Sequence record: PZ452609.1
DNA: 64,000 bases
Source: a phage
Reading direction: 5' to 3' (one strand)
Program-made: the position numbers and the translations under genes
Part shown: in pieces, positions 1 to 64,000 of the stretch
How positions within the stretch are numbered: position 1 is the stretch's first letter
Layout: every line of letters begins with the position of its first letter
The notes under the pieces: generated by a model
Told to the model about the DNA's origin: nothing
Databases searched by the model: none
Seen by the model: the letters and a program-made list of their open reading frames with translations, nothing else

Positions 1-777
1 CTCAAAAGTAGGTGCATGGAACTCTTCATTGTTCATCAGTTCATAAACCTGTTTCATATGGTTCTGATAAATCTGAGTATCTCCAAAGACACCTATCAAG
101 TACCGTGGAGTGTATCCAGTCATCTTACAAAGAACTTCTAAGATGAAACCATAAGACGCAATATTAAACGGAAGTCCTAAAAAGGTGTCTACTGAACGTT
201 GATACCACTGTAAGTCAACTTCACCCTCATTAGTGATATAAATCTGAAACAGAACATGACAAGGTGCTAAAGCCATTGAGTTTGCTGCAATATCTGCTGC
301 ATTCCAAGCATTAACAAGCATGTAACGGTCTGTGATATCACCCTTCATCTTCGTTACTAAGGCCTCTAGCTGGTCTACAACACAACCATTATGACCTTCA
401 AAGTTTCTCCACTGAACCCCATAGATTCTCCCACCTGCATCTTCTAACCAATCTTGTTCAGAAGAATAATTAGAACTTAACCAGCGTTTAAAATCATCTG
501 ACCAGATAGTCCAGCGTTCCCCATCATTTTCACCCCAAGTGCGATAACGGAGTTCACCAAGTTTATTCTCACCGTTCAGGAACCATAGAGCTTCCCCAAT
601 AACTTGCCGTGTAAACACCTGTTTAGATGTTAAAAGCGGGAAACCAGTTCGCATATCAAAACGAAACTTAGGTGGAGCAAATGCAGAGATAACATCTCCA
701 GTTCGTGTAGTACGCAGTTCACCGACTGATAAAACATGGTTCAGGATATTTTTATAACTTGAATCTGCTTGTGACAT
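1..777 (-). CDS. td: thymidylate synthase; truncated at window edge (C-terminal part missing)
   Basis: Minus-strand ORF starts MSQADSSYKNIL..., contains the ..MALAPCHVLFQ.. active-site Cys motif; runs off position 1. Confidence 0.85.
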   Translation of the reverse strand, partial: MSQADSSYKNILNHVLSVGELRTTRTGDVISAFAPPKFRFDMRTGFPLLTSKQVFTRQVIGEALWFLNGENKLGELRYRTWGENDGERWTIWSDDFKRWLSSNYSSEQDWLEDAGGRIYGVQWRNFEGHNGCVVDQLEALVTKMKGDITDRYMLVNAWNAADIAANSMALAPCHVLFQIYITNEGEVDLQWYQRSVDTFLGLPFNIASYGFILEVLCKMTGYTPRYLIGVFGDTQIYQNHMKQVYELMNNEEFHAPTFE

Positions 778-778
778 A

Positions 779-1324
779 TCAAAAGTGTCCTTTTACTTGT
801 GGAACATAAATCTCAAAGGTTGCTTTACCATCATCTGAGGGTCTTGACTGCACCTTTGCAAACACACGGCTATCATACAGTTTATCGAAGAAGTTTTCAA
901 AAGGTAAATACACAGTGGCCTCTTCAGTAACTTTATGGAAAACTGTATGGAAAACTACACCAGCATACGGCAAAGCATCGACAAGAACACCTGCACCACC
1001 AATTACAAAGACATCTTCATCAATAGAGCTATCAAGATACTTCAAAAATGCTCCAAAGGATTCTTTACTAGCCTTAGCATACATTACATCATCTTTGTCA
1101 AAGTCTATACCCAAATATGGAACAGAGTTCGTTAAGACGAGGTTTGTACGTTCTGGTAATGGTTTACTACCCAGAGTCTTAAAAGTTTCATTACCCATGA
1201 CTACCAAGTTGCCTTTAGTGAGTCTCTTAAACTCTTGCATATCCTGTTTATGTCGAGGCCACGGCATACCAGTTGGAGTACCGAACTCCCCATGTTCACC
1301 ACTTGCAAAGATTAATTTAATCAT
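779..1324 (-). CDS. frd: dihydrofolate reductase
   Basis: 181 aa; MIKLIFA..GMPWPRHKQDMQEF..VVMGNETFKTL DHFR-like pattern; directly upstream of td. Confidence 0.8.
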   Translation of the reverse strand: MIKLIFASGEHGEFGTPTGMPWPRHKQDMQEFKRLTKGNLVVMGNETFKTLGSKPLPERTNLVLTNSVPYLGIDFDKDDVMYAKASKESFGAFLKYLDSSIDEDVFVIGGAGVLVDALPYAGVVFHTVFHKVTEEATVYLPFENFFDKLYDSRVFAKVQSRPSDDGKATFEIYVPQVKGHF

Positions 1325-1581
1325 TTTGTAAATCCTTTCTTAATGAACCAGTTGATAACATTCTTCACAGCTTTATTGCTATGGTATATTAAGTGTGGTG
1401 TAGGTTGGTATGAACCATAAGCCCAGAAAGCAATGATTTCATTACACTCTGTACACCTTGTACTCTCTTCAGCGATATGACCGTTGACTATTTCACTTAC
1501 CTCGCCTTGCAAGTCTGTACACCCACAATGTGGACATCGGATAGGTGTTCCATCAGACTCATAGCAGTGTTCAATTTTCAT
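1321..1581 (-). CDS. small Cys-rich zinc-ribbon protein
   Basis: 86 aa, CPHCGC..CTEC motifs. Confidence 0.45.
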   Translation of the reverse strand: MKIEHCYESDGTPIRCPHCGCTDLQGEVSEIVNGHIAEESTRCTECNEIIAFWAYGSYQPTPHLIYHSNKAVKNVINWFIKKGFTK

Positions 1582-2097
1582 CTATTTAACCTCAAAAACT
1601 GGTTCAAGAACCAATATAAAGTCTACACAGTCATCTTCTTCATCCAGAATACCATCAAAGTTCTTAGGAACGAAGTCGAAGAGGCTCATCACAAAACAGT
1701 CAGAAGTAACCTTTATAGTTCCTCCCATGTTCTCTACAGTTAACACTGTACGACTTTCTTTTACCTCCCTCAGAAGATTACTCACAAAGTCATCTAAGAA
1801 GTACTTCATCAGTGACTTGAAACCTTTAGGGTAATCTGTACCAGAGTATGTTTCAATCTGAGGGACAAGCTTAACATTTATGCTAGTCTTTGTTAAGAAT
1901 GCACTAGAGAACATACTGTCAGGTAGTTTACAAACAATCTTTCCAGTACCTTCATGTTCAATCTCAACAAAACCAGCTTCATCGCCACATGTAACTATTT
2001 TAAAAGATGCTTCATTCTCATACTGTGAAGCCATAAACTTTTTAAGCATTTCTTTAAGGAAATCTGCATGAGCATCTTGTAAGTAGATATCAATCAT
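1582..2097 (-). CDS. hypothetical protein
   Basis: 171-aa ORF tightly packed with neighbours. Confidence 0.45.
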   Translation of the reverse strand: MIDIYLQDAHADFLKEMLKKFMASQYENEASFKIVTCGDEAGFVEIEHEGTGKIVCKLPDSMFSSAFLTKTSINVKLVPQIETYSGTDYPKGFKSLMKYFLDDFVSNLLREVKESRTVLTVENMGGTIKVTSDCFVMSLFDFVPKNFDGILDEEDDCVDFILVLEPVFEVK

Positions 2098-2110
2098 AGT
2101 TAATCACCTA

Positions 2111-2470
2111 TTAAGGGAACAAACACTTAATGTCATCGTTTTTGAAAACGAAACTTGTGTAGTTGTGACCGTCAACATCCAGCCAAACAGCCTGAACATC
2201 TACACCATCAAGATTTTGGTAAAGCTCTTTGATGAAGTGGTCTTTTACAATCTGACTGCTAGTTGTTTCCAGCTTAATGTTCGAGATTGCTGAACCTACA
2301 GCCATGTAGCCCATGACACGTTTCTTCTCAGTGTGCTTAATCTTACCATCTTTGTAAGCCATAATGAGATTGGAAAGAATTTTTACACCGTAGTACTTTT
2401 CAAGGTGAGTAGGTGCACCATAAAAGCCTAATGCGAAGTTTTCAGAGTGGATAATGTTTTCACGTTTCAT
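2111..2470 (-). CDS. hypothetical protein
   Basis: 119-aa ORF. Confidence 0.4.
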   Translation of the reverse strand: MKRENIIHSENFALGFYGAPTHLEKYYGVKILSNLIMAYKDGKIKHTEKKRVMGYMAVGSAISNIKLETTSSQIVKDHFIKELYQNLDGVDVQAVWLDVDGHNYTSFVFKNDDIKCLFP

Positions 2471-2471
2471 A

Positions 2472-2801
2472 TTAATCTGCCAACCTTAAATTGAAATTAA
2501 CACCAAATTTTTCACACACTTCCAACATATACTCAAGAGAGACATTCCCAGTGAGGTGGATTATGTTGGATACACGAGCTTGAGAGATACCACAAATTTT
2601 AGCGACTTGTTCTTGAGAAAGACCTCTGGATTTAATCTCTCTCTTAAAACGATGTGCAACGAAGTCTCTCATTTCGTCTACATCCATTGGACAAATATAA
2701 CTCTCCATTTCAGCCTCTCTATCAGCCTCCCAATCATCTTGTGGAGCATAAGGGTCAAAAACCTCATTCATCTTTCTTCTTCCGTTTACGTGAAGTATCA
2801 A
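2472..2801 (-). CDS. helix-turn-helix DNA-binding protein
   Basis: LSQEQVAKICGISQARVSNI resembles an XRE-type HTH; start may be an internal Met. Confidence 0.45.
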   Translation of the reverse strand: MILHVNGRRKMNEVFDPYAPQDDWEADREAEMESYICPMDVDEMRDFVAHRFKREIKSRGLSQEQVAKICGISQARVSNIIHLTGNVSLEYMLEVCEKFGVNFNLRLAD

Positions 2802-2976
2802 TTAATGAGTCTATGTTTGTAGCTCTGACCTTTTCACGTTCATCATTAAGATAATCATCAAGAGCCTTTTCAATCTGTGAATCATCTTGACAGATGACTG
2901 TAAAGACTGTAAAGCCGTCTGTATCGTCAATTATCTTACCATAACCGCTTCTGGGATGTAACTTTTTAAGAGCCAT
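2764..2976 (-). CDS. hypothetical small protein
   Basis: 70-aa ORF overlapping the 5' end of the HTH ORF. Confidence 0.3.
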   Translation of the reverse strand: MALKKLHPRSGYGKIIDDTDGFTVFTVICQDDSQIEKALDDYLNDEREKVRATNIDSLIDTSRKRKKKDE

Positions 2977-2977
2977 A

Positions 2978-3361
2978 TCAAATACCTGTGCAGCTTCTGT
3001 TTTCTAAGAAATACTCAACACCATACATAGCTTTTTGCATCAAATCTTCTTTAAACTGGATACGGTGGTTGAGCATCGCCTGTACATCAATATCATCATG
3101 GTGCTTCTCTTTAATATTTGCAGATTGCAGGAAATACTCTGCAAGAACGCGATATTGATAGTCAGTCACCTTATCAGTCATCTCTGTCAAAGACTCTTCA
3201 GAAATTGGTTTTAGTAGCTCACCATTAGCTAGAGCAACACCTTTTACAATCTGACAAGTATCCTCTGGGACACCTGATAAGTTCACATTTGGCAGTTCTG
3301 TTGCATTGACTGGTAAATTCATTGCCATAACCATTGCAGCAGCTAATAAAATCTTTTTCAT
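2978..3361 (-). CDS. secreted/periplasmic protein
   Basis: N-terminal signal-peptide-like MKKILLAAAMVMAMNLPVNA. Confidence 0.45.
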   Translation of the reverse strand: MKKILLAAAMVMAMNLPVNATELPNVNLSGVPEDTCQIVKGVALANGELLKPISEESLTEMTDKVTDYQYRVLAEYFLQSANIKEKHHDDIDVQAMLNHRIQFKEDLMQKAMYGVEYFLENRSCTGI

Positions 3362-3469
3362 AATGACCTCAAAGTTATATTAAATTTTGTATTACATTGA
3401 GTATAAAAATAAGCTATAACACCTGACTTGTCAACAGATTTTATAGCTTATTTGGCAGATTTTTTATAA

Positions 3470-3720
3470 GGCTACTGCCATCCTTCCATACCAAACCCGA
3501 CCTTACCTCACCTTATCTTACCTTACCCCACCCTACCAGACCTCATTAAAAGACCCTCTTCAAAGACCTTTTAAAAAGGTAAGTCTCATTTTAATGTAGC
3601 TGAGACTAACTACCCATACTGTACCGCACCTGACCCGACCTGACCAGACCTAACATTACCGTGCCACACCGTACCGAACAGAACACTGCCATACCTCACA
3701 TCACTTAAAAACCCTCTTAG
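3470..3720. repeat. strand-biased C/A-rich degenerate repeat tract (ccttacc/cctgacc/ccgtacc units)
   Basis: Noncoding region between the ligase stop and the upstream minus-strand gene; almost no G on the plus strand. Confidence 0.55.
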
Positions 3721-3952
3721 AAGACTCTTAAGTGATGCTGGTGAGTACCCGTTGGTTTATGCTGCTCAGTATACTCACCAAATTTTCTATGTCAACAACT
3801 TTTTATATAAAAGTCCTGATAGCTATATGTGTTACAAAACAGAATATTGTGAACAAAACACCCATTGCAAAAGATGTGTCCAAAAGCTTACTTGCAATGT
3901 ATGACAATACAAAGACAACCAGTATAAACAGAATGACTGTACTGAACATAGT

Positions 3953-5053
3953 TTACTCATAATCCCTAATAACTAGCCCTACAGGAAACTGTAAAGAACC
4001 CTTACGAGTCATCTTCTGGAACTGAACCGTTAAAGGTTTCCCGATAAACTCATCAGGATGCTCAGCAAGGTACTGTTTCTTCTCATGAGTAGTCTTCCAT
4101 GAGACATCTACAAAGACGTTAGGAAGAGTCTCTACAACGAACTTACCATGACCACGTTTATCAGTCTTTACACCAGTCACTTTAAACTCTTCAGTGTGCA
4201 TCTTCTTGTGCTTAATCAAGAAGTATGAACGGTGACAACACTCATAGAAGGAGTCTTCAGAGATTGAACGGTACATTGCACCTTCAAACTTAACTTCAAC
4301 CCACTTATCATGAGCTTCATCAAATTCTTCCCAAGAGTTTACACGACGAGACTTAACAGGGACAACTTTACAGCCATCTCCCAAGTCATTCAATGGTGAA
4401 GTCTCAATAATATCCCTACGTTCAGGCCACGTCTTAGTGCTATCACAGATGTCATACCAGTAAAACTTAAGAAGATGTCTGTCTGGGTTGTCTTCATTTT
4501 TAATCATGGAGACAATATCTTCTAAGTCCCACCCATGAGCATAAACCTCCCCGTCAAACTCATCAACGTCTGCATGGAGTCTTAACATAGTCATAATGTC
4601 AGGTGTTAGCTCAGTAGGTATTTTATAAACAGTATTCTCACGAGAATAAGCCGTGAAACTAACTGAATCATCACCTCTTGAAATTCTACAACGGACACCA
4701 TCAAGTTTTGGTTGAGCATCAGCAGGGAACTTCAGATACTTTGCATGGCTAACCTTTGCAGCATCATGAGCAAGCTGTACACCTACCTTCTCAGTATTCT
4801 GTGCAGACTCTTTTGTGTAAGCGTAACCTTTACGGTCTACTTGTTTCTTATACTTAGCAGAAACTTCAAAGAGAGCTTGCTGTTCAGCGTTACGCTCATT
4901 CTTTTTACCGATGTTCTTAGGCTCTGCTGTGTACTCTTCAAACATCATCTTGCCATTTTCTTTACCATAGGTTGTGATAACTTTGTCACCTACAGCAACA
5001 CATGACCAGACGTTGAAGGAACCATCTTTATTTTGTTTGTACAGAATTGTCAT
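3953..5053 (-). CDS. ATP-dependent DNA ligase
   Basis: KLDGVR adenylation motif; start moved to MTILYKQ with GAGG RBS upstream. Confidence 0.8.
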   Translation of the reverse strand: MTILYKQNKDGSFNVWSCVAVGDKVITTYGKENGKMMFEEYTAEPKNIGKKNERNAEQQALFEVSAKYKKQVDRKGYAYTKESAQNTEKVGVQLAHDAAKVSHAKYLKFPADAQPKLDGVRCRISRGDDSVSFTAYSRENTVYKIPTELTPDIMTMLRLHADVDEFDGEVYAHGWDLEDIVSMIKNEDNPDRHLLKFYWYDICDSTKTWPERRDIIETSPLNDLGDGCKVVPVKSRRVNSWEEFDEAHDKWVEVKFEGAMYRSISEDSFYECCHRSYFLIKHKKMHTEEFKVTGVKTDKRGHGKFVVETLPNVFVDVSWKTTHEKKQYLAEHPDEFIGKPLTVQFQKMTRKGSLQFPVGLVIRDYE

Positions 5054-5258
5054 TTTTAACCTCTGAGTGATACCAAGTGTCACAAGCATTACATGCGTAA
5101 AGCTCTAAGTCATTTTTATCTGGTTTATGGAAACAGTTTGACCCACAACGACACCGGAATAACTTACCATCAACACGAAGAATGAATGTTTCAAGCTCAC
5201 CCTCTTCTGTAAGGACGGCGTTATTATATTTGTTATCTTTATCCATTTGTACTCTCAC
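5028..5258 (-). CDS. small zinc-ribbon protein
   Basis: 76 aa, CRCGSNC..CNACD. Confidence 0.35.
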   Translation of the reverse strand: MRVQMDKDNKYNNAVLTEEGELETFILRVDGKLFRCRCGSNCFHKPDKNDLELYACNACDTWYHSEVKNDNSVQTK

Positions 5259-5402
5259 CTGTGTCAGATTTCATATAAGACCTGTCGCTAAACCTTTTAA
5301 TGAAATGTACAACGCATTTCGGTGTATCTTTTGCATCTTTGATGTGCAACCTTTCGAAACTGCGCACTGTGAAGGTTGCATCTGTCATTGTTTGCTTAGG
5401 TT

Positions 5403-5609
5403 TCATTTTCTCTTACCACCAATCTCTACGTCGATAACTTGAACATCACCAGCAACATCAAACTTATGAATGATGCTCTCAACAGTATAAGTCCAACCAT
5501 CAATGCGAACCAACTCACCTTCTCGTGGGACGATTGGATTACGTTGAGCTATGGTTGTAGTGGAGTGAACAACATCATAACGATAGGTATAGTTTACTAA
5601 TACTTCCAT
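5403..5609 (-). CDS. hypothetical protein
   Basis: Start moved to MEVLVNYT, which has a GAGG RBS. Confidence 0.35.
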   Translation of the reverse strand: MEVLVNYTYRYDVVHSTTTIAQRNPIVPREGELVRIDGWTYTVESIIHKFDVAGDVQVIDVEIGGKRK

Positions 5610-5619
5610 CGTGAAAACC

Positions 5620-5877
5620 TCACTCAATAACCGTAGTATGTGATTGACCATTTTTGCCATAGCTATAAGATGTTGTTGTTTGAGAGTTTGGGCATCTGAC
5701 AACAACAATATCTCTGCTTATAGCATCACCATTGAGTTTGTAGATTTTGCAGTCTTGCATCTCTGGAGGGAGGCTGTAAGAAGCATCTTTGTTTTCATAA
5801 GATGGGTTGCAGCCAGCCAGAAAAATTACTCCAAGTGCAACCATTGCTTTCACACAACTCTTAACCTTATTGTTCAC
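5620..5877 (-). CDS. putative lipoprotein
   Basis: Lipobox-like ..FLAGC.. after a hydrophobic N-terminus; GTG start with GAGAGG RBS. Confidence 0.45.
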   Translation of the reverse strand: MNNKVKSCVKAMVALGVIFLAGCNPSYENKDASYSLPPEMQDCKIYKLNGDAISRDIVVVRCPNSQTTTSYSYGKNGQSHTTVIE

Positions 5878-6009
5878 GATAGTCTACCTCTCTGTATGTT
5901 TTTAAATAGTGAGTGATGAGTTCTGGTAAGTCACTACGTTTAACGTTTGAACGAAGAAGTGTCCAGTCAAAACCTTTACCAACCCTTCCCCAGAGACTGT
6001 ACATTTTCT

Positions 6010-6243
6010 TCATAGCAACTCCAGAATATCAATACGTTCGCCTTTGAGTACTCCAGTACGGTCTTTTGCAATCTTACCGTCAACGATAAGGATGTGTGTA
6101 GACCTTAAAGCGTCGTTGTTAAAGGTTTTTACGAACTTGCTAGGCATGACTACAATGGACATCTCCTGAATTAACTCTGGAGTGTAGCAGTTATCATGAA
6201 GTTGCTGAATAACGTCTGCAAGTGTCATTTTTGATGTCTCCAA
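6010..6243 (-). CDS. hypothetical protein
   Basis: 77-aa ORF. Confidence 0.35.
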   Translation of the reverse strand: METSKMTLADVIQQLHDNCYTPELIQEMSIVVMPSKFVKTFNNDALRSTHILIVDGKIAKDRTGVLKGERIDILELL

Positions 6244-6434
6244 TATTCAATATCTACAAGTTCTTGTGCAATGCTTTTAAGGTTACTTTTAAGGAAAACT
6301 TTCTCACCACCAGACAGGGAAGTGTTATCAATGAGTCTACTCATTCTCTCAAACAACTTCTGCTTACGGTTCTTGATAGTTTCCTTTGAAGCACCTTTCA
6401 TCATCGCTGCGTGGGTTCTTCCACGATGGCTCAT
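6225..6434 (-). CDS. hypothetical protein
   Basis: 69-aa ORF. Confidence 0.3.
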   Translation of the reverse strand: MSHRGRTHAAMMKGASKETIKNRKQKLFERMSRLIDNTSLSGGEKVFLKSNLKSIAQELVDIEYWRHQK

Positions 6435-6495
6435 AAGCCCTCCTATATAAGATATAGTATAAGGTACTCTTCCATGAGAACCTTGTCAATACTAA

Positions 6496-9195
6496 TTAGT
6501 GAACCTCAAGCCAGCTTTTACCAACCTTACCAGTACCTGTAACAAGTGTTTCTTTCTTAAGACCTAAGTTTTTAGAAGCTTGTCCATAATACCAGTCAGT
6601 AACTGCTTTCACTTCTGCCGTCATACTTTCTGGACATTCCCAACTTGTTTCATCGTGATATGCGCAGAGCAAACGAGCACCAATAGCTGGTTGACGACCA
6701 TTCAATTTCATCAAACCTTCGTCAATCATACGACGACAAGCAAGGTTGATTGCCTCATTTTGAATCTGAGCCTCTGAACCCATCAAAAGGTAGTTCAACA
6801 GTTTGTGTGGAGATTTACACCACAACCAAGCTCCAGCAACCTTTACGAAGCCCCCTTTAGAGATTGCAGCGGTCTTACCAAACACCTCTTCAAGTGCCTT
6901 CTTAGTTGCTTTGTAGTCAGCTTCCAAGTTATCTAATAGTTTCTTAATCTTTGGCAAACGCACAAAGTAAGTCTGTTTAGTTAATGCACCTTCCTGAGTA
7001 GTGGCTGCCTTAATAGTTTTAGCAAACTTTTCATCACCTGCACCGAACAGTAGTGCATAGATACCATTCTTAGCTTTCTTACGACCTTTGCTAATCTCAT
7101 GAAGAAGATTCTCATCCTGAGTAGCTCGACAAGTCAAGATATCCTGCTCATCATTCAAGCTAAAGTAAATACTGTTCAGTGTATGTGCATCAGTCCCTGA
7201 ATAGACAACGTACAGGTCATTCTCAGAGTCATAGCGAAGGTACTTATCAATTTCTGGGTTTAGGTACTCATCAAAATGTTTGCAGTAATAGCGTCCATCT
7301 TCTTGACGAATAAACTCAATCTCTTCTTTACCTTGCGTTACCGCTTTGGTGAAGTCTTTGTCACCCATAAAGTTACAAAGGAGAACTAGCTGGGCTGAGT
7401 TCATGTCTACAGAGACAACATTAGTACCTTCTTCACAAATCCACACTGCCCTCATTGGTTCCCCATAGACAGCCGCACCAGACGGTACGTTTACAATACC
7501 ATATTGTGTCATACGTCCAGTTGAAGTACCAAATACCATTGCACCAGCACTAAGGCGACCATCTGGACGAATCTGGTTCAGCCAACCTTTCTCGTCATCC
7601 TTTGAGTTCTCAATAGTTCTGCGTCTGTGCATCAAAGTGTAGTACTTAGCAATCTTCTGTCCAAGCTCACCTTCAATCGTATCATAAGATGATTCAGTAA
7701 GTTTTGGTGAAGTACGGATTAAGCAAGGCTCAAGCAAATCTGTGTATTTCTTCACAGACCAGTTATGCTCAATGTACTGTACACCTTCATGCTCAACATA
7801 GCTCAAACCACACCGCTCAACCATTTCCTGCCACTTAGGATGCTTTGTAATCATCTTTTTATTGTCTTTGAAACGACAAACTTTGACAGGGCGACCATCT
7901 GAGTCTTTCTTGTAGTTCCAGTCATCTGGAATCCAACCAACTGATTTCAAGTAGTCTTTAACAACTGCTACCTGAGTCATACGAGAAACTTCAAACTCAA
8001 TTGGTGTATATGGTGCATCAATCAAACCTGTGTAGCGACTCGACTCAAGCTCAAAGTGGTTAACAACGTGGCTATTATAGTACTTCACAGTTTTGACTGT
8101 TTTTACTGGCTTCCAGTCTTTGCATTTCTTACCAATCTTTGCGTTCAACTCATTGCAAATTGCACGAGCATCCTTCATTGCTACAAAGCCTTCCTTGTAC
8201 TCTTCACCAGTTACAGAGTTGGTTGGTGTATAGCAATTTCTCTTTTCAATGTTAAAAATCTTTGTAGTTGGCTTACCAAATGGCTTGATTTCGTATGTCT
8301 GCATCTCACCGTTACGTACCTGTTGACGATACTTTGTTTTAGGGTACTTGGTAATTCTCTTCAGTCCATCTGCATGACCGAATGTTTCAACATACTCATT
8401 CCAAGCTTTTGCAAACTCTTCTCCAGTGACTTTACCTTTGGTCTTAATAGTTGGAGGTAGATGTGGTTCAACCTCTGAAGCAAGTTCATTAGTCAATTTG
8501 TCAAGCTCCTTTACATGGAACTCCATAAGCTCTTTATCAGCTTTCCAACCATTGATAGCCTGTTGGCTCATCCAGAAAGATGTCTCTTTAGCTCGCATGT
8601 AAGTTTCATAAGTGTCTATACCACACTTCTTAAGCTTGAGATACTCGTTATCAAGTGCCCGTTTAGTTTTGGCGTTAATACGGATATCTTCTACAACACG
8701 AGTGAAGATTTCTGCATTCCACACACCCCAATGCTCAATCTCTGGTTTACGAACACCAACACGAGCACCCCATGCAGCCAAACCATGAGCACCTTTATAA
8801 CCCTTTGGAGTTGGTCTATCCATCCACTGAACACGAGACTGGATAAGAGAGTCCTGAAAGAAATTACTCCACGGCTTACATTTTGGATTATCAAAGTTCC
8901 ATAAATCCGGTGCAATGTGATTGAAAACCCACCAGTCATAACCGAGACCATTATGGATACAAAGTCGTTTTGCCTTCAACGCAAACTCAATACCTTCACG
9001 TAATCCACCCTTGATGTACTTAGTGTACTTGTGACCGAGAATAGGCTCATCAGTAAAGACCCATACTGGTGGTTCTTCGTCGTCAGATTTGTAGTCTGCA
9101 AAAGCCATTACGTGAACTTTAGTGAACTCAAGGAGTAAACCATCAGTTTCTGTATCACCAACCAAATGTAAGTTTTTAAAATCTACGTTTTCCAT
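6496..9195 (-). CDS. DNA polymerase, family A (T7/PolI-like) with 3'-5' exonuclease domain
   Basis: Exo motifs GDTETDGL and HNGLGYDW; polymerase motifs K..KNGIYALLFGAG and YHDE; start placed at MENVDFKN with GAGGGA RBS. Confidence 0.85.
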   Translation of the reverse strand: MENVDFKNLHLVGDTETDGLLLEFTKVHVMAFADYKSDDEEPPVWVFTDEPILGHKYTKYIKGGLREGIEFALKAKRLCIHNGLGYDWWVFNHIAPDLWNFDNPKCKPWSNFFQDSLIQSRVQWMDRPTPKGYKGAHGLAAWGARVGVRKPEIEHWGVWNAEIFTRVVEDIRINAKTKRALDNEYLKLKKCGIDTYETYMRAKETSFWMSQQAINGWKADKELMEFHVKELDKLTNELASEVEPHLPPTIKTKGKVTGEEFAKAWNEYVETFGHADGLKRITKYPKTKYRQQVRNGEMQTYEIKPFGKPTTKIFNIEKRNCYTPTNSVTGEEYKEGFVAMKDARAICNELNAKIGKKCKDWKPVKTVKTVKYYNSHVVNHFELESSRYTGLIDAPYTPIEFEVSRMTQVAVVKDYLKSVGWIPDDWNYKKDSDGRPVKVCRFKDNKKMITKHPKWQEMVERCGLSYVEHEGVQYIEHNWSVKKYTDLLEPCLIRTSPKLTESSYDTIEGELGQKIAKYYTLMHRRRTIENSKDDEKGWLNQIRPDGRLSAGAMVFGTSTGRMTQYGIVNVPSGAAVYGEPMRAVWICEEGTNVVSVDMNSAQLVLLCNFMGDKDFTKAVTQGKEEIEFIRQEDGRYYCKHFDEYLNPEIDKYLRYDSENDLYVVYSGTDAHTLNSIYFSLNDEQDILTCRATQDENLLHEISKGRKKAKNGIYALLFGAGDEKFAKTIKAATTQEGALTKQTYFVRLPKIKKLLDNLEADYKATKKALEEVFGKTAAISKGGFVKVAGAWLWCKSPHKLLNYLLMGSEAQIQNEAINLACRRMIDEGLMKLNGRQPAIGARLLCAYHDETSWECPESMTAEVKAVTDWYYGQASKNLGLKKETLVTGTGKVGKSWLEVH

Positions 9196-9254
9196 TTTTA
9201 CTCCCTCTAAAATCATTAACCCCATACATTACTGCAAAAAATTATAAAAAGCAA

Positions 9255-9278
9255 GTTGACAATGTACTTGACAAGGTG
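9255..9278 (+). promoter_or_regulatory. conserved double TTGACA element (copy 1)
   Basis: gttgacaatgtacttgacaaggtg in the divergent region between the polymerase start and the plus-strand block. Confidence 0.5.
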
Positions 9279-9452
9279 TTAATCTTTGCGAAGTGGGTTT
9301 TTACTTAAAAGGTTACTTAACAGTTTAACTATACAGATACTTTAAAACTCTTAAAAGATTATTTAATAGCTTTTAAAAAGCTTTAAAGTATAACGTATAG
9401 AATACGTTAAGATAAAAGATTAAAACTTAATAGTTACTTAAAAGAGGCTTAC

Positions 9453-9875
9453 ATGCAGAAAATGTTTGTTCACCCAGACATAGCTGACTTTGTTAGAGCT
9501 TTGCAGAAGTTGGAAGAACTTGACATTGCTGCTCAACGGGAATATGCTCACCATCACAGGAGAATGGTTGATATACAACATGAAATAGAGTTATCAGAAG
9601 ACTATGAAGATGACTTAAAATGCTCTGTGTTCGAGCATATGAAAGACGTTGCTATAGCTAGACGTAAAGCTAAAGATACAGTTGCTTTACTAGATTCTCT
9701 TAAAAAGAGGTTGCAAAGTGGTACAGACCTGTGTAATCTAGCATCACTGATTAACGATGTTGAAACTTCTTGGGACAGGCATTACTATCCACGTTCTGAA
9801 AAGACACTTGACTTTTCTTCATCTGAAAACTTAAAATGCTCTAGAAAGAAACTTAACCAACTGAGAGAGAAATAA
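9453..9875 (+). CDS. hypothetical protein
   Basis: 140-aa ORF downstream of promoter-like element. Confidence 0.45.
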   Translation: MQKMFVHPDIADFVRALQKLEELDIAAQREYAHHHRRMVDIQHEIELSEDYEDDLKCSVFEHMKDVAIARRKAKDTVALLDSLKKRLQSGTDLCNLASLINDVETSWDRHYYPRSEKTLDFSSSENLKCSRKKLNQLREK

Positions 9876-9876
9876 T

Positions 9877-10677
9877 ATGAATACTACTGTAGACCAAATG
9901 CTTAAAGAAAAAGGTATTGATGAAGCATTTTTAATCAATGCTGTAGAAAGCATGGCTATGATTCTTCGTGGAAATAACTATACAGAACAGTTTATGCCAA
10001 AAAGCTATAACTTGCCTGAAGATAAAACTGATAACGGTGCTTTTGCAGAGCAGGTTAATATGATGTTGTCAGATACTACACTTGCCCTTGCATCTATTGC
10101 AGTCGGTGTTGATGCGCTTGCAGAGTTCATTTTTTATGAAATGCAAAAGAATGACTATATCAGGATGTCAGATGAAGAAAAGGAACTATTGCTGACTAAG
10201 GATACTGATTTCCTTATTGACACACTAATCTCATCAACAAGTGCTGTTATGGCAGTTCTTGAGAAGCGCATGGAAGAGAAACTTTCACGATATGAAAAAC
10301 TTGATTGGGGCGTAGAAGAGTTAAGCCCACGAATCAAAGAAATTATCCAGCAAACTAAAGAGTCTTTGGAAGAAGCTGTTGAAAATGACTCTGTAGCTAA
10401 TATAGAACCTCTTCAGGTGAAAGTTGCACTGATGATTCCAGCTATCTCTACGATGATGAATATCGTTGCACTAATCCAACTTTCACAGATGATGGGTGTA
10501 AGTATTGAGTTCATTGAAGAGATGACTGGTGGCGTTAGTATGCAAGCAATCAATGATGTTTTGGTGAACATCGGTGCTTCAATCATTGAAGAGAAACTAC
10601 GCATTAACTTCGGTGATGATTTTGTGAAGCAAATCTCAGCTATGGCTGAAAAAGAGTCTGCTGAGCAACTGCACTAA
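9877..10677 (+). CDS. hypothetical protein
   Basis: 266-aa ORF. Confidence 0.45.
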   Translation: MNTTVDQMLKEKGIDEAFLINAVESMAMILRGNNYTEQFMPKSYNLPEDKTDNGAFAEQVNMMLSDTTLALASIAVGVDALAEFIFYEMQKNDYIRMSDEEKELLLTKDTDFLIDTLISSTSAVMAVLEKRMEEKLSRYEKLDWGVEELSPRIKEIIQQTKESLEEAVENDSVANIEPLQVKVALMIPAISTMMNIVALIQLSQMMGVSIEFIEEMTGGVSMQAINDVLVNIGASIIEEKLRINFGDDFVKQISAMAEKESAEQLH

Positions 10678-10738
10678 GTCTTTATAAATCTTACAAGCCT
10701 CCTTAGTTGGGGGCTTTTTAGTAATTAAGGGAGATAAA

Positions 10739-11482
10739 ATGAGTAATATTATCGCATTTACTGGAAAGGCACGTTCTGGAAAAGACACCTCATGTTCTAT
10801 TGTGAAGAACATCTTAGAGGATGAGTACGGCTACAATGTTGCTGTAATGGCCTTTGCAGACAACCTTAAACTGTCTGCATCAAAGATATTTGACCTGACT
10901 TGGAATGACCTGTATGGTGAAACTAAAGAGACTCCACAAGTATTTGACTTATCATATCCTGAACTGATGTTTAAAGTTACGGAAGCTATGGAGTTCACCT
11001 TCAGAGATGAACGTTACCATATGGACTTCAAGCTTATGTCAGAGTTAACCGGACGATTAATCATGGAGCTTAAGAAGGTTGCTAAACCTACCCTATTAAC
11101 ACGTCTGGGATTTAGTAAAAAGTATAAATTCTCATCAAGACAAATTCAACAGATTTGGGGTACTGAAGTTGTCCGTAAAGTAATGGGCGACAAGTTCTGG
11201 TCTAAAGACCTTGAAAAAAGAATGGTTAGATTCCATGAAATGTGCTCACTTAGAAATCAATATGGTTTTGTCTTAATCAGTGATTTAAGATTTGACTCTG
11301 AAGCTGAATGGCTGAGTAGATTTGCACACCAAACTATTGAAGTAAAAAGAGACAATGTGGACAAGGTTTCATCACATGTTTCAGAAAATGGGATTTCTAC
11401 AAAATATGAGCGTGACATTATTCATAATAATGGTACTCTTGCAGACCTTGAGAACAAGCTAAGAGCCATCATTAAAGTTTAA
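10739..11482 (+). CDS. deoxynucleoside monophosphate kinase-like P-loop protein
   Basis: N-terminal FTGKARSGKDT resembles the T4 gp1 dNMP kinase P-loop GVKRSGKDT. Confidence 0.55.
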   Translation: MSNIIAFTGKARSGKDTSCSIVKNILEDEYGYNVAVMAFADNLKLSASKIFDLTWNDLYGETKETPQVFDLSYPELMFKVTEAMEFTFRDERYHMDFKLMSELTGRLIMELKKVAKPTLLTRLGFSKKYKFSSRQIQQIWGTEVVRKVMGDKFWSKDLEKRMVRFHEMCSLRNQYGFVLISDLRFDSEAEWLSRFAHQTIEVKRDNVDKVSSHVSENGISTKYERDIIHNNGTLADLENKLRAIIKV

Positions 11483-11490
11483 AAGAGATA

Positions 11491-11691
11491 ATGAAGATGA
11501 GAGTAAAAGACAATTTTAAAGTTATTGACCACCGTTTAGTGGAACTCTCATCTCTTTCCAATGAGGTAATGATTGAACGTCTTAAGAGAGTTGAATCACG
11601 AAGGAAAGAGATTGCAGATGAAATTCATGAACTGGACAAGATTGAAAATGGATTGAAGGCAGAACTACAACGAAGAGGTGCTAATGTCTAA
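11491..11691 (+). CDS. hypothetical small protein
   Basis: 66-aa ORF. Confidence 0.35.
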   Translation: MKMRVKDNFKVIDHRLVELSSLSNEVMIERLKRVESRRKEIADEIHELDKIENGLKAELQRRGANV

Positions 11692-13669
11692 AGGTCGTAA
11701 ATTGAAAGAGGCTGGTCAGTTTGTTGGTCATTGCGCATGTCCACGTTGTGGTTCATCAGATGCTGGTTCAATCTATCATCATGACGATGATTCTTATTCA
11801 ATGACTTGCTTTAGTTGTAACAAAGGTTTCCCAGAGTGGGATTTTGATAAAGGACAAATCGTGAGCACTTATTCTACTGGTTCAGACAATAAAAACCGTA
11901 CTTTCCGTGGAATGGATTTAGACGATGTAAAAGAAAACCTAGAAGCAATGGACTTGAAAGATAGGAAGATTCCTGCAAAAGTCCTTGAACGCTTAGGTAT
12001 CAAGGTTGACATTGACAGTGACGGTGAAATTGATGCGCACTTCTATCCAACTTACAAACGTAATGAAGATGGTAAGCTAGAACATGTTGGCTACCGTGTT
12101 CGTCACCGTTACCCAGAAGACCATCCAAAAGAGCACCTACGTGGTAAGCTAAAAGACTTTTCAGGTGGTGTTGGAGACATTAAAGGTGAACTGGCAATGT
12201 TCGGTTCATGGATTGCTCCAGAAGGTGGTAACCGTCTATTCATCTGGGAAGGTGAGATGGAATGTGCGACAGCAATCTATATGACCTCTCTTGCGATTAA
12301 AGACAAGTCTCGTCGTAAGAATTACTGTCATGTATCTGTTCCGTCAGGTGCAAACATTAAGTCTATCAAAGATAACTATCAGTACATCACATCATTTGAT
12401 GAAATTTACTTGTGCTTTGATAACGATGAAGCAGGTGCTAAAGCTACCAAAGAGGCTGCTGGTATCTTACCTATTGAGAAGGTTCGTTTATTCCAGTATC
12501 CAGAGGGTGTAAAAGACCTTAACGAATGGTGGACAAAGTTCTATAAAGAGAAAGACACAGTTCTGGAAGGATTTAAGCAGCGTATCTACAACGCACCTCG
12601 TTACTGTCCTGCTGGTATCAAGAACTTTGCAGATGGTTTTGAGGCAATGAAGAATCGTGGTCAGATTCCATTGATTCCTTTCCCAGAATCTTTCGGGGAT
12701 TTGAACAGACTGACTTACGGTGGTTATGGTTTGGGTGAGATTACAACTATTGCAGCACCATCTTCAGTAGGTAAGTCAGCTTACACTCGTGAGATGATTT
12801 ATTCAGCTTGGAAAGAAACTGATTACAATATCGGTGTAATTCCGGTTGAAGATACCTATGAAGAGTTGATGGAGATGCTCTGTGCAATCCACCTGAGCAA
12901 GCAGATTTCTGAGATTCCTTATGACGAACGTGATTGGGATGAATTGAAGGAGGCACACGCAGAACTGTCTAAAGGTCGTCGTATCCACATCGTTGACCAT
13001 CAAGGGGCAATTGACCAAGATAACTTGCTGGAATTTGTTGATTATCTGGTTAACAGTTTAGACTGCAAGATTATTATTCTTGACCCTATTACGTTGGCTC
13101 TGTCACGTTCAGATACGGATGAAGAGGAAGTTTTATCTGAGCTATTGCGTCGTTGCAAACGCTACCAGTATGCACAAGTGAACGTCTGTCACGTTCGTAA
13201 GAGTGCAGGTGGTCAGAAGGCTAACTCTGAAGGTGGGGATATCTCTGAAGAGGATATTAAAGGCTCTGGTGCGTATTTCCAGATTTCTATGAACAACATT
13301 CTGTTAATGCGTAACAAGGTTGACCCAGACCCTGTTAAGAAAAACTTGACAAAAATCAAGCTAACTAAATGTCGTCGTCATGGTAAGTCAACGGGTATTG
13401 CTGGTCATACTTGGTACAATCCAGATACAGGACGCCTCATCAAAGCATCTGGTTGCGGAGTTGACATTGATGGTGCAGCAGAAAATATTCGCCAACAGTT
13501 TGGTATTGGTGAAGCTGAAGACCATTATGATGACTCTTTGCCTCATTATGAGGATGAAGTGTTTGACCGTGAGACTGGTGAAGTCTATACTGAAGAGCAG
13601 CGTCAAAGCTCAACGATTCCACCTGTATTAAGTGAGGATGCAGATGACTGCCCATTCGAAACTGAGTGA
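11684..13669 (+). CDS. DNA primase-helicase (T7 gp4-like)
   Basis: N-terminal Cys4 zinc ribbon (CACPRCG..CFSCNKG), central primase-like region, Walker A AAPSSVGKSA; ATG start with GAGGTG RBS. Confidence 0.8.
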   Translation: MSKGRKLKEAGQFVGHCACPRCGSSDAGSIYHHDDDSYSMTCFSCNKGFPEWDFDKGQIVSTYSTGSDNKNRTFRGMDLDDVKENLEAMDLKDRKIPAKVLERLGIKVDIDSDGEIDAHFYPTYKRNEDGKLEHVGYRVRHRYPEDHPKEHLRGKLKDFSGGVGDIKGELAMFGSWIAPEGGNRLFIWEGEMECATAIYMTSLAIKDKSRRKNYCHVSVPSGANIKSIKDNYQYITSFDEIYLCFDNDEAGAKATKEAAGILPIEKVRLFQYPEGVKDLNEWWTKFYKEKDTVLEGFKQRIYNAPRYCPAGIKNFADGFEAMKNRGQIPLIPFPESFGDLNRLTYGGYGLGEITTIAAPSSVGKSAYTREMIYSAWKETDYNIGVIPVEDTYEELMEMLCAIHLSKQISEIPYDERDWDELKEAHAELSKGRRIHIVDHQGAIDQDNLLEFVDYLVNSLDCKIIILDPITLALSRSDTDEEEVLSELLRRCKRYQYAQVNVCHVRKSAGGQKANSEGGDISEEDIKGSGAYFQISMNNILLMRNKVDPDPVKKNLTKIKLTKCRRHGKSTGIAGHTWYNPDTGRLIKASGCGVDIDGAAENIRQQFGIGEAEDHYDDSLPHYEDEVFDRETGEVYTEEQRQSSTIPPVLSEDADDCPFETE

Positions 13670-14078
13670 TAGTTATAAAAGAGAGGGGTTCACACCCTTC
13701 TTTGAAGAAAAAAGTTTAAATAAATTTCAGGAAGAGTGTTTGACAAAGGTTGATAGGTTCTATAGAATGCTCTACATGAAATGTGATGGAGGTGTTGAGG
13801 TAGAAGAAAAGTTCCACCACAGTATTATCACAGTCACTATTACTATACCTCAGCATAATATTGGTTGGCTGTTTATAATGAAAGAAAATGTGTTTGAATA
13901 TCAAGTATATCGGAGAATATCATGAAACACTCTAAAGCATTTGAAAAAGTTTTTGGGGATTCCTTAAAAGCCACTGCTGGAAAACCAGCAAAGTACTATG
14001 AAGAGAAGCGTGTAAGAACTGGAAAAACTGCACGTAAAGCAGCTTCTAAAGATAAGCACAACTTCCAGTAATTAATCT

Positions 14079-14107
14079 TTGACAATAGAGTATCAACAAA
14101 TTAGAAT
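14079..14107 (+). promoter_or_regulatory. sigma70-like promoter upstream of the SSB-like gene
   Basis: TTGACA, 17-bp spacer, TAGAAT. Confidence 0.45.
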
Positions 14108-14143
14108 TGGTACTCTTCATAAATTGAGATAGAGGTTTAAATA

Positions 14144-15001
14144 ATGTCTAAAGTTGTTAAAATGAAAGCTCCGGTAGAGAAGTACAACGGTACTGAACGT
14201 CAAACTCTGCGTTACCTGCTGAAAGATGTATGGTTTTATTACCTGAATACTTCACCACGTCCGGGAAAAGGTAAGTCTATTGATAAGAAATTCCCAGGCA
14301 AAGACTGTAACTACAGCGTTTCAATTCTGGCAGAAGATGGTAACAAGCTGTTTAAAGAGTTTACTAAGTCTAAGAAAAACCCAGAAGGTTGGGATAAAGT
14401 TACTACTGAAGCAGTTGATGCAGATGACTTCGAAGAGAAGTTTGGTTGCAAACCACCATTTGAAGCAGACACTTACTACATCTTGAAAGTAAGTCGTGCA
14501 GCAGCTTATAAAGATGGTGCTGTATGGACAGCTAAACAGTCATTCCCTGTAATGCTGATTGAAGAAGTAAATGGTAAGCGTGTAGCTGTTAAGCAGCCGA
14601 TGAAGAAAATCAAAGCTCAAGCATCTGACAAACATGAAGATGATAAGAACTATGATGTAATTCATCCAGATATTGCAGTTGGTAACGGTTCTTTTGGTAG
14701 CGTGATTCTTTCTACTCACTTCTACACTTTTGAGAACAATGTTCTGACAAAACCTATTCAGGAACAGTTTATCATTGATACTCTTGTACCTTACACTGGT
14801 GGTAACGGTGCTAACGGTGAACCTGAACTGGATGAAGACGAACTGGCTATGCTTGGTCTTGATGGTGTCGAAGATAACGGTGAAATCACTGAAGAAGACG
14901 CAACAGACCATAAATCTTCGAATGATTCTGATGATGGCGATGACGAAGATTTGCCAGACCCAGATGACGAAGAAGATGAAGACTTCGATACAGAAGACTA
15001 A
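14144..15001 (+). CDS. single-stranded DNA-binding protein-like
   Basis: 285 aa with strongly acidic C-terminal tail (..DDGDDEDLPDPDDEEDEDFDTED) as in phage SSBs. Confidence 0.45.
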   Translation: MSKVVKMKAPVEKYNGTERQTLRYLLKDVWFYYLNTSPRPGKGKSIDKKFPGKDCNYSVSILAEDGNKLFKEFTKSKKNPEGWDKVTTEAVDADDFEEKFGCKPPFEADTYYILKVSRAAAYKDGAVWTAKQSFPVMLIEEVNGKRVAVKQPMKKIKAQASDKHEDDKNYDVIHPDIAVGNGSFGSVILSTHFYTFENNVLTKPIQEQFIIDTLVPYTGGNGANGEPELDEDELAMLGLDGVEDNGEITEEDATDHKSSNDSDDGDDEDLPDPDDEEDEDFDTED

Positions 15002-15063
15002 TCTCTAAAAGTTACTTTAAAGCCCTGTACTTAGTATGGGGCTTTTTCATATGGAGAGCCATA

Positions 15064-16104
15064 ATGGAGAAGTACACATTAACAAAGCTTCCCGATTCAG
15101 TTACACATGTCTTTATTGACTCTGACAGTATTGCCTATAAAGGTGCTTGTGTAGTTGAGAAAGCAAAGTATAAATACGTTAATAAACTCACAGCAGAAGA
15201 GTCTGAACCATTTGATAATGCGAAAGATGCTGCAAGATGGTTAGCAGACCAGAGAATCCTTGTGGAAGAGCTTGGCCTGACATTTGAGGAAGATGAATGG
15301 GAAAGACAAACTTGGAAAGAAGCTAAGAGTGAAAAAGAAGCTATCATGGCTACTCAACAGGTGCTTCAGGAATGGCTTAAGATTGTTGGTAAAGAAAGAA
15401 CTTGGGTAGGTTATTTAACAGAGAAGGGTGTGCATAAACATAAAGACATTAAAGGTCTTGAGCACCAATATCAAGGTAATCGTAAAGATGCTGTCACACC
15501 AACACACTTAGTCGCTTGTCGTGAATACCTTTTATCCAGACCAGAGTTCAAGCTCTTAAAGGGGGGCTTCGAAGCCGATTCAATCGTAATTGCTAAAGCT
15601 GAAAAGATGGGTAAGAAGGCTGCTCTTATGAGTATTGACAAAGACCTTCGACAAGCTGAAGGAACTTATTGTATTGATATGACTTATGAAAAATCACCAC
15701 TAATCTTTATTGCTGATAATAATGTTGGTGATATCTGGGATTGTCCTATCAAATCAAAACCAAAAGCTGCAAAAACAGTTGGTGTAGGTTTTAAATTCTT
15801 GTGCTATCAGGCTGTTGCTGGAGATAATGCAGACAACTACTTCGGACTTAAAGGTGCTGGTAAAGTGGCTGTGATGAATGCTTTAGATGGTAAAGAGACC
15901 TACAAAGAGTGTCTTGATGCTATCTATGAACTCTATGCTAAAAAAGACTCTTACACCTATGTATCATGGGATGGACAGACAGTTACAAAGACACCGTTAG
16001 AGCTAATGGAACAGCATTTCTGGATAGCTTATCAAGAAAGAAATCCAAAAGATAATTTCTCTTTTAAGAAATATAATTGGGAGCCGTGTATGAATGAAGA
16101 TTAA
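15064..16104 (+). CDS. 5'-3' exonuclease / flap endonuclease
   Basis: N-terminal VFIDSDSIAY and H3TH-like GLKGAGKVAV motifs. Confidence 0.5.
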   Translation: MEKYTLTKLPDSVTHVFIDSDSIAYKGACVVEKAKYKYVNKLTAEESEPFDNAKDAARWLADQRILVEELGLTFEEDEWERQTWKEAKSEKEAIMATQQVLQEWLKIVGKERTWVGYLTEKGVHKHKDIKGLEHQYQGNRKDAVTPTHLVACREYLLSRPEFKLLKGGFEADSIVIAKAEKMGKKAALMSIDKDLRQAEGTYCIDMTYEKSPLIFIADNNVGDIWDCPIKSKPKAAKTVGVGFKFLCYQAVAGDNADNYFGLKGAGKVAVMNALDGKETYKECLDAIYELYAKKDSYTYVSWDGQTVTKTPLELMEQHFWIAYQERNPKDNFSFKKYNWEPCMNED

Positions 16105-16591
16105 AGGATTTGGCAATTGCCCCACCTATGGTCATTGGGTGTCTTTATGTGGGGAAGTTGACCCCACTAAACATTTTGGTTTTGTCTATTTAGTACACTG
16201 TAAGAAAACCGGACAATATTATATCGGAAAGAAACAGCTTAATAGTGTGACTAAAAGAAAAGTTGCTGGCAAGACTCGGAAGAAGGTAGTCACTAAGGAG
16301 AGTGATTGGATGACTTATGAAACTTCTTCTGAGTATATTAAAAAAGATATTGAGAGCTTTGGAAAAGAATTTTTTGACTTTTACATTATTCAGACCTACT
16401 ACACAAAAGGTGGCCTAGTCTATGGTGAAGCAAATCTTCAACATAAATTCGATGTAATGACAAAAAGGATTGACTCTAAGCTCAGACTCTTCTACAATGC
16501 CAATATTGCAGCAATTAAGTTTATTACTAAAGAAACTTATGAAGATGCTGAAAAAAGAATCCATAAGGTAATGAAAGCAAACTGTGCTTGA
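16094..16591 (+). CDS. putative GIY-YIG endonuclease
   Basis: GFVYLV..GQYYIGKK matches GIY-(10 aa)-YIG spacing. Confidence 0.4.
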   Translation: MKIKGFGNCPTYGHWVSLCGEVDPTKHFGFVYLVHCKKTGQYYIGKKQLNSVTKRKVAGKTRKKVVTKESDWMTYETSSEYIKKDIESFGKEFFDFYIIQTYYTKGGLVYGEANLQHKFDVMTKRIDSKLRLFYNANIAAIKFITKETYEDAEKRIHKVMKANCA

Positions 16592-16597
16592 TAACTA

Positions 16598-16861
16598 TTG
16601 AGAGAGAATAAAATGTTTAATAAAAGCAAAGCTGTGAGTCATGTAGCAAAAGTTGACAGTAAGATTGAAGAACTTGAGCGCATTCTTGCAAATGCTAGAG
16701 AGTCGATAATTAAAGAAGTTGAAGCTGTTGAATCTCAAATGCAGCACCTAATGCTTAAACGCCAAGAGCTACGTGAACATCTGGAATATATTGAAACACG
16801 AGAGCTAAAGGTTAACAGATATTTTAAGGAGTCCAAATGTTTAACTCAAGAGAATCAGTAA
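16598..16861 (+). CDS. hypothetical coiled-coil protein
   Basis: 87-aa ORF. Confidence 0.3.
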   Translation: MRENKMFNKSKAVSHVAKVDSKIEELERILANARESIIKEVEAVESQMQHLMLKRQELREHLEYIETRELKVNRYFKESKCLTQENQ

Positions 16862-17592
16862 AAAACTGGAATCTTCGTTGCGGAAAAACTCAAAAACAAC
16901 CATACAGTAATGAGTATTGGGAGTCTTTGAAATCTCAATCTCTGTGTATGCTTGAAGAAGCAAAAGAGCTTGTAAAAGCGATTGAAGAGAAAGACCCCAT
17001 TGAGACACTGGATGCTCAGGCAGATTTGCAATATGTTCTTGACGGTTTGATTTACCTGTCACAACATGACCATAACGGTGCTATGAAAGCTGTTTGCCAT
17101 AATAATGACCTGAAATACACAGACGATTATGAAGAAGCTTTAAAACGTCTTGCAGATATTGAGAAGCGTACTGGTCAAGATTGTATTGTCAGAATGTCAG
17201 TAGTTGATGGTAAAGAGTGGTACGCAATTGTTCGTGTAGCCGATGGGAAGATTATGAAGCAATCGAATCTCCCAAAAGTACAGCTTGGTGAATACATTGT
17301 AGAACTTGAAAGCCAAGAACTTTTTGTGGTAGTATCTGAGACATGCGTTATCTGCAAAGGTATTGTAGGTAGCTTAAAGGATTTGGGTGTAGATGGTTTT
17401 GTAGAAGTTAATCCAATTACCTCTAAAGCAGATAAAGATTTCTGTAAAGAGAACGGACTATGGATTGCAGATATTGTCTACTATGATGGTGAGCAGTTCC
17501 ATGTAACCTCATACCCGAAACTGAATTATGATGCTAATAACCTGAAGTGCTGGTTAAAAGGGGTTGGTTATAATGGATTCACAGAACATTAA
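16837..17592 (+). CDS. hypothetical protein
   Basis: 251-aa ORF. Confidence 0.45.
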   Translation: MFNSRESVKNWNLRCGKTQKQPYSNEYWESLKSQSLCMLEEAKELVKAIEEKDPIETLDAQADLQYVLDGLIYLSQHDHNGAMKAVCHNNDLKYTDDYEEALKRLADIEKRTGQDCIVRMSVVDGKEWYAIVRVADGKIMKQSNLPKVQLGEYIVELESQELFVVVSETCVICKGIVGSLKDLGVDGFVEVNPITSKADKDFCKENGLWIADIVYYDGEQFHVTSYPKLNYDANNLKCWLKGVGYNGFTEH

Positions 17593-17896
17593 TAAAGAAG
17601 GTGTGGCTCAGAAGAGCCACTTCTCAAACTACAATATTTCTATGACGGTGTTTATGAATGACCCGTTACTAGAAAAATATGGTGAGACTCCAGATACACT
17701 TCTGGACAATGAACAAGTTTTAAAAGCAGTCCTGTACAAATACGGGATTGATATTGAGAAAGAATATTCTTTTGAAATCTGCCAACACAGGAATACTTTT
17801 GGTAAAGTTGTAATGGCTCCACTATTCATGGGTGTAGAAAGAACTGACTATGGTTGGTTATATCTAAAAAGAAACTTGGAGAAATACCGTGTCTAA
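17564..17896 (+). CDS. hypothetical protein
   Basis: 110-aa ORF. Confidence 0.35.
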   Translation: MVIMDSQNINKEGVAQKSHFSNYNISMTVFMNDPLLEKYGETPDTLLDNEQVLKAVLYKYGIDIEKEYSFEICQHRNTFGKVVMAPLFMGVERTDYGWLYLKRNLEKYRV

Positions 17897-18224
17897 AGCA
17901 AAAAAGCTATCTTATGATGACATTATCTCAGGTGCTAAATTAGGTGTTGATAGTATCGGACAAGATGTTAAGCACGGTGACACAGTTATGTACTGTGACG
18001 ACCGAAGAGGCAGAAGCGCAATCTTGTTTGGAAGAATTGTTTGCAAAATGCGAGGCAATTACGTTGTTGCAGACATGGATGTGAATGTCACACAAAAACT
18101 TGAAACAATTATGGATGATAGTACACCATCATGGTTCCTGAATTGTATGCACACCTCTTCAGTCACAAAGGTAAGTGATAAGTTTTACGATATGTGGCAG
18201 AATGAGCAAATTTTCAAGATTTAA
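17889..18224 (+). CDS. hypothetical protein
   Basis: 111-aa ORF. Confidence 0.35.
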   Translation: MSKAKKLSYDDIISGAKLGVDSIGQDVKHGDTVMYCDDRRGRSAILFGRIVCKMRGNYVVADMDVNVTQKLETIMDDSTPSWFLNCMHTSSVTKVSDKFYDMWQNEQIFKI

Positions 18225-18228
18225 ACTA

Positions 18229-18253
18229 GGGAGCCTCTTCGGAGGCTCTTTTC
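18229..18253 (+). terminator. rho-independent terminator (UUCG-type loop)
   Basis: gggagcctc-ttcg-gaggctc then ttttc. Confidence 0.55.
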
Positions 18254-18270
18254 ATCTGTAGGATTTAAAA

Positions 18271-20505
18271 ATGATTAAGACAATTAAAAAATCAAACGGC
18301 ACAGTAGTAAGCTTTGACCCAGAAAGACTGAATAAGTGGGCATCATGGGCAGACAAGCGTGGAATTATCTGGTCAGAAGTCACTATGGAAGCTATGAAAC
18401 GTGTCTATGAAGGTTGCACCACAAAAGAGATGCACCAAGCCATGATTGATGTTTGTGTTGATAAACAAACTCAAGAGTACTCAGATATGGCTGGACGGCT
18501 ACTTCTGGGTATTATCTACAAAGAAGCCTTTGGAGGCTTTACTAAGGTTCCTACGCTGATTACCTTCGTTAAAAATATGGAGAGAGCAGGACTTTGGGAG
18601 AAGATGGATTATTCACAGGAAGAGCTTGAATATCTGCAAGGTTACATCGTACACTCAAAAGATATCTCTTACGGCTATGCAGTATTGAAACAGTTCAGAG
18701 ACAAGTATGGTATCCGTGATATTAAAACTGGAAGACTTTTTGAGTCACCACAATTTATGTTTATGGGCATGGCTATGAAAGCCTTTGAGAAGCAACCAAA
18801 GCACCGTAGACTACAAGATGTTATCAAGCTGTACACTTACCTATCTGACCTGAAGATTAACGCTCCTACGCCTTATTTAAACGGTTTAAGAGCAACTAAA
18901 TCAGGCTATGCGTCATGCTGTTTGATTAAGGCAAATGATACTGCTGAATCACTTGGTATTGCTGCAAAGGTTGCTTATGATATGACTACAAAGCAAGCTG
19001 GTATTGGTATGCTGATGGAGACTCGCACTATTGGTGATGGTATCCGTCAAAATACGATTGAGCACATGGGTAAGCTACCTTATTACAAGCTTGTACGTTC
19101 ATCTGTAGAGGCAAACAAACAGAAGAGTCGTGGTGGTTCAGCTAATAACTTCTACACTGCTCTAGACCCGCAGATTGAAGATTTACTGCGTTTGAAGCAC
19201 CCTACAACGGTTCCTTCTAAACGTATTAATGAGATGGACTACTCATTCGGTACAAACGATTATTTCTGGCAGTGTGTTCAGTATGATACAGATTGGTTGC
19301 TATTCTCTTACAAAGATGCACCAAAACTCTATGACATGTTCTACACAGCATCTGCTGATGAGTTTGCTATGGCAGTTGGTCATGCAGTACATTCAGGTGT
19401 TAAACACAGACGAGTCAAGGCTCGTGAAATTGCTAAGCTGTTTATTCAACAGCGTTATGCTACAGGTCGTGTGTATCCATTCTTCACTAACAATGCAAAC
19501 ACACATACACCATTTAAAGAACCATTGAAGATGTCAAATCTTTGTATGGAAATTGTATTGCCAGTGTATGGTTTTGAGAAAGAGACAGACCTTTACAGAG
19601 ACGATGCTGTGAAAGAGGATGGTGAGGTAGCTCTTTGCTTCCTAGCTAGTTTGGTTGCAGGGAGAATTTCAGAAGATGAATACGCTGACGTTGCTTATTA
19701 TGCTCTTGCAATGGTTGACTCCGTTATTGACCTTATGGATTATCCGTATCCGTCGATGCGTAACCATGTTCAGAAGCGTCGTTCTGTTGGGATTGGCCTT
19801 ACAAATGTGGCTCATTACCTTGCGAAGAACTACGTGAACTATTCTTCAAGAGCAGGTAAGACGAAGCTTCATGAGCTTGCTGAAATGCACTCTTACTACT
19901 TACACGAAGCTTCTTTGAGACTTGCTAAAGAACGTGGTGTACCTGAGTATATGAAGTTCACTAAGTATCCTGAAGGGTGGGTTCCTCCAAAGACAGCTAA
20001 CAAGAAGATTGATGAAAAGCATGATGCGAAACTACGATATGATTGGGATGACTTAGCACAACGTATCAAAGAGAATGGTGGAATCCGAAACTCTGTATTA
20101 GAAGCTTACATGCCTAATGAGAGTTCTTCACTAGCAACTAATACGACAAATGGCTTGTACCCAATTCGTGACTTTATTTTAACTAAAAAGTCTGCAACTG
20201 GTAACGTACTGTTTATTGTTCCAGATTATGAAGAGTTGAAGTATGTCTATGAAATTGCTTGGGATATTGACACCTTTGATATGATTGATTGTTATGCAAT
20301 TGTTCAAAAGTTCACTGGTCAAGCTATCTCTTCAGACTTCTATGTTGACTATGCAAAGTCTAAGAAGGTATCATTGGCTCAAGCTCTGAAGTACATGATT
20401 TATGCCAACTCGGTAGGTATGAAAACCATGTACTACCTTAACAGTCGCATTGGTGTAGGTAAATCTGCACTGCAAGATGCTTATTGCGAGGGCTGCGGTG
20501 TTTAG
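18271..20505 (+). CDS. nrdA: ribonucleoside-diphosphate reductase alpha subunit (class Ia)
   Basis: 744 aa; N-terminal ATP-cone-like region; followed by nrdB and a redoxin. Confidence 0.85.
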   Translation: MIKTIKKSNGTVVSFDPERLNKWASWADKRGIIWSEVTMEAMKRVYEGCTTKEMHQAMIDVCVDKQTQEYSDMAGRLLLGIIYKEAFGGFTKVPTLITFVKNMERAGLWEKMDYSQEELEYLQGYIVHSKDISYGYAVLKQFRDKYGIRDIKTGRLFESPQFMFMGMAMKAFEKQPKHRRLQDVIKLYTYLSDLKINAPTPYLNGLRATKSGYASCCLIKANDTAESLGIAAKVAYDMTTKQAGIGMLMETRTIGDGIRQNTIEHMGKLPYYKLVRSSVEANKQKSRGGSANNFYTALDPQIEDLLRLKHPTTVPSKRINEMDYSFGTNDYFWQCVQYDTDWLLFSYKDAPKLYDMFYTASADEFAMAVGHAVHSGVKHRRVKAREIAKLFIQQRYATGRVYPFFTNNANTHTPFKEPLKMSNLCMEIVLPVYGFEKETDLYRDDAVKEDGEVALCFLASLVAGRISEDEYADVAYYALAMVDSVIDLMDYPYPSMRNHVQKRRSVGIGLTNVAHYLAKNYVNYSSRAGKTKLHELAEMHSYYLHEASLRLAKERGVPEYMKFTKYPEGWVPPKTANKKIDEKHDAKLRYDWDDLAQRIKENGGIRNSVLEAYMPNESSSLATNTTNGLYPIRDFILTKKSATGNVLFIVPDYEELKYVYEIAWDIDTFDMIDCYAIVQKFTGQAISSDFYVDYAKSKKVSLAQALKYMIYANSVGMKTMYYLNSRIGVGKSALQDAYCEGCGV

Positions 20506-20560
20506 TTTTAACAACTATGAGGGTCGTAAAAGACCCTCTAAAAATAACTTTGGAGAGAGT

Positions 20561-20818
20561 ATGAAGGACTTAATAGCAAATCATGAGTGGCCAATTTATC
20601 TGCTCTACAAACCTCGGAAAACGTTGTACTATGTAAGTAGCACAGATATGATGATAAAACAAAATGATGACTCATGGGTTGATGGTGTGTCATACATCTC
20701 TACAGCAGATGGTAAAATCTATGCAAGACCATATGAAATGTTCAATGAAGAAAATTGGGAAGTTCTAGACCGAAAACAAGCCTTAGAAATGATAAAGAAA
20801 GGAGAAATCACACTATGA
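20561..20818 (+). CDS. hypothetical protein
   Basis: Start moved to MKDLIANHEW with GGAGAG RBS. Confidence 0.35.
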   Translation: MKDLIANHEWPIYLLYKPRKTLYYVSSTDMMIKQNDDSWVDGVSYISTADGKIYARPYEMFNEENWEVLDRKQALEMIKKGEITL

Positions 20819-21888
20819 TTAACCAACACCCAATCTTTTTAGGTGGTGAGAGAAAGACATTTGACTCACTTAATAAGCACTACCCAAAAATCTTTGAGCT
20901 ATATAAACAACAAAAAGCGCAAGACTGGTCAGAAGATGAGTTTCCTTTTGAACAATCACGTCTTGATTTTGAGAGTGTGCCAGCATCAATGTCAGGTGTA
21001 ATGCTTGAGATTCTTAAGTGGCAGTGGGAAGCAGATACCCAAGTTGCTAAGAGCTTGGCATTCGCCTTTGCACCATTCATCTCTGATGACATCTATGCAA
21101 CTGCAATTATGAAGCAGTCTGAGATTGAAAACCTACATGCTCTTACTTACTCAGAGATTGTAAGGCAATGTATTAAAAACCCTGAAACAATCTTAGATGA
21201 GATTAACCAGAATGTTGCTGTACAAGACCGATTAAAAACTGTGAATCGTGTTCTTGAAGAATTACTGGATGAAGGTATAAACTATCGCCTGAGTTATGTC
21301 CGTGATTCACTTCTTGACAAAGACCCTTTACACTTCCATAAAGTGATTCTGAAAGGGCTGTTTGCAGTGACTGCACTTGAAGGTATATCTTTTATGGCAT
21401 CCTTTGCATGTACTTTTGCACTTGATGCTCAAGATAAATTTCAGGGTATTGCTCAAGCTGTCCAGAAAATTATGCTTGACGAAATCCTTCACACTAAAAT
21501 TGATATTGAAGTTTTAAAAGAAACTTTAAGAGATGATGAGTGGCAGAAAGCTTTTCAACAAATTCTTCCAGAGATTAAAGTAATCTTAGATGAAGTAGTT
21601 GAAAGTGAAGAGAAATGGTCGTATTATATCTTCTCTGAAGGACGTGCTGTAGTTGGGTTAAATACAAAACTTCTTCATGAGTGGGTTTACTATAATGCTG
21701 CCCCACTGTATGATATGTTTGGTATTCCCAGAGATTTTGTAGCTCCTAAAGAACCACCTTTGAAGTATATGATTAAGAAGATGGAAATTGATAAAGAGCA
21801 GAATGCTAATCAGGAGCAACAGAACGGTGCGTACCTGTTGAATACTGTTGTAGATGATTTGAATAGTGGATTTTTAGAGGTTCCTTAA
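20815..21888 (+). CDS. nrdB: ribonucleoside-diphosphate reductase beta subunit
   Basis: Ferritin-like ORF downstream of nrdA; start at MINQHPIF with AAAGGAG RBS. Confidence 0.8.
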   Translation: MINQHPIFLGGERKTFDSLNKHYPKIFELYKQQKAQDWSEDEFPFEQSRLDFESVPASMSGVMLEILKWQWEADTQVAKSLAFAFAPFISDDIYATAIMKQSEIENLHALTYSEIVRQCIKNPETILDEINQNVAVQDRLKTVNRVLEELLDEGINYRLSYVRDSLLDKDPLHFHKVILKGLFAVTALEGISFMASFACTFALDAQDKFQGIAQAVQKIMLDEILHTKIDIEVLKETLRDDEWQKAFQQILPEIKVILDEVVESEEKWSYYIFSEGRAVVGLNTKLLHEWVYYNAAPLYDMFGIPRDFVAPKEPPLKYMIKKMEIDKEQNANQEQQNGAYLLNTVVDDLNSGFLEVP

Positions 21889-22130
21889 TGACTTATGTGA
21901 TTTACTCCAAAACTGGATGCCCTCAGTGTGAGACTGCAAAGAATTTTGCAAAAACTCGTGGTATTGACCATGTTGTGAGAATGTTAGGGCAGGATTATGA
22001 ACTGTCAGACCTGATGGATATTGCACAGATGCCAGTTCGTCAGATGCCATTCATCATGAAAACTGATGGACAAAACCTAAAGCCTGTTGGGACGCTACAG
22101 AATTTTATGGCAGAGGTGAATAATGCTTAA
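21888..22130 (+). CDS. glutaredoxin/NrdH-like redoxin
   Basis: 80 aa with CPQC active-site motif near N-terminus, adjacent to RNR genes. Confidence 0.65.
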   Translation: MTYVIYSKTGCPQCETAKNFAKTRGIDHVVRMLGQDYELSDLMDIAQMPVRQMPFIMKTDGQNLKPVGTLQNFMAEVNNA

Positions 22131-22329
22131 ACGCATTTGGGAAGGTTTGGTTGTTGATGCACCAGCTATTGTGATTGGTATGCTGATTGTTAACCTATTT
22201 ACTGATTTTGAACAAGGTTCATTGTTTGGGGCCATGTTACTATGGGTTATCTTTGAAATATTAGAGATACAGTTAGGCATCACTGAAAAACTTAGAAAAC
22301 TCGTTTCTAAGTTTTCTAAAAAGATTTAA
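22123..22329 (+). CDS. small hydrophobic protein
   Basis: 68-aa hydrophobic ORF. Confidence 0.3.
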   Translation: MLKRIWEGLVVDAPAIVIGMLIVNLFTDFEQGSLFGAMLLWVIFEILEIQLGITEKLRKLVSKFSKKI

Positions 22330-22333
22330 AATG

Positions 22334-22359
22334 AAAGGGTCTCTTCGGAGACCTTTTTA
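22334..22359 (+). terminator. rho-independent terminator (UUCG-type loop)
   Basis: aagggtctc-ttcg-gagacc then ttttt. Confidence 0.6.
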
Positions 22360-22377
22360 GCATGTAAAGGGGCAATA

Positions 22378-24522
22378 ATGAACAAAGTACAGATTATTAA
22401 AAAGAACGGCTCACTTGAAGAACCCGATATCAAAAAAGTTTTAGCAGCAGTAGCTAAGTCAGCTAACAGGGTTGGATATAAAGAACTTCCACCAGATGTT
22501 ACCCAAGCTCTTGAGTCAGCATTTATGAGGATTTTGGTAAAGTCCACTAAGCAGAATAATTTGCTTATCTCGGTAAATGATATTCACAGTATTGTTGAAG
22601 GTGCTTTGGCAGAGGTCAATCACGAGATTTATGAGTCTTACTCAACATACAGAAATTACCGTAAAGAGGTTGCTCAAAATTGGGACGAACTCTACCAGAA
22701 GACTAAAGATACACTCTTCTTAGGTGACCGTGAAAATGCTAACTTTGACAGCAGTTTAATTTCTACGAAAGGTTCAATTATCCGTGGTTACCTGACTAAA
22801 GAAATCTTTAAACAGTATCATCTAACACCAGAGGAACTTGAAGCCATTGAGAAAGGCTTTATCTATATCCACGATTTGAGAGACCTGATTTTTGGTGGTA
22901 TTAACTGTTGCCTGTTTGACATTGGTAAAGTACTAAAAGGTGGCTTTGAAATGTCCGGCATTGAGTACTGTGAACCTAAATCTGTACTGTCAGCGTTGCA
23001 GGTTATTGGTGACGTAGTACTTTCAGCAACTGCACAGCAATTTGGTGGTTTTACTTTAGCAGAGATTGATAAGGTACTTGTACCGTATGCTAAGAAGTCT
23101 CTACGCTATCATGCTGAGAAAGCATCATCTTATGGTATTCCTAAAGAGCATTACCACAATTATGTAATGGAGCAGTTACAAATTGAACTGACTCAAGGTT
23201 TTCAGTCACTTGAGATGAAACTAAATACCGTACCTTGTAGCCGTGGTGATTTTGCATTCACAACTTTAACATTTGGTTTACTTGACTCAGATATGTCTAA
23301 TGAGGATAATCGACTACAATACATGATTGCAAGTACTCTCCTAGATGTTCGTATGAATGGACAAGGCAAGAGTAAAAAACCTGTTGTATTCCCTAAACTG
23401 GTTTATATTTATGACCAGAAGAGACATGATGAGAATATCTGTCAAGGTCACCTGTACAGTAAAGCTATTGAGTGTTGCTCTAAAGCAATGTACCCAGATT
23501 TCTTAAGTGTGTCTGGTCATGGTGCTGTAGCAGAGGCTTTTGAGCGTTCTGGTAAGGTAATTTCACCGATGGGTTGCAGAGCCTTCTTATCTCCATATTT
23601 TAATGAGGATGGGGAAGAGTTTTACGTTGGTCGTGCTAACATTGGTGCTGTATCTTTGAACTTGCCAATGATTTACCAGTACTCTAAAGAGAATGGTTTA
23701 GATTTCTGGAAAGAGCTTGATAAGTACCTAGAGATGATTCGCAACTTCCACAAGAAACGCTACGAAATGATTGCTAATATGCCAGCAAGTTCTAACCCTC
23801 TTGCGTTCACACAAGGTGGTCTGTACAAAGGAACTAAGAAACCTACTGACAAGGTTGGTTGGGATATTGTGAAGTCCTTCACAGCTTCTTTTGGTGTTAC
23901 TGCGCTTGATGAGTTGTCTGTTCTTGCTGAAGGTAAACGACTTCATGAAGTTGGAAGCTATAGTTTTGCATATGATGTTCTGGCATACATTAACATGAAA
24001 ACCGAAGAGTTTAAAAATGAAGATGGCTTCTTATATGCCGTCTATGGTACTCCAGCAGAATCACTATGTGGGACTCAGCTAAAACAGTTCAGAGATATGT
24101 TTGGGGTTATCAAAGGTGTTTCCGATAAGGAATACTTTACAAACAGTTTCCATATGAATGTTGCAGCAGACATCTCACCATTTGAGAAGCAGGACTTAGA
24201 AGAGCCATTCTTCCATATCTGTAGAGGCGGTAGAATCCAGTATGTAAGAGTAGCTAACCCAGAAAACTTATCAGCACTTAAGAGCTGTATTACAAGAGGG
24301 ATGTTGAAAGGTTTCTATCAGGGACTTAACTTTGACTTAGCAATCTGTGAACATTGTGGTAACAGGCCAAAGGCTGATGTTGAAGAATGTGAAGTTTGTC
24401 ACTCACATGATATCTCTGTGATTAACAGGGTGTGTGGGTATCTTGGATGGACTAAGATTAAAGGTGAATCCCGAATGAACGATGCAAAAATCGCTGAGAT
24501 TCGTGACAGAGTTTCTATGTAA
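22378..24522 (+). CDS. nrdD: anaerobic ribonucleoside-triphosphate reductase
   Basis: 714 aa; C-terminal Cys cluster and glycyl-radical motif RVCGYLG. Confidence 0.85.
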   Translation: MNKVQIIKKNGSLEEPDIKKVLAAVAKSANRVGYKELPPDVTQALESAFMRILVKSTKQNNLLISVNDIHSIVEGALAEVNHEIYESYSTYRNYRKEVAQNWDELYQKTKDTLFLGDRENANFDSSLISTKGSIIRGYLTKEIFKQYHLTPEELEAIEKGFIYIHDLRDLIFGGINCCLFDIGKVLKGGFEMSGIEYCEPKSVLSALQVIGDVVLSATAQQFGGFTLAEIDKVLVPYAKKSLRYHAEKASSYGIPKEHYHNYVMEQLQIELTQGFQSLEMKLNTVPCSRGDFAFTTLTFGLLDSDMSNEDNRLQYMIASTLLDVRMNGQGKSKKPVVFPKLVYIYDQKRHDENICQGHLYSKAIECCSKAMYPDFLSVSGHGAVAEAFERSGKVISPMGCRAFLSPYFNEDGEEFYVGRANIGAVSLNLPMIYQYSKENGLDFWKELDKYLEMIRNFHKKRYEMIANMPASSNPLAFTQGGLYKGTKKPTDKVGWDIVKSFTASFGVTALDELSVLAEGKRLHEVGSYSFAYDVLAYINMKTEEFKNEDGFLYAVYGTPAESLCGTQLKQFRDMFGVIKGVSDKEYFTNSFHMNVAADISPFEKQDLEEPFFHICRGGRIQYVRVANPENLSALKSCITRGMLKGFYQGLNFDLAICEHCGNRPKADVEECEVCHSHDISVINRVCGYLGWTKIKGESRMNDAKIAEIRDRVSM

Positions 24523-24676
24523 AACTTGACATGGTGGTGTGAGTCTTGATAGGCTTACATCACCTTTTTTATTGGATGTTAGATATGGCAGAGAGTATTA
24601 TTGGGTTGTTCATAGGTTCTGTCTTACTAGGGTTCTTTTTAGGACTCTCTTATTGTGAATTAAGAGGCAAGTTAAA

Positions 24677-24877
24677 ATGTTTAAAATATCAAAAGCGTTG
24701 ATATACATTCTCCACATTCTAATCTTCTTCTTTGGGGTTAGTGTTATGGTATGGGGTTTTTCAGACCCACAATGGAGTTTCGCATATCAGGGTCAGATGG
24801 ATTTATGGTCATGCTTCAAACCATTTTTAGGGTTAGTCATAGCATTCAGTGCATTGCCAACTAAGGTGAAATTATGA
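24677..24877 (+). CDS. small membrane protein
   Basis: 66-aa hydrophobic ORF. Confidence 0.3.
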   Translation: MFKISKALIYILHILIFFFGVSVMVWGFSDPQWSFAYQGQMDLWSCFKPFLGLVIAFSALPTKVKL

Positions 24878-25269
24878 TTAAGTTGAACAAAAAACAGTTA
24901 GAGTGGATTAAAGATTATGCCTCAGAGTGTGGCTCTTGCGAAAAGAATCACGTAAGATATTCAACATTCCATACGACCTTCACATTGTACATCAGCGACA
25001 ACGTTCTAAGTGATTCCGTAGAAGATGGCGTAGCGTTACCTAATGAATTGCTTGACAAATTAGCTGTAGTCTCTGGAACTTGGTCTGAAGAAGACGGTCA
25101 TGAATTATCTAACGATGTTGTCTTCTACACTCTTGAAAACATTATGAATCCAGAGTACATTATACTAATGACTTGTGCACAAGATTGTGTGCCATTACAA
25201 AACTTCATTAAAGAACACTGCGAAGAATTTATTACTAAACAGGTTCCTTGTCAGGTGGTGTTTGAATGA
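24874..25269 (+). CDS. hypothetical protein
   Basis: 131-aa ORF. Confidence 0.4.
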   Translation: MIKLNKKQLEWIKDYASECGSCEKNHVRYSTFHTTFTLYISDNVLSDSVEDGVALPNELLDKLAVVSGTWSEEDGHELSNDVVFYTLENIMNPEYIILMTCAQDCVPLQNFIKEHCEEFITKQVPCQVVFE

Positions 25270-25565
25270 GTAAAACAATTCGAAGAAAAGGTTTAAAGAA
25301 CGTTCATGGACTCTATGAGTGGAGAAATGAGGTACGTAACAGAGAAAATGCTTCAGATGTCTACTTCCATTCTGATATGATGTCCAGAAAAGGTGGCTCT
25401 TACGACTTCACAAGCCAGCCTTGTAGAGAGATTAAGAAGGCCACTAAACGTCTTACAAGAACACAAATAAGGCAGCTTTCTAAGACATCCTTCTTAGATG
25501 AAGATTTTGATATTGATAGCAAGTCTCCAAAGAAAGCCGCTAAGAACACTTATATGTATTGGTGA
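25266..25565 (+). CDS. hypothetical protein
   Basis: 99-aa ORF. Confidence 0.35.
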   Translation: MSKTIRRKGLKNVHGLYEWRNEVRNRENASDVYFHSDMMSRKGGSYDFTSQPCREIKKATKRLTRTQIRQLSKTSFLDEDFDIDSKSPKKAAKNTYMYW

Positions 25566-25574
25566 GGTAACTAG

Positions 25575-26060
25575 ATGAATTACATGGAGATTCGACCATT
25601 TGACACAGCTAATGGTGAAGGGGTTCGTGTAAGCCTCTTCGTAGCTGGTTGTAAGCATCACTGTGAAGGTTGCTTTAATAAGGAATCTTGGAAGTTTAAT
25701 GCTGGTAAAGAGTTCACTTATGCAAACCTTTATGGCATCATTAAGTTAATGGATGATAATGCCATCAGTGGGCTGTCAATACTTGGTGGAGAACCTCTAG
25801 ATGATAGAAATATTCAAGAGGTTACCAACATATGCAAACGTATTAAAACCGTTTACCCAGAAAAATCTATCTGGCTCTGGACAGGTTTTCAGTTACATGA
25901 AAAAATTCACCTTGATGTGATGAAATATGTTGACGTGGTGATTGATGGTAAGTATGATTCATCTAAACCAACAGTTAAACCGTATCGTGGTTCAGATAAC
26001 CAAAACCTCTGGAGAAAAGAGTACGGATGGCAAGGTGATTGTCAGTGGAGAGCAGAGTAA
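25575..26060 (+). CDS. nrdG: anaerobic RNR activating protein (radical SAM)
   Basis: N-terminal CKHHCEGC (CxxxCxxC) radical-SAM cluster motif. Confidence 0.8.
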   Translation: MNYMEIRPFDTANGEGVRVSLFVAGCKHHCEGCFNKESWKFNAGKEFTYANLYGIIKLMDDNAISGLSILGGEPLDDRNIQEVTNICKRIKTVYPEKSIWLWTGFQLHEKIHLDVMKYVDVVIDGKYDSSKPTVKPYRGSDNQNLWRKEYGWQGDCQWRAE

Positions 26061-26184
26061 ATCTCGTTATAAAGTAGGTTATCGGTAAAAGCCACTTTAC
26101 AATGTTCTACAGAACAAACTTAACCGTTGGTATCACTGAAGAAGAACTTAAAACATTTTGTGAAAAGATTGAGAGAGATATGAA

Positions 26185-26448
26185 ATGGGACTCTGGAATA
26201 GTTTTAAATCAAAAGTGAAAGCAGCACTAGCTTCATTAGGTATGCTCACTGGTGTTGATGTGACTCATCTTATGCAGAACTTCAAGATGGATGAGAAACT
26301 GGCTAATGAGATTATGAAAAGCATCTATGTAGGCCGTGGCAAAGGTGGTAAGAAGCAAGCCCATCGTCCGACTGGTGCAGCAGCAATTAAACGCGCAGCT
26401 AAGAAAGCTCGTAACCGTAACCGTAAACGTAATAAGAAGGCTAAATAA
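26185..26448 (+). CDS. small basic protein
   Basis: Lys/Arg-rich C-terminus (KRAAKKARNRNRKRNKKAK). Confidence 0.35.
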   Translation: MGLWNSFKSKVKAALASLGMLTGVDVTHLMQNFKMDEKLANEIMKSIYVGRGKGGKKQAHRPTGAAAIKRAAKKARNRNRKRNKKAK

Positions 26449-26450
26449 TC

Positions 26451-26771
26451 ATGAGCAAAGTTTATAACACTCGTAAATTACAGATTTTCTTACTGTGCCA
26501 GTTTATGGCTAGAGAACATAACTCCTACTATTGTGGTACAGGATTCATTAGTGATAATGATGGCTCATATCTCCCATTCAAAGAGGCTGTAAAACTCTTC
26601 AATGAAGAGAAAAGCTCTGAGAAAGATATTGAAAAGGTTAAATTAACCTATAGTAAGAAAGATAAGAAGATTATCTGCCTAGATAACTTTGTGAAAGTTA
26701 CCAAAGAAACTAAAGAGTTAATGGAAGAAAGTGAAATTCCATTCACAAGAATCTTGAAAGTAGCTCAGTAA
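26451..26771 (+). CDS. hypothetical protein
   Basis: 106-aa ORF. Confidence 0.35.
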   Translation: MSKVYNTRKLQIFLLCQFMAREHNSYYCGTGFISDNDGSYLPFKEAVKLFNEEKSSEKDIEKVKLTYSKKDKKIICLDNFVKVTKETKELMEESEIPFTRILKVAQ

Positions 26772-26822
26772 ACAGATACTATAAGGGGACTGTAAAGGTT
26801 CCCTTTTTATTTTGGAGGTAAA

Positions 26823-27338
26823 ATGTATCTGTCAAACCTGAAACGTTCGGTTGCAATGTCAGTTCTAAGACTCAGCTTTGATGAGCGTCAAGAGTTTATA
26901 GACTCCCACAAATATGACCCTTCAAATTCTAATCACATGGTTCTTTGGAATCGTGGTAACTTACGTGAAAGAGCACTTGTCCGTTATTACCCACACTACA
27001 CAATAGATAACCTGTATGAATGGTGTGTTGTGAAGAACACCATTGCAACACTGAACAATCTTTGCAGGTATACGGGTAAGCAAATATTTACATTAGGTCA
27101 TCACAAACCTGTTACAAAAGGTGGTGAACATCACTGTGCAAACTGGTTTATCCAAACTAAAGCTGATAACCAGAAGCAAGGAGATAGCCTCCTAAGTATC
27201 CCTAAGATGACCTATGAAGAGCAAGAGAAATATATCAAAAATAATATGCCAGATGTGCTTGACAACAACTATACAGATTTGGCAATATCTCTCCTGTTGA
27301 AGTTCGAGACAGTTTATAGGGCAACTTATAATGACTAA
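26823..27338 (+). CDS. putative HNH endonuclease
   Basis: GHHKPVTKGGEHHCANW..N HNH-like motif. Confidence 0.4.
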   Translation: MYLSNLKRSVAMSVLRLSFDERQEFIDSHKYDPSNSNHMVLWNRGNLRERALVRYYPHYTIDNLYEWCVVKNTIATLNNLCRYTGKQIFTLGHHKPVTKGGEHHCANWFIQTKADNQKQGDSLLSIPKMTYEEQEKYIKNNMPDVLDNNYTDLAISLLLKFETVYRATYND

Positions 27339-27609
27339 AGAAAAGTGGGAGATTTTACCATTAGTCAGTGAAGGAGGTAATGGTTGTGAAATGTACATGA
27401 TACGTGGTCATGTTCCAGAGCCAATTGCACTTGAGATGGTAAACAACTTTACAGATGGTTCTTACAAAGACTTAGGCGAACCAACTGTCAAGCAACAATG
27501 GGTTAAACCTGTACCAGACAGCACAGGTAACTGTAGTGTACTTTATCACGTTGTAGACCCTGCAAAATGCAAATCTGCAATGGCAGTAACAAACGTAACT
27601 TTTGATTGA
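27331..27609 (+). CDS. hypothetical protein
   Basis: 92-aa ORF. Confidence 0.35.
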   Translation: MTKEKWEILPLVSEGGNGCEMYMIRGHVPEPIALEMVNNFTDGSYKDLGEPTVKQQWVKPVPDSTGNCSVLYHVVDPAKCKSAMAVTNVTFD

Positions 27610-27620
27610 GAGAGAAAACT

Positions 27621-28502
27621 ATGAAAACATCTATCCGTGTTACAGTTCATTCACCAACTAAAGGGACTCATGAAGAAGAGTTTAACATCGTCCAATTCCC
27701 TTCTGGTGAGATTGGTGGACACTTTTCGCCAGAGTTTGTTGATTTTACTGCTTATGCAGCATCATCCATCAACAATGTGATTATGATTGTAAAAGGTTAT
27801 GACAAGGACACATTGTTTGCTGTGGCACTTGCTAAAGAAGCAATTGATGATTTAATTCCTCATGATTATGCTTTAAAGACTGTCATCTTTTACTACTTAC
27901 CAAATGCACGATATGACCGTCACATGTTTAAAGGTGACGCAGCAGCTTTAAAGGTTTTTGCTAAACAGATTAATGCAATGGGATTTGGCGCAGTCTGTGC
28001 AGTTGACCCTCACAGCTATGTACCAGATAACCTGTTTAACTGCTTCCAGAGTATTCCTCAAAAGGAGATTGCAGTCCACTATGCAAATGACCCACTGGTT
28101 GATTACTTAGTAGCCCCAGATGCAGGTGCTGCTAAGAAGGTTGCAGAGACCGCTAAAGAGGTGGATAAACCATATATCACAATGTCTAAGGTGCGTAACC
28201 TTAAGACTGGTGAAATTACTGGTATGCGAATCCTTGATGATGTTGATTTGACAGATAAAACCGTCATGATTCTGGATGATATCTGTGATGGTGGTCGAAC
28301 CTTCATAGAAGCAGCTAAGCATCTCCGTGAAGCAGGTACAAAACGTGTGGAACTCTATGTAACACATGGTATCTTCTCTAAAGATGTTGAAAACCTTCTT
28401 GACAATGGTATTGACCATATCTACACTACAAACTCTTTAGGGGAAGCTAAAGACCGTGGCTTAACACATTATGGTCAAGTTACTGTAGCAAACCTTGATT
28501 GA
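27621..28502 (+). CDS. ribose-phosphate pyrophosphokinase (Prs)-like enzyme; candidate ADP-ribose pyrophosphokinase
   Basis: PRPP-binding-loop-like ILDDICDGGRT; ATG start with GAGAGAG RBS; immediately upstream of the Nampt-like gene. Confidence 0.7.
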   Translation: MKTSIRVTVHSPTKGTHEEEFNIVQFPSGEIGGHFSPEFVDFTAYAASSINNVIMIVKGYDKDTLFAVALAKEAIDDLIPHDYALKTVIFYYLPNARYDRHMFKGDAAALKVFAKQINAMGFGAVCAVDPHSYVPDNLFNCFQSIPQKEIAVHYANDPLVDYLVAPDAGAAKKVAETAKEVDKPYITMSKVRNLKTGEITGMRILDDVDLTDKTVMILDDICDGGRTFIEAAKHLREAGTKRVELYVTHGIFSKDVENLLDNGIDHIYTTNSLGEAKDRGLTHYGQVTVANLD

Positions 28503-28511
28503 AACTTTATA

Positions 28512-28532
28512 GGGGCTTAAAAGCCCCATTTT
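28512..28532 (+). terminator. rho-independent terminator
   Basis: ggggcttaaaagcccc then atttt. Confidence 0.5.
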
Positions 28533-28547
28533 GAGAGAGATTAAAAG

Positions 28548-30329
28548 ATGACTAAATCACTTTATGCAGTACCAGCAGGTTTAAATGCAGATGCTTACAA
28601 ATCTGGTCATGTTTACCAGTATCCTAGTGCAACAGAATACTTGATGTTCAACCTGACACCACGTAGTGATAAATGGTTTAACAGCCCTTTAGCAATTGAC
28701 GGTGTAGTGGCTTTTGGTATTCAACGTTTTGTTAAAGATTACTTGATAGACCACTGGAATGCCACTTTCTTTGAACGTGATAAAAAAGAAGCCATTGATG
28801 AAATCTTAGAAGTCATGAATGGTGTTCTGGGTAAAGATGCTATCGGTCGAGAGCATTGGGAAGCACTTCACGACTTAGGTTATCTACCAGTTGAAGTATA
28901 CGCTGTAGAAGAAGGCACAGTTGTTCCAATGCGTGTCCCGATGATTGTCTTTCAGAACACTGTTTCAGGTTTTCATTGGGTAGCAGGTTATCTGGAAGAT
29001 GCTTTCTCTGCTGAAATTTGGAAGGCTTGCACCATTGCAACTATTGCATTGCATTACAAACGCATCTGTAAGAAGTGGGCTGACCTTACTTGTGACAATG
29101 ACTTACATTTACCTTATCAGTGCCATGATTTTGCTATGCGTGGTATGTCCGGCTTTACTGATGACGCATTTAACGCTGTAGGTCACTTAACCAGCTTTAA
29201 AGGGACTGATAGCTTCCCTGCTGTATACACGGCTAAACGAATCTATGGACAGTCCTACCCAATCTCTGATATTGGTAGCTCTGTACCAGCCACTGAGCAC
29301 TCTGTAATGTGTGCAAACATTGCTTGGGAAGGTGGTAATGAGTTGATTGAAGAAGAAAGACGCTTTAAAGGTGAGTTACAAACCTTCCGTCGTTTCTTAA
29401 CAGAAACTTACCCAACAGGTATTGCAAGTATTGTTTCAGATACTTATAACTTCTGGAGAACTGTGTCAGAAATCTTACCAGCACTTCGTAAAGAAATTAT
29501 GGAACGTGATGGCAAACTGGTAATTCGCCCTGACTCTGGAGACCCTGTACATATTGTCACAGGTTATAAAGCAATCCACTTAGAATGTGCTAAGAAGGCT
29601 TATTACGAGCACCTAAGCAAGCTGGAAGTCAGTGACACAATGTTGAATGCTGTTCTTAACATGAAGCTTGAAAACATCAACTATGGTATTGCTGGATGGC
29701 TACTGTCAGAAGGCTACGAAATGGTTGTTGACAGAGAAGACTTTGAAGTTGCTGATACAGTGATGTTGAAGAACGCTTATATGGTTGGTTCTGCAAACGT
29801 TGTAACACGCCCTGTAGCAGAGATTGATGGAGCTATTAAGACCTTGTATAACATCTTTGGAGGAACTATCAACTCTAAAGGTTTTAAGGTACTGGATGAG
29901 CACATTGGACTTATCTATGGCGACTCTATCACGTTGGAACGTGCAAACGAAATCCTGAAGCGTCTGTATGAAATGGGGTTTGCAAGCTCTAACGTGGTGT
30001 TTGGTGTAGGCTCTTACACTTACCAGTACATGACTCGTGACACCTTTGCATTTGCTGTCAAAGCAACTCTTGCAAGCATTGGTGGCAAAGAGATTATGCT
30101 TGCAAAAGACCCTAAAACAGATAGTGGTGTTAAGAAATCTGCCTTTGGTGGTGTAGCACCTATGTGGGATGGTGAGAATTTGAAAGCTGTAGATGGCTAT
30201 GGATTCCAGAGCTTTGCAGATGCACTTGAACATCCAGCTTGTGCTTTACGTTTAGTCTTTAGCGACTCTGAGCAGTACGGTTACACAACTCTTGGTGATA
30301 TTCGAAATAATATTGACAAGCAGCTTTAA
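28548..30329 (+). CDS. nicotinamide phosphoribosyltransferase (Nampt/NadV) family enzyme
   Basis: N-terminal NADAYKSGHVYQYP matches the Nampt DSYKxxHxxQYP signature; 593 aa. Confidence 0.8.
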   Translation: MTKSLYAVPAGLNADAYKSGHVYQYPSATEYLMFNLTPRSDKWFNSPLAIDGVVAFGIQRFVKDYLIDHWNATFFERDKKEAIDEILEVMNGVLGKDAIGREHWEALHDLGYLPVEVYAVEEGTVVPMRVPMIVFQNTVSGFHWVAGYLEDAFSAEIWKACTIATIALHYKRICKKWADLTCDNDLHLPYQCHDFAMRGMSGFTDDAFNAVGHLTSFKGTDSFPAVYTAKRIYGQSYPISDIGSSVPATEHSVMCANIAWEGGNELIEEERRFKGELQTFRRFLTETYPTGIASIVSDTYNFWRTVSEILPALRKEIMERDGKLVIRPDSGDPVHIVTGYKAIHLECAKKAYYEHLSKLEVSDTMLNAVLNMKLENINYGIAGWLLSEGYEMVVDREDFEVADTVMLKNAYMVGSANVVTRPVAEIDGAIKTLYNIFGGTINSKGFKVLDEHIGLIYGDSITLERANEILKRLYEMGFASSNVVFGVGSYTYQYMTRDTFAFAVKATLASIGGKEIMLAKDPKTDSGVKKSAFGGVAPMWDGENLKAVDGYGFQSFADALEHPACALRLVFSDSEQYGYTTLGDIRNNIDKQL

Positions 30330-30344
30330 AAGTATATGATAAGA

Positions 30345-30365
30345 GGCTCCTACGGGAGCCTTTTT
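30345..30365 (+). terminator. rho-independent terminator
   Basis: ggctcc-tacg-ggagcc then ttttt. Confidence 0.6.
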
Positions 30366-30382
30366 AATTTCTGGAGAATGCT

Positions 30383-30727
30383 ATGGACAACCTTTCCATA
30401 TGGTTTAACAATAAACCTGTACAACCGAAATACTTACAAGTTGCCTATACAGACATCCTTAAAGTTCTCGGTAAAGAAAAGTTTGAAAAGTTTTGTGAAG
30501 GTATCTACAATCACCACTGCCAATTTGCTACAAAAGAAGGTATGTTTGTCATAGAACAGTTCTTTGGCAGAGACCCAGATGACTACGAAGAGATTAGCTT
30601 TGTAATGAAATACATGATAGAGTATATTGAAAATCGTGGATTCGAAGTTAATCCTGAATTTTATGAACATGAGGGTGTACCTTTAGCAAAAGGTTTCGAT
30701 GGCATACTCATTAACTGGACTTGGTGA
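30383..30727 (+). CDS. hypothetical protein
   Basis: 114-aa ORF. Confidence 0.4.
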   Translation: MDNLSIWFNNKPVQPKYLQVAYTDILKVLGKEKFEKFCEGIYNHHCQFATKEGMFVIEQFFGRDPDDYEEISFVMKYMIEYIENRGFEVNPEFYEHEGVPLAKGFDGILINWTW

Positions 30728-31068
30728 AAACTATGAAAATCAAAGAGATGAACATCAACATTATCTTAGAAGAACGTTGGGAGAACATTAAGAAACCTGA
30801 AGATGGTAAAAAGTTCCTTAACAAAATTTTAGTAGCAGCTAAAGAAGAACTGACTGGCAAGATTGCAGCAGCAATCACAATAAAAGTTTGTGTAAAAGGT
30901 CTTCCAGACCATCACCAATTTGCACTTGACGAGTTTAAAAAAAGCTTCTACAATCCAAACAAACAGATGCTTGAAAGTAACTTTGCAGTATCTACAAGTA
31001 TCGTCCATGACAGAAGCTTTATCCTTTACAAAAACATGAGGGGTGAGTCATGCAAGCATATTGGGTAG
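30721..31068 (+). CDS. hypothetical protein
   Basis: 115-aa ORF. Confidence 0.4.
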   Translation: MVKTMKIKEMNINIILEERWENIKKPEDGKKFLNKILVAAKEELTGKIAAAITIKVCVKGLPDHHQFALDEFKKSFYNPNKQMLESNFAVSTSIVHDRSFILYKNMRGESCKHIG

Positions 31069-31226
31069 AAATTTTACTGTCACTTGGTAGTGTAGCAGTC
31101 CTTGTTTATCTTCTTTGTAAGTACTTTGCAGAACACAAGAAGTGTGACTACTGTAACGGAGAAGGGTATACAAGAGCAGGTTGTTGCCCTATGTGTGGTG
31201 GTTCTGGTAAAATGTTTAATAAGTAA
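31050..31226 (+). CDS. small membrane-anchored zinc-ribbon protein
   Basis: 58-aa ORF not in the track (MQAYWVEILLSLGSVAVLVYLL..CDYCNG..CPMCGG) with GAGGGGTG RBS. Confidence 0.4.
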   Translation: MQAYWVEILLSLGSVAVLVYLLCKYFAEHKKCDYCNGEGYTRAGCCPMCGGSGKMFNK

Positions 31227-31254
31227 TTTAACAGTAAACTAAGAGGAAAGTATT

Positions 31255-33621
31255 ATGCGCATGGTAAATGACCACGCAGAAGTGATTAAGAGTTCAACTT
31301 CTTTAGAGACGTCTCAAGCACAGATTACAATGACACCTGAGATGTTCAGCCTTTTGAGTTCTGGTGTATATACCTTTAAAGAAAGGGCAGTGATTCGTGA
31401 ACTGTCATGTAACGCAGTAGATGCTCAGAAAGAAGCTGGAAAAGAGAACATTCCGTTCCATGTGCATTTACCTACTCGTTTTGAGCCTTACTTTGAAGTT
31501 CGTGATTTTGGAACTGGATTGACTCATGATAAAGTTATGAGTTTGTACCTAAACTACGGGGCTTCTACGAAGAATGACTCTAATGACTACATTGGTGCAA
31601 TGGGTATCGGCTCAAAATCCCCATTTGCAATTGCTCAGTCATTCACAGTATCTAGCTATGTTGATGGTGTTGTTAATAAGTACTCTGTTTATCTTGAGAA
31701 TGGTATCCCTCAAGTAACTAAGCTGACCACTAACCCAACAAAAGAACCTAATGGTTTAGCTGTACGTGTGGCAGTTGCTGACCACCGTATCTCAAAGTTC
31801 TTTGAAGAAGCTGGAAATGTGTACTCATACTTCACTGTAAAACCAGAAAGTAATATTGAGTACGACGATGTATTAGCAGATATGAACGTCATTGCCCGTG
31901 AAGAAGGTGTTTATGATGCCATGATTCATAAGCAAAGCTGGCGTTCTAGTGGTAACAGGACAGAGTTTAATGTGGTGATGGGTAATATTGCCTATCCAGT
32001 GAACATGGAAGCATTACTTGGTGATGATTTCTTCAAAGTCTTGCCAGAGTTTTTCCGTAGGAGCGTAGACCTTGTAAACATCTACATGCCTATTGGTTCA
32101 GTTGCTATAGCAGCTTCTCGTGAAGCATTGCAGATGAATGATACGACAAAAAATGTTATCATCGAGGCTACCAAAAAGATAACTGAAGCAATTACAAAGG
32201 ATGTTATCAAGAAAGTTAATAGCCAACCTACACTCATGGATGCTGCACAGGCTTATGCAGAGCTACGTTTGAACTCACGAGAGATGTTTAATGCTGTGTG
32301 TCCAAAGCTAGAGTGGGGAGGCATTAAGCTTGATTCTCTGGAAGAAGAATTGTTAAACATTCGTCGTGGAATTATCTACGCAGAAGACGGCTCAGTCATT
32401 TATGAACGTGACGGTAAAGGCAATATTAAGGTTGATAGGAACGGGAACAATATCCCTAAAGTAGATTATCTTTATGACCCAGTTGCTTATGTCAAGTTCA
32501 ACTCTTTAGAGAGTAAGATTCGTGCAACAGCACTTTCCTACACTCAAGAGGCAAGCATGTTCAATATCTTTGGTGCAATGCGTAAAAGCCAAATTGAACA
32601 GTTTTTGTTCGTGATTAATGACCGTCGCAATAAAAACGGTACTGAGAAGACTGTAGGACGCAATCAAATTTTGCGTGGTGCATGTCGAGACTACGCCAGT
32701 GAGTCAAATCTGTTTCACAGATACAATGGTATTGTCTTTGTATTCTCGACTGAAAAAGAGTTAGATGATTTAATCAATCTACACAAACTTGATAAAAGCT
32801 TGTTAAAGATTGTGAAGATGTCTGATAAGGAACACCACTATCAGCGTAAAGAAGCTGTAAGGGGTGTTGTAAAACTCTGGAAAGCTGTTCCAGCAGAAAC
32901 TAAAGCTTCATACAAAGAGGTGTCAGAAGACTTAGACACAATTGAAGAGCCTCAGCTTTATATTAAGGCAGTAGGTGACACAGTTGATGGTAGATGTTTT
33001 TGCTCATCTCCAGAGGATGTAGCTAAGTCAGTTGCTAATGTTACAGGCAAGACAGTCTATGTTTTCCGAAAAGCAAATTGGAAAAAGATACCAGAAGACT
33101 GGATTGAAGTAGATGAGAAGCTCTTGAACGACAGCTTAACTGATGTTCATTGGATTAACCATAACAGGTATATGACACGCATCTACATGGATGGTGTCCT
33201 CGACCTTACAAGCAGTTGGATTATTGCCAGAAACTTTACGTTCAATAACAGGAAGATTTCTCGCGGGTATTGTTATTCAAGGGATACTATTAAGACAATC
33301 TTCTTAGAAGGGAATGAAGATGCTGTTGAGGCAATGTTCGGTAAGATTCAGTATGTGGCTGCACCGTTTGCATACACTTACACTATCAGTGTTCTTCAGG
33401 ATTTGAAGTCATGCCTTGATAATGACACAAAACTGTACAAAAAGATTAAAAAAGCAGGTGACCGCATGGTTATCAAGCTGACAAACTATCTTTCAAAAAG
33501 AAAACAAGAAAACTTCTTGCTTTCACACTTAGATTGGAATAAAGTATCACCTATCGAAGTGAGTAAGTTTTTAGGCTTTAATGTGAAATGTGTTCCAGAA
33601 GGTACAACAATTTACGATTAA
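31255..33621 (+). CDS. rIIA: rIIA-like protein (ATPase-fold)
   Basis: AVIRELSCNAVDAQ, RDFGTGL and NDYIGAMGIGSKSPF match T4 rIIA N-terminal motifs. Confidence 0.8.
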   Translation: MRMVNDHAEVIKSSTSLETSQAQITMTPEMFSLLSSGVYTFKERAVIRELSCNAVDAQKEAGKENIPFHVHLPTRFEPYFEVRDFGTGLTHDKVMSLYLNYGASTKNDSNDYIGAMGIGSKSPFAIAQSFTVSSYVDGVVNKYSVYLENGIPQVTKLTTNPTKEPNGLAVRVAVADHRISKFFEEAGNVYSYFTVKPESNIEYDDVLADMNVIAREEGVYDAMIHKQSWRSSGNRTEFNVVMGNIAYPVNMEALLGDDFFKVLPEFFRRSVDLVNIYMPIGSVAIAASREALQMNDTTKNVIIEATKKITEAITKDVIKKVNSQPTLMDAAQAYAELRLNSREMFNAVCPKLEWGGIKLDSLEEELLNIRRGIIYAEDGSVIYERDGKGNIKVDRNGNNIPKVDYLYDPVAYVKFNSLESKIRATALSYTQEASMFNIFGAMRKSQIEQFLFVINDRRNKNGTEKTVGRNQILRGACRDYASESNLFHRYNGIVFVFSTEKELDDLINLHKLDKSLLKIVKMSDKEHHYQRKEAVRGVVKLWKAVPAETKASYKEVSEDLDTIEEPQLYIKAVGDTVDGRCFCSSPEDVAKSVANVTGKTVYVFRKANWKKIPEDWIEVDEKLLNDSLTDVHWINHNRYMTRIYMDGVLDLTSSWIIARNFTFNNRKISRGYCYSRDTIKTIFLEGNEDAVEAMFGKIQYVAAPFAYTYTISVLQDLKSCLDNDTKLYKKIKKAGDRMVIKLTNYLSKRKQENFLLSHLDWNKVSPIEVSKFLGFNVKCVPEGTTIYD

Positions 33622-33700
33622 AGTGTTTGACAAGGGGCTTTGAAGCCCCTTAGAATAGCCTCACAAATTGATTGATTAACTAACAAGAGAGAGTAATAAG

Positions 33701-34810
33701 ATGACTACTAAAACTAAAGCACAGATTGACGCAGAAATTTACAAACTGGTTAAAGAAGGTAAGCTGACTAAAACAGCTATTGCACAGAAGTTCAATACTT
33801 CAACCCGTTCAGTTGGTCGTGCTGTAGAGCGTCATGAAGCAACCTTAAAAGGCAAGAAGAAGGCAACTTCTACACCAGCTACGAAGACTTTGAAACAATT
33901 TGCTAAGACTTTTAAAAAGAAAGCTGGCAAACCAGTTGAAAAGGTCGTTAAAGACACTGTACAGAAAGCTCCAGTAAATAAACTGCACGAAGCTATGCAG
34001 AAAGATGACAAGATTGAGTACATGATTACTGGTGATTCTGTAATTATGACTTATGGTTCAGAATCTGAAATTGTTGAGTCTACTCATCCGAACTATCAAG
34101 AGATTGTAGTTCATGTTGTGAAAGGTCAGTTCAAGAAAGCATTTGAACTGATGAACATTCGTAAGTCTATCGAAAACTTCACTCAGGGTGCTATCACAAT
34201 CAAAGGCGACAAGCTATTCTACGGTGCTGTTGAGATGCGTTCTACTCTGGTTGACCGTATTCTTCACATGATGAAAACTGGCGATAAAGGTTTTGAACGA
34301 CTTGTAATGTTCTTCGAAAAACTGATGGAAAACCCATCTAAAGATTCTGTAGAACAACTTTGGGGATTTGTATCTCACCTTGATGTTGAAATTGATGAAG
34401 AAGGCTACATCATTGGTTGGAAGAAAGTCTCTACTCGTGAAGGCAAGCTGGTTGACTCTCACACCTACAAAGTGCCTAATGATTTGGGTAACATTGTAGA
34501 AATGCCACGTTGGATGGTTGATAATAACCGTAACGTAACTTGCTCTCAAGGTCTTCATGTTGGTGCTTGGGATTATGTTCGTTGCTTCTCAGGTGATACA
34601 ATCCTGAAGGTTCGCGTACATCCACGAGATGTTGTATCTGTTCCAACTGATTACAATGATATGAAGATGCGTTCCTCTCGTTATGAAGTTGCAGCAATCG
34701 TTGATAATCAACGTAAAGTGCTGGAAGCATGGGACGGTAAGACTGAAGCTTTGCATGTCATCGTTGGCACTGCTGGTGAACTCATCTCTCAACGTAAACG
34801 TGAAATCTAA
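33701..34810 (+). CDS. rIIB: rIIB-like protein
   Basis: LFYGAVEMRSTLVDRIL, IVEMPRWMVD and VHPRDVVSVPTDYNDMKMRSSRYEV match T4 rIIB. Confidence 0.8.
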   Translation: MTTKTKAQIDAEIYKLVKEGKLTKTAIAQKFNTSTRSVGRAVERHEATLKGKKKATSTPATKTLKQFAKTFKKKAGKPVEKVVKDTVQKAPVNKLHEAMQKDDKIEYMITGDSVIMTYGSESEIVESTHPNYQEIVVHVVKGQFKKAFELMNIRKSIENFTQGAITIKGDKLFYGAVEMRSTLVDRILHMMKTGDKGFERLVMFFEKLMENPSKDSVEQLWGFVSHLDVEIDEEGYIIGWKKVSTREGKLVDSHTYKVPNDLGNIVEMPRWMVDNNRNVTCSQGLHVGAWDYVRCFSGDTILKVRVHPRDVVSVPTDYNDMKMRSSRYEVAAIVDNQRKVLEAWDGKTEALHVIVGTAGELISQRKREI

Positions 34811-34826
34811 TAAGTAATTTCTTAAA

Positions 34827-34849
34827 AGGCTGCTTCGGCGGCCTTTTTT
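34827..34849 (+). terminator. rho-independent terminator (UUCG-type loop)
   Basis: aggctgc-ttcg-gcggcct then tttttt, after rIIB. Confidence 0.6.
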
Positions 34850-34910
34850 ATTTGTATTTTGTGCAGAGTGCTGTATAATTGATGTCACGATAAACTAAAC
34901 AGGAGAACCA

Positions 34911-35459
34911 ATGAAGAAATTGATTCTAGGTTTGTGCTTAATGTTTACAGCACACTTATCTTATGCAGTTGACTGCCCAGAACTATCAATTAGCCAAAAA
35001 GTGAACATGTTAAAAGCTTACCAGTATGGTGAGAATAACATGGGTAAAGGTTGGGGTATCACTCTAGCAGCTATAGCCTTACAAGAGTCAGAGTTAGGTC
35101 TGAAGGTAGAAAATAAAAAGACCCATGACTATGGTATCTTCCAGAATCACTTGAAGACTGTTGTAAAGCGTAACAAAATTAGTCCTAATGTTGCTAAAAA
35201 GAAACTCTTAAAAGATTTTGACTATGCCGCAAAAGAAACACATAAAGAGCTTGAGTTTTGGACGAAGGTGCATGGTCACCCAAAGTCAAAGAAGACTTTA
35301 CAAAAAGTTTTAGCATCATATAATGCTGGGTATTCGTACAGAATCCCTAAAGCTAAGAAATATTCTCAAGATGTCTATAACAACATGAAAGTTATTGCTC
35401 AATGTGAATTTGCAACAAACATTTCTAAGGTAAACCATGAAAAAATTAAAAAAGTCTGA
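34911..35459 (+). CDS. secreted protein
   Basis: Signal-peptide-like MKKLILGLCLMFTAHLSYA. Confidence 0.45.
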   Translation: MKKLILGLCLMFTAHLSYAVDCPELSISQKVNMLKAYQYGENNMGKGWGITLAAIALQESELGLKVENKKTHDYGIFQNHLKTVVKRNKISPNVAKKKLLKDFDYAAKETHKELEFWTKVHGHPKSKKTLQKVLASYNAGYSYRIPKAKKYSQDVYNNMKVIAQCEFATNISKVNHEKIKKV

Positions 35460-36132
35460 TGAAGTCCTGTGCCACGCTTATGACTTACATCCTCATGAGT
35501 TAGGTCTTGATTCCTGTGTATGGACTCCAGAACAGTGTAGGGATTTTGAAGACACTGCAAGAGAAGTTGTATGTTCACTGGAAGAGTTCCACACATCAGA
35601 ACCAATTGTGAACGTTGTGGACAAAGAGACTGGACAAACTATAGGTGTAAGGCGCGATAGTTTAGTCATAGTCAATAAAGACCTTGTAGAAAAAGGTAAC
35701 CTCATCTTAGCAGATATTGATGGTGTTCTTACAAATTTTAATCACGAAGATTGCTCAACGGAATTGACTGATGGTTCATTCTCACAGTACACTAATCTTC
35801 TTGATTCTGTAAGAGCAAAGCCAACATATGTTTTCAACATTATTGATGCAATTGCAAATCATGCAGCAGTTGGACTCTTGACAGCAAGAGGTGAATCTCA
35901 GAGAATACCTACTGAGATGTTTTTAAGGCACAATATAGAGCATGATTACTTGCTTTTTATGCGTGGTTTTGGAACTAACTCTATAAGTGCAGAAAGTTTG
36001 AAAGTGAGGATGATTCAGTCTTGCATTCTTCCTTACTTTAATATAGTATGCTTTATAGAAGATACAGAGAATAATGTTCAGAAGGTAAACAGAATCCTTC
36101 CACACATTAAAACTATGTTAGTTAAACATTGA
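35437..36132 (+). CDS. hypothetical protein
   Basis: 231-aa ORF. Confidence 0.4.
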   Translation: MKKLKKSDEVLCHAYDLHPHELGLDSCVWTPEQCRDFEDTAREVVCSLEEFHTSEPIVNVVDKETGQTIGVRRDSLVIVNKDLVEKGNLILADIDGVLTNFNHEDCSTELTDGSFSQYTNLLDSVRAKPTYVFNIIDAIANHAAVGLLTARGESQRIPTEMFLRHNIEHDYLLFMRGFGTNSISAESLKVRMIQSCILPYFNIVCFIEDTENNVQKVNRILPHIKTMLVKH

Positions 36133-36143
36133 GAGAAGAACTT

Positions 36144-36608
36144 ATGAACAATATTATTACGGTAGCACTGGACGATACGGCAAACAAATCTGAAGTAGTT
36201 CGTAAAATGATTCAAGGTAACTTTGAAGGTAAAATTTTCCGTGCTGTTAATGTAAAAGCTGATGGTAGCATTCGTGAATATCGTGCATTGTTGAACGTTA
36301 AGAAGCACGTAAAAGGTGTTGGTTCAACGACTGCACACAAAGAAAACCTGATGACTATCTATGATATGGGTAAGGCTTCAGAGTTAGGTGCTGAAGGTAT
36401 CGTTAAAGAAGGTGCTCCGTATCGCTCTTTCAATCTGGAAACTACTCTTATGCTTTCCTTTACAAGTGGTTCCAAAACAATCACTTATCTCTTTACTGAT
36501 GCTGCAACGGTATCTGCTATTAAGGATAGCACTGTCAAAGCTGGCGTAGTTGCTGCTGCAAAAGCTTCTTCGATGGCTGCAAATATCCTTGCTAAAGTCC
36601 TCGGTTAA
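36144..36608 (+). CDS. hypothetical protein
   Basis: Start moved to MNNIITV with GAGAGAAG RBS; followed by terminator. Confidence 0.45.
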   Translation: MNNIITVALDDTANKSEVVRKMIQGNFEGKIFRAVNVKADGSIREYRALLNVKKHVKGVGSTTAHKENLMTIYDMGKASELGAEGIVKEGAPYRSFNLETTLMLSFTSGSKTITYLFTDAATVSAIKDSTVKAGVVAAAKASSMAANILAKVLG

Positions 36609-36620
36609 GGTTAAGATACA

Positions 36621-36641
36621 GGCTCCTTCGGGAGCCTTTTT
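36621..36641 (+). terminator. rho-independent terminator (UUCG-type loop)
   Basis: ggctcc-ttcg-ggagcc then ttttt. Confidence 0.6.
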
Positions 36642-36660
36642 CATTTCAGGAGATTGTTAA

Positions 36661-37008
36661 ATGACATTTAAAGAGTTCTGTCAAGCTACTTTCATAATTG
36701 TTTTCTTAGTTGGGGCAGGTGTCTGGGGAGGATACTCTTACAGAGACTACCAAGTTGCTGAAACTGAGCTAAACAACCAGAAGCTAATAAGTGTTGCTAA
36801 AGATGCTTATCAGGAAGGATTAGCTACACTGAGCACCAATTACAAAAATGATTTGAAAGACGTGCTTGCTAAGAATAAGCACACAAAAGAGGTACTGACA
36901 TATGAAAAGACTAAGCCAGAGTTTTATAATGTTTGTGTTACTGATAACTATGTCAGGGTGTTCAACGAACAAAGTGAGCAATACATTCAAAAACTCCCAA
37001 GTAAGTGA
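36661..37008 (+). CDS. membrane protein; possible i-spanin
   Basis: N-terminal TM segment FIIVFLVGAGVWGG, then coiled-coil-like region; 3' end overlaps the next ORF. Confidence 0.35.
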   Translation: MTFKEFCQATFIIVFLVGAGVWGGYSYRDYQVAETELNNQKLISVAKDAYQEGLATLSTNYKNDLKDVLAKNKHTKEVLTYEKTKPEFYNVCVTDNYVRVFNEQSEQYIQKLPSK

Positions 37009-37168
37009 AAGTGATAAGTACACTCAGGAAGATGTAAGATATGCTGTCAAAGGTAACACTGGTGCAGACTTATCAGAAGCCCTTGAGTTTTATCGTGACG
37101 GGTACTATCAGTGTACTATGAAAGCTAACAACTTGATTGATATGATTTTATTAGGGAATAAGCAGTAA
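36902..37168 (+). CDS. lipoprotein; possible o-spanin
   Basis: Signal + lipobox FVLLITMSGC; out-of-frame overlap with upstream membrane protein. Confidence 0.35.
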   Translation: MKRLSQSFIMFVLLITMSGCSTNKVSNTFKNSQVSESDKYTQEDVRYAVKGNTGADLSEALEFYRDGYYQCTMKANNLIDMILLGNKQ

Positions 37169-37440
37169 TGACACAAAGTAATGATGAAACTTTCTACACA
37201 GAAGGTTACTTACTTCTACCGAGACCGAAAGATACTTACATGAGGATTGATTTCTTACCTACGATTATGGATAATGTAATGTGTCACATCTTTATGCAAG
37301 GTATCACAGCACAGCTTAAGCATGTTGGTAAAGAGTGCAAAATAAAGGTTGACACTCATCCAGAAATCAAAGAGAATCACTACACATGGTTCCTACCAGA
37401 CTCTAAAGAAATCTTAGCAGTTCTTAAAACGAGGAAATGA
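37168..37440 (+). CDS. hypothetical protein
   Basis: 90-aa ORF. Confidence 0.35.
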   Translation: MTQSNDETFYTEGYLLLPRPKDTYMRIDFLPTIMDNVMCHIFMQGITAQLKHVGKECKIKVDTHPEIKENHYTWFLPDSKEILAVLKTRK

Positions 37441-37751
37441 TTATGCAATTCCAGCCAACAAATCGTGGATTTTCTTATGCAGAATTTAAAGATGCTAAAG
37501 GGGAAATTTGTACTTTACAAGAGAGTTCATCATACGAACCATGTATCTGGTTAGGTGCTAAAGAGGTCTCTGTTCAGTACCTAGATAATGGCTGGAAAAC
37601 ACTTGATATCCCAGCATTAGTTGGTAAAGATTTTATAGGTAATCAAAGAATGAAGCTCAATCAAGAACAGGTAAAAGAGTTGTTGCCGTACCTTCAATAC
37701 TTTGCTGAAAATGGTGAATTACCAACAGAGGAACTTACAAATGCAGATTAA
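37437..37751 (+). CDS. hypothetical protein
   Basis: 104-aa ORF. Confidence 0.35.
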   Translation: MIMQFQPTNRGFSYAEFKDAKGEICTLQESSSYEPCIWLGAKEVSVQYLDNGWKTLDIPALVGKDFIGNQRMKLNQEQVKELLPYLQYFAENGELPTEELTNAD

Positions 37752-38067
37752 TGGAAGAGACTTTGTAGCCGTTTACTACGAGAAAGGTAAAGAAGTTGGC
37801 GTAGCGCAAGTATCTTATGGCAATGGTGGGTGGCTATATGGAACAATCGCAGTAGTTGGAACGAGAAGTGATACAAAAACTTTTAAAGATTGTGTTGACC
37901 TTCTTGAAGAATCCATTCAGAATCATTGGTGTCTGATATGGATGACTGACAACGAAGTGATAGAACGCTTCAAAAAGATTGATATCAACATTGATAGTAT
38001 TGAGCATGTTGATTTATATGAGCTAACTGAGAAGGTAAACTATGAGAGTAATTCTAGCCAGAGATAA
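37741..38067 (+). CDS. hypothetical protein
   Basis: Start moved to MQINGRDF with GAGGA RBS. Confidence 0.35.
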   Translation: MQINGRDFVAVYYEKGKEVGVAQVSYGNGGWLYGTIAVVGTRSDTKTFKDCVDLLEESIQNHWCLIWMTDNEVIERFKKIDINIDSIEHVDLYELTEKVNYESNSSQR

Positions 38068-38269
38068 AAAGACACGGAAACTCATCCGGTCAGCAGTATT
38101 CATTGGAAGAAATGAAGTCATCCCGTTTACAGCAAACGATGTGATAGCCTACAGGAAAAACTTAGTGTTTAGTGATTGCTTGCGTGGCTTCATCTCCCAA
38201 CCGTTGGAAGATTTTAAAAGCCGTTGTGGTAAAGGTATCATCATTCAAGAGGCAATTATCAATGGCTGA
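38042..38269 (+). CDS. hypothetical protein
   Basis: 75-aa ORF. Confidence 0.3.
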   Translation: MRVILARDKKTRKLIRSAVFIGRNEVIPFTANDVIAYRKNLVFSDCLRGFISQPLEDFKSRCGKGIIIQEAIING

Positions 38270-38462
38270 CTTCTGCAAAGACTGTTCTATCGAAATGTTC
38301 GGACGTGATACAGGTGACTTAAAAGGTCTTATCACTGAAGATGACTTTAAAGCTGGTTATGCAATGCCAGTAATCTGTGAAGGTTGTGGGTGCATCTGGG
38401 TAGACCACGAAGGACAACGTGTAAAACCTTCAGAAGACAAAGAATCTTGGGAGAGATGTTAA
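38263..38462 (+). CDS. small zinc-ribbon protein
   Basis: Start at MADFCKDCS; CKDCS..CEGCGC. Confidence 0.3.
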
Positions 38463-39248
38463 ATGGGTATTGTAAAAATAATTAATGGTGATATCTTTGC
38501 CGCATTTGATAAAGGTAAGTTTGACATCATCGGTCACGGTTGCAACTGTATGAATTTAATGGGTGCAGGTATCGCTGACAAGATTTCTAAACTTTACCCA
38601 AAAGCATATGAGACCGATACAGAAGTTTATCTGTATGCAGGTGGTATAGGACACAAACCCTGTGAAAATTTACTGGGTAATTTCTCTGTAGCACGTTTAA
38701 AACAAGGTCGTATAGCTAACCTTTACACTCAGCTTAAGACTGGTAAAGATGCCCGATACAGTGCTTTAGAGTCATCTTTGAAACAGCTTAACAGATACTG
38801 TGAAGTTAATCAGTTGAAGAAGGTTGGTTTACCTATGATTGGTGCAGGTATCGGTGGACTTGACCCTCAAGCCGTCACAGTTATCATTAATCAGGTGATG
38901 AAGAGTGTAGATGTTTATCTGTATGTCTACGAAGGAGAGATGTACCACAAGTTACGCTCAGGTTGGAATAACTACTGTGAACCAGAATACTTTGCAGGTG
39001 TAGTAACGTTCAAAGATGATACAGTTACCCTCTTCAGACGAAGAAAAGGTAAGATACATCAAAGTAACCCTCCGGTTGAGAAGATGTCTCTAAGTAACGC
39101 TCTAGTTACCCACCTGTCGAAGAGCAATCACAGGATAGCCGTAACATTTGGCAGTGATGCAGATACATATATTTATGCAAGAACTGATGAGGATATCGAG
39201 ACGGTCTTCTCTTCACCAGAAGTTACCTTCTTAGACGCAAAGAACTAA
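38463..39248 (+). CDS. macro-domain protein (ADP-ribose binding/processing)
   Basis: GHGCNCMNLMGAGIA and a second GAGIGG glycine-rich motif typical of macro domains. Confidence 0.7.
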   Translation: MGIVKIINGDIFAAFDKGKFDIIGHGCNCMNLMGAGIADKISKLYPKAYETDTEVYLYAGGIGHKPCENLLGNFSVARLKQGRIANLYTQLKTGKDARYSALESSLKQLNRYCEVNQLKKVGLPMIGAGIGGLDPQAVTVIINQVMKSVDVYLYVYEGEMYHKLRSGWNNYCEPEYFAGVVTFKDDTVTLFRRRKGKIHQSNPPVEKMSLSNALVTHLSKSNHRIAVTFGSDADTYIYARTDEDIETVFSSPEVTFLDAKN

Positions 39249-39317
39249 GAAACTCTGTATAATATTCACAATAGACTAAGCCTTCTTTATCTGGTAAATT
39301 TTTCAGGTAAGGAGGGC

Positions 39318-39501
39318 TTTTTCATTTCAGGATTGTGCAGGTAGAGTTCTGTAGAGAAATCTGTAGAGAGAATTTTGAACTCCAAAGAGAAAATTCATTT
39401 TCAAACTGTGCAGGTAATCTCCAAAGAGCTTTTTCATTTTCAAAACGTGCAGACCCCGCTCAGGTCGGGCAAGAAAAATCATTTTAGAATCGTGCAGGTA
39501 G
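39318..39501. repeat. four direct repeats of about 22 bp (tcatttYcaNaaYYgtgcagg), iteron-like
   Basis: Copies near 39318, 39391, 39428 and 39474, followed by a polypyrimidine tract 39524-39553. Confidence 0.6.
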
Positions 39502-39676
39502 GTTTTTATAGAGAGCCAGACCAACCCCTCTCCCCCTCTTACTCCACCTCTCCCCAAAAGTCAAGAGAAAAATTTGTAGCGGGTTGAAAAATAATTCTTG
39601 ATTTGTGTTCTGTTTTGTGGTAGTCGTGCGCGCCCGTTCATTTCCCAACCTTACAAAAAATATTTAATAAAAACCG

Positions 39677-39705
39677 TTGACACGCCAAACAAGTTTACGT
39701 ACTAT
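39677..39705 (+). promoter_or_regulatory. sigma70-like promoter heading the small-ORF array
   Basis: TTGACA, 17-bp spacer, TACTAT. Confidence 0.5.
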
Positions 39706-39754
39706 TTGCATCAGACGGGCAAGCAAGCCCACTTCCTAAACTGGAGAATCGAAA

Positions 39755-39961
39755 ATGCTTTATAGTCGTGAATTGATGGTTACAACTAACGTTAACACAA
39801 AGGTAAAACGTTTTTACATGCAAGTATGTGGCGCATGGTCTAGAATATCAGAGGCTGACTATTGCAACTATGTAGAAACAGCTATAAACTCTAATTGCTA
39901 CCTTACAAGAAATACAAGAAAGTACATAAGACAGACAGCAGTTTATTACTACGATGCCTAA
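39755..39961 (+). CDS. small hypothetical protein (array member 1)
   Basis: Preceded by conserved leader ..ctaaactggagaatcgaaa-ATG. Confidence 0.5.
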   Translation: MLYSRELMVTTNVNTKVKRFYMQVCGAWSRISEADYCNYVETAINSNCYLTRNTRKYIRQTAVYYYDA

Positions 39962-40052
39962 TAAAGTACTTTACAAGGGGCTTAAAAGCTGATATCTTAA
40001 GCCCCAGATAAAGAGCTTTACCAAATCAACCCTTAAACTAGGAGATTCAAAA
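39962..40052 (+). promoter_or_regulatory. intergenic cassette type A (conserved-stem hairpin + conserved leader/RBS)
   Basis: taaagtactttacaaggggcttaa..ttaagccccagataaagagctttacc..ctaaactaggagattcaaaa. Confidence 0.6.
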
Positions 40053-40433
40053 ATGGCATATCGTGCACCTAAATTCATCAACAAAGACAACTTTCGCAAC
40101 GCACTGGAGAAGTCACTTGATGAGAATTTTAAAGGTAACGTTATTGTTGTTCACTCGTTTAATTTTAAGTATGATATCAATGGGAATAAAATTAACCATT
40201 ACACGGCGACAATGCTAGATGGTACTCTTTCAAGTGAAAAAGCCATTTTACATGCACTTGCTGGACGTGGTAAAAACCTGATAAGATGCGATAAGAGACG
40301 TTATCAGGGTGGCGCATATGGTTACGATGATGCTGTTTATCATCTTGAAAATATGGGCTATCAAGTAGAAAAAGCTGGAGTGTCTCAAATAATCGGTAGT
40401 GATGGTTATGTAACAATCTTCAAAATTAACTGA
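40053..40433 (+). CDS. small hypothetical protein (array member 2)
   Basis: Conserved leader with GGAG RBS. Confidence 0.5.
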   Translation: MAYRAPKFINKDNFRNALEKSLDENFKGNVIVVHSFNFKYDINGNKINHYTATMLDGTLSSEKAILHALAGRGKNLIRCDKRRYQGGAYGYDDAVYHLENMGYQVEKAGVSQIIGSDGYVTIFKIN

Positions 40434-40521
40434 TAAAGTACTTTACAAGGGGCTTATAGTTCGATAAAGTAAGCCCCAGATAAAGAGCTTTACCACTAAA
40501 TCCTAAATTGGAGATTCAAAA
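40434..40521 (+). promoter_or_regulatory. intergenic cassette type A
   Basis: Same stem as other type A copies, different loop sequence. Confidence 0.6.
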
Positions 40522-40812
40522 ATGGCTACTATCAAAAACGTTGTAATTCCTGTAAAAACTCGTGATGACGCTCGCATCATGGCGAAAAAGTTAGGCGGGA
40601 AAGTGGTTGACAACGGAAAACAATCTGCTGTAAGATGGGGTGTGAAGGCTGATAAACAGTTGAAGTTAAAAAATTCACCAATAAATCTTTTTACATGTGT
40701 AAACACTATCGGAAAGACAAATGTATACACGAAAAAGGCATATATTAGACGCGTAGCCTTAACATCTCCAATTCGTACAATGAGAGGTTATGCAAAGCTG
40801 AAAATTAACTGA
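40522..40812 (+). CDS. small hypothetical protein (array member 3)
   Basis: Conserved leader with GGAG RBS. Confidence 0.5.
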   Translation: MATIKNVVIPVKTRDDARIMAKKLGGKVVDNGKQSAVRWGVKADKQLKLKNSPINLFTCVNTIGKTNVYTKKAYIRRVALTSPIRTMRGYAKLKIN

Positions 40813-40900
40813 TAAAGTACTTTACAAGGGGCTTAAAAGTTGGTATCTTAAGCCCCAGATAAAGAGCTTTACCACTCAATCCTAAACTGGAGATTCAAAA
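40813..40900 (+). promoter_or_regulatory. intergenic cassette type A
   Basis: Same stem, different loop. Confidence 0.6.
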
Positions 40901-41197
40901 ATGAAATTATCAAATAAAGTTCGTGAAAATCTAAGCAAATTACTCAACAAAATTGATTTCATTGAAACATCAAGAAATAGCCATGATGTTATGGAATGGT
41001 TACACGGCAAAATAAAAGGTCGTCGTGTAGTGATTTGCTTATGGAATAGTTGCAGGGAGTATAAAAAACCTGTATTGCAAGTTAATATCTATGATGATAC
41101 TCTTAAAAGTCCTGTCAAATCTAAAAGCGATTTACTAGATTCTTATGAGATAACTGTAAATGGCAAAGTATCACGTAAAGAGGAAGCACCATGTTAA
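40901..41197 (+). CDS. small hypothetical protein (array member 4)
   Basis: Conserved leader with GGAG RBS. Confidence 0.5.
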   Translation: MKLSNKVRENLSKLLNKIDFIETSRNSHDVMEWLHGKIKGRRVVICLWNSCREYKKPVLQVNIYDDTLKSPVKSKSDLLDSYEITVNGKVSRKEEAPC

Positions 41198-41523
41198 TGA
41201 CTGGTATCACTGCAATCATTGCCATTTTCGCGCTCTATAAGGCATATAAAGCCTATAATCTAGCAAATAAGGCAATCACACAACAGGTTAGCAATAGCCT
41301 TGTAATGAGCTTTCTAGAGCGGTTGAGCGATGAACAATTAAAGCGGTTAGAAATGAGCTTCAGATTCAGGGCGAGAACTTATCAAATCAGCGACATTTTC
41401 AAAGATGATTTTCAATTAGTCGATGATTATAATTCTCTGATAAATGCTTTAAATATTAGTGACTTAAAAGACTATCATACTGTAATTGTTCAAGAGTTGA
41501 GCAAACGAAAACAAAACTGTTGA
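41191..41523 (+). CDS. small hypothetical protein (array member 5)
   Basis: Overlapping start with upstream ORF; N-terminal hydrophobic segment. Confidence 0.4.
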   Translation: MLMTGITAIIAIFALYKAYKAYNLANKAITQQVSNSLVMSFLERLSDEQLKRLEMSFRFRARTYQISDIFKDDFQLVDDYNSLINALNISDLKDYHTVIVQELSKRKQNC

Positions 41524-41612
41524 CACTGATTTTTAGATAGATTAAATTACACATCAACGGGGAGGCAATAAACACCCCACTAAATAAAGTCCTTAAACTA
41601 GGAGATTCTAAA
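41524..41612 (+). promoter_or_regulatory. intergenic cassette type B (TTGACA promoter-like box + GGGGAGG hairpin + conserved leader)
   Basis: ttgacactgatttttagatagattaaattacacatcaacggggagg..cccc..taaagtccttaaactaggagattc. Confidence 0.6.
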
Positions 41613-41885
41613 ATGTATACTACTAACAACGGTCGCACTTTAAATGTCACTCTACGTCACTATGTAGACGGTGTGATGCACTTTGAGGATTTACAGGCTG
41701 AGCAACATATCTTAGATTGGCAAGTCGCAGGACTCCAAAAAACTGCTACCGGATACGGCAAAAAGATTCCAACTAGCTGGAAAGTATACTATGAAGGACG
41801 TTTGCGCAGAATTTATCAGGATGTATGTAGCAATAGCACATCAAGTTACATCATAGTAAAAGGTAAAAAACTGCATTTAGTATAA
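41613..41885 (+). CDS. small hypothetical protein (array member 6)
   Basis: Conserved leader with GGAG RBS. Confidence 0.5.
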   Translation: MYTTNNGRTLNVTLRHYVDGVMHFEDLQAEQHILDWQVAGLQKTATGYGKKIPTSWKVYYEGRLRRIYQDVCSNSTSSYIIVKGKKLHLV

Positions 41886-41970
41886 AGTACTTTACAGGGG
41901 GCTTATTAGTCTGTACAGTAAGCCCCAGATAAAGAGCTTTACCACTCAATCCTAAATTGGAGATTCTAAA
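41886..41970 (+). promoter_or_regulatory. intergenic cassette type A
   Basis: Same stem, different loop. Confidence 0.6.
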
Positions 41971-42375
41971 ATGGCTATTAATAATCGTGAGTTGTCAATC
42001 TTAAAAGCACGTTTAACCGTTAATCGAATCAATGTTATTACATCATCAGCACCGGATGAAACATTGCACAACATTATCGGAAAGATTCAAAGCGTTATCT
42101 TAGACGTTGAAAACGTAAAAAACTCATTGGCTGACGTTGCAGCAGGTATCACGCTAGACGGTGCACAATATGAAATGGTCGACATGTTAGGCAAATCTAA
42201 GGTAATGAATAAAGAGTTAGACTTGAAAATGTTTAGATTTGCCGTGAAAGTGTGGCTATCTGTTGAGTATGATGCTAATTTTGCAATCGCTGATTTCTTT
42301 GCCACTTGGTTACAACGTAATTTGGCAAATCATGACTTTCGTGACATCTGCGACGCAATTTATGCAGAACTCTAA
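41971..42375 (+). CDS. small hypothetical protein (array member 7)
   Basis: Conserved leader with GGAG RBS. Confidence 0.5.
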   Translation: MAINNRELSILKARLTVNRINVITSSAPDETLHNIIGKIQSVILDVENVKNSLADVAAGITLDGAQYEMVDMLGKSKVMNKELDLKMFRFAVKVWLSVEYDANFAIADFFATWLQRNLANHDFRDICDAIYAEL

Positions 42376-42476
42376 AAATTTTATTGACACTGATTTTTAG
42401 ATAGATTAAATTACACATCAACGGGGAGGGAATGACCTTCCCCACTAAGTAAAGTCCTTAAACTAGGAGATTCAAA
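42376..42476 (+). promoter_or_regulatory. intergenic cassette type B
   Basis: Near-identical to the 41524 copy including the TTGACA box. Confidence 0.6.
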
Positions 42477-42674
42477 ATGGCTATTATCAACGGTTTAACC
42501 ATTGAAACCACGCACATCAAAGACATTAAAGTTGGTGATGTAGTTCTTTCCCACGGCGTAGAAAAAACAGTCACTGCAAAGGATATCAAAGATGATTCTT
42601 TCATGGGTAGAACTCTCTTCGGTGATTCTTATTGCTTAGGTTATCTTGCAGTTTTAAAAGTTGTCAAAAATTAA
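42477..42674 (+). CDS. small hypothetical protein (array member 8)
   Basis: Conserved leader with GGAG RBS. Confidence 0.45.
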   Translation: MAIINGLTIETTHIKDIKVGDVVLSHGVEKTVTAKDIKDDSFMGRTLFGDSYCLGYLAVLKVVKN

Positions 42675-42767
42675 CTGATAAAGTACTTTACAAGGGGCTT
42701 ATAGTTCGATAAAGTAAGCCCCAGATAAAGAGCTTTACCACTAAATCCTTAAACTAGGAGATTCAAA
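42675..42767 (+). promoter_or_regulatory. intergenic cassette type A
   Basis: Same stem, different loop. Confidence 0.6.
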
Positions 42768-43310
42768 ATGAAATGCTTTCACGGTACTACTCAAGAAAAC
42801 TTTATCAACCTGATTAATAACGGTGATAAACCATCAGGTGTATGGAATTGTTCGGATATGGACGGCAATTTTTACGTGTACCCAGAAAATAAACTCTATG
42901 GTGATGATGAGGAAGAGATAGCATCGGAAGGTATCCAGCAAGCTCTAGGAAATGCCACTATCACGGCAGCTTTTCAGATGAAAACTCAAAATATTGTTAT
43001 CTTAGAACTTGACATTCCAGAGGATGAGCTAAATGATGATTATTCTTGTGATAACATGTCAAATATAGCAAGCTTTACAGAGTACTTTGATGTAAATTGG
43101 ATTAAAAAGGTCTATACAACAGAGTTCAACGCTATGTATTCACCTTTTTGTCTCCCTTCACTGGATAACCCAAATTTAAATTATCTTGATGAAACATTGG
43201 AGCTACTTGCTAAAAGTATCCAACAATCCGACAGTATTCAGGTTTTTTGTGACATCATGGATACACTGACAGAAAACATTGTAGAGAGTGATTTAAAGGT
43301 CTTTTTCTAA
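42768..43310 (+). CDS. hypothetical protein (array member 9)
   Basis: Conserved leader with GGAG RBS. Confidence 0.5.
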   Translation: MKCFHGTTQENFINLINNGDKPSGVWNCSDMDGNFYVYPENKLYGDDEEEIASEGIQQALGNATITAAFQMKTQNIVILELDIPEDELNDDYSCDNMSNIASFTEYFDVNWIKKVYTTEFNAMYSPFCLPSLDNPNLNYLDETLELLAKSIQQSDSIQVFCDIMDTLTENIVESDLKVFF

Positions 43311-43376
43311 AAACCTATACATTCACCTTATAAACACTGATTAACCCCTTACAGGGGCTTTTAGAGGGCTTAAATC

Positions 43377-43610
43377 ATGCTTACAACCATTTATCTCATC
43401 CTTTCCATTTGTAACGGCCATTCATGTGACTTTAAAGGGCTTGAAGAGTTTACAGGAAGTAAAGAAAATGCTATTCAAGTTTGCCAGATAGCAAGACAAG
43501 ACTACCCCGCCAGTGATGATATACAATGTTACTTTAAGACAGAAGATGACGAAGGAATCTATTTCGACAGTGTCGATGGTCAATATGAAATTATCATTGA
43601 AAAAGACTAG
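43377..43610 (+). CDS. small hypothetical protein (array member 10)
   Basis: 77-aa ORF after a hairpin+T-run. Confidence 0.4.
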   Translation: MLTTIYLILSICNGHSCDFKGLEEFTGSKENAIQVCQIARQDYPASDDIQCYFKTEDDEGIYFDSVDGQYEIIIEKD

Positions 43611-43703
43611 ACAAGCCTGATAAAAGTCTGTAAATTATCAATCAACGGGGAGGGAATGACCTTCCCCACTAAGTAAAGTCCTTAAACTAGGAGATTCCAA
43701 AAA
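43611..43703 (+). promoter_or_regulatory. intergenic cassette type B
   Basis: caacggggagggaatgaccttccccactaagtaaagtccttaaactaggagattc. Confidence 0.6.
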
Positions 43704-43952
43704 ATGTATACTAAAACTCAACTAAAAAACATGGTTAGCAATGGCTTAATGGATGAAGTCTATAAAGAGTGTAGACGCTACGGGGAAATTAAGGATAAGA
43801 CTAGTTATGAGTATACCCACACAATAGACTTTAAAACCAATGAGAAGAGGACTGACCTTGTTACTGTAGTAGTGATTGAGTATAAACGAATTATTTGGAC
43901 CTTTGAGCTAGTAAAAGGTGAGTGCACAGAGATAGAATATAAAGACGCTTAA
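43704..43952 (+). CDS. small hypothetical protein (array member 11)
   Basis: Conserved leader with GGAG RBS. Confidence 0.5.
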   Translation: MYTKTQLKNMVSNGLMDEVYKECRRYGEIKDKTSYEYTHTIDFKTNEKRTDLVTVVVIEYKRIIWTFELVKGECTEIEYKDA

Positions 43953-44037
43953 AGTACTTTACATGGGGCTTATTAGTCTGTATAGTAAGCCCCAGATAAA
44001 GAGCTTTACCACTCAATCCTAAACTGGAGATTCTAAA
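43953..44037 (+). promoter_or_regulatory. intergenic cassette type A
   Basis: Same stem, different loop. Confidence 0.6.
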
Positions 44038-44379
44038 ATGGCTTATGTAACCGTAATTACCGATAAAGCTGGCTCATCTTGGTCAACTCAAGTAAGTGAT
44101 AAGATGTCACCTATGCAGTGCCTAAAATACTTTGAACAGTGGAACAAAGGCGAGGGTGTAAGCCCCTTTCAAGTGATGCAAATCATCCATACAGATAACG
44201 AAGGGAATAAAACGACCTTGAACAGTGAATACTACGCAAGCCGTTTTGAAACGAGAAGTAAAACAATGAAGCTTTTACGTGAATCCGGTTATGCACATAT
44301 TGCCGCTTTAATCTGGGATGACCTGCTAAAAAGTCAGCGTATCAGCTATGTAAAGCCTGAAAAAATCTTCATAAGTTAA
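44038..44379 (+). CDS. small hypothetical protein (array member 12)
   Basis: Conserved leader with GGAG RBS. Confidence 0.5.
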   Translation: MAYVTVITDKAGSSWSTQVSDKMSPMQCLKYFEQWNKGEGVSPFQVMQIIHTDNEGNKTTLNSEYYASRFETRSKTMKLLRESGYAHIAALIWDDLLKSQRISYVKPEKIFIS

Positions 44380-44519
44380 TCAATAACTTACAAAAAACTT
44401 TTAAAAAAGTGTTGACAATACCCATTGACATTGGTAACTTTGTTCGAGGGGGTTATCTAAAAGGGATTCACTTAATAGATTCTTTATAGATAAACTTAAA
44501 AAATTGCTTGCAAAGGCAA

Positions 44520-44600
44520 ATCAAAACAAGTATAGTACTAAACAACGGGGAGGGAATGACCTTCCCCACTAAGTAAAGTCCTTAAACTAGGAGATTCAAA
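44520..44600 (+). promoter_or_regulatory. intergenic cassette type B
   Basis: Same core; preceded by a double-TTGACA region at about 44410-44440. Confidence 0.55.
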
Positions 44601-45131
44601 ATGAACAAGTTTCAAGCTATCAACTACATTCGCTCATCTAACGTTATGACTAAACCCGTTAAAGATACCTTCGAATTTCGTTGCAACGGTGTACACTTTG
44701 CAACTATCACTAAATCAGAAAACGGGGCTTATTATATACATCGTCGTAATGTTTCTACTGTTGTAGTATCTCACTTTATGCAAGCTGTAGCAGAACTGTT
44801 ACCGCTATTCTTAGGTATTTACTTAGATGAGTGTAAAAACGTTCGCAACCACGTTAAAGACCTTTTAAATGGTTATAAAATGGCTTATGAACGTTCTATC
44901 AAGAATCTTAACAAGTTCTATAAAGCCCCTGAAAACACCGTATCAATAGCTTATGATGTAAGCGGTGAAATGGTCAACCTCTCCAATGTAGAACAAATTG
45001 GCCTTTATGATTTACGTCCTAGCGGTTATTCTAAGACTCTCGGTGAAGGCTTATCCTTCAATATCAAGAACTTAGAAAAAACTTTAAAAGATATTGAAAA
45101 AGATATTGACGAGACAATCAAAAGTCTGTAA
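44601..45131 (+). CDS. hypothetical protein (array member 13)
   Basis: Conserved leader with GGAG RBS. Confidence 0.5.
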   Translation: MNKFQAINYIRSSNVMTKPVKDTFEFRCNGVHFATITKSENGAYYIHRRNVSTVVVSHFMQAVAELLPLFLGIYLDECKNVRNHVKDLLNGYKMAYERSIKNLNKFYKAPENTVSIAYDVSGEMVNLSNVEQIGLYDLRPSGYSKTLGEGLSFNIKNLEKTLKDIEKDIDETIKSL

Positions 45132-45198
45132 ATTGTCAATCAACGGGGAGGGATTAACCTTCCCACTAAGTAAAGTCCTTAAACTAGGAGATTCAAAA
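45132..45198 (+). promoter_or_regulatory. intergenic cassette type B
   Basis: Same core hairpin and leader. Confidence 0.6.
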
Positions 45199-45462
45199 AT
45201 GGAACACGTAGAATTAACCACACTATTGCAGATTGCAACTGACAAAGAAGACGTAGCGTTGTTTCACCGTATCGAAAGTGATTTGTTCAATGGTGAAATC
45301 ATTAAAGAATCTTACGAAGTTGTCGGATTCAAAGATGGTAAAGCATTTGGCTTTTTTGACCTCGACAAAAGCAAAGCGGTTACAATGTACGATGTTCTAT
45401 CTTGTGAAATTCTGACAAAATACAACGAAAAAAGGCTTGCAACCTACGCCAATATGCAGTAA
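45199..45462 (+). CDS. small hypothetical protein (array member 14)
   Basis: Start moved to MEHVELTT directly after the conserved leader; the track ORF begins upstream inside the cassette. Confidence 0.45.
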   Translation: MEHVELTTLLQIATDKEDVALFHRIESDLFNGEIIKESYEVVGFKDGKAFGFFDLDKSKAVTMYDVLSCEILTKYNEKRLATYANMQ

Positions 45463-45530
45463 ATTACTAAACAACGGGGAGGGAATGACCTTCCCCACTA
45501 AATAAAGTCCTAAACTGGAGATTCTAAATT
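45463..45530 (+). promoter_or_regulatory. intergenic cassette type B
   Basis: Same core hairpin and leader. Confidence 0.6.
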
Positions 45531-45779
45531 ATGTCAACTATCCGCGTAACTGTTAATGCTTATGGCTGCCACCAACTTGATGCAAAATTCGATATCGGTG
45601 GAACAGATAACACCTTTGACCTTATCAAAATGCTGATTCAGCAGGTGATACCAGATTATAACCCTACTGATGACTTCTGGAAAGATGCCGTAAAAGAAGC
45701 CATAAACGAGGAATCTCACTACCATTATTGGGGTGACTTGATTGTCTCTCTGTACTACAGCAAACAAGGTTACAACTAA
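45531..45779 (+). CDS. small hypothetical protein (array member 15)
   Basis: Conserved leader with GGAG RBS; followed by terminator hairpins. Confidence 0.5.
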   Translation: MSTIRVTVNAYGCHQLDAKFDIGGTDNTFDLIKMLIQQVIPDYNPTDDFWKDAVKEAINEESHYHYWGDLIVSLYYSKQGYN

Positions 45780-46478
45780 TCGACGCAGCGGGGCTAAATA
45801 GCCCCAGATACCTGAAAAGCTCCTTCTCATAGGGGCTTTTTTACGTCTATAAAGAGACTCTATACAATCCCTTTCCTTTCCTTCCTAGAATCTATCCCGT
45901 ACCTTAAAAGCAATAACTCTATAGCTTACTCTATAACCCCTTATCAAATCAACTTAAATATAAGCCCATAACCCGAAAGGGAAGGGCAACCATTTAAACG
46001 CTCTATAAAGCCCTATAACAGCCTTATCAACCTAACTTAAGCAATCATATTAACCCACTCTAAAAAGCCCTTTATAGAGCTTTCTAGAGCCTTAAAAGAA
46101 TCTTATAAGGGTGTGAGCTTTATCATCTCGTTAGCTATCTTGTGAACTACTAAAAAGGGCTTGTTAGTGTCTTAAAAGTATGTTATAGGGGCTATAAAGT
46201 TACTTTGAAGTAGCTTAAAAGTTACGTAAATGCTAGCCCCCTTAACATTTTCTTAACAATTTCTTAACAATCCCTACATAGTTATGCTTTTAAGGCACTT
46301 GTTAGCAACTTGTTAGCCCCTTGTTAAATCTCTGTTAAGACCACGTAAAAGCCTTGTAAGAACCTTTGACATAGCCTTAAAAGCTCCTGTAAAGCCCTAT
46401 AAAGAGCTATCCATACAGTTGAGGGGTAGATACTAGGAAGAGGCTTAAAAGAGCTTACAAGGAGCTATAGAGAGCTTT

Positions 46479-46599
46479 TAAAAGGTATGTTTAGAGAATC
46501 ACTAAGAGAGAAAGGGAACGATAAGAAAAGAGATAGTGACCATGTTAATAGCTTGTTAAAAAGATTAAACACTTGTTAGGAACTTGTTAATTATCTTAA
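46479..46599. repeat. direct repeat copy 1 flanking the N gap
   Basis: About 120 bp identical to 46700-46818. Confidence 0.8.
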
Positions 46600-46699
46600 N
46601 NNNNNNNNNNNNNNNNNNNNNNNNNNNNNNNNNNNNNNNNNNNNNNNNNNNNNNNNNNNNNNNNNNNNNNNNNNNNNNNNNNNNNNNNNNNNNNNNNNN
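46600..46699. other. assembly gap (100 N)
   Basis: Run of exactly 100 n. Confidence 0.95.
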
Positions 46700-46818
46700 T
46701 AAAAGGTATGTTTAGAGAATCACTAAGAGAGAAAGGGAACGATAAGAAAAGAGATAGTGACCATGTTAATAGCTTGTTAAAAAGATTAAACACTTGTTAG
46801 GAACTTGTTAATTATCTT
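46700..46818. repeat. direct repeat copy 2 flanking the N gap
   Basis: Identical to 46479-46599. Confidence 0.8.
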
Positions 46819-47652
46819 AACAAAATAACTCTTTAAAATTAACTTGTTAGCTCTTGTTAGTTATCTGTTAAGATTCTGTAAAGCCCTACCAAAGCTTGTT
46901 AGAAAACTGTTAAGTTCTTGTTAGTTCTGTTAAGAAACTGTTAAGACCTTTGAAGAGATGTTAAGAGCTTGAGAGAGTTGTTAAGATGTTGTTAAGGATA
47001 TTTTAAAATTTTGCAAAGTACTTGTAAGGGAGCTGTTAAGGGCTACCAAGCAGATATACATCTTCTACAGATATTTTTGAGTTCCTTCAAAGACCCTAAA
47101 AAATGACTTGACAGTCTTATTTTATAAAAATTTTAAAATTCTGAATAATTACTTATACAGTCTTTTAAAAATACAGGTAGAAACAGGCTTATAAGATACC
47201 TTGTTAGTACCGTGTTAGACCTTGTGAGATAAGGTCTGTAAAGATATTCCTGTTAAGTTTGTTAAAACAGTCTATATAGAGGCTTAGTAGTGCCTAGTGA
47301 ACACCTATAGAGAGTATCATAGCTGACATAGAGATTAAGGGGTGTATAGAGGCTTCTAAGAGCGTATAGAGAGATGGTTAAGGTGATTGTATAGGTTGTT
47401 AAGAAGGCTTGTTAGAAGAGTGTTTAGAGGGCTATTTAGAAGGGTTATACAGAGGGGCTATTAAGACCACTAGATAGTTACTAAGACACTATATAGTACT
47501 ATATAACTATATATAGAGAGTAAGATTAAGAAGGTTGTTAAGAAGGATAGATATTTTATTCACATATGATGGTGACCCAGAGGTTGGAACAACCGATAAA
47601 ATTTTTATAAAAATTAAAAAAAGCCCCCAATTAAGGAGGCTCTTAAGATATT

Positions 47653-48276
47653 TTAAATCAGTGTTTCCAGAACTGTTTTTAGTGATGACTTGGTTGTCTG
47701 ATAAAAATGAGTAAAGCCGTTGTTATTATCGAATACCTGCATCATGATATCATCTCCCTTGATTGGGTACACTCGGATATCATAGTGAAAACCATTAAAG
47801 ACACAAGAGCCATTACAGAATGCACTAAAGTCATCCACTGAGATATACTCTTCATGTCCTGTGATTTTTATACAGATACCTTTACTCGGTCTCTTAGGAT
47901 TAATATCTTCCATCACAGACATATTCTGTCCACCAAGAGATACCATAGTGACCACTTTACGGTTCTTCTGTCTAAAGTACATCTTAACTTTCTGCAAAGT
48001 GTCTTCATAGAATGGATAAGACCTATCTACAAAGATTCCTTCAAGTGGCTCTTTACCATTTTCAACTTCTCGGTTATGCCGTACTGCAAAGATAATTTGT
48101 TCGAACCAGTCAAGATTTTCTTCGGAGAGTGCTTCCCGAACATCCTTCCAGTCAAGGACTAGATAGTTACCTTCAACATCTTTTAAGTTATCTTTTTCCA
48201 TATCTATCACACCATTATCGTAAAACTTGATATTCTGGTACTGCGAATTTATTACTATTGTTCTTGATGAGGTCAT
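47653..48276 (-). CDS. hypothetical protein
   Basis: 207-aa ORF. Confidence 0.45.
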   Translation of the reverse strand: MTSSRTIVINSQYQNIKFYDNGVIDMEKDNLKDVEGNYLVLDWKDVREALSEENLDWFEQIIFAVRHNREVENGKEPLEGIFVDRSYPFYEDTLQKVKMYFRQKNRKVVTMVSLGGQNMSVMEDINPKRPSKGICIKITGHEEYISVDDFSAFCNGSCVFNGFHYDIRVYPIKGDDIMMQVFDNNNGFTHFYQTTKSSLKTVLETLI

Positions 48277-48679
48277 CCTCTGAAACTAAAAATGTAATAC
48301 CACATAAGTGTCTGTAACGACTATCATACTCGAATATCTTAAACAGATATTTACCATCATGATAAACCTGTTGCACTTCACCTTCTGCAACAATCTCGCC
48401 TGTAATAAAATTTTTTAGTTTATACACATTACCGACCTTAGGTACTGTTTTCATCTCAGGCTCTTTTAGTGCTACACCTATTTTTACATCACCGAGTAAA
48501 TGAGAACTCTCAAAAGCTACGTGTTTCATATAGGCTTCTGAGCATTCCCAAATAAAACAATGTACAAGAACCTTAGCAGCATGTCTTGAGCAGTTCAACT
48601 TATCACAAATTTCTGTGTACATCTCATCTTTAGTAGAATTATCAAGCATTGCTCTTTGCACTACTTCTTTAATTTTCAT
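48215..48679 (-). CDS. hypothetical protein
   Basis: 154-aa ORF; 3' end overlaps downstream ORF. Confidence 0.4.
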   Translation of the reverse strand: MKIKEVVQRAMLDNSTKDEMYTEICDKLNCSRHAAKVLVHCFIWECSEAYMKHVAFESSHLLGDVKIGVALKEPEMKTVPKVGNVYKLKNFITGEIVAEGEVQQVYHDGKYLFKIFEYDSRYRHLCGITFLVSEDDLIKNNSNKFAVPEYQVLR

Positions 48680-49091
48680 AAGCTCTCCGAATAATCCTAT
48701 TAAGCATCTCTAAAGTCAGCTTTCCAGATTCTAAATGCGGCATAACAAGCTTTAAAGCTTTTTCAACATCATGCACAATATCAATTATACCTTCTTCATA
48801 GGCTTCTACGAGGATATCTTTTACACCGATATAGCCTTCATTGATAATGATTTGCATATCAAAATCTTCTGATTGCTTGTTTAACTTACCTCTCCAATAC
48901 CCATCAGCATTAAAAGATATCACTTCACACTCTTTAAAATCCATATCATCTGCATGGAATGGAGTAATTATTGTGCATTGGATTGGGTACTCTACACCAG
49001 TGGTGTCAACATCAAAGACCTTCACAGAAGTAAGTGGTTTCTTTGTTTTAGAGCAGTAAACTGTCAATCTTTTACCAATAAGCTCTTTCAT
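48669..49091 (-). CDS. hypothetical protein
   Basis: 140-aa ORF. Confidence 0.45.
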   Translation of the reverse strand: MKELIGKRLTVYCSKTKKPLTSVKVFDVDTTGVEYPIQCTIITPFHADDMDFKECEVISFNADGYWRGKLNKQSEDFDMQIIINEGYIGVKDILVEAYEEGIIDIVHDVEKALKLVMPHLESGKLTLEMLNRIIRRAYEN

Positions 49092-49143
49092 TTCGCTACC
49101 TTCTAAGTTCTACAAAGGGGCTATCAAGTAACCCCTCAAGCTA

Positions 49144-49368
49144 CTACTCAGACTTTTCAGTCTTCTTATCGGATTTCTTACTAGTCTTCTTCTCAGCTTT
49201 CTGTTCAGGTTCCTTCTCAGAAGTTGCCTTGATAACCATATCAAGAAGCTCTGATAAGTCACTCTTCAGCAAAGTAACAGGTTGCTCGTTGTAGAAGTTT
49301 TTGTCAAGGTAAACTTTGAACTCTTCTATAGAAGGAAATCCAAAAATTGGTACAGGCGTCTTAATCAT
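49144..49368 (-). CDS. hypothetical protein
   Basis: 74 aa with Lys/Glu-rich C-terminus. Confidence 0.35.
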   Translation of the reverse strand: MIKTPVPIFGFPSIEEFKVYLDKNFYNEQPVTLLKSDLSELLDMVIKATSEKEPEQKAEKKTSKKSDKKTEKSE

Positions 49369-49444
49369 TACTTAGTCTCTCCATAGGCATCTTTTAAGAT
49401 TGCCTTGTTAATCATTTCAGCGATTGCAAAACGAACACATACAG

Positions 49445-49978
49445 CTATAATTGTAGGTTGCATTCTTTACTTACCTCTTCAAGTTTAACCTCGGAATCCT
49501 TAAGTCGTTTCTTATGAACTCTGAATCTTATTAGTGAGATGATAATACCAGCTAAAGGAACAGTATACAAGTACCAGATATCATGTAGCTTTGCAGTAAT
49601 CTGTGTAATTGTCAAATCTTGAGCTATGCAGCTAATTGCTGATACTGCCAGTAACATTGCTAAGAAGAAAGCCAGTATCATAACAATATTCAGACAACCT
49701 CTGGCATGGTATTCATGCTTAATGCACTTATTCTTTTCGTCAACAACCCTGTTGTAGTCGTTTGTAAAGTCTCTGTAGAAAGCTTTCAAGTATTCTTGAG
49801 TGTAGCCTTCAAAGCAACCTGTACCATACCAATAATCACCACCAAAATGTGCTATGATACCGGTATCTCCATTTGGTTTGGTTACTCTTAAAGAGACATG
49901 ATGACCAGTCTTCTGGTAATCTATCTTATATCTTTCTTCGTAAATCATTTTCCAACCCCTCTCAATCTCTTGTTCCAT
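49445..49978 (-). CDS. membrane protein
   Basis: Internal hydrophobic segments (NIVMILAFFLAMLLAVSAISCIA). Confidence 0.45.
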   Translation of the reverse strand: MEQEIERGWKMIYEERYKIDYQKTGHHVSLRVTKPNGDTGIIAHFGGDYWYGTGCFEGYTQEYLKAFYRDFTNDYNRVVDEKNKCIKHEYHARGCLNIVMILAFFLAMLLAVSAISCIAQDLTITQITAKLHDIWYLYTVPLAGIIISLIRFRVHKKRLKDSEVKLEEVSKECNLQL

Positions 49979-50163
49979 TCAAGGTCAACAAATCTTTGCA
50001 GAACTTTTCCTCTAGGTGTTACACCTTTTAAATCTGCATCGTAACAATGGTAAAAGTCACCTTCAGCGTGTTTACCATAGCATTTTCTGATATTCTGGCT
50101 TCTGCGATACTGTTCTAACAAGGACAGTTTGTAGTAATCTTCAACTGTAGTTAGTTTTTTCAT
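49945..50163 (-). CDS. hypothetical protein
   Basis: 72-aa ORF. Confidence 0.35.
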   Translation of the reverse strand: MKKLTTVEDYYKLSLLEQYRRSQNIRKCYGKHAEGDFYHCYDADLKGVTPRGKVLQRFVDLEWNKRLRGVGK

Positions 50164-50705
50164 TCTTTCACCATAGCGTTTCTGAACTGGCGTTGTGTTT
50201 CTCTTGTAATTTCGTTTGGGGTAAACCCTGCTTTTAGCATATCTCTGAAAAGAACTTCTAAGTGGTCCCTCTCAATGATGTAAATAGCATTCTGAATAGC
50301 TGTTTTACGCTCCTTCAGGTCGCTGCTAATCTCTTCGCACTTGCTTGTAAGTTCTGTGTCAACTTTCTTATAGACTGGCATAACATGTGCATAACAGCCT
50401 TTATTGGTCTCCATGAAGAATTTAAAAGATTCCTCAGAGTCCTTTAAAGCAATCCCTATAAAGTTTTTGTAAGCACCTGTGAAAGATAAGGACTCAATCT
50501 CAGCAGTCGAGTATACAGTTCCAGCACACAGTCTTGCAGAAGTACTAAATGTGTGGTTTGGTGTTGTGTCAAAGTCTAAGTTCTTCAGTGGTTGAAAATA
50601 AACTGTTCCATTGTGTGAGATGTGTGTTACAACAGCCTCAACACTCTTTGAAGGATTCTGTTTAACATACAAAATAATTTTATCGTGTTCTTTCACTTTA
50701 GCCAT
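50160..50705 (-). CDS. hypothetical protein
   Basis: 181-aa ORF. Confidence 0.45.
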   Translation of the reverse strand: MAKVKEHDKIILYVKQNPSKSVEAVVTHISHNGTVYFQPLKNLDFDTTPNHTFSTSARLCAGTVYSTAEIESLSFTGAYKNFIGIALKDSEESFKFFMETNKGCYAHVMPVYKKVDTELTSKCEEISSDLKERKTAIQNAIYIIERDHLEVLFRDMLKAGFTPNEITRETQRQFRNAMVKE

Positions 50706-50777
50706 ATCTATTCTCCAGAAACTAAAAAGGGAACTACCTCTCGATAGCTCCCATCATAATCAATATTGTATACTCGG

Positions 50778-51359
50778 TCAAGAGTATTTTTTAGGCAGTA
50801 ATGCACTGCGCTTGTTACTCTCTTCACTCAACAGTGCGATAAATTCATCACCTTTACCCTTCCACGGACTAAATGTAGGGATGTGTTCTCTGATAGCATC
50901 AATCACTGTTTTCAGGGCGTTATTTTTTAACCACCAATCAGACACTGCCGAAGCTACAATATAATAAGCACCATCATCTGTGAAGATTGGCTCAGAGATA
51001 CATGGTGAAATCATAGTGGTAATGATAGAGCCATTATTCATGTAGTATGTTCTTTTTTCAACCTTATCAAGAAGCTTATGTAGGTCTGCAAAGAGACTCA
51101 CAACCTCTTTATGGTCAATATCTTTTTCAAGATTTGCTCTGTATTTCAGTAGTGCAGCATCAACCTCTTTATCATTGAATTTGAAGTATTGTACTTCTTC
51201 ATTCACGCATACACTGATGTTGTTAGTGTTTATCGTCAATTTGCACAGTTTGACTGGAGAATTGATGTTAGTCTGAAAAAGTGCTACACAGCCTTCTACA
51301 TTTCCGAAATGTTTTACTAATGTAACTTCTGGTTGGATATGCTCATGTTCTTCTGACAT
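50778..51359 (-). CDS. hypothetical protein
   Basis: 193-aa ORF. Confidence 0.45.
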   Translation of the reverse strand: MSEEHEHIQPEVTLVKHFGNVEGCVALFQTNINSPVKLCKLTINTNNISVCVNEEVQYFKFNDKEVDAALLKYRANLEKDIDHKEVVSLFADLHKLLDKVEKRTYYMNNGSIITTMISPCISEPIFTDDGAYYIVASAVSDWWLKNNALKTVIDAIREHIPTFSPWKGKGDEFIALLSEESNKRSALLPKKYS

Positions 51360-51703
51360 TACAGTTTCCTCATTAAATACTTTTTAAGTTGTGTGTTAGG
51401 TTTCTCAAAAACTTCTATAGAAGATATCTTAACAGATTCACCACGCATACCAGTATGTTTGAATATGTAGTACTCTAACATCCCTATATACTTTGCTGGT
51501 AAGTCATGCTTGACATACACCGTCACAGAATCTTCAAACTCAACAACCTTTGTACCATCTTTGTAGTTAAACTCTTTAGGATGGTTGTAGTTGTCTATGT
51601 CATACATTAAAAAGAGTCTTTTACGTTGTAAGTCAAGCTTATTTGTTAAAGACTCTTTGATATCTGAGAAGTTTTTGTAAACTGTGACATGGAGCTTACT
51701 CAT
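51359..51703 (-). CDS. hypothetical protein
   Basis: 114-aa ORF. Confidence 0.4.
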   Translation of the reverse strand: MSKLHVTVYKNFSDIKESLTNKLDLQRKRLFLMYDIDNYNHPKEFNYKDGTKVVEFEDSVTVYVKHDLPAKYIGMLEYYIFKHTGMRGESVKISSIEVFEKPNTQLKKYLMRKL

Positions 51704-51989
51704 CGTTAAACTCTCTGACGAAGAAATAGTTGACTTTGTTATTACCTACCATAAGGTCAAAGCAGGTATTTTCAAAAGGCTTGTTGTAGGCATCGTATGA
51801 AACATATGGGTCAGCTACTTGCTTAGTGCTTAACTTCTTACTTGATGGATTTAAGAGGCCACCATACAGCTTCTTGATAGCCTCTTCTACAACAGACCAG
51901 ATAATTTCGTCAGTAATTTCTTCGTACAGGTCAAGTTCACGCTCTAGTGAGAAGTCACAAATAGGGAAAACAACCTGTACTTTACTCAT
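51696..51989 (-). CDS. hypothetical protein
   Basis: 97-aa ORF. Confidence 0.4.
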   Translation of the reverse strand: MSKVQVVFPICDFSLERELDLYEEITDEIIWSVVEEAIKKLYGGLLNPSSKKLSTKQVADPYVSYDAYNKPFENTCFDLMVGNNKVNYFFVREFNDE

Positions 51990-52378
51990 TAACGAATAAC
52001 CTGTGAGACTTGAATTGCTTCAGTTACAGACAAATCACCAACTTTCTCTTCTTTGATAAAAGTGAATGTGAGTTCAACAGGCTCTTGCTCTTCTTGCTCA
52101 ACTGGAATGCCATTAAGCTCATCGCGGATTGATTGAGTTGTCCAGTCTTCTCCACCATCTGGATAATGGATGGCGTAAAGAGGAAACTCCATGTCATACC
52201 AGCCAAATACAGGGCAACCATCTGCATCATCTCGCATTCTGCGAAGGGTGCTACCTGAGCCTGTAAAGCGAAGACTAATATTTCCATTACACTCAAAAAT
52301 CACTGCGTCAGCAAGTCCAGCATCTTCTCGACCATCATGGCCAAAGGTGTCAACTTTTACTTGAATCTCTTTATTCAT
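51989..52378 (-). CDS. hypothetical protein
   Basis: 129-aa ORF. Confidence 0.4.
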   Translation of the reverse strand: MNKEIQVKVDTFGHDGREDAGLADAVIFECNGNISLRFTGSGSTLRRMRDDADGCPVFGWYDMEFPLYAIHYPDGGEDWTTQSIRDELNGIPVEQEEQEPVELTFTFIKEEKVGDLSVTEAIQVSQVIR

Positions 52379-52769
52379 AAAAACCTCTCTCTGCTTGTTC
52401 TATTTTTGCTCTTAAAGCTTCGCAATGTTGTAAATGATAGTTAGCTTCTTGTTCATGTGTTGCTAACTGCCTTTCCAGAACAGTTTTATAATAACTTGCG
52501 AGTTGCTCTTTTGTCAATGGGTGCTCTGAAATAATATCAAGTCCACTTTCACCAAGAGGGTTGAATTGTCCATGTTCGTTGACATTGTAAGTCTCAAACT
52601 TGAACAGGCCATTGTTCACAGACTCAATAGGTGACAGCTCAACAAGCTCTACAGTAAACCGTGTATATACCTTGTCACCTCTTGAAACCACATTGTTCCC
52701 GACAATGCGTACAAGCGAGCCATTACGAGTGTACTTAAAAGTTCCAAAGTCACTAGCCCAAAGTTTCAT
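52371..52769 (-). CDS. hypothetical protein
   Basis: 132-aa ORF. Confidence 0.4.
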   Translation of the reverse strand: MKLWASDFGTFKYTRNGSLVRIVGNNVVSRGDKVYTRFTVELVELSPIESVNNGLFKFETYNVNEHGQFNPLGESGLDIISEHPLTKEQLASYYKTVLERQLATHEQEANYHLQHCEALRAKIEQAERGFYE

Positions 52770-52783
52770 AGCTTTCTCCTTAG

Positions 52784-52810
52784 AAAATAAAAAAGGCTCC
52801 CGAAGGAGCC
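52784..52810 (-). terminator. rho-independent terminator on the minus strand downstream of lysozyme
   Basis: Minus-strand reading ggctcc-ttcg-ggagcc then tttttt. Confidence 0.55.
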
Positions 52811-52820
52811 TATGAAGATA

Positions 52821-53285
52821 TTACTTTGGGTATACACTGTCAAGATAAATGTCAGCTTCCATTCTACGTCTGTTTTTCAGACCGTTTGAAGTGACCTTCT
52901 TACCTTTGACTGTAACCTTGTTCCACCACTGCATAGCTTCTGCACAACCTACCTTATTACCAGCATTGTGGCGCTTGATAAATGTGGAATCCTGCATAGC
53001 TGTGATACCGATGTTGTATGTTTCACTTACAAGTGCATCGAACTCATTCTGAGTAGTTGGAACCTTGATAGCTTTGTTCACTGCTGCAACAAACTTCTCA
53101 ACATCCGCGAGAAGATACTGTTCAGCTTGTTCAGCAGTAATTTTCATACCCATCTTAACAGGTTTTCCGTCAATACGGATTGTCCCATACCCGATTGTTG
53201 GGATTCCGGCAGAATCTTCGTAAGCCTCTAACTCCAGACCTTCGAAGAACTTAATAGCATCTAAACCTTTTCTTGAGAGTTGCAT
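52821..53285 (-). CDS. endolysin, T4-type lysozyme (GH24)
   Basis: N-terminal FEGLELEAYEDSAGIPTIGYG..T contains the catalytic E-(8 aa)-D-(5 aa)-T spacing of GH24 lysozymes. Confidence 0.75.
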   Translation of the reverse strand: MQLSRKGLDAIKFFEGLELEAYEDSAGIPTIGYGTIRIDGKPVKMGMKITAEQAEQYLLADVEKFVAAVNKAIKVPTTQNEFDALVSETYNIGITAMQDSTFIKRHNAGNKVGCAEAMQWWNKVTVKGKKVTSNGLKNRRRMEADIYLDSVYPK

Positions 53286-54166
53286 TACGCCTCCCCTGCT
53301 GGGTTAACTGTAACTGTTGCTGCATTGGATGTTACAGAGCCACCTGCACCAGTAACTACACAGGTGTAGCTTCCTGCATCAGCAGCGGTCGCACCTTCTT
53401 TGGTGTAAGTTGCAGTAGTTGCATCAAGGATGTCTTCCTCACCTTTCTTCCACTGGTAACCTGTCGCACCTGTTGCCACAACATTCAGCGTTAAGGTCTC
53501 ACCTTCATTGATTTCTTGATTGGTTGGCTGTTGAGTGATTACCGGAAGTGCGTTAACAGTAACCGTTGCAGGGCTAGAAGTGACAGAACCACCTGCACCT
53601 GTTACAACGCAAGTGTATGAACCTGCATCAGAAGGTTCTACAGACTGTTTTGTGTAGGTTGCAGATGTGGCGCTAGTGATATCCTCACCATCCTTTTTCC
53701 ATTGATATCCAGTGGCATTAGTTGCAATAACGCTTAGGGTAAGTGTACCACCTTCATTTACTGTTTGATTGGTTGGTTGCTGAGTGATTGATGGTGGCTT
53801 GATAGCGTCCTTCAACTTAGCATTCAACATTGAGAATGGTTTAACTCTTGCCAGCCATTCACAATAAACTGTATCAACGTCTTTACCATTGATAATTGCA
53901 TATTGTAAGTCCATGAAGAAGTCAGAAGTTCTCATTTGAGCACCAACACTGTAAAGCAACTCATCACTAAATGGGACTTTATAGTCTGGTTTATAGTCAA
54001 ACTTCTCAACTTCTGCAATATCAGCTTCAGGCCAATACGAGCTATAGGTAAGTGGTAAAATAGCCTCTTGATATGTTCTAAAATCATACCTCTTACCAGC
54101 CTTTACGTTTGCAATGAAGCCCTTCACAAACTCTTTGAAGTCTGGGTAAGTCTTTGCTTTAATCAT
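53285..54166 (-). CDS. protein with two tandem Ig-like domains fused to a paralog-type N-terminal domain
   Basis: Two about 88-aa repeats (PxITQQPTNQ..NEG.TLTL.V.ATGATGYQWKK..GSYTCVVTGAGGSVTS); N-terminal 120 aa resemble the adjacent 123-aa ORF. Confidence 0.55.
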   Translation of the reverse strand: MIKAKTYPDFKEFVKGFIANVKAGKRYDFRTYQEAILPLTYSSYWPEADIAEVEKFDYKPDYKVPFSDELLYSVGAQMRTSDFFMDLQYAIINGKDVDTVYCEWLARVKPFSMLNAKLKDAIKPPSITQQPTNQTVNEGGTLTLSVIATNATGYQWKKDGEDITSATSATYTKQSVEPSDAGSYTCVVTGAGGSVTSSPATVTVNALPVITQQPTNQEINEGETLTLNVVATGATGYQWKKGEEDILDATTATYTKEGATAADAGSYTCVVTGAGGSVTSNAATVTVNPAGEA

Positions 54167-54534
54167 TTCTTTTCAGCCTCTAAATGTGCGTTTAGCCTAA
54201 AATAACCTTTGTGATTCGGAGATACATCACCAACAACAATACCTTTAACCTTATAACCTTTACCAATTATATACTGGATATCCATAAGGAATCTTCCAAG
54301 ACCAACAATATGGAACATTGGATATAATAGATTCTCAGAGTCTGGAATATTGATTTCGGGTTTGTAGGTGCATTGTTCGATTGTTGGTGTAATATCTTCT
54401 TCAGGCCATTTACTGAGTCTCCATGTCAAAGGTGTTGGGATAACATCATTAAGGTTGTACCTTTCACCATTTTGCACGGAATTGATATAGGATTGTAGGA
54501 AGCAATAAAAGTCTTTTGCACTCTTAGCTTTCAT
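54163..54534 (-). CDS. paralog of the N-terminal domain of the Ig-like protein
   Basis: MKAKSAKDF..NGERYNL..FLMDIQYII..LNAHLE parallels MIKAKTYPDF..AGKRYDF..FFMDLQYAI..LNAKLK. Confidence 0.5.
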   Translation of the reverse strand: MKAKSAKDFYCFLQSYINSVQNGERYNLNDVIPTPLTWRLSKWPEEDITPTIEQCTYKPEINIPDSENLLYPMFHIVGLGRFLMDIQYIIGKGYKVKGIVVGDVSPNHKGYFRLNAHLEAEKK

Positions 54535-54581
54535 TAAATATCCTTATAAATAGTTAAAGGGGCATCAGCCCCTATTCACAC

Positions 54582-55172
54582 TTAAGCTTTGGTCTTAAGT
54601 AGGTTCTTAAGTTTTTTAAGATTCATACTCTCATCAAACTTAAAACCAAATCCATTGACATAATCAATGAACTCGGATTTCTTACTAAGTGACAATGCGT
54701 AACTCATATCAAAGTTCTTACTTGTTTCTGCGTCTGGACTAGAGTTCACATCAAATGAAATTTCCGTAGGCTCTTGCTTACTTTTTCTCATATTATCAAC
54801 CAACAAACATGTATAGTTTGCTGGATAGAAATTTACACTACCATCAACGTAGCTGTACTTATTATTATGGATAAGGTTGGAAAAGACCTTAAGGAATGTT
54901 TCTGAGTCGTGGCAAACAAGTTTGAATTGGCTGCTCTCTCCAAGCGCAACTAATGAGTACGGACTTTCACTATCAAAGTCATAATTTGGATTCGATGCCG
55001 TTACTGTTACACGCATCAAGTTATTAGCAATAGTCTTCTGTTTAAAAGAATTTTGAACATAGTGAAGACCTCTATCACACTGATTGACTAGCTCTTTAAG
55101 TAGGTCATTTGCATATGGTGAATTAATTGATACAGAGCCATCACTATTGTAATTAAAACTTACTGTTAGCAT
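54582..55172 (-). CDS. hypothetical protein
   Basis: 196-aa ORF. Confidence 0.45.
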   Translation of the reverse strand: MLTVSFNYNSDGSVSINSPYANDLLKELVNQCDRGLHYVQNSFKQKTIANNLMRVTVTASNPNYDFDSESPYSLVALGESSQFKLVCHDSETFLKVFSNLIHNNKYSYVDGSVNFYPANYTCLLVDNMRKSKQEPTEISFDVNSSPDAETSKNFDMSYALSLSKKSEFIDYVNGFGFKFDESMNLKKLKNLLKTKA

Positions 55173-55399
55173 TTTTCAGTTCTCCTGCGATTTATAATTT
55201 TGCTGCAATAGAGAAACGAAGTAAACTCACTGGAAGAAACCATTAAGTGTTGTTCACTAGATTGAGCCATTGCCCTGAAATACATTCCAGTCAAAGCATC
55301 ATAGTGACTATTCTTTCCAATTGAGGTTATATAGCCATGACTCTTTGCAGTTTGATATAAATCTATAATATCTGCGATTTCTAATTGGGAACTACACAT
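55166..55399 (-). CDS. hypothetical protein
   Basis: 77-aa ORF. Confidence 0.35.
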   Translation of the reverse strand: MCSSQLEIADIIDLYQTAKSHGYITSIGKNSHYDALTGMYFRAMAQSSEQHLMVSSSEFTSFLYCSKIINRRRTEKC

Positions 55400-55563
55400 A
55401 GATAATCCTCTTGTCTTCTGTAATTTTGAAAGAACAGGTACAGACCAATTTCAGAGGATGAATAGTAGATTAACTCTACCCTTTTGGATTCCTTACAGTG
55501 ATTGGTATTCTTACCTTTCTTCGGTTTATTTGATTTTCTCATTAAGTCTCCTTTGTAGAACAA
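55381..55563 (-). CDS. small basic protein
   Basis: 60-aa ORF; first gene of the minus-strand block. Confidence 0.3.
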   Translation of the reverse strand: MFYKGDLMRKSNKPKKGKNTNHCKESKRVELIYYSSSEIGLYLFFQNYRRQEDYLCVVPN

Positions 55564-55640
55564 GGCAGACCTACAGCTTTAAGTAAGATGGTACAGTAAT
55601 CCATACAACAAGTCAAGAACTATTGCAAGTTAAAAAAGTT

Positions 55641-55664
55641 GTTGACAAAGTACTTGACAAGGTG
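55641..55664 (+). promoter_or_regulatory. conserved double TTGACA element (copy 2)
   Basis: gttgacaaagtacttgacaaggtg, 23 of 24 identical to copy 1, in the second divergent region. Confidence 0.5.
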
Positions 55665-55791
55665 TAGGCTTATAAATACTTAGAAGATAACTTAAAAGGT
55701 TCCTCTAAAAAGGCTATTTAAACAGATATCTTTCTGGATATCTATCTTTTATCTTAAAAGCCTTTTAAGAGGTCTTATAAGAGGCATACCA

Positions 55792-56163
55792 ATGAAAAAC
55801 AGAACAAACAAAGGCCAGTTTAAAAAAGGCCAGTCTGGAAACCCATCTGGAAGACCAAAAGGCTCTCGTAACAAAAGCTCACTTGTAAAAGCTCAACTGA
55901 CCATTGATAATTCTGCTGAGTTTGCTGCAAAGTTGTTTGAGGCGATTGTTACAAGGGACGCTGCTAAGCTTGCAGAGTTCGGGTTAAACACAGACGATGT
56001 AACCATCAAGAGCATGATTGAAGTCGGTAAAACTATCATGACCCACTCAGCAGGTGAGATGAAAGCAATTGCAGCAGACACTAAGAAGACTCCTGATAAC
56101 GGTGGTCAGTCTCAGACAGATAACAAACCAACGTTCTCTGCTGTTGCAACCCTTAAAAAATAA
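55792..56163 (+). CDS. hypothetical protein with basic GNPxGRPKG-type N-terminus
   Basis: KKGQSGNPSGRPKGSRNK motif. Confidence 0.45.
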   Translation: MKNRTNKGQFKKGQSGNPSGRPKGSRNKSSLVKAQLTIDNSAEFAAKLFEAIVTRDAAKLAEFGLNTDDVTIKSMIEVGKTIMTHSAGEMKAIAADTKKTPDNGGQSQTDNKPTFSAVATLKK

Positions 56164-56244
56164 TTTTAAAAGATGTTGACAGACTCTATAAAGTTGCTCT
56201 AAAGTCTGTCACATCAAACAACAAATGAGAGAAGAGAGTAAAAT

Positions 56245-57660
56245 ATGAGCGAGTTATTTAAACATGCGCACCTTCATGCAGGTCGAACTGAAAATGGTGC
56301 TGTAAACCATACTTCATCAATGTCTGCTCTTGTAGACTTTTACAAAGCTGCTGGTTCAAGCCGTAGCAATGTAGAAATCTTACCAGACCTGTTCTACAAA
56401 GCTTTGCGTGAGGATGTTGATGTTGCAGTTCGTATTTTACTGCATATGCGAGATGTACGAGAAGGTATGGGTGAGCGTAAAGCCTTCAGAGCTGTTTTAC
56501 TTCAAGCGATTGAAGACAAAGTTTTAGAGTCTACGCAGGTTCTTCGCATTATGGATAAGATTGCAGAACTTGGTCGTTTTGATGACTTCAAAATCTTCGT
56601 AGGTACTCGTTTCGAGACAGATGCCTTCAAACATTTAGAAGCAGCATTACTAGACCCTGCAACAGCAGGTTTGGCGGCTAAGTGGTTACCACGAGTCAAA
56701 CCACGTCATAAGCAGTTTGTAAAACGTTTCTGCAAGTTTGCCAACTTGAGTGAGAAAGAGTACCGCACACTGTTGTCTGCACTATCTGATACAGTTGAGC
56801 AAAAAATCTCTGCTAATGAGTTTGGTAAGATTGACTACAGTAAGATTCCTTCACTTGCTGCTGCACGTTACCAAAAACTGTTTAACCGTAAAGATGGAGA
56901 GCGTTACAAAGCTTACATCGAGTCCTTATCAAAAGGTGAGACTAAGATTAACGCTGGTGCTGTTTACCCATACGATGTGATTAAATCTGTCAAGTATGGT
57001 AATGCAGATGTTGCTAATGAGCAGTGGAAAGCACTACCAAACTGGATGGCAGAAGGTGAAAACATCTTGTGTATGTCTGATGTATCAAGTTCAATGTCTT
57101 GGGTGAATTTTGGCTCCATTACTGCTCTGGATATTGGTGTATCACTTGCCTTGTATGTAGCAGAACGCAATACAGGTTGCTTTAAGAATGAGTTGATGGT
57201 TTATTCAACAAACCCTCACTTCATCGAACTGAGTGGTGATTTACGAAACCGTCATCGTCAGGTGATGCGACACGTTGAATATGGCTCAACTAACTTACAA
57301 GCAGCTTTTGACCGCATTCTTGAAACAGGTAAAAGAAACAACTTGACTCAGAAAGATATGCCAAGTAAGCTTATCATCTTCTCCGATATGGAGTTTAATC
57401 AGGTTGATGGAGCTAACGGTCGTACAAACTTTGAAGCAATTCAGAGTAAGTACAAAAAAGCTGGATATGAGATGCCACAACTGGTATTCTGGTACTTAGC
57501 AAACCGTAATGGTACTTGCGAAGTATCTGTTAAGGATAACGGTGTAGCAATGGTATCAGGGTTCTCTCCAGCCACTTTAAAAGCTCTGCTTGGTGGTGAG
57601 AAGTTTGACCCAATCAGTGTAATGCTCAAAGCAGTAATGATTGACCGTTATATCTGGTAA
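56245..57660 (+). CDS. Ro60-like protein (TROVE-like N-terminal region + von Willebrand A domain)
   Basis: C-terminal MIDAS-like DVSSSM..STNLQ..FSDMEF (vWA); N-terminal NGAVNHTSSMSALVDFYKAAGSS follows the Ro60 TROVE pattern G.V...T....L..F...GS; immediately upstream of the tRNA cluster. Confidence 0.5.
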   Translation: MSELFKHAHLHAGRTENGAVNHTSSMSALVDFYKAAGSSRSNVEILPDLFYKALREDVDVAVRILLHMRDVREGMGERKAFRAVLLQAIEDKVLESTQVLRIMDKIAELGRFDDFKIFVGTRFETDAFKHLEAALLDPATAGLAAKWLPRVKPRHKQFVKRFCKFANLSEKEYRTLLSALSDTVEQKISANEFGKIDYSKIPSLAAARYQKLFNRKDGERYKAYIESLSKGETKINAGAVYPYDVIKSVKYGNADVANEQWKALPNWMAEGENILCMSDVSSSMSWVNFGSITALDIGVSLALYVAERNTGCFKNELMVYSTNPHFIELSGDLRNRHRQVMRHVEYGSTNLQAAFDRILETGKRNNLTQKDMPSKLIIFSDMEFNQVDGANGRTNFEAIQSKYKKAGYEMPQLVFWYLANRNGTCEVSVKDNGVAMVSGFSPATLKALLGGEKFDPISVMLKAVMIDRYIW

Positions 57661-57678
57661 AAAGTTTTAAAAAGGGTA

Positions 57679-57707
57679 TTGACAATGTGTTTAATACCCT
57701 TTAATAT
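57679..57707 (+). promoter_or_regulatory. sigma70-like promoter upstream of the tRNA cluster
   Basis: TTGACA, 17-bp spacer, TAATAT. Confidence 0.45.
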
Positions 57708-57825
57708 GTTCTACATAGAAACGAAATGAGAGCTTTTCTAAGATGCTGAAAAATATTTTAAAAAAGTTCTTGACAACCACTAAAAAATAATGTTAAAGTG
57801 GTTACATAAAGTTTGAAAAGTTTAT

Positions 57826-57905
57826 CTCCGTTTAGCTCAGTCTGGTTTAGCAGCACTTGCTTTGGGAGCAAGGGGTCGAGGGTTCAAATCCTTCAACGGA
57901 GACCA
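57826..57905 (+). tRNA. tRNA-Pro (anticodon TGG)
   Basis: Hand-folded cloverleaf, anticodon loop ttTGGga, T-loop ggttcaaatcc, 3' CCA encoded. Confidence 0.7.
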
Positions 57906-57912
57906 AATTAAT

Positions 57913-57990
57913 GTTCCAGTAGACAAAATGGTAAAGTCACCACTCTTTCAAAGTGGATATTTGAGGGTTCAAATCCCTTCTGGAACGCCA
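57913..57990 (+). tRNA. tRNA-Glu (anticodon TTC)
   Basis: Anticodon loop ctTTCaa; acceptor gttccag/ctggaac. Confidence 0.7.
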
Positions 57991-58080
57991 GTTTTGACAG
58001 AAGACCAATTACAGCAAACTTAATCTACTCATCTGAAAGTTAATCGGACAAAGAAGATATTTGGTCTGGTCATTAAGAAT

Positions 58081-58157
58081 TGCGGGTATAGAGAAAGGGC
58101 GTCTCACATGTCTCATTAGCATGGTATCGGCAGGTTCGACTCCTGCACCCGCCTCCA
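58081..58157 (+). tRNA. tRNA-Met (anticodon CAT); possible 1:72 mismatch (initiator-like) or register ambiguity
   Basis: Anticodon loop ctCATta; T-arm gcagg-ttcgact-cctgc. Confidence 0.6.
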
Positions 58158-58241
58158 AATTTACAGAAGACCGTTTACAGCAATATTTATTAAATTTTTA
58201 GCGGAAAAAATTGAAATATACGGTCTGGTAATACTAAACAT

Positions 58242-58318
58242 GGTTAGGAAGCACATAAGGTATGTGCGGTCGCCTGTTAAGCGAATGGCACAGGGTTCGA
58301 ATCCCTGACTAACCGCCA
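58242..58318 (+). tRNA. tRNA-Asn (anticodon GTT)
   Basis: Anticodon loop ctGTTaa. Confidence 0.65.
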
Positions 58319-58387
58319 AATTTAGGAGAGAAGCGATTGCTCACCGATTTGTAAGGTACAAGTCCTTAGCCTGAATAGAAATTAAAT

Positions 58388-58475
58388 GTGTCGTTATCCC
58401 GTAGATGGTAGCGGTGGGGACTGTAAATCCCTTGTCATTGAGACTCGGTAGGTTCGACTCCTACACGGCACACCA
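58388..58475 (+). tRNA. tRNA-Tyr (anticodon GTA), long variable arm
   Basis: Anticodon loop ctGTAaa; about 14-nt variable arm. Confidence 0.7.
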
Positions 58476-58480
58476 ATAAA

Positions 58481-58558
58481 GGTTATGTAGTTTAATTTGG
58501 TTAAAATACTCCCCTGTCACGGGAGATGATGAGGGTTCAAATCCCTTCGTAACCGCCA
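58481..58558 (+). tRNA. tRNA-Asp (anticodon GTC)
   Basis: Anticodon loop ctGTCac. Confidence 0.65.
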
Positions 58559-58705
58559 ATTTTGAGAGGGCTATTTAGCCCCTCCCTTAAAGGGTTCTTA
58601 CGAGTATTCTTTAAAGGAGCAGAAGACCAAATACAGCAAGTTATTTAAAATTTCAAGCCAATTTAATTTTGAAAAATTTAAAACTTGGTCTGGCTCAACA
58701 AATTT

Positions 58706-58838
58706 ACAGAAGACCGTTTACAGCAAAACTTAAACAATCTATTTCTCCGGTAAAGAAAAGGCGAAGGTTCGATTCCTTCACTCGGCAGATGTCGAGTTGG
58801 TGTAATGGTAGCACTTAAGATGATAAACAACGGTCTGG
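58706..58838 (+). ncRNA. permuted tRNA-like element, candidate Y RNA-like (YrlA-type) RNA
   Basis: Order is anticodon-like stem-loop, T-arm gaagg-ttcgatt-ccttc, acceptor 3' strand actcggc, short loop, acceptor 5' strand gtcgagt, D-arm tggtgtaatggtagcac; enclosed by an 8-bp helix agaccgtt/aacggtct. Confidence 0.45.
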
Positions 58839-58840
58839 TA

Positions 58841-58982
58841 ATTATCTTTGTAGATAAGTTATTAAGCTTACCTGTGAGTATGCGACCACAAAGGGTGAAA
58901 GGGTAAATTCTAGATTTAAACCCAAAAAGGCACATCGCTACAGACCTTAAGCAAGTCTGGGTAGCTTATCTACAAAGATAAT
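58841..58982. repeat. 19-bp perfect inverted repeat enclosing about 100 nt
   Basis: attatctttgtagataag at 58841 and cttatctacaaagataat at 58963. Confidence 0.7.
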
Positions 58983-58987
58983 TTAAT

Positions 58988-59063
58988 GGAAGTGTAGCAG
59001 AATGGTGATGCGGCAGACTTTTAATCTGACAGGCGATGGGTTCGAATCCCTCCACTTCTACCA
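58988..59063 (+). tRNA. tRNA-Lys (anticodon TTT)
   Basis: Anticodon loop ctTTTaa. Confidence 0.65.
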
Positions 59064-59141
59064 AATTCACCCTTAACTAAGAAACACCTGCGCGGCTGGA
59101 AACACCCACTCAACAGTTTCTCTAACTAGGGTACTTATTCT

Positions 59142-59218
59142 GGTTCAGTCGCAGATAAGGTAATGCAAGGGTCTCATAAGCCCTATGAATGTGGGTTCGA
59201 TTCCCATCTGAACCTCCA
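59142..59218 (+). tRNA. tRNA with CAT anticodon (Met or lysidine-type Ile2)
   Basis: Anticodon loop ctCATaa. Confidence 0.65.
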
Positions 59219-59219
59219 A

Positions 59220-59295
59220 GCTGGTATAGTTAAGAAGGTTATAACACTCCCCTGATAAGGGAACATCGGTGGTTCGATTCCACCTACCAGTACCA
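59220..59295 (+). tRNA. tRNA-Ile (anticodon GAT)
   Basis: Anticodon loop ctGATaa. Confidence 0.65.
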
Positions 59296-59310
59296 ATTTC
59301 AATAAAGTTG

Positions 59311-59339
59311 TTGACATTGAGATGTGACTACTTTATAGT
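59311..59339 (+). promoter_or_regulatory. strong sigma70-like promoter inside the tRNA cluster
   Basis: TTGACA, 17-bp spacer, TATAGT. Confidence 0.55.
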
Positions 59340-59570
59340 AACCTTAGTTTTCGTTGCGTAGCGTCTATTTTGCAAATTTAAAATAAATGCAAACGACAAT
59401 GTTTTTCTGGCAGTAGCTTGATAGGCTAAACACCAGTGAGGTCTTCCAATCCCTCATCAAAGAATTTGGCGTACTAGCCCACGGTATGATTAATAAGGTG
59501 GGCAACATTCTAAAGGGTATCCCTTATGGGGCTTGGCTTAAATGCAATGAGTACCCTTTAAAATGTTAAT

Positions 59571-59647
59571 GCACCCTTAGTTCAATTGGATAGAGCAACG
59601 GTCTTCTAAATCGTTAGTTACAGGTTCGAATCCTGTAGGGTGTGCCA
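59571..59647 (+). tRNA. tRNA-Arg (anticodon TCT)
   Basis: Anticodon loop ctTCTaa. Confidence 0.7.
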
Positions 59648-59795
59648 ATTAGTTAGCAGATTACTTAGACGACCTAAGCGGGTCTTCCTGTAGGGAGGTG
59701 GTCTGTATCTCATGTTTTCCAGAACATGTAAATAATCTGAGAAGGGGCTTTACAGTGTTGAGATAATACGGTAAGCTTCGAATTATAGTTTTAAT

Positions 59796-59866
59796 AGGGG
59801 TGAGCTATGGCAGCAATAGAGTCTCCAAAATTCTTGATTAGAGTTCGAATCTCTACACCCCTGCCA
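59796..59866 (+). tRNA. tRNA-Trp (anticodon CCA) with shortened D-arm
   Basis: Anticodon loop ctCCAaa; T-arm tagag-ttcgaat-ctcta; only about 71 nt. Confidence 0.5.
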
Positions 59867-59880
59867 GAAAAGGTGCTTGT

Positions 59881-60285
59881 ATGAAACTTTGTAGAAAATG
59901 TTCTCAAGAGAAGCCTTTAAGTTGCTTTCATAAAAGAGGGAATGGCTATCAGTCTGCTTGCAAAGATTGTAAAGCTAAGTACTCAGCAAAGAGATACAAA
60001 GAAGACCCTACTTATAAAGCAAAAAGGAAAGTTAGAGCAAAATATGACAAAAAGAGAAACAGAGAGTTCCTTAGTAGATATAAAAAGTTTTGCAAATGCA
60101 GAATATGTGGTGAATCCGAGCCAGTAGCTTTAGATTTTCATCACTTAGACCCTAAAGAGAAAGATTTTGCTCCAAGCAATCTTAAGACTTACTCTAGGGG
60201 AACTATTAAGCGTGAAGTTCGTAAGTGTGTTGTGCTTTGCTCAAACTGTCATAGGAAAGTTCATGCAGGACTGTTAAGTATTTAG
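59881..60285 (+). CDS. HNH endonuclease embedded in the tRNA cluster
   Basis: Cys-rich N-terminus plus FHHLDPKEKDF..CSNCHRKVH HNH motif. Confidence 0.7.
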   Translation: MKLCRKCSQEKPLSCFHKRGNGYQSACKDCKAKYSAKRYKEDPTYKAKRKVRAKYDKKRNREFLSRYKKFCKCRICGESEPVALDFHHLDPKEKDFAPSNLKTYSRGTIKREVRKCVVLCSNCHRKVHAGLLSI

Positions 60286-60298
60286 CAGTCTTATTAGG

Positions 60299-60388
60299 GG
60301 TAGGTAGCGGCTAATGGTAGCCAAACTGTCTTGAAAACAGTTGCCACTGTAGAGATACGGTGAGGGTTCGACTCCTTTACTTACCGCC
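60299..60388 (+). tRNA. tRNA-Ser (anticodon TGA), long variable arm
   Basis: Anticodon loop ctTGAaa; variable stem-loop gccactgtagagatacggt. Confidence 0.7.
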
Positions 60389-60642
60389 TAATAAGATTTA
60401 AAGCCAAGCTTCATTCGGATGTTGCTTTGGTATACCGCGTGTATTGTTGTACACACTGATAAAACACCTAGTAGGTGTCACGGAGAAGAGATAATATCAA
60501 GCTCTCCAAAGGTTCTAGTCACCGGATTAAACAAGACTATGCAAAGGCCTTTTTAGGTCTTTTAGAGGGCTTCTAAGGTCATTACAGCTTGTTGTGGAAC
60601 CTTGTTGCTTAGGTTCTTAGAAGTTCTCTAAAAAGGTTTAAT

Positions 60643-60721
60643 GGGAGATTGACGGCAACTTGGTAGACCTATCTCGCTTAGAACGAGATGCTTGAGGGTT
60701 CGAATCCCTTGTCTCCTACCA
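60643..60721 (+). tRNA. tRNA with TAG anticodon (Leu-type) but short variable arm
   Basis: Anticodon loop ctTAGaa; T-arm gaggg-ttcgaat-ccctt; irregular D-arm. Confidence 0.5.
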
Positions 60722-60728
60722 AATTAAT

Positions 60729-60804
60729 GCAGGTGTAGCAAAATGGTTATGCGGCTGACTCTTAATCAGTAAGACGATGGGTTCAATTCCCTCCACCTGT
60801 ACCA
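60729..60804 (+). tRNA. tRNA-Lys (anticodon CTT)
   Basis: Anticodon loop ctCTTaa. Confidence 0.65.
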
Positions 60805-60810
60805 AACAAT

Positions 60811-60886
60811 GGGGTCATAGTTTATATGGTTAAAATTCGAGTTTTGCAAACTTGGGAACTGAGTTCAATTCTCAGTGACTCCACCA
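60811..60886 (+). tRNA. tRNA-Ala (anticodon TGC)
   Basis: Anticodon loop ttTGCaa; G3:U70 wobble pair in acceptor stem. Confidence 0.75.
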
Positions 60887-60892
60887 ATTAGT

Positions 60893-60967
60893 GCATCCAT
60901 AGTTTAAACGGGAAAATTACAGTCTTCCAAACTGAGGTTGAGGGTTCGATTCCCTCTGGATGCTCCA
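60893..60967 (+). tRNA. tRNA-Gly (anticodon TCC)
   Basis: Anticodon loop ctTCCaa; discriminator U. Confidence 0.65.
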
Positions 60968-60974
60968 AATTAAT

Positions 60975-61050
60975 GCTCCTATCGTATAATTGGTTATTAC
61001 GGTTGCCTTGTAAGCAACTTATCAGGGTTCGAGTCCTTGTGGGAGCACCA
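60975..61050 (+). tRNA. tRNA-Thr (anticodon TGT)
   Basis: Anticodon loop ctTGTaa with perfect 5-bp anticodon stem. Confidence 0.7.
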
Positions 61051-61146
61051 ATTCAGAGGTCAAGTGAAAGACCGCTTTGAGTCAACTGAAGACCGTAACA
61101 AATTCCACGAAGTTGAGTTAGCGGCACAACTTCAGACCTCTTTCAT

Positions 61147-61221
61147 ACTCGCTTAGTTTATATGGTAAAACATCACCCTTACAAGATGAAGAAAAAGGTT
61201 CAAGTCCTTTAGTGAGTACCA
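61147..61221 (+). tRNA. tRNA-Val (anticodon TAC)
   Basis: Anticodon loop ctTACaa. Confidence 0.6.
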
Positions 61222-61222
61222 T

Positions 61223-61300
61223 GTTCCAGTATCCCAATTGGCAGAGGATGCAAGCTCAAACCTTGTATTAGTGACGGTTCGAATCCGTCTTGGAACACCA
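61223..61300 (+). tRNA. tRNA with CAA anticodon (Leu-type) but short variable arm
   Basis: Anticodon loop ctCAAac; T-arm gacgg-ttcgaat-ccgtc. Confidence 0.5.
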
Positions 61301-61305
61301 ATTTT

Positions 61306-61381
61306 GCAGGATTAGTTCAAATGGAAAGAGCAACAGTCTACGAAGCTGTTAATAGGGGTTCGAATCCCTTATCCTGCGCCA
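61306..61381 (+). tRNA. tRNA-Arg (anticodon ACG)
   Basis: Anticodon loop ctACGaa. Confidence 0.7.
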
Positions 61382-61398
61382 GATAAAAAGGTGATACT

Positions 61399-61641
61399 AT
61401 GCAAACATTAACAGTAGTTGAACATGAAAACTGTGAGAGTATTGAGTTTGTCAGGGTCATTGGTGTTGAACACCACATTTTCTTAAAAGTGGGATACTTA
61501 TGTGACCCCGCTAGAGTAGAAAGCTTTATACGTGATTGTTTTGGTGGTAGACATCTGAAGAGTGTTATTTTTGAGACAGTTTTACCAGAAGGTTTAGAAA
61601 CGAATAATAACATTTACCTCCTTACGAGGATTAGACAATGA
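61399..61641 (+). CDS. hypothetical protein (inside tRNA cluster)
   Basis: 80-aa ORF with AAGGTGA RBS. Confidence 0.45.
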   Translation: MQTLTVVEHENCESIEFVRVIGVEHHIFLKVGYLCDPARVESFIRDCFGGRHLKSVIFETVLPEGLETNNNIYLLTRIRQ

Positions 61642-62195
61642 GATACTTAAAGTATGCTTCATGGATTTTCTTAGCTTTGTTAGAGCCATTTGCAGCAATC
61701 TTAGCAGTTATCTTAGCACCTTTTGTAGTTCCATTCTACAGTGAGAAGAAAGGACACTTACCTTTCGGGTTCAGATGGATGGAGACTTATGACAACCCAA
61801 TTGATGGTGATGCAGGTCATATCAAACGATGGGCTAAGATTAGAAAGATTGGTAAGCTTGGTGTCTACATGCAGAGAGTTGGATGGCTCTGGAGAAACAA
61901 AGCTTATAACTTCTCTTACCATGTATTAGGAAGAGATGTAAAAGATGTTACTAAGTGGAAAGGTAATATCAACGTAAGTTCTAACCCTGAAGATAATCAG
62001 ACTGGTTATCTCCTAATGTGGAACAGTAATGCTTGGGGATTATTCGCTTTTGTGCCGTCAATCAAAATCTTTGGTAAACAATTTTACTGGAGAATTTATG
62101 TTGGGTGGAAACTTAAAAGTGTTGTCCCAGAAGAAAGAGCATTTTCAAGGGAAAGAGTTATGTTGGCATTCTTTATTCATCCACTAAGAAAGTAA
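61638..62195 (+). CDS. membrane protein (inside tRNA cluster)
   Basis: 185 aa with N-terminal TM segment. Confidence 0.45.
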   Translation: MRYLKYASWIFLALLEPFAAILAVILAPFVVPFYSEKKGHLPFGFRWMETYDNPIDGDAGHIKRWAKIRKIGKLGVYMQRVGWLWRNKAYNFSYHVLGRDVKDVTKWKGNINVSSNPEDNQTGYLLMWNSNAWGLFAFVPSIKIFGKQFYWRIYVGWKLKSVVPEERAFSRERVMLAFFIHPLRK

Positions 62196-62203
62196 AGATT
62201 TAA

Positions 62204-62279
62204 AGGGGATTAGTTTACAAGGTTAAAACCTCGGTCTTTGAAATCGAAGAAGTTGGTTCAATTCCAACATCCCCCGCCA
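62204..62279 (+). tRNA. tRNA-Gln (anticodon TTG)
   Basis: Anticodon loop ctTTGaa. Confidence 0.6.
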
Positions 62280-62281
62280 AT

Positions 62282-62360
62282 GCTCCATTACTCCAATTGG
62301 CAGAGAGGCCAGACTTAAAATCTGTGTTATGTATCGGTTCGAATCCGATATGGAGTACCA
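62282..62360 (+). tRNA. tRNA with TAA anticodon (Leu-type) but short variable arm
   Basis: Anticodon loop ctTAAaa; T-arm atcgg-ttcgaat-ccgat. Confidence 0.5.
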
Positions 62361-62365
62361 AATTT

Positions 62366-62441
62366 AGCGGTATAGCATAACTGGCAATGCAGCAGTCTCT
62401 GAAGCTGTCCTATTAAGGTTCAAATCCTTATGCCGCTGCCA
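62366..62441 (+). tRNA. tRNA-Gln (anticodon CTG)
   Basis: Anticodon loop ctCTGaa. Confidence 0.55.
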
Positions 62442-62472
62442 CTTCTAAGGATTCTTACGAGAGTCCTTAAAT

Positions 62473-62548
62473 GTGGCCTTATCATAAATGGTAATGACCC
62501 ATGCTGTGAACATGGTCTATACGGGTTCAAATCCCGTAGGTCACCCCA
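62473..62548 (+). tRNA. tRNA-His (anticodon GTG)
   Basis: Anticodon loop ctGTGaa with perfect anticodon stem. Confidence 0.7.
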
Positions 62549-62553
62549 ATTTA

Positions 62554-62630
62554 TAGTCCAAGTAGCTTATATGGTTAAAGCGCGTGTCTGAAAAACATGA
62601 GAAGAGGGTTCAAATCCCACTGGACTACCA
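62554..62630 (+). tRNA. tRNA-Phe (anticodon GAA), irregular acceptor register
   Basis: Anticodon loop ctGAAaa; D-stem gctt/aagc. Confidence 0.55.
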
Positions 62631-62646
62631 ATTTCAAAGGTGCTTA

Positions 62647-63381
62647 ATGAAAGAGATGACAGAACAAGGTAAGGAGATTTTCAATCTCTTAAAAACCGGT
62701 AAAGGGTTTTCTAACCCCCTTATTACTGGTGCAGCAGTTCTCGGTGGAACCGTAGCTGCCTCTACATCACTTGTAAGCTCTATTAGTTCTGTATCAGACC
62801 CTACAGTAAAGGATAAGATTGTTGCTGCTGGACTTACAACAGTTCTGCTTAACAGCTTTACCACGAGTCTGACAAGCACTACATCAACTACCAAAACACT
62901 AACAGATTACGGTCAAAAGTCCATTGATGAGTTTTCATCACGTATGCAGGTAGCAAAAGGTTACTCTAATGTTATGGGTGCAGCAGGTGAACAAGTTGGC
63001 TGTACACCATTTAGTGGTATTATGGGTGTTGCTACAGAGTATGGTCAAAAAGCTATTGATACGATTAACAGTGCACTAGATAGTGTTAATGGTGTGTTAA
63101 GTGACTTACAAGATGCTATTGACAAAGGTCTTGATACTATTTCTGATTTAGCTGAGCAAGCTGTTAGTAAGATTAATGAAGGTATTTCAAAAATTACAGC
63201 TTATGCAGATGAAGTTGTGCAGATGATTGAAGAAGAAGCTGCTCTTATTGCAGAGTACCTTAAAACGAATATCAATGGGTTCTTAGCAGGTATCTTACCA
63301 GACTGGTTTGATGATGCTTGTAAAACTGGTGTAATTGACACTATTGCAACACCAGAAATGAAGAACGCATTACAGAAATAA
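62647..63381 (+). CDS. hypothetical protein, Ser/Thr/Ala-rich
   Basis: Start moved to MKEMTEQ (AAAGGTG RBS) because the track start overlaps tRNA-Phe. Confidence 0.5.
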   Translation: MKEMTEQGKEIFNLLKTGKGFSNPLITGAAVLGGTVAASTSLVSSISSVSDPTVKDKIVAAGLTTVLLNSFTTSLTSTTSTTKTLTDYGQKSIDEFSSRMQVAKGYSNVMGAAGEQVGCTPFSGIMGVATEYGQKAIDTINSALDSVNGVLSDLQDAIDKGLDTISDLAEQAVSKINEGISKITAYADEVVQMIEEEAALIAEYLKTNINGFLAGILPDWFDDACKTGVIDTIATPEMKNALQK

Positions 63382-63383
63382 AT

Positions 63384-63476
63384 GGAAGATTAACCCTAAA
63401 AGGTAAGGGAGCAGTTTGCTAAACTGCCAGTAGCTGAGAAATCGGTGTACCAGTTCAAGTCTGGTATCTTCCTCCA
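63384..63476 (+). tRNA. tRNA-Ser (anticodon GCT), long variable arm
   Basis: Anticodon loop ttGCTaa; long variable stem-loop. Confidence 0.7.
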
Positions 63477-63480
63477 ATTT

Positions 63481-63556
63481 GAATCCGTGACAGAAACGGC
63501 TATGTGCCTGTCTGCAAAACAGGTTTATAAGGGTTCGAGTCCCTTCGGATTCTCCA
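63481..63556 (+). tRNA. tRNA-Cys (anticodon GCA)
   Basis: Anticodon loop ctGCAaa; discriminator U. Confidence 0.7.
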
Positions 63557-63593
63557 AGTTATTTTACTCTCTCTCAATTAAAATAATAATAAT

Positions 63594-63654
63594 GCCCTGC
63601 TATAAGTATTCTTCCTTTCGCTACCGAAGAGTATTTTTAGACAGGGCTTTTTTA
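63594..63654 (+). terminator. rho-independent terminator closing the tRNA cluster
   Basis: Long imperfect hairpin gccctg...cagggc followed by tttttt. Confidence 0.6.
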
Positions 63655-63778
63655 CAGAGTTATACTTTATAGGAAGACTTATACAGTATGTCTCTGACGT
63701 ACATTGTGGTTTCTCCTTGACGGTCTCTGTGCCGTCTTTTTTAAGGGGAAACATGGTTAACTATTTGGAGAAAACATA

Positions 63779-63979
63779 ATGAGCGAGACCGTTTATAAAG
63801 AACTTTATGAAGCTAATAAAAAGCTAGAATTTATGCAGAATACTATCATGGCAATTGCAGACAGATTGTCTGTAGCAACAGGTATTGATATTAAAGAAGC
63901 ATCTATGGATGCACTTCTTGATGCTGTTGATGCAAAGTTCGAAGTTAAGAAAGAAGAGACTGCTACAGACTCTGAATAA
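63779..63979 (+). CDS. hypothetical small protein
   Basis: 66-aa ORF. Confidence 0.4.
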   Translation: MSETVYKELYEANKKLEFMQNTIMAIADRLSVATGIDIKEASMDALLDAVDAKFEVKKEETATDSE

Positions 63980-64000
63980 TTCTATTTGCGGAGGTGCTTA

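What the first reader, a model, noticed from the sequence alone, without database searches (positions are those of the whole stretch)
56245..58848. Ro60-like (TROVE+vWA) gene followed by a circularly permuted tRNA-like element: candidate phage Rsr/Y-RNA module
The 471-aa protein at 56245-57660 has a C-terminal vWA/MIDAS pattern (DVSSSM..T..D) and an N-terminal stretch following the Ro60 TROVE signature. About 1 kb downstream, at 58741-58813, tRNA elements occur in permuted order: anticodon-like stem-loop, variable region, T-arm, acceptor 3' strand, 4-nt loop, acceptor 5' strand, D-arm. That is the arrangement expected if the RNA ends sit where the anticodon stem would be and the acceptor stem is capped by a loop. 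The module is closed by an 8-bp helix (agaccgtt at 58710 with aacggtct at 58828). Bacterial Y RNA-like (YrlA) RNAs that partner with Rsr are described as tRNA mimics of this kind. A phage carrying both partners next to its tRNA genes would suggest the phage uses Ro60 for RNA quality control or decay.
Basis: partly seen in the sequence, partly recalled or inferred. Interest (0 to 1): 0.85.

Follow-up and report, generated by a model that had tools for sequence, protein, structure and literature searches.

The report
Phage Ro60-like protein with partner RNAs
A Felix O1-type phage encodes a ring-shaped Ro60-like RNA-binding protein and, just downstream among its tRNA genes, four small RNAs that share one conserved protein-binding-type stem, one of them carrying a rearranged tRNA; the same protein-RNA pairing recurs in hundreds of distant phages and in bacterial RNA-repair operons, and has not been described.

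The parts
56176..56205 (+). sigma-70-like promoter candidate upstream of the protein gene (TTGACA-18-TAAAGT)
   Evidence: Consensus scan, 10 of 12 matches. This is a consensus match only; the total number of such sites in the region is not above shuffles.
56245..57660 (+). Gene for the 471-aa Ro60-fold protein (Pfam DUF2828 + DUF7788; PHROG 850 'RNA-binding protein')
57064..57609 (+). vWA-type C-terminal domain (aa 274-455); MIDAS DxSxS at nt 57079-57093, with T349 and D381
   Evidence: DUF7788 match at aa 274-455. D279, S281, S283, T349 and D381 are invariant in 49 homologues. Weak profile match to the Ro60 vWA of 1yvp. vWA_Ro60 PF25045 matches 11 of 49 members.
57679..57799 (+). Two sigma-70-like promoter candidates (57679-57707, 57770-57799) ahead of the tRNA/small-RNA cluster
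   Evidence: Consensus scan, 10 of 12 matches each. Inferred to drive the cluster; not shown.
57995..58072 (+). Module M1, short payload: UGAC-AGA-AGACCAA-U-UACAGCAA...UUGGUCU-G-GUCA. Lies between tRNA-Glu (ends 57990) and tRNA-Met (starts 58081).
   Evidence: Motif search, fold, model R1 51.5 bits, tRNA positions.
58161..58231 (+). Module M2, short payload: UUAC-AGA-AGACCGU-U-UACAGCAA...ACGGUCU-G-GUAA. Lies between tRNA-Met and tRNA-Asn.
   Evidence: R1 56.4 bits. Weak full-length match to Rfam Dicty_Class_I_RNA, 21.1 bits.
58617..58696 (+). Module M3, short payload: GAGC-AGA-AGACCAA-A-UACAGCAA...UUGGUCU-G-GCUC
   Evidence: fold z-score -2.67. R1 45.0 bits.
58704..58841 (+).
   Evidence: Sequence. 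The minimum-energy fold gives four hairpins inside the closing helix. Conserved in 246 phage records at >=80% coverage and annotated as a tRNA in only a few of them. Alignment with SUSP1, Sf13 and Moogle.
58711..58726 (+). M4 5' strand AGACCGUU (58711-58718) followed by the UACAGCAA motif (58719-58726)
58742..58758 (+). M4 stem-loop with a 5-bp stem and 7-nt loop CCGGUAA. It is either the 'V' arm in YrlA terms or an anticodon-arm equivalent (GGU).
   Evidence: The Rfam tRNA model aligns it as the anticodon arm (22 bits). It is less conserved in Moogle.
58763..58779 (+). M4 T-arm GAAGG-UUCGAUU-CCUUC
   Evidence: Invariant across four genera.
58780..58797 (+). M4 acceptor-like hairpin: 7 bp ACUCGGC/GUCGAGU capped by AGAU
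   Evidence: Compensatory changes: Moogle has ACCCUUC/GAAGGGU with an 8-nt loop, and SUSP1 has ACACG/CGUGU.
58798..58814 (+). M4 U8-G9 equivalents and the D-arm GUGU-AAUGGUA-GCAC (A14, G18G19 and A21 equivalents present)
   Evidence: Invariant except one loop base across genera.
58829..58841 (+). M4 3' strand AACGGUCU, then G, then the outer helix strand GUAA
58842..58981 (+). Adjacent 140-nt structured element closed by a helix of about 22 bp. It contains a hairpin CAGAC-CUUAAGCAA-GUCUG that resembles a payload-less module. Whether it belongs to the system is uncertain.
   Evidence: Fold z-score -5.5, 0 of 200 shuffles as stable. SUSP1 and Moogle keep the same fold with a different helix sequence.

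Best explanation
The window holds a divergent Ro60/Y-RNA-type ribonucleoprotein system. The 471-aa protein is a Ro60-fold ring (helical repeats plus a vWA/MIDAS domain) of the DUF2828/DUF7788 family. Four small RNAs (M1-M4) are transcribed with the phage tRNA cluster. They are probably released by the tRNA-processing enzymes that cut the flanking tRNAs.

Each RNA presents the same protein-binding platform. Its two ends form a 7-8-bp stem that opens with an invariant A-U and G-C pair (5' AAG, 3' CUG). A single-stranded UACAGCAA follows the 5' strand directly. The protein is inferred to bind this platform, as Ro60 binds the conserved stem of Y RNAs.

The variable interior is the effector end. 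In M1-M3 it is a short A/U-rich hairpin. In M4 it is a complete tRNA body in permuted order, with a capped 7-bp acceptor stem. That body can mimic tRNA toward tRNA-recognising enzymes: modification enzymes, RNase P, the CCA-adding enzyme, or host exoribonucleases and tRNA-targeting nucleases.

By analogy with Rsr-YrlA-PNPase, and given the DUF2828-RtcB operons in bacteria, the complex most likely acts in RNA surveillance or repair during infection. It could tether or gate a host RNA-processing enzyme, or protect or check the phage's own 27 tRNAs.

Shown: the fold, the motif, covariation, and genomic linkage across distant lineages. Inferred: physical binding, the RNA ends, and the biological role.
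For: PROTEIN
- AF2 model: pLDDT 89.8, pTM 0.89.
- Foldseek: the top 11 PDB hits are all Ro60, with 519-554 aligned columns and E about 1e-7; isolated vWA domains follow at E>=1.7e-3.
- MIDAS residues are invariant.

RNA IN THE WINDOW
- The motif occurs 4 times against 0.04 expected.
- The stems covary between copies: AA/UU versus GU/AC, and the outer helix UGAC/GUCA, UUAC/GUAA, GAGC/GCUC.

LINKAGE IN PHAGE CONTIGS
- In 80 phage contigs holding a homologue, TACAGCAA occurs 113 times on the gene strand and 26 times on the other, with about 20 expected per strand.
- Strict modules: 119 on the gene strand versus 6 on the other. Of real motif occurrences 119 of 259 carry the stem, against 9 of 141 for control 8-mers.
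- 108 of 307 relaxed modules lie within 500 nt of the gene.
- 47 of 75 loci at 38-47% protein identity have at least one strict module within 1.5 kb.

COVARIATION AND MODEL SEARCHES
- Among 25 short modules, two stem pairs are invariant and five change on both sides; 99.4% of cells are paired.
- Covariance model R1: 91 of 91 hits on the gene strand in phage loci.
- In an independent set of 80 bacterial/MAG loci, 50 of 50 hits are on the gene strand, mostly 10-300 nt upstream of the gene.

tRNA-LIKE PAYLOAD
- The T and D arms are invariant and the acceptor hairpin is compensated across Felixounavirus, Suspvirus and Mooglevirus.
- The same T/acceptor-hairpin/D design occurs in distant modules.
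- The Rfam YrlA model hits that core inside modules: L018, 39.2 bits, E 1.7e-7 in a local search; L075 and L010, 24-31 bits.

CONTEXT AND PRECEDENT
- Bacterial order: WYL regulator, module, DUF2828, RtcB.
- RtcB lies directly downstream in 20 of 80 bacterial loci.
- M. smegmatis YrlA has a 7-bp acceptor stem; it is cut by RNase P and receives CCA (PMC4201824).
- Phage phiLo Ro60 binds phage Y-like RNAs and host PNPase (PMC12135203).
Against: - There is no experimental evidence here that the RNAs are stable species or that the protein binds them. The RNA ends are unknown.
- The protein fails the Pfam TROVE model. The PDB sequence search gives only E 0.84 to the Ro60 vWA domain.
- M4 gets no Rfam YrlA hit at E<=10 and lacks the GNCGAA motif. 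My own model R1 also does not span M4's long insert.
- The stem modules were picked with a pairing criterion, so the 99.4% paired figure is partly built in. The fair controls are the strand asymmetry, the control motifs and the independent locus set.
- A G-U versus A-C test for strand-specific pairing was uninformative.
- The junction helix CUUAA/UUAAG predicted for M4 is not kept in SUSP1 or Sf13.
- About a quarter to a third of homologue loci showed no module with my detectors.
- No RtcB or RNA ligase was found in the window or in the phage loci, so the repair link is indirect for phages.
Confidence: 0.72

Rival explanations
1. M4 is a decayed remnant of a tandem tRNA duplication: the 3' two-thirds of one copy followed by the 5' third of the next. 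It has no function, and the repeated stems are unrelated intergenic repeats.
For: - A tandem duplication followed by two deletions would give exactly this permuted order.
- ARAGORN does not call it a tRNA, and the Rfam tRNA model scores only 22 bits against a threshold of 29.
- Some GenBank records label the spot tRNA-OTHER, pseudo or tRNA-Thr.
- Some distant modules still carry ACCA after the acceptor 3' strand, which hints at a tRNA-gene origin.
Against: - The T and D arms are invariant, while the acceptor hairpin changes by compensatory substitutions across three genera.
- The same T/acceptor-hairpin/D arrangement recurs in unrelated sequence form in phages whose protein is only about 40% identical. 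There it is always inside the AAG-stem-UACAGCAA module and next to the DUF2828 gene.
- A tRNA origin is likely. Decay is not.
Confidence: 0.04
2. M4 is a true permuted tRNA gene. Its transcript is opened at the acceptor stem (RNase P, 3' trimming, CCA addition) and serves in translation as a two-piece or re-ligated tRNA with anticodon GGU. The protein is incidental.
For: - All four tRNA arms are present, together with U8, G18G19 and T-loop equivalents and a 7-bp acceptor stem.
- L075 11686-11810 has a textbook anticodon loop, CUGUUAA.
- Some modules encode ACCA at the acceptor 3' end.
- M. smegmatis YrlA is cleaved by RNase P and receives CCA in vivo.
- Permuted tRNA genes exist in the red alga Cyanidioschyzon merolae (my own knowledge: Soma et al. 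2007).
Against: - The M4 loop has C at the position of the universal U33.
- Thirty nucleotides of linker plus the protein-binding stem would remain attached at position 26/27.
- M1-M3, and most modules elsewhere, carry no tRNA body yet keep the same stem and motif. The conserved unit is therefore the stem platform, not the tRNA.
- The stem-loop is poorly conserved in Moogle.
Confidence: 0.07
3. The modules are RNA-processing or insulator elements of tRNA clusters, for example RNase E/III entry sites or spacers that help tRNA maturation. They act independently of the DUF2828 protein.
For: - In the window they sit tightly between tRNA genes, 5-10 nt from tRNA ends.
- In one clade they flank tRNA-Met and tmRNA genes 6-8 kb away from the protein gene.
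- About half of the homologue loci contain tRNA clusters on the same strand.
Against: - Loci with no tRNA gene within 10 kb still have 2-4 modules abutting the DUF2828 gene (L065, L048, L046, L057, L041).
- In bacterial loci the module lies between a WYL regulator and the DUF2828-RtcB genes, with no tRNA cluster.
- An invariant 8-nt single-stranded motif plus invariant terminal pairs is more typical of a protein-binding site.
Confidence: 0.1
4. The repeats act as DNA: inverted-repeat recombination, homing or mobile-element sites that shuffle cargo such as tRNA fragments.
For: - Short inverted repeats flank variable 'cargo', and there are several copies per genome.
- An HNH endonuclease gene lies in the same cluster.
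Against: - Strand polarity is absolute relative to the gene and the tRNAs: 91 to 0 and 50 to 0.
- The asymmetric single-stranded motif occurs on one arm only.
- The stem sequence differs freely between copies while pairing is kept.
- The payloads have RNA-level features such as T and D arms.
Confidence: 0.03

Closest known systems
Bacterial Rsr (Ro60) with YrlA/YrlB Y RNAs, e.g. the Salmonella rsr-yrlBA-rtcBA operon, M. smegmatis and D. radiodurans (Chen et al. 2014, PMC4201824)
   Same: - A ring-shaped Ro60 fold with a vWA/MIDAS domain.
- Several small RNAs encoded next to the gene.
- One RNA with a tRNA-like domain in the order V, T, acceptor hairpin, D, and others without it (like YrlB).
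- A 7-bp acceptor stem, as in the RNase P-cleaved M. smegmatis YrlA.
- Bacterial relatives of the protein sit directly upstream of RtcB.
   Different: - The protein does not match the TROVE HMM; it is DUF2828/DUF7788, 471 aa against about 500-540.
- The RNA-binding platform is AAG-stem-UACAGCAA...CUG rather than GNCGAAN0-1G.
- The Rfam YrlA model does not detect M4 and reaches only 24-39 bits (threshold 69) on relatives, and only over the tRNA-like core.
- Payloads are far more varied, including normal-order tRNAs and 150-250-nt inserts.
- The bacterial operons use a WYL-type regulator rather than RtcR.
Phage-encoded canonical Ro60 with Y-like RNAs: Thermus phage phiLo phiRo60 with Yrl1/Yrl2 (PMC12135203); mycobacteriophages, CcrColossus and Bacillus phage G (Chen 2014)
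   Same: - A phage carries both a Ro60-fold protein and adjacent Y-like RNAs.
   Different: - Those are TROVE-annotated proteins whose RNAs carry the CGAA motif.
- Here both the protein family and the RNA motif differ.
- Here the RNAs are embedded in a 27-tRNA cluster.
- Nothing is known about PNPase binding in this case.
Dictyostelium Class I RNAs (Rfam RF01414; Kjellin et al. 2021, PMC7919456)
   Same: - About 60 nt long.
- The 5' and 3' ends form a short stem whose sequence varies but whose pairing is kept.
- A conserved AAG start whose G pairs with the C of a conserved CUG(U) end.
- CCUUACAGCAA immediately after the 5' strand; the phage modules have (n)UACAGCAA at the same place.
- A variable interior with an A-rich tract before the 3' strand.
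- Clustered multi-copy genes.
- RF01414 is the only non-tRNA Rfam family that recurrently touches the modules.
   Different: - All scores (12.8-26.9 bits) are below the 41.5-bit threshold.
- Class I RNAs are eukaryotic, have a DUSE promoter and are reported only in dictyostelids.
- Their known direct binder is the RRM protein Rnp1A/CIBP.
- The spacer between stem and UACAGCAA is one nucleotide longer.
- It was not tested whether Dictyostelium has a DUF2828 protein.
Circularly permuted tRNA genes of Cyanidioschyzon merolae (my own knowledge: Soma et al. 2007)
   Same: The 3' part of a tRNA is encoded upstream of the 5' part, and the acceptor strands are joined by a short intervening sequence.
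   Different: - Those are matured into ordinary tRNAs through a circular intermediate made by the splicing endonuclease and ligase.
- Here the break lies at position 26/27 and is closed by a conserved protein-binding-type stem.
- Most sister modules here carry no tRNA.

Membership tests
Ro60 / Rsr (TROVE, Pfam PF05731) | Sequence match to the TROVE profile | tested here: not met
   There is no TROVE hit at E<=1 for the window protein or for any of 49 family members. phmmer against the PDB finds no Ro60. The family profile gives E 0.84, and only to the vWA part of 1yvp.
Ro60 / Rsr (TROVE, Pfam PF05731) | Helical-repeat ring plus a C-terminal vWA domain (the Ro60 fold) | tested here: met
Ro60 / Rsr (TROVE, Pfam PF05731) | MIDAS motif (DxSxS...T...D) in the vWA domain | tested here: met
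   D279, S281, S283, T349 and D381 are invariant in alignment A1.
Ro60 / Rsr (TROVE, Pfam PF05731) | Binds Y RNAs through a conserved stem | not testable with these tools
   Only a proxy is available: a conserved stem-plus-motif RNA is linked to the gene on the same strand across lineages with 33-47% protein identity.
Ro60 / Rsr (TROVE, Pfam PF05731) | Association with RNA-repair genes (RtcB) in bacteria | tested here: met
   This holds for bacterial relatives, not the phage. RtcB lies directly downstream in 20 of 80 loci and an RNA-ligase-like gene in 6. None was found in the window or the phage loci.
YrlA (Rfam RF02553) | Covariance-model score at or above the gathering threshold (69 bits) | tested here: not met
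   M4 gets no hit at E<=10 in either the 6.4-kb or the 171-nt search. Related modules score 39.2, 31.4, 24.7 and 24.5 bits; the two best match only the T/AS/D core, model positions 23-89.
YrlA (Rfam RF02553) | GNCGAAN0-1G motif near the 5' end (putative Rsr-binding site) | tested here: not met
   The 5' region reads ACAGAAGACCGUUUACAGCAA. It contains CAGAAG but no GNCGAA. The conserved element is UACAGCAA instead.
YrlA (Rfam RF02553) | tRNA-like domain with stem-loops in the order V, T, acceptor-like hairpin, D | tested here: met
   Positions 58742-58814. The T and D arms are invariant and the acceptor hairpin is compensated across genera. The definition is from Chen 2014.
YrlA (Rfam RF02553) | Encoded adjacent to the Ro60-type gene | tested here: met
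   M4 starts 1044 nt after the stop codon, on the same strand. M1 starts 335 nt after it.
Dictyostelium Class I RNA (Rfam RF01414) | Covariance-model score at or above the gathering threshold (41.5 bits) | tested here: not met
   M2 21.1 bits, M4 12.8, L053 26.9, L018 15.7. All are full-length alignments but all are below threshold.
Dictyostelium Class I RNA (Rfam RF01414) | Short terminal stem with compensatory variation, AAG start, CUGU end, and the 11-nt CCUUACAGCAA after the 5' strand | tested here: inconclusive
   The DNA shows AAG, a covarying 7-bp stem, 8-9 of the 11 motif bases at the same place, and CUG. The D. discoideum sequences come from supplement 19 of PMC7919456. The RNA ends in the phage are unknown, and the spacer differs by 1 nt.
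Dictyostelium Class I RNA (Rfam RF01414) | DUSE promoter about 60 nt upstream; restricted to Dictyostelia | tested here: not met
   These are phage and bacterial loci with sigma-70-like promoters. Kjellin 2021 reports no members outside Dictyostelia.
Canonical tRNA gene | Detected as a tRNA with a contiguous cloverleaf | tested here: not met
   ARAGORN does not call it. The Rfam tRNA model scores 22 bits against 29, and covers only model positions 7-64. The arms are in permuted order.

The most novel reading that the evidence does not exclude
The AAG-stem-UACAGCAA...CUG RNAs found here beside DUF2828 Ro60-fold proteins in phages and bacteria may be the same kind of RNA as the Dictyostelium Class I RNAs. 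Those are abundant, developmentally regulated, of unknown mechanism, and thought to be unique to dictyostelids. DUF2828 also occurs in eukaryotes and giant viruses.

On this reading, Class I RNAs are the 'Y RNAs' of a eukaryotic DUF2828 protein. A concrete prediction follows. DDB_G0281243 is the protein of unknown function that was pulled down with Class I RNA DdR-21 and is conserved in all Dictyostelia (bioRxiv 10.1101/2020.04.05.026054). It should be a DUF2828/DUF7788 Ro60-fold protein.
Probability: 0.35. Interest if true: 0.93.

Novelty: new variant of a known kind. Interest (0 to 1): 0.8.

Why it matters
Ro60-Y RNA particles are conserved from bacteria to humans, where Ro60 is a major lupus and Sjogren autoantigen. 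Their partners and roles are still only partly understood.

This finding suggests a second, sequence-divergent branch of that system:
- It has its own RNA recognition element.
- It has a modular 'platform plus payload' design. The payload ranges from nothing, to tRNA mimics, to whole tRNAs.

It gives DUF2828/DUF7788 a concrete, testable function. It explains unannotated gaps in the tRNA clusters of Felix O1-like phages, which are used in typing and therapy. It links a phage RNP to bacterial RtcB repair operons, which bears on how phages with large tRNA sets cope with host attacks on tRNA.

If the resemblance to Dictyostelium Class I RNAs is real, a long-standing orphan class of eukaryotic non-coding RNAs gains a candidate protein partner and mechanism.

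Tried and rejected
1. Sequence-level Ro60 membership: Pfam TROVE, and phmmer and a family profile against the PDB, gave at best E 0.84. I rejected membership and kept fold-level homology.
2. The Rfam YrlA model on M4 found no hit. M4 is therefore not filed as YrlA.
3. My model R1, built on short modules, does not bridge M4's 102-nt insert; it gives a 13-bit mis-alignment. M4's place in the family rests on its near-identity with M2's stem and motif.
4. A G-U versus A-C mismatch count meant to show strand-specific RNA pairing was uninformative, 12 versus 14. One-mismatch 7-mers are mostly chance matches.
5. A relaxed one-mismatch motif scan was too noisy to use.
6. The CUUAA/UUAAG helix from the minimum-energy fold, read as an 'anticodon-stem equivalent' in M4, is not conserved in SUSP1 or Sf13, so I do not claim it.
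7. Attempts to learn whether Dictyostelium has a DUF2828 protein all failed:
   - The AFDB libraries were unavailable.
   - Avesson 2011 and Aspegren 2004 are not held.
   - The proteome files in the Kjellin supplement are truncated, and motif and gene-id searches found nothing.
   - The literature search for DDB_G0281243 returned only the preprint.
8. Literature searches for DUF2828, for YrlA with phage, and for the UACAGCAA string found no prior description of this RNA. Burroughs & Aravind 2016 and the Sim/Wolin reviews could not be read, so prior mention of DUF2828 as Ro-like cannot be excluded.
9. The weak Rfam hits (Plastid-ycf2, tmRNA_permuted at 59237-59421, mir and sno families) were dismissed as tRNA-derived or chance.

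Full report
WHERE WE ARE. The window is 100% identical to Escherichia coli O157 typing phage 15 over the region examined, 56200-59000. That phage is a Felix O1-like myovirus (Felixounavirus), and 247 phage records cover at least 80% of the region. The finding lies at the head of a cluster of 27 tRNA genes, all on the + strand.

THE PROTEIN. ORF 56245-57660 encodes 471 aa.
- Pfam assigns DUF7788 (aa 274-455, 1.7e-43) and DUF2828 (3.8e-29). TROVE does not appear at E<=1.
- PHROGs places it in phrog_850, 'RNA-binding protein'.
- Sequence searches of the PDB find nothing convincing. The single sequence finds no Ro60. A 49-member family profile gives E 0.84 to the vWA region of Xenopus Ro60.
- Eleven of 49 family members weakly match Pfam vWA_Ro60; none matches TROVE.
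- The AlphaFold model built on that alignment is confident: pLDDT 89.8, pTM 0.89.
- Foldseek against the PDB returns eleven Ro60 structures as its top eleven hits, each aligned over the whole chain. They include Thermus phage phiLo, Xenopus, human complexes and D. radiodurans Rsr, at E about 1e-7. Isolated vWA domains follow at E>=1.7e-3.
- The MIDAS residues D279, S281, S283, T349 and D381 are invariant in the family.

The protein therefore has the Ro60 fold, but it belongs to a family that sequence profiles keep apart from TROVE.

THE RNA IN THE WINDOW.
- a 5-bp stem with a 7-nt loop, 58742-58758
- a T-arm, 58763-58779
- a 7-bp acceptor-like hairpin capped by AGAU, 58780-58797
- U-G, then a D-arm, 58798-58814

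The closing helix lies at 58711-58718 and 58829-58836, one base off the stated coordinates.

AGAAGACCNNNTACAGCAA occurs four times, at 57999, 58165, 58621 and 58708, against 0.04 expected. Each copy is answered downstream by nnGGUCUGGU. All four fold the same way:
- an outer 4-bp helix that differs between copies but stays paired (UGAC/GUCA, UUAC/GUAA, GAGC/GCUC)
- an AGA-versus-G internal loop
- a 7-8-bp helix AGACCnn/nnGGUCU whose variable positions covary (AA/UU, GU/AC)
- a single-stranded UACAGCAA directly after the 5' strand

M1 (57995-58072), M2 (58161-58231) and M3 (58617-58696) enclose only 36-45 nt of A/U-rich sequence. M4 (58704-58841) encloses the permuted tRNA body. M1 and M2 sit 4-11 nt from the ends of the flanking tRNA genes. 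Ordinary tRNA processing would therefore release them.

IS M4 A DECAYED PSEUDOGENE? I aligned M4 with its counterparts in Suspvirus SUSP1 and in Mooglevirus Sf13 and Moogle. These share 73-88% identity over the region and none of the records annotates it.
- The T-arm and D-arm are invariant.
- The acceptor hairpin changes from ACUCGGC/GUCGAGU to ACCCUUC/GAAGGGU in Moogle and ACACG/CGUGU in SUSP1. Pairing is kept and the loop length varies.

That is the signature of selection on structure. The first stem-loop is less conserved, like the 'V' arm of YrlA.

THE SAME PAIRING ELSEWHERE. I fetched 80 viral contigs that encode a homologue; 75 of them share only 38-47% protein identity with the window protein.
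- TACAGCAA occurs 113 times on the gene strand and 26 times on the other, with about 20 expected per strand.
- I then required a stem of at least 6 bp ending at the motif and a CUG-type 3' end. This gives 119 modules on the gene strand and 6 on the other. Control 8-mers of the same base composition pass in 9 of 141 cases, against 119 of 259 for the real motif.
- Modules concentrate within 500 nt of the gene, upstream or downstream.
- 47 of the 75 distant loci have at least one within 1.5 kb, and often 2-5.
- The consensus is uAA-AG-NNNNN-n-U[AU]C[ACU]GCAA ... NNNNN-CU-Gnua.
- In an alignment of 25 short modules, the first two pairs (A-U, G-C) never vary and the other five all change on both sides. 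Because the modules were picked for pairing, I treat this as description. I rely on the strand, control-motif and independent-set tests as evidence.
- A covariance model built from these 25 (R1) finds 91 matches at E<=0.1 in the window plus the viral loci, all on the gene strand. Many of them were not in the training set.

As an independent test I fetched 80 bacterial and MAG loci encoding homologues of 33-42% identity. R1 finds 50 matches there, all on the gene strand. Most lie 10-300 nt upstream of the gene (examples read).

PAYLOADS. Module spans run from 30 to about 250 nt.
- Many long modules carry the same permuted tRNA body, T-arm then capped acceptor hairpin then D-arm. Examples are L010 317-438, L011 2013-2131, L018 9828-9940, L063 (two) and L075 (three).
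- The Rfam YrlA model recognises that core inside modules: L018 at 39.2 bits, E 1.7e-7 in a local search, model positions 24-84; L075 and L010 at 24-31 bits. It never reaches the 69-bit threshold. In the two best-scoring hits the flanking YrlA sequence, which includes the GNCGAA motif, is not matched.
- Some payloads encode ACCA after the acceptor 3' strand.
- Others are tRNA bodies in normal order, wrapped by the module stem. One scores 55 bits as a tRNA.

The conserved unit is thus the stem-plus-motif platform. The interior is an exchangeable payload.

CONTEXT AND FUNCTION. About half of the phage loci have tRNA clusters on the same strand, and several have tmRNA genes. Loci without any tRNA still keep modules against the gene.

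In bacterial loci, mainly Clostridia, the order is WYL-domain regulator (divergent), module RNA, DUF2828 gene, RtcB. RtcB follows the gene directly in 20 of 80 loci, and an RNA-ligase-like gene does so in 6. This parallels the Salmonella rsr-yrlBA-rtcBA RNA-repair operon (Chen 2014, PMC4201824). Further precedents:
- Y RNA tethers Rsr to PNPase.
- M. smegmatis YrlA, which has a 7-bp acceptor stem like M4, is cut by RNase P and receives CCA in vivo.
- Phage phiLo Ro60 binds two phage Y-like RNAs and host PNPase (PMC12135203).

I therefore commit to this reading: the protein binds the AAG-stem-UACAGCAA platform, and the payload engages tRNA-recognising or other RNA-processing factors. The particle acts in RNA surveillance, repair or decay control during infection.

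Binding, the RNA ends and the role are inferred. Fold, motif, covariation and linkage are shown.

COMPARISON WITH KNOWN FAMILIES. It works like Rsr/YrlA, but it fails both curated membership tests (the TROVE HMM and the YrlA covariance model with its motif). Phage Ro60/Y-RNA pairs described so far are canonical TROVE proteins with CGAA-motif RNAs: mycobacteriophages, CcrColossus, Bacillus phage G and phiLo. A Vibrio jumbo-phage paper noted a 'Ro60-related' structural homologue without any RNA partner. No Rfam 15 family matches the modules, and full-text searches found no description of the motif. I could not read Burroughs & Aravind 2016 or the Wolin reviews, so an earlier remark that DUF2828 is Ro-like cannot be ruled out. 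I class this as a new variant of a known kind.

AN UNEXPECTED RESEMBLANCE. One non-tRNA Rfam family stands out for aligning full-length to modules from unrelated phages: Dicty_Class_I_RNA, at 12.8-26.9 bits against a threshold of 41.5. Class I RNAs are defined by (PMC7919456):
- a short terminal stem with compensatory variation
- a conserved AAG start whose G pairs with the C of a conserved CUGU end
- the 11-nt CCUUACAGCAA right after the 5' strand

The curated D. discoideum sequences read GUUGAC-CUUACAGCAA-...-GUCAAC-UG, and DdR-66/67 read GGGCUUC-UUACAGCAA.... The phage and bacterial modules share the AAG/CUG ends, the stem, UACAGCAA at the same place (spacer one nucleotide shorter), an A-rich tract before the 3' strand, the size of about 60 nt, and clustering. 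L075 even reads AGGCUUC-UUACAGCAA.

DUF2828 occurs in eukaryotes and giant viruses: plant papers and mimivirus-like hits appear. The preprint version of the Class I paper names an uncharacterised protein, DDB_G0281243, among the four proteins pulled down with Class I RNA DdR-21. I could not find out what that protein is. The link therefore remains a hypothesis with a one-step test.

VERDICT. The feature is a real and conserved protein-RNA system that appears to be undescribed.

Noticed in passing
window 58842-58981: A 140-nt element lies directly after M4, closed by a helix of about 22 bp (z-score -5.5). SUSP1 (L083 1352-1483) and Moogle (L084 1342-1474) keep the fold with a different helix sequence. 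Its inner hairpin CAGAC-CUUAAGCAA-GUCUG looks like a payload-less mini version of the UACAGCAA module.
   Followed up: partly
bioRxiv 10.1101/2020.04.05.026054 (literature, not a locus): The four proteins pulled down with Dictyostelium Class I RNA DdR-21 are GuaB, NdkC, CIBP/Rnp1A and DDB_G0281243. The last has unknown function and orthologues in all Dictyostelia. Its family could not be looked up here.
   Followed up: partly
L099 2702-6683; also L143, L114, L124, L130: Bacterial (Clostridia) loci show the order WYL/WCX regulator (divergent), module RNA, DUF2828, RtcB. In L134, L132, L142 and L100 an aminotransferase and an RNA-ligase-like gene follow instead.
   Followed up: partly
L075 12520-12615; L042 9734-9833; L051 9757-9854: tRNA bodies in normal arm order sit inside the module stem. 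One scores 55 bits with the Rfam tRNA model, and ARAGORN calls the others Thr-UGU and Asn-AUU. UACAGCAA is inserted between the outer 5' strand and the D-arm.
   Followed up: partly
L079 9512-9680; L075 11820-11946; L063 11795-11917: These permuted tRNA-like payloads have ACCA after the acceptor 3' strand. In L079 a hairpin of about 40 nt separates that strand from the acceptor 5' strand. This suggests processing into two-piece molecules ending in CCA.
   Followed up: no
L020 1317-1767, L023 15822-16176, L025 16119-16479, L030 16694-17067, L038 13168-13521, L053 15715-16132, L054 18753-19121: Phage contigs that encode the DUF2828 protein often also carry a tmRNA gene on the same strand. In that clade R1 modules flank tRNA-Met genes 6-8 kb from the protein gene.
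   Followed up: no
L018 15696-15922: A group I intron (Rfam 71.5 bits) lies in a phage contig with three modules upstream of its DUF2828 gene.
   Followed up: no
window 59881-60285: A 134-aa Cys-rich ORF lies inside the tRNA cluster. The ORF in the corresponding place of SUSP1's cluster is annotated as an HNH endonuclease.
   Followed up: no
window 58559-58616: The spacer between tRNA-Asp and M3 contains a G+C-rich hairpin (GAGAGGGCUAUUUAGCCCCUCCC) of unknown role.
   Followed up: no
window 59237-59421: A weak Rfam match to tmRNA_permuted (29.2 bits, threshold 47) overlaps tRNA-Ile and the following 125-nt gap. It is probably driven by tRNA-like sequence.
   Followed up: no

What the first reader, a model, noticed from the sequence alone, without database searches (positions are those of the whole stretch)
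57997..58848. Family of four paired motifs (cagaagaccNNtt ... aaNNggtctgg) forming predicted helices between tRNAs
The motif acagaagacc(a/g)(a/t)tTacagcaa occurs at about 57998, 58164, 58620 and 58706, each followed 50-130 nt later by a complementary ggtctgg partner (58061, 58220, 58681, 58828). Three pairs enclose AT-rich loops; the fourth encloses the permuted tRNA-like module. A related variant (ctgaagaccgtaacaa) lies at 61086 inside another inverted-repeat structure (61054-61140). These could be a conserved protein-binding helix such as a Ro60-binding stem, processing signals, or decayed copies of the same ncRNA.
Basis: seen in the sequence. Interest (0 to 1): 0.6.

Follow-up and report, generated by a model that had tools for sequence, protein, structure and literature searches.

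The report
Y-RNA-like partners of phage Ro60-like protein
The four repeats are real small structured RNAs in a phage tRNA cluster that share a conserved "handle" found beside a Ro60-like gene in very different phages, so they are most likely that protein's RNA partners (a new kind of Y RNA).

Summary
The window is a Felixounavirus. CAGAAGACCNNWTACAGCAA occurs exactly four times (0.15 expected), each with a downstream GGTCTGG partner.

All four fold the same way: a 4-bp outer stem, an AGA/G internal loop, a 7-bp stem AGACCNN/NNGGUCU, then single-stranded WCAGCAA. Three are 70-80-nt hairpins. The fourth encloses a permuted tRNA-like domain.

The gene immediately upstream (56245-57660, DUF2828+DUF7788) has a Ro60 fold. 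It is the ortholog of Bas63 gp130, a reported counter-defence protein.

The same handle lies on the gene strand beside DUF2828 genes that are only 29-47% identical. Hosts include Vibrio, Aeromonas, Listeria, Staphylococcus, Enterococcus, Bacillus, Campylobacter and Mycobacterium. Copies are often tandem, and some sit in the gene's own 5' UTR. The handle is (A/U)G-stem, 2 nt, WCAGCAA ... stem-C(U/A)G.

Six of the seven stem pairs covary. A covariance model built without any Felixounavirus sequence finds three of the window elements (E 8e-7 to 7e-6) and nothing else in 64 kb.

Best reading: Y-RNA-like ligands of the Ro60-like protein. RNA-protein binding is inferred, not shown.

Rfam has no family for them. 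Long relatives score below threshold against YrlA, and short ones against Dictyostelium Class I RNA, whose stem plus CCUUACAGCAA plus CUG layout is strikingly similar.

The proposed variant at 61086 is not a member.

The parts
56245..57660 (+). Gene for a 471-aa Ro60-like protein (DUF2828 + DUF7788; helical ring plus vWA domain). It is the proposed protein partner and the ortholog of Bas63 gp130.
   Evidence: Pfam hits: DUF7788 at 1.7e-43 and DUF2828 at 3.8e-29. AF2 model has pLDDT 79.8. The top 11 Foldseek PDB hits are all Ro60/TROVE: 9kop, 9l5y, 2nvo, 1yvr, 1yvp, 2i91, with E 3e-8 to 4e-5 and TM 0.5-0.6. bas63_0130 is in the same position. PhageMaP reports it as Ro60-like and a Ppl counter.
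57679..57799 (+). Two sigma-70-like promoters (57679-57707 and 57770-57799) that would drive the tRNA/E1-E4 transcription unit.
   Evidence: They match 10 of 12 consensus positions each. No + strand terminator-like site lies within the array before the next promoter-like site at 59311. This is a consensus scan only.
57995..58072 (+). E1: short handle RNA between tRNA-Glu and tRNA-Met. Inner stem 58002-58008 / 58061-58067, ACAGCAA at 58011-58017, unpaired G at 58068.
   Evidence: Model R1, built without Felixounavirus sequences, scores it 33.0 bits, E 6.5e-6.
58161..58231 (+). E2: short handle RNA between tRNA-Met and tRNA-Asn. Inner stem 58168-58174 / 58220-58226, ACAGCAA at 58177-58183, unpaired G at 58227.
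   Evidence: R1 scores it 36.5 bits, E 7.9e-7. RF01414 gives 21.1 bits, below threshold.
58617..58696 (+). E3: short handle RNA after tRNA-Asp. Inner stem 58624-58630 / 58685-58691, ACAGCAA at 58633-58639, unpaired G at 58692.
   Evidence: R1 scores it 33.8 bits, E 4.1e-6.
58704..58841 (+). E4: long handle RNA. It has the same handle as E2: stem 58711-58718 / 58829-58836, ACAGCAA at 58720-58726, unpaired G at 58837. The handle encloses a circularly permuted tRNA-like domain.
   Evidence: A partial RF00005 hit covers 58730-58780 (22 bits). The consensus fold with 11 long relatives keeps the handle, T arm and D arm. R1 misses it only because of the 126-nt insert.
58742..58814 (+). tRNA-like domain of E4. 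Anticodon/V-like hairpin 58742-58758 (loop CCGGUAA), T arm 58763-58779 (GGUUCGAUUCC), acceptor stem closed by AGAU 58780-58797, D arm 58800-58814.
   Evidence: Sequence reading, fold, tRNA model alignment. The arm order matches that described for YrlA.

Best explanation
E1-E4 are four paralogous small non-coding RNAs. They are made from the same transcript as the phage tRNAs and are probably released when the flanking tRNAs are processed.

Each carries a conserved handle: a terminal stem whose second pair is an invariant G-C, one unpaired G just 3' of the stem, and the single-stranded heptamer (A/U)CAGCAA two nucleotides after the 5' strand. I propose that this handle is the binding site for the Ro60-like DUF2828 protein encoded immediately upstream.

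The variable interior is the payload. In E1-E3 it is an AT-rich loop. In E4 it is a permuted tRNA mimic, like the one in bacterial YrlA.

By analogy with Ro60/Y RNA particles, the RNAs would gate the protein or tether it to tRNA-recognising or RNA-degrading and repair enzymes during infection. The Bas63 ortholog of the protein counters the Ppl defence system.

What is shown: the repeat, the shared structure, covariation, the Ro60 fold of the neighbouring protein, and the tight same-strand linkage of handle and gene across distant phages.

What is inferred: expression as stable RNAs, physical binding, and the downstream function.
For: Repeat and structure.

Ro60 fold of the upstream ORF. Ortholog bas63_0130 and its published Ro60-like, anti-Ppl role.

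Linkage to the gene:
- In 75 IMG/VR loci whose DUF2828 protein is 38-47% identical, elements with WCAGCAA, a near-perfect 7-bp stem (at most one G-U pair) and a 3' G were counted. There are 65 within 1.3 kb of the gene on the gene strand (189 kb), 10 further away (582 kb) and 1 on the opposite strand.
- Roughly 40 different stem sequences occur.

Covariation:
- 6 of 7 pairs show double changes, and the G-C pair is invariant.
- On 49 distinct covariance-model hits, 98.5% of cells are paired, against 30-48% when the partner is slid, with 117 double-change cells.

Independent model: R1, built without Felixounavirus, hits E2, E3 and E1 at E 8e-7 to 7e-6 and nothing else in the window. All 55 hits in the loci are on the gene strand.

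Breadth: the same handle lies in tandem next to the gene in Mycobacterium, Listeria, Staphylococcus, Enterococcus, Campylobacter and Bacillus phages (29-37% protein identity) and in a Yersinia phage (53%).

5' UTR copies: short copies sit just before the Shine-Dalgarno of the DUF2828 gene in L007, L012, L013, L030, L036 and L054. This is what one expects of a protein that binds this RNA.

Y-RNA-like payloads: long relatives carry a T arm, closed acceptor and D arm. They are picked up by Rfam YrlA at E down to 2e-8, although below its gathering score.
Against: There are no expression or binding data.

The handle does not contain the known Ro60-binding motifs, and the protein is not recognised by Pfam TROVE. 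Binding is therefore an inference from adjacency.

About a quarter of the DUF2828 loci showed no clear element within 1.3-1.5 kb.

The thermodynamic z-scores of the window elements are modest.

Pairing statistics are partly circular, because partners were chosen by complementarity. This is offset by the chance expectation of about 0.003 per motif, by the strand and position bias, and by the independent model test.

The 4-bp outer stem and AGA/G loop are specific to Felixounavirus and are unexplained.
Confidence: 0.75

Rival explanations
1. The handle RNAs are real, but they bind some other partner rather than the adjacent DUF2828 protein. Candidates are a host factor such as PNPase, RNase P or a tRNA-modifying enzyme, or another phage protein. 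Gene adjacency would then reflect only a shared tRNA/RNA-metabolism neighbourhood.
For: DUF2828 genes usually sit in tRNA clusters, so co-location could be indirect. Some loci have no element near the gene. No binding data exist.
Against: In many loci the elements lie 30-120 nt from the gene's start or stop, independent of tRNAs. Examples are BigCheese, which has no tRNAs nearby, and L008-L028. Some are embedded in the gene's own 5' UTR. The linkage persists from actinophages to Felixounavirus.
Confidence: 0.12
2. The elements are only spacers or processing signals of the polycistronic tRNA precursor. They would act as structured clamps guiding RNase P, E or Z, and would be degraded after cleavage with no stable product.
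For: In the window each element lies between tRNAs, within 4-11 nt of tRNA ends. The Felixounavirus-specific outer stem could serve processing.
Against: The same handle occurs where there are no flanking tRNAs and in 5' UTRs. An invariant single-stranded heptamer and invariant G-C/G are not needed for a spacer. Other tRNA junctions in this array (e.g. 57905/57913, 58475/58481) have none.
Confidence: 0.07
3. They are cis-acting operators or attenuators that regulate expression of the DUF2828 gene or of downstream genes. They would not be trans-acting RNAs.
For: Short copies immediately precede the Shine-Dalgarno of the gene in several loci.
Against: In the window all four copies are 335-1180 nt downstream of the gene, behind two promoters and interleaved with tRNAs. 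Multiple tandem copies and copies with tRNA-like payloads do not fit a simple operator. The operator role is compatible with the main explanation, as autoregulation by ligand mimicry.
Confidence: 0.04
4. They are selfish or decaying repeats with no function of their own: tRNA pseudogene remnants or a miniature mobile element spreading in tRNA arrays.
For: There are four copies in 850 nt. E4 contains tRNA-like arms. An HNH endonuclease gene lies in the array.
Against: Compensatory changes keep the stem while the loops diverge freely. The motif is conserved across phyla of hosts. Orientation is strictly that of the DUF2828 gene.
Confidence: 0.02

Closest known systems
Bacterial and phage Ro60-Y RNA particles: Salmonella rsr-yrlBA (YrlA, YrlB), D. 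radiodurans Rsr-Yrn1, Thermus phage phiLo phiRo60-Yrl1/Yrl2
   Same: A ring-plus-vWA Ro60-fold protein has one to several small RNAs encoded next to it on the same strand. The RNA ends pair into a terminal stem next to a conserved protein-binding motif. One RNA (YrlA here, E4 in the window) carries a tRNA-like domain in the order T arm, closed acceptor, D arm. Shorter RNAs (YrlB, Yrl; here E1-E3) lack it. Long relatives of E4 score 28-45 bits on RF02553. The protein model's best PDB hits are phiRo60 and Rsr.
   Different: The protein belongs to DUF2828/DUF7788, not Pfam TROVE. The handle is stem + WCAGCAA + 3' G, not GGUCCGA or GNCGAAN0-1G/CGAA. In the YrlA alignment the handle lies outside the model's 5' end. 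E4 itself gets no RF02553 hit at E<=10. The elements are embedded in a 27-tRNA array. Chen et al. 2014 searched only genomes annotated with TROVE proteins.
Dictyostelium Class I RNAs (Rfam RF01414; Kjellin et al. 2021, PMC7919456)
   Same: These are 42-65-nt, AT-rich RNAs. A short terminal stem begins with an invariant G paired to C. The conserved single-stranded motif CCUUACAGCAA lies directly after the 5' strand. The interior is variable and the 3' end is C-U-G(-U). The phage handle is (A)G-stem-NU-WCAGCAA ... stem-C-U-G-N. RF01414 is the only non-tRNA Rfam family that repeatedly aligns end-to-end with short elements: 21.1 bits for E2, and 23.4-24.4 bits for L056, L073 and L076.
   Different: Scores are below the 41.5-bit gathering score, and E-values after correction for all families are 2-9. 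The spacing between the G-C pair and ACAGCAA is 1 nt longer in Class I RNAs. Class I genes have their own DUSE promoter and a known RRM partner (Rnp1A). I could not check whether dictyostelids encode a DUF2828 protein.
Circularly permuted tRNA genes and two-piece (permuted) tmRNA
   Same: E4 and its relatives have a 3' half (T arm and acceptor 3' strand) before a 5' half (acceptor 5' strand and D arm). In several relatives the loop closing the acceptor begins with NCCA (L026, L050, L060, L073).
   Different: E4's acceptor loop is AGAU with no CCA. Position 33 of the anticodon-like loop is C. The whole domain is clamped by the handle stem. There is no evidence of processing into a functional tRNA.
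Stable small RNAs inside phage tRNA clusters (T4 species 1 and 2 RNAs; recalled from memory, not checked here)
   Same: They are non-tRNA structured RNAs co-transcribed and co-processed with phage tRNAs.
   Different: No sequence or motif relation was tested, and no linked Ro60-like gene is known for T4.

Membership tests
Y RNA (Ro60-associated ncRNA, general definition) | 5' and 3' ends pair to form a terminal stem that carries the protein-binding site | tested here: met
   Common fold of E1-E4. The stem covaries in 6 of 7 pairs across relatives.
Y RNA (Ro60-associated ncRNA, general definition) | Encoded within about 4 kb of, and on the same strand as, a Ro60 gene (criterion of Chen et al. 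2014) | tested here: met
   E1-E4 lie 335-1181 nt downstream of ORF 56245-57660 on the same strand. The ORF has a Ro60 fold but is DUF2828, not Pfam TROVE.
Y RNA (Ro60-associated ncRNA, general definition) | Known Ro60-binding motif (GGUCCGA bulged helix in animals; GNCGAAN0-1G / CGAA in bacteria and phage) | tested here: not met
   The 5' strand reads ACAGAAGACC followed by (U)UACAGCAA, with no CGAA motif.
Y RNA (Ro60-associated ncRNA, general definition) | Physically bound by the Ro60 protein in vivo or in vitro | not testable with these tools
   Needs RIP or EMSA.
YrlA (Rfam RF02553) | Covariance-model score at or above the gathering score (69 bits) | tested here: not met
   E4 gets no hit at E<=10. 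Long relatives score 28.7-44.9 bits.
YrlA (Rfam RF02553) | tRNA-like domain in the order V hairpin, T arm, closed acceptor stem, D arm | tested here: met
   E4 58742-58814. The arms are conserved in the 12-sequence consensus.
Dictyostelium Class I RNA (Rfam RF01414) | Covariance-model score at or above the gathering score (41.5 bits) | tested here: not met
   E2 21.1 bits, E4 12.8 bits, relatives 23.4-24.4 bits.
Dictyostelium Class I RNA (Rfam RF01414) | Short terminal stem starting with G, 11-nt motif CCUUACAGCAA next to the 5' strand, 3' CUG(U) | tested here: inconclusive
   9 of 11 motif positions, the G-C pair and C-U-G are shared. The spacing differs by 1 nt.
Dictyostelium Class I RNA (Rfam RF01414) | Upstream DUSE promoter and dictyostelid genomic origin | tested here: not met
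   The window is a Felixounavirus genome. The promoters are sigma-70-like.
tRNA (RF00005 / ARAGORN) | Canonical cloverleaf detected by tRNA finders | tested here: not met
   ARAGORN reports nothing in 57991-58080, 58158-58241 or 58559-58987. RF00005 gives only a partial 22-bit hit in E4.
Ro60 / TROVE protein family (for the neighbouring ORF) | HEAT-repeat ring plus vWA domain fold | tested here: met
   Foldseek finds full-length matches to 9kop, 9l5y, 2nvo, 1yvr, 1yvp and 2i91, with prob 1.00 and TM 0.5-0.6.
Ro60 / TROVE protein family (for the neighbouring ORF) | Sequence membership (Pfam TROVE, or a phmmer hit to solved Ro60) | tested here: not met
   Pfam gives only DUF2828 and DUF7788. phmmer against PDB finds no Ro60.

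The most novel reading that the evidence does not exclude
The stem + WCAGCAA + CUG handle may be the universal RNA ligand of the DUF2828 branch of Ro60-like proteins. Under this reading the abundant, functionally unexplained Class I RNAs of dictyostelid amoebae are eukaryotic members, or horizontally acquired descendants, of the same RNA family. DUF2828 proteins are also reported in eukaryotes (plants) and as mimivirus-like proteins. This would give Class I RNAs a predicted protein partner and a Y-RNA-like mechanism.
Probability: 0.3. Interest if true: 0.92.

Novelty: new variant of a known kind. Interest (0 to 1): 0.8.

Why it matters
Ro60/Y RNA particles are a classic RNA-surveillance system, and phage versions are only beginning to be studied.

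DUF2828 proteins occur in 710 of about 50,700 phage genomes searched. One of them (Bas63 gp130) was recently found to counter a bacterial defence system, and its authors could only guess that some neighbouring "tRNAs" might be Y RNAs.

This analysis identifies the likely RNAs and defines a simple, searchable handle. It shows that the handle is conserved from mycobacteriophages to Felixounavirus, with modular payloads: tRNA mimics, whole tRNAs and larger domains. It also suggests autoregulation through 5' UTR copies.

That makes the RNP directly testable. It would also correct annotations, since these regions are currently left blank or called as small hypothetical ORFs on the wrong strand.

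If the Dictyostelium link holds, it addresses a twenty-year-old question about Class I RNAs.

Tried and rejected
- Rfam at gathering thresholds finds only tRNAs in the window and in 11 related loci. No described family covers the elements.
- The Rfam YrlA model does not hit E4.
- phmmer of the ORF against PDB found nothing relevant. Only the fold search showed Ro60.
- MAFFT alignments of full-length elements misplace the 3' strands. I therefore used loop-trimmed equal-length sequences for the covariance model. No second model for the long class was built.
- Model R1 cannot span E4's 126-nt insert.
- The candidate at 61086 is rejected as a member. The 9-nt identity GAAGACCGT could be a relic or chance; about 0.5 is expected in 64 kb on both strands.
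- I tried to learn whether Dictyostelium encodes DUF2828. The afdb50 library was unavailable, the homology tools list only the best (phage) hits, and Avesson 2011, Aspegren 2004 and the Sim 2020 review are not held. The RNP1A paper mentions neither Class I RNAs nor vWA proteins.
- The outgroup candidates in Kjellin's Table S4 (e.g. an Arabidopsis locus with CM score 40) are too few to interpret.
- Literature searches for DUF2828, YrlA+phage, Ro-like+mycobacteriophage and Bas63+Ro60 found no description of this RNA family.
Full report
**What the window is.** The region is 100% identical to Escherichia coli O157 typing phage 15 and 95-99% identical to many Felixounavirus genomes. It holds a 27-gene tRNA array on the + strand. 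The finding lies in the first kilobase of that array.

**The observation.** CAGAAGACCNNWTACAGCAA occurs at 57998, 58164, 58620 and 58707. Nowhere else in 64 kb matches, even with three mismatches, and 0.15 are expected. On the + strand GGTCTGG occurs only at 58063, 58222, 58687 and 58832.

Each 5' motif pairs with the next 3' motif, and the four folds are superimposable:
- An outer 4-bp stem that differs in sequence but stays paired: UGAC/GUCA, UUAC/GUAA, GAGC/GCUC.
- An AGA/G internal loop.
- A 7-bp stem AGACCNN/NNGGUCU, in which NN is AA/UU or GU/AC.
- The unpaired sequence (U)UACAGCAA.

E1-E3 (57995-58072, 58161-58231, 58617-58696) have AT-rich interiors. E4 (58704-58841) encloses a hairpin with a 7-nt loop, a T arm (GGUUCGAUUCC), an acceptor-like stem closed by AGAU, and a D arm. 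This is a circularly permuted tRNA-like domain.

The folding z-scores (-1.1 to -2.6) would not be convincing on their own.

The suggested fifth copy at about 61086 lacks both the heptamer and the 3' partner, and no search finds it.

**The neighbour.** The ORF ending 335 nt upstream of E1 (56245-57660) matches Pfam DUF7788 and DUF2828. An AlphaFold2 model (pLDDT 79.8) matches Ro60 structures over its whole length. The eleven best PDB hits are Thermus phage phiLo Ro60, D. radiodurans Rsr and Xenopus Ro60 (E 3e-8 to 4e-5).

It is the positional ortholog of bas63_0130. The PhageMaP preprint describes that gene as structurally Ro60-like and as a counter of the Ppl defence system. Its authors remark that some of the downstream "tRNA genes" might be Y RNAs, but they do not identify any.

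Two sigma-70-like promoters follow the gene. No + strand terminator-like site lies within the array before the next promoter-like site at 59311. E1-E4 should therefore be co-transcribed with tRNAs Pro, Glu, Met, Asn, Tyr and Asp.

**Comparative evidence.** Homologs of the protein occur in 710 phage records from many host genera. I fetched 75 IMG/VR loci whose protein is only 38-47% identical.

The heptamer ACAGCAA (or UCAGCAA) appears on the gene strand right next to the gene in most of them. It lies 30-120 nt after the stop or before the start, often in two to five tandem copies. In each case the seven nucleotides ending 2 nt before the heptamer are complementary to a segment 30-250 nt downstream that is followed by G. 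Roughly 40 different stem sequences were seen.

Elements with a near-perfect stem (at most one G-U pair) and the 3' G number as follows:

| Location | Count | Sequence searched |
|---|---|---|
| Within 1.3 kb of the gene, gene strand | 65 | 189 kb |
| Further away, gene strand | 10 | 582 kb |
| Opposite strand | 1 | both zones |

The chance of an exact 7-mer complement plus G within 220 nt is about 0.003 per heptamer.

A loop-trimmed alignment of 17 non-Felixounavirus elements shows double changes at six of seven pairs and an invariant G-C at the second pair. A covariance model built from it hits E2, E3 and E1 in the window at 36.5, 33.8 and 33.0 bits (E 8e-7 to 7e-6). The next-best match in 64 kb has E = 1.

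The model's 55 hits in the 75 loci are all on the gene strand. On 49 distinct sequences they are 98.5% paired, against 30-48% when the partner is slid by one to three columns.

The handle also flanks the gene in these phages, at 29-37% protein identity:
- Mycobacterium phage BigCheese: three copies just after the "Ro-like RNA binding protein".
- Listeria, Enterococcus and Bacillus phages: three or four copies just before the gene.
- A Staphylococcus phage: three copies after the gene.
- A Campylobacter phage: two copies before the gene.

About 70-75% of all loci show a recognisable element within 1.3-1.5 kb.

**What varies and what does not.** The invariant positions are the G-C pair, an R-Y pair above it, CAGCAA, the C-(U/A)-G at the 3' side, and a U before the heptamer. 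Everything inside is free.

Interiors fall into several classes:
- Short AT-rich loops, as in E1-E3.
- Minimal 33-37-nt versions immediately before the Shine-Dalgarno of the DUF2828 gene (L007, L012, L013, L030, L036, L054).
- Permuted tRNA-like domains like E4, several with NCCA at the start of the acceptor loop (L024, L026, L050, L060, L073, L079). The consensus fold keeps the handle, T arm and D arm.
- One case enclosing a complete canonical tRNA (L050).
- Larger 95-250-nt modules.

This is the modular layout of Y RNAs: a protein-binding stem plus an effector module.

**Relation to known families.** Rfam 15 has no family that reaches threshold on these elements.

The YrlA model (RF02553) detects the tRNA-like interior of long relatives at 28.7-44.9 bits (E down to 2e-8 in a local search). 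It stays below its 69-bit gathering score, and the handle falls outside the model's 5' end. E4 itself is not hit. The known Ro60-binding motifs (GGUCCGA; GNCGAAN0-1G/CGAA) are absent.

These are therefore Y-RNA-like in design and context, but they carry a different handle for a different Ro60 paralogue. Chen et al. 2014 restricted their survey to genomes annotated with TROVE proteins. That explains why this family was missed.

**An unexpected resemblance.** The only other Rfam family that aligns end-to-end with the short elements is Dictyostelium Class I RNA, RF01414. It scores 21.1 bits on E2 and 23.4-24.4 bits on three distant relatives.

Class I RNAs (e.g. DdR-21, GUUGACCUUACAGCAA...GUCAACUG) have these features:
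- A 6-bp terminal stem starting with an invariant G.
- The motif CCUUACAGCAA directly after it.
- A variable AT-rich interior.
- A 3' CUG(U).

The phage consensus is (A)G-stem-NU-WCAGCAA...stem-CUG-N, with one nucleotide less between the G-C pair and the heptamer.

The scores are below threshold, and the E-values corrected for all families are 2-9. The match is therefore not proof of homology.

DUF2828 genes are mentioned in plant papers and as mimivirus-like proteins. I could not determine whether dictyostelids have one. I rate a real connection at about 0.3.

**Mechanism proposed.** E1-E4 are transcribed with the tRNAs and freed by tRNA end-processing. The handle stem, extended in Felixounavirus by the 4-bp outer stem, protects the ends. 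The Ro60-like protein binds the handle. The interior, especially E4's tRNA mimic, recruits or occludes other factors, as in Ro60/Y RNA/PNPase complexes. The 5' UTR copies in other phages suggest feedback control of the protein's own translation.

Binding, stability and function are inferences. The experiments listed under next steps would settle them.

**Verdict.** Its identity is new: a widespread handle RNA family linked to DUF2828 Ro60-like proteins, which I could not find in Rfam 15 or in the literature I could search.

Noticed in passing
window 59237-59421 (+), tag-like ORF 59389-59421: A sub-threshold hit to permuted tmRNA (RF04321, 29.2 bits, E 0.004) contains an ORF reading ANDNVFLAVA-stop, which resembles a tmRNA tag peptide. 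A strong promoter-like site lies at 59311-59339. ARAGORN reports no tmRNA. This may be a phage-encoded permuted or two-piece tmRNA.
   Followed up: partly
window 58842-58981 (+): Directly after E4, a 22-bp perfect closing stem encloses about 95 nt with internal hairpins (MFE -46.4 kcal/mol, z -5.5). It has no Rfam match and lacks the WCAGCAA handle. It is an unexplained structured RNA between E4 and tRNA-Lys.
   Followed up: partly
window 61055-61141 (+): A stable hairpin (z -3.3) between tRNA-Thr and tRNA-Val contains CTGAAGACCGTAACAA. It shares 9 nt with the E2/E4 5' strand but is not a family member. It may be a relic or coincidence.
   Followed up: yes
window 58678-58935 (-) and Bas63 L088:2815-2967, 2979-3089 (-): Small hypothetical ORFs are called on the opposite strand over E4 and the following structured RNA (bas63_0137 and bas63_0138 in GenBank). 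They are probably spurious annotations of RNA genes.
   Followed up: partly
window 59881-60285 (+): A 134-aa ORF with weak HNH endonuclease matches sits inside the tRNA array, between tRNA-Trp and tRNA-Ser.
   Followed up: no
L082:928-1479 and L082:5308-6455 (Listeria phage LMSP-25): A ROOL RNA (88.5 bits, just under its gathering score) lies 1 kb upstream of the DUF2828 gene, and an RtcB-type tRNA-splicing ligase lies 1.3 kb downstream. This is an RNA-repair neighbourhood like bacterial rsr-rtcB operons.
   Followed up: no
L050:5734-5834: One handle (AGGTTAG..TCAGCAA ... CTAACCTG) encloses a complete, canonical tRNA (RF00005 52.9 bits at 5753-5824) rather than a permuted mimic.
   Followed up: partly
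L007:5276-5371, L009:3133-3233, L030:5734-5829: A third class of handle RNAs shares the conserved interior CCUUUCUGGAGGGGAAAGCAAAAACUCGCCAAAA. Its function is unknown.
   Followed up: no
L024:1353-1676: A strong permuted tmRNA (RF04321, 71.7 bits) lies in a phage contig that also carries the DUF2828 gene and a handle RNA with a tRNA-like domain.
   Followed up: no

What the first reader, a model, noticed from the sequence alone, without database searches (positions are those of the whole stretch)
58841..58982. 19-bp perfect inverted repeat enclosing about 100 nt immediately before tRNA-Lys
A helix this long between tRNA genes is unusual. It could be a processing substrate, a structured RNA, or the footprint of an inserted element.
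Basis: seen in the sequence. Interest (0 to 1): 0.45.

Follow-up and report, generated by a model that had tools for sequence, protein, structure and literature searches.

The report
Closing helix of phage Y-RNA-like domain
The inverted repeat is the conserved closing helix of a ~145-nt structured non-coding RNA domain, which ends an unannotated cluster of Y-RNA-like, tRNA-mimicking RNAs hidden between the tRNA genes of FelixO1-type phages, just downstream of a Ro60-like RNA-binding protein gene.

Summary
There are 19 Watson-Crick pairs (58840-58858 / 58965-58983), extending to 23-24 bp, 4 nt before tRNA-Lys. It is the only such repeat in the window.

It is a selected RNA helix, not an insertion scar. 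Across three phage genera it keeps pairing through four double substitutions and one matched pair deletion.

It closes domain D3 of a 429-nt non-coding spacer between tRNA-Asp and tRNA-Lys. The spacer is present in about 250 Ounavirinae genomes.

The neighbouring domain D2 (58704-58841) is a circularly permuted tRNA mimic with YrlA architecture: V arm, T arm, closed acceptor hairpin, D arm. Its bulged closing helix is followed by UACAGCAA.

That helix-plus-motif element occurs four times in the window's inter-tRNA spacers. A trimmed fifth copy lies inside D3.

The gene 1 kb upstream (56245-57660, DUF2828/DUF7788) folds as Ro60. A covariance model of D2 finds covarying homologues beside this gene in distant phages.

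D3 itself is confined to the Felixounavirus, Mooglevirus and Suspvirus genera, and its specific role is unknown.

Best reading: D3 is a lineage-specific terminal domain of a phage Ro60/Y-RNA-like system. RNase III processing of the helix remains possible.

The parts
56245..57660 (+). Ro60-like protein gene (471 aa; Pfam DUF2828 + DUF7788; helical-repeat ring plus vWA-type domain)
   Evidence: Pfam matches. AF2 model with pLDDT 89.5. The Foldseek top 10 are all full-length Ro60/TROVE structures, E 3.5e-8 to 1.6e-6, TM up to 0.66. The Bas63 ortholog gp130 was called Ro60-like in the PhageMaP preprint. The protein is 31-34% identical to mycobacteriophage 'Ro-like RNA binding protein'.
57679..57799 (+). 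Two sigma-70-like promoters (57679-57707 and 57770-57799) between the Ro60-like gene and the first tRNA
   Evidence: Consensus scan, 10 of 12 matches each. No + strand terminator-like site lies in the Asp-Lys spacer. Consensus matches only; function is inferred.
57995..58072 (+). Short Y-like stem-loop, copy A (Glu-Met spacer): UGAC-AGA-AGACCAA-UUACAGCAA...UUGGUCU-G-GUCA
   Evidence: R1 model hit, 40.7 bits, E 2e-6. Sequence, motif. Conserved in Sf19 and Mordin.
58161..58231 (+). Short Y-like stem-loop, copy B (Met-Asn spacer): UUAC-AGA-AGACCGU-UUACAGCAA...ACGGUCU-G-GUAA
   Evidence: R1 model hit, 51.1 bits, E 6e-9. Sequence. Conserved in Sf19 and Mordin.
58562..58619 (+). Two conserved 5' hairpins of the spacer (58568-58581 GGGCU/AGCCC; 58582-58619 with a UACG tetraloop)
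   Evidence: MFE fold. Nearly invariant in 9 genomes of 3 genera. No covariation is available, so the structure is inferred.
58617..58696 (+). Domain D1 = Y-like stem-loop, copy C: GAGC-AGA-AGACCAA-AUACAGCAA...UUGGUCU-G-GCUC
   Evidence: Fold, motif, alignment. The outer 4-bp helix competes with the base of the preceding hairpin, so that pairing is tentative.
58704..58841 (+). Domain D2 = YrlA-like tRNA mimic. Closing helix UUAC-AGA-AGACCGUU / AACGGUCU-G-GUAA, then UACAGCAA. V arm 58742-58758, T arm 58763-58779, closed 7-bp acceptor hairpin 58780-58797, UG, D arm 58800-58814.
   Evidence: The unconstrained MFE gives the cloverleaf. RNAalifold agrees. Model R1 finds homologues in distant phages. 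On 32 sequences 94.5% of cells are paired and 29 of 31 pairs changed on both sides.
58840..58983 (+). Domain D3 = the finding: a 23-24-bp closing helix (58840-58863 / 58960-58983) enclosing about 100 nt of small hairpins
   Evidence: RNAalifold and pair counts: helix 99.5% paired, 4 pairs changed on both sides, one matched pair deletion. Present in 190 (window-type) plus 60 (alternative-type) phage records.
58907..58916 (+). Invariant AUUCUAGAUU at the apex of an inner D3 hairpin (contains the palindrome UCUAGA)
   Evidence: Identical in both D3 forms and all three genera. Role unknown.
58938..58964 (+). Trimmed fifth copy of the Y-like element inside D3: CUAC-AGAC-C-UUAAGCAA-GUCU-GG-GUAG
   Evidence: Sequence. 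Hairpin predicted in all variants. Pair 112:128 switches AU<->GC. Its GUAG overlaps the top of the outer helix, so the two pairings are alternatives.
58988..59063 (+). tRNA-Lys(UUU). Its RNase P site should create the 3' end of the spacer RNA, 4 nt after the helix.
   Evidence: ARAGORN and Rfam. The processing step is inferred from general tRNA biology.

Best explanation
The inverted repeat is the closing helix of D3. D3 is the last of three helix-closed domains that fill the non-coding spacer between tRNA-Asp and tRNA-Lys. The spacer is transcribed with the tRNA array and should be freed by tRNA processing. RNase P cutting at tRNA-Lys would leave the helix plus a 4-nt tail as a nuclease-resistant 3' end (inferred).

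The spacer, together with two other inter-tRNA spacers, encodes the RNA partners of the adjacent Ro60-like protein. There are three short stem-bulge-stem RNAs, analogous to YrlB, and one YrlA-like RNA whose core is a circularly permuted tRNA mimic.

All share a bulged helix (NNNC-AGA-AGACC / GGUCU-G-GNNN) followed by UACAGCAA. This motif occupies the position where canonical YrlA carries its Ro-binding motif, and I take it to be the protein's binding site (inferred).

D3 is an addition specific to Felixounavirus, Mooglevirus and Suspvirus. It embeds a trimmed copy of that site in a long-stemmed, multi-hairpin scaffold. It most likely acts as an extra Ro-binding or effector-binding and stabilising module of this RNP (inferred).

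In the related phage Bas63 the protein counters the Ppl defence system.
For: Shown:
- The helix is real and non-random.
- It covaries: 23 pairs, 99.5% paired, 4 double changes plus a matched pair deletion. Slid controls give 27-50% paired.
- The region is non-coding. The minus-strand ORF is not conserved, and alignment indels are not multiples of three.
- There are promoters upstream and no terminator inside the spacer.
- D2 has YrlA's order V-T-AS-D with canonical T and D loops.
- The D2 family covaries strongly across 32 sequences from distant phages. All 32 hits at E<=0.01 lie on the gene's strand, and many are within tens of nt of the gene.
- D2-like RNA is also found in the gap after the mycobacteriophage Nicholas 'Ro-like' gene.
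- The neighbouring protein has the Ro60 fold.
- The clade's Ro60-like gene (251 records), the spacer (252) and D3 (190+60) co-occur.
- The motif occurs 7 times against 0.7 expected. The four full copies are all inside the array on the + strand, and they are conserved in every Ounavirinae locus fetched.

Literature:
- Bas63 gp130 is Ro60-like and counters Ppl. The authors suspected unidentified Y RNAs among the tRNAs.
- Listeria phage CKA15 has abundant ncRNAs next to the homologous gene.
Against: - There are no expression or binding data for this phage. RNA ends, the number of RNA species and Ro binding are all inferred.
- D3 is absent from all 75 distant loci that carry the protein, both by model and by a structure-only test. 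It is therefore not a core part of the system.
- D3's inner copy lacks the AGA bulge and has AAGCAA/UAGCAA instead of ACAGCAA.
- The canonical YrlA Ro-binding motif GNCGAAN0-1G is not present.
- Rfam has no matching family.
- The interior of D3 exists in two rather different forms.
- Some R1 hits in tRNA arrays may be tandem-tRNA artefacts (for example CKA15 295-424).
Confidence: 0.6

Rival explanations
1. RNase III processing stem. The 23-24-bp helix is mainly a double-strand cleavage site, like the stems flanking 16S/23S rRNA or the T7 early RNase III sites. Cleavage would separate the upstream RNAs from tRNA-Lys and/or release the enclosed ~100-nt RNA. This is compatible with the best explanation rather than exclusive of it.
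For: The helix is at least two turns long and nearly uninterrupted in all genera. A pair was lost from both arms together, keeping 23 bp. It lies in a polycistronic tRNA transcript. No such helix exists in distant phages that have the Y-like RNAs, so it may serve a separate purpose.
Against: The enclosed sequence is itself conserved and structured, with an invariant AUUCUAGAUU and a covarying inner hairpin. RNase P at tRNA-Lys and 3' trimming of tRNA-Asp already suffice to release the spacer. No cleavage data exist, and no RNase III recognition test is available here.
Confidence: 0.2
2. An independent, lineage-specific structured ncRNA with no connection to the Ro60-like protein, which merely resides in the same spacer. 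Phage T4 similarly has stable RNAs of unknown function in its tRNA cluster.
For: D3 is not found with the protein outside three genera. Its similarity to the shared motif is partial. There is no Rfam match.
Against: D3 abuts D2, overlapping it by 2 nt. It is always present with D2 in about 250 genomes. It carries a hairpin with the same CUAC/GUAG-AGACC/GGUCU-AGCAA layout as the four full copies.
Confidence: 0.15
3. Footprint or terminal inverted repeats of a small inserted mobile element (MITE-like).
For: 22-nt inverted termini enclosing about 100 nt.
Against: It is single-copy in the window and in related genomes. It sits at the orthologous site in three genera. No flanking direct duplication is visible in the sequence. 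The arms evolve by compensatory changes that preserve pairing, as expected for an RNA helix and not for transposase-binding ends. E. coli genomes hold no copies.
Confidence: 0.02
4. Part of a protein-coding gene on the minus strand (ORF 58678-58935, annotated as a hypothetical protein in phage wV8), or an intrinsic terminator.
For: An 85-aa ORF exists and is annotated in some records.
Against: The ORF has no Pfam match. It overlaps the tRNA-like module. The stop-free stretch drops from 95 aa to 44-71 aa in other lineages. No + strand terminator-like site is found. A 100-nt loop with no U-tract is not terminator-like.
Confidence: 0.02

Closest known systems
YrlA RNAs (bacterial and phage Y RNA-like A; Chen et al. 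2014, PMC4201824; structure preprint 10.1101/312249)
   Same: This applies to D2, the neighbour of the finding. Both are encoded within 4 kb of a Ro60-type gene and on its strand. Both have 5' and 3' ends that pair. Both have a core that is a circularly permuted tRNA mimic in the order V, T, closed acceptor stem, D, with canonical T and D loops and a U-R dinucleotide between AS and D. The acceptor stem is variable. In some members (Mordin, L087) it is 7 bp and followed by encoded (G/A)CCA, like the RNase P-cleaved M. smegmatis YrlA.
   Different: The partner protein is a very divergent Ro60 (DUF2828/DUF7788, not Pfam TROVE). The conserved motif after the 5' strand is UACAGCAA with an AGA/G bulged helix, not GNCGAAN0-1G. 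The genes lie inside a tRNA array, in several copies. D3, the finding itself, has no YrlA counterpart.
YrlB and generic Y RNAs, including Thermus phage phiLo Yrl1/Yrl2 (PMC12135203)
   Same: Both have stem-bulge-stem RNAs formed by pairing of the two ends, a conserved motif near the 5' strand, several per locus next to Ro60. D3 likewise has a long terminal stem closing a large multi-hairpin loop.
   Different: D3's terminal stem is unusually long and nearly perfect, and lacks the bulged motif. The motif-like hairpin is internal. There is no CGAA motif. Binding is untested.
Stable RNAs of the phage T4 tRNA cluster (species 1 and 2 RNAs) - recalled from memory, not tested
   Same: Both are structured, non-tRNA RNAs encoded among phage tRNA genes and matured by the tRNA-processing machinery.
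   Different: No sequence similarity was detected: a search of 50,697 phage records returned records named almost only as phages of enterobacteria (Escherichia, Salmonella, Shigella, Citrobacter), apart from one labelled Staphylococcus and one labelled Campylobacter, with no other phage groups. T4 lacks the Ro60-like gene context as far as I know.
RNase III processing stems (rRNA operons, T7 early RNAs) - established knowledge, not tested
   Same: A helix of at least 22 bp formed by sequences flanking a structured RNA within a polycistronic transcript.
   Different: No cleavage evidence. The enclosed RNA is small and carries a Y-like hairpin.

Membership tests
YrlA (applied to D2, 58704-58841) | Encoded within 4 kb of, and on the same strand as, a Ro60 ortholog | tested here: met
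   The gene ends at 57660 and D2 starts at 58704, same strand. The protein has the Ro60 fold. The criterion is from Chen 2014.
YrlA (applied to D2) | T-like and D-like stem-loops with tRNA-invariant loop nucleotides, separated by a closed 'acceptor' stem-loop (order T-AS-D) | tested here: met
   GAAGG-UUCGAUU-CCUUC; ACUCGGC-AGAU-GUCGAGU; GUGU-AAUGGUA-GCAC. The MFE and RNAalifold both give these arms. All AS pairs covary over 32 sequences.
YrlA (applied to D2) | Less conserved V stem-loop upstream of T | tested here: met
   UUUCU-CCGGUAA-AGAAA at 58742-58758. It covaries in distant hits (helix 3, 85% paired) but is not formed in register in Mordin and Michonne.
YrlA (applied to D2) | 5' and 3' ends pair to form the Ro-binding stem | tested here: met
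   Helices 1 and 2 (4 + 7 bp with a bulge). All 11 pairs changed on both sides; 88-98% paired.
YrlA (applied to D2) | GNCGAAN0-1G motif near the 5' end | tested here: not met
   No exact match in the 5' strand. The nearest are ACAGAAG and GCAGAAG (one mismatch). The motif actually conserved at that position is U(U/A)CAGCAA. The GGCGAAG at 58760 overlaps the T stem and is not conserved.
YrlA (applied to D2) | Match to the published YrlA covariance model / an Rfam family | not testable with these tools
   The paper's supplementary alignments are not held. Rfam 15 gives only a partial tRNA hit at 22 bits.
YrlA / Y RNA (D1, D2, D3, copies A and B) | Bound by the Ro60 protein in vivo | not testable with these tools
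   Needs RIP/EMSA.
Y RNA, generic (applied to D3, the finding) | Terminal stem formed by the RNA's two ends, enclosing a large loop or effector module | tested here: met
   A 23-24-bp covarying helix encloses about 100 nt with 3-4 hairpins. The actual RNA ends are not known.
Y RNA, generic (applied to D3) | Conserved bulged Ro-binding helix within the terminal stem | tested here: not met
   The terminal stem has no conserved bulge or motif. The motif-like element (58938-58964) is an internal hairpin and is trimmed.
RNase III substrate (applied to D3 helix) | Roughly two turns (>=20-22 bp) of near-continuous double helix | tested here: met
   23-24 bp in all nine genomes, 99.5% paired.
RNase III substrate (applied to D3 helix) | Cleavage by RNase III | not testable with these tools
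   Needs an rnc mutant comparison or an in vitro assay.
Functional (permuted) tRNA gene / tmRNA (considered for D2) | Conserved 7-nt anticodon loop with U33 / a tag reading frame and G3:U70 | tested here: not met
   The V loop varies: CCGGUAA, a 6-nt loop in tootiki, CUAUAAA in ESh22, none in Mordin. ARAGORN finds no tRNA or tmRNA even with introns allowed. The acceptor pair 3:70 is C-G. There is no conserved ORF.
Miniature inverted-repeat element (considered for D3) | Multiple dispersed copies, target-site duplication, presence/absence polymorphism | tested here: not met
   Single copy. Fixed at one site in about 250 genomes. No flanking duplication. None in E. coli genomes.

The most novel reading that the evidence does not exclude
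The whole tRNA-array region from 57995 to 58987 encodes a multi-site RNA scaffold with four full and one trimmed binding site for a divergent phage Ro60. It includes one tRNA mimic whose acceptor hairpin can be opened by RNase P to give a two-piece, CCA-ended molecule. D3's long helix plus its 4-nt 3' tail, created by RNase P at tRNA-Lys, would be threaded into or docked on the Ro60-like ring, as misfolded-RNA substrates are. The assembled higher-order RNP would be the agent that neutralises the host Ppl defence system or redirects host exonucleases. D3 would then be a new kind of Y-RNA accessory domain specific to FelixO1-like phages.
Probability: 0.2. Interest if true: 0.75.

Novelty: new variant of a known kind. 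Interest (0 to 1): 0.6.

Why it matters
FelixO1-type phages are widely used for typing and biocontrol of Salmonella and E. coli, yet this 429-nt spacer is left blank or mis-annotated in about 250 genomes, as a hypothetical ORF or as an intron-containing 'tRNA-Thr'.

A 2024 functional screen showed that the neighbouring Ro60-like protein of phage Bas63 counters the Ppl defence system. Its authors guessed that some annotated tRNAs might be its Y RNAs.

The present analysis pinpoints concrete, covarying candidates instead. They are one YrlA-like tRNA mimic, three short stem-bulge RNAs, and the long-stemmed D3 domain. All share a conserved motif (UACAGCAA after a bulged helix) that differs from the canonical Ro-binding motif.

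This makes the protein-RNA partnership directly testable. It also extends Y-RNA-like partners to the large DUF2828 branch of phage Ro60 proteins, which is present in 710 phage records.

Finally, it shows that inter-tRNA spacers of phage tRNA arrays can be gene-dense in structured RNAs.

Tried and rejected
1. Permuted tRNA gene or tmRNA. I first read 58742-58814 as a permuted tRNA-Thr or a two-piece tmRNA. ARAGORN with introns, relaxed thresholds and tmRNA mode found nothing convincing. The 'anticodon' loop is not conserved, no tag ORF is conserved, and there is no G3:U70 pair.
2. Permuted group I intron-exon arrangement. There is no Intron_gpI or other ribozyme hit in Rfam, even at E<=10. There is no G at the required 3' splice position. 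The flanks instead form their own covarying helices.
3. GNCGAAG at 58760. It overlaps the T stem and is not conserved.
4. Sequence search of the protein against PDB chains found nothing. Only the fold comparison revealed Ro60.
5. The supplementary YrlA alignments and the 2020 Annual Review are not held, so the published model could not be run.
6. The D3 covariance model found nothing in 75 distant loci. No long inverted repeat follows their tRNA-like modules.
7. E. coli genomes hold no similarity to the spacer, so it is not a host-RNA mimic at the sequence level and not prophage-borne.
8. The weak Rfam resemblance of D1 to Dictyostelium Class I RNA (16.6 bits against a gathering score of 41.5) is treated as chance.
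9. The R1 hit in Listeria phage CKA15 (295-424) overlaps an annotated tRNA-Lys. It may be a tandem-tRNA artefact, so it is not used as evidence.

Full report
**Observation.** The window is a FelixO1-type myovirus, 100% identical over the tested kilobase to E. coli O157 typing phage 15 (genus Felixounavirus). It carries an array of 27 tRNA genes on the + strand.

The reported inverted repeat exists. Its arms are 58840-58861 and 58962-58983, 22 nt each, with one U.G position and 100 nt between them. The perfectly Watson-Crick part is 19 bp, 58840-58858 with 58965-58983. Folding extends the helix to about 24 bp. The helix ends 4 nt before tRNA-Lys, which starts at 58988.

It is the only perfect inverted repeat of 14 nt or more with a loop of 300 nt or less in the 64 kb. 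The chance expectation for a 19-mer is about 7e-5. The segment folds 5 standard deviations better than shuffles.

**The helix is under selection as RNA.** The 429-nt tRNA-Asp to tRNA-Lys spacer has about the same length in all relatives examined and is nearly invariant within the genus. A search with the spacer alone finds it in 252 phage records.

Aligning nine genomes from Felixounavirus, Mooglevirus and Suspvirus shows the arms changing together. The window has GUAGAUAAG/CUUAUCUAC, whereas the other genera have GCAG-UGAC/GUUA-CUGC. One base is deleted from each arm.

RNAalifold and explicit pair counts give 23 pairs for the outer helix, 99.5% of cells paired, and four pairs changed on both sides. 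Sliding the partners by 1-3 columns gives only 27-50% pairing.

The enclosed ~100 nt occurs in two forms. The window-type is in 190 records and the alternative type is in 60, including all Mooglevirus and Suspvirus. Both forms keep an invariant AUUCUAGAUU and a covarying hairpin, CAGACC/GGUCUG.

The minus-strand ORF annotated here in some genomes is not conserved. There is no + strand terminator in the spacer, and two sigma-70-like promoters precede the array. So this is a non-coding structured RNA domain, which I call D3. It is not an insertion scar, a terminator or a gene.

**The surroundings.** The unconstrained fold of the whole spacer gives three helix-closed domains.

Domain D2 (58704-58841) contains, in order:
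- a small V hairpin;
- a perfect T arm (GAAGG-UUCGAUU-CCUUC);
- a 7-bp hairpin whose two strands are the 3' and 5' acceptor strands of a tRNA (ACUCGGC-AGAU-GUCGAGU);
- UG;
- a D arm (GUGU-AAUGGUA-GCAC).

The acceptor hairpin is completely different but still complementary in other genera: ACACGU-UACG-GCGUGU in Sf19 and SUSP1, and ACCCUUC-GCCAAACA-GAAGGGU in Mordin.

This is the architecture published for YrlA, the tRNA-mimicking bacterial Y RNA. YrlA has the order V, T, closed acceptor stem, D, flanked by a stem formed by the RNA's two ends. [quoted passage not shown]

**The protein partner.** YrlA RNAs lie within 4 kb of, and on the same strand as, a Ro60 ortholog. The ORF ending 1 kb upstream of D2 (56245-57660) matches only Pfam DUF2828 and DUF7788 and has no sequence match in the PDB.

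A confident AlphaFold model (pLDDT 89.5) has Ro60/TROVE structures as its ten best Foldseek matches, over its full length. They include Thermus phage Ro60 (9KOP), Xenopus and human Ro60, and Deinococcus Rsr (E 3.5e-8 to 1.6e-6, TM up to 0.66). After them come only isolated vWA domains.

By tblastn the family is in 710 phage records and is 31-34% identical to mycobacteriophage genes annotated 'Ro-like RNA binding protein'.

The Ro60 likeness of the Bas63 ortholog (gp130) was noted in the PhageMaP preprint. [quoted passage not shown]

**A repeated element.** D1 and D2 begin and end with the same bulged helix followed by the same motif. Two more copies without a tRNA-like core fill the Glu-Met and Met-Asn spacers:

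| Copy | Element |
|---|---|
| A | UGAC-AGA-AGACCAA-UUACAGCAA...UUGGUCU-G-GUCA |
| B | UUAC-AGA-AGACCGU-UUACAGCAA...ACGGUCU-G-GUAA |
| C (D1) | GAGC-AGA-AGACCAA-AUACAGCAA...UUGGUCU-G-GCUC |
| D (D2) | UUAC-AGA-AGACCGUU-UACAGCAA...AACGGUCU-G-GUAA |

The outer and inner helices differ between copies but stay complementary. D3 contains a trimmed fifth copy: CUAC-AGAC-C-UUAAGCAA-GUCU-GG-GUAG (58938-58964). The motif occurs 7 times in the window against 0.7 expected. The copies are conserved in every Ounavirinae locus fetched.

**Distant phages.** A covariance model of D2 (R1) was run on 75 viral contigs whose Ro60-like protein is only 38-47% identical. It found full-length matches at E<0.01 in about fifteen of them. 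All are on the gene's strand, and many lie within tens of nucleotides of the gene.

On the 32 best matches:
- 94.5% of cells are paired, against 60.6% in shuffles and about 42% when slid;
- 29 of 31 pairs changed on both sides;
- the covariation score is 0.52 against 0.04-0.07.

The conserved single-stranded motif is U(U/A)CAGCAA immediately after the 5' strand of the closing helix. This is where canonical YrlA has GNCGAAN0-1G, a motif that is not present here.

The model also hits the unannotated gap after the Ro-like gene of mycobacteriophage Nicholas. That match has GGACCCC..CACAGCAA..T..AS..D..GGGGUCC at 28 bits, E 7e-5. Some members (Mordin, Michonne, L087) encode (G/A)CCA after a 7-bp acceptor stem. 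This recalls the M. smegmatis YrlA that is cut by RNase P and receives CCA.

In Listeria phage CKA15 the homologous gene lies beside three very abundant, unexplained ncRNA regions and an RtcB ligase gene.

**What D3 is.** A model of D3 (R2) finds only Felixounavirus-type sequences. None of 14 distant loci has even a 10-nt inverted repeat enclosing 20 nt or more after its tRNA-like module. E. coli genomes hold nothing similar.

In the clade, 251 records carry the Ro60-like gene at 80% identity or more, 252 carry the spacer, and 250 carry one of the two D3 forms.

I therefore read D3 as a lineage-specific terminal domain of this Ro60/Y-RNA-like locus.
- Shown: the helix, the inner hairpins, co-occurrence with the rest of the system, and the partial binding-site-like hairpin.
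- Inferred: co-transcription with the tRNAs; release by tRNA processing, with RNase P at 58987|58988 leaving a long helix plus a 4-nt tail that should resist 3' exonucleases; binding by the Ro60-like protein; and any effector role.

The length and perfection of the helix also make RNase III cleavage a serious, non-exclusive possibility.

**Comparison and novelty.** D2 meets every structural and positional criterion of YrlA except the Ro-binding sequence motif. It could not be scored with the published model. I therefore call it YrlA-like rather than a YrlA member. D3 has the general Y-RNA shape, with ends paired and a large structured loop, but not the bulged binding helix in its terminal stem.

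Rfam has no family for any of these. The literature held here contains only the PhageMaP speculation.

The finding is thus a new variant of a known kind. It comprises a divergent Ro60 branch with its own RNA motif, multi-copy genes embedded in a tRNA array, and an extra long-stemmed domain of unknown role.

Noticed in passing
window 57995-58072 and 58161-58231: The tRNA-Glu/Met and tRNA-Met/Asn spacers each hold a short stem-bulge-stem RNA with the same AGA-AGACC...UUACAGCAA...GGUCU-G layout as the domains in the Asp-Lys spacer. They are conserved in Mooglevirus.
   Followed up: yes
window 59064-59141: A ~78-nt segment between tRNA-Lys and tRNA-Met is present in the window, KhF3, MET-P1-301, Sf19 and Michonne. 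It is absent in VpaE1, Meda and Mordin, where the two tRNAs are 4-6 nt apart. This indel explains the '92% coverage in two pieces' of many BLAST hits.
   Followed up: no
L004 (Escherichia phage MET-P1-301) 1118-1612: This phage has a ~495-nt insertion between tRNA-Met and tRNA-Ile. The two genes are adjacent in the window (59218/59220).
   Followed up: no
window 46600-46699: A run of exactly 100 N (assembly gap or masked stretch). It swamps naive repeat counts.
   Followed up: yes
window 59296-59570: A 275-nt unannotated spacer after tRNA-Ile holds the best sigma-70-like promoter of the region (59311-59339, 11 of 12 matches). It also gives a sub-threshold Rfam hit to tmRNA_permuted (59237-59421, 29 bits against a gathering score of 47).
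   Followed up: no
window 58625-58692: D1 gives a weak Rfam match to Dictyostelium Class I RNA (16.6 bits, E 2.5). That family is also a short stem followed by ...UUACAGCAA. This is probably coincidence, but the motif identity is striking.
   Followed up: partly
L011/L012 (Mordin, Michonne) acceptor hairpin; L087 7792-7923: In these phages the 7-bp acceptor-like stem of the tRNA mimic is followed by an encoded GCCA or ACCA and a short linker. This suggests RNase P cleavage to a two-piece, CCA-ended RNA. In Sf19 and SUSP1 the stem is capped by a UACG tetraloop instead.
   Followed up: partly
L094 (Escherichia phage REP5) 201-331; L001 (wV8) 579-836: The spacer RNA is mis-annotated in public records. 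In REP5 it is called a 131-nt 'tRNA-Thr (GGT)'. In wV8 and FelixO1 it is covered by a minus-strand hypothetical protein gene.
   Followed up: yes
L095 (Listeria phage CKA15): The layout is the same as in the window: a tRNA array whose spacers carry tiny 'hypothetical protein' ORFs, then the Ro60-like gene (CKA15_055), then an RtcB 'tRNA splicing ligase' 1.3 kb downstream. This parallels the Salmonella rsr-yrlBA-rtcBA operon.
   Followed up: partly
window 59881-60285, 61638-62195, 62584-63381: Protein genes are interspersed in the tRNA array: a weak HNH-endonuclease-like ORF (E about 0.006) and two DUF proteins (DUF7338, DUF7217).
   Followed up: no
L003 (KhF3) and L011 (Mordin), just after tRNA-Asp: Two phages of different genera share the same 25-nt insertion (ATTATAATAAGTATTTCAAAATGAT) between tRNA-Asp and the first spacer hairpin. 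This suggests recombination across genera.
   Followed up: no
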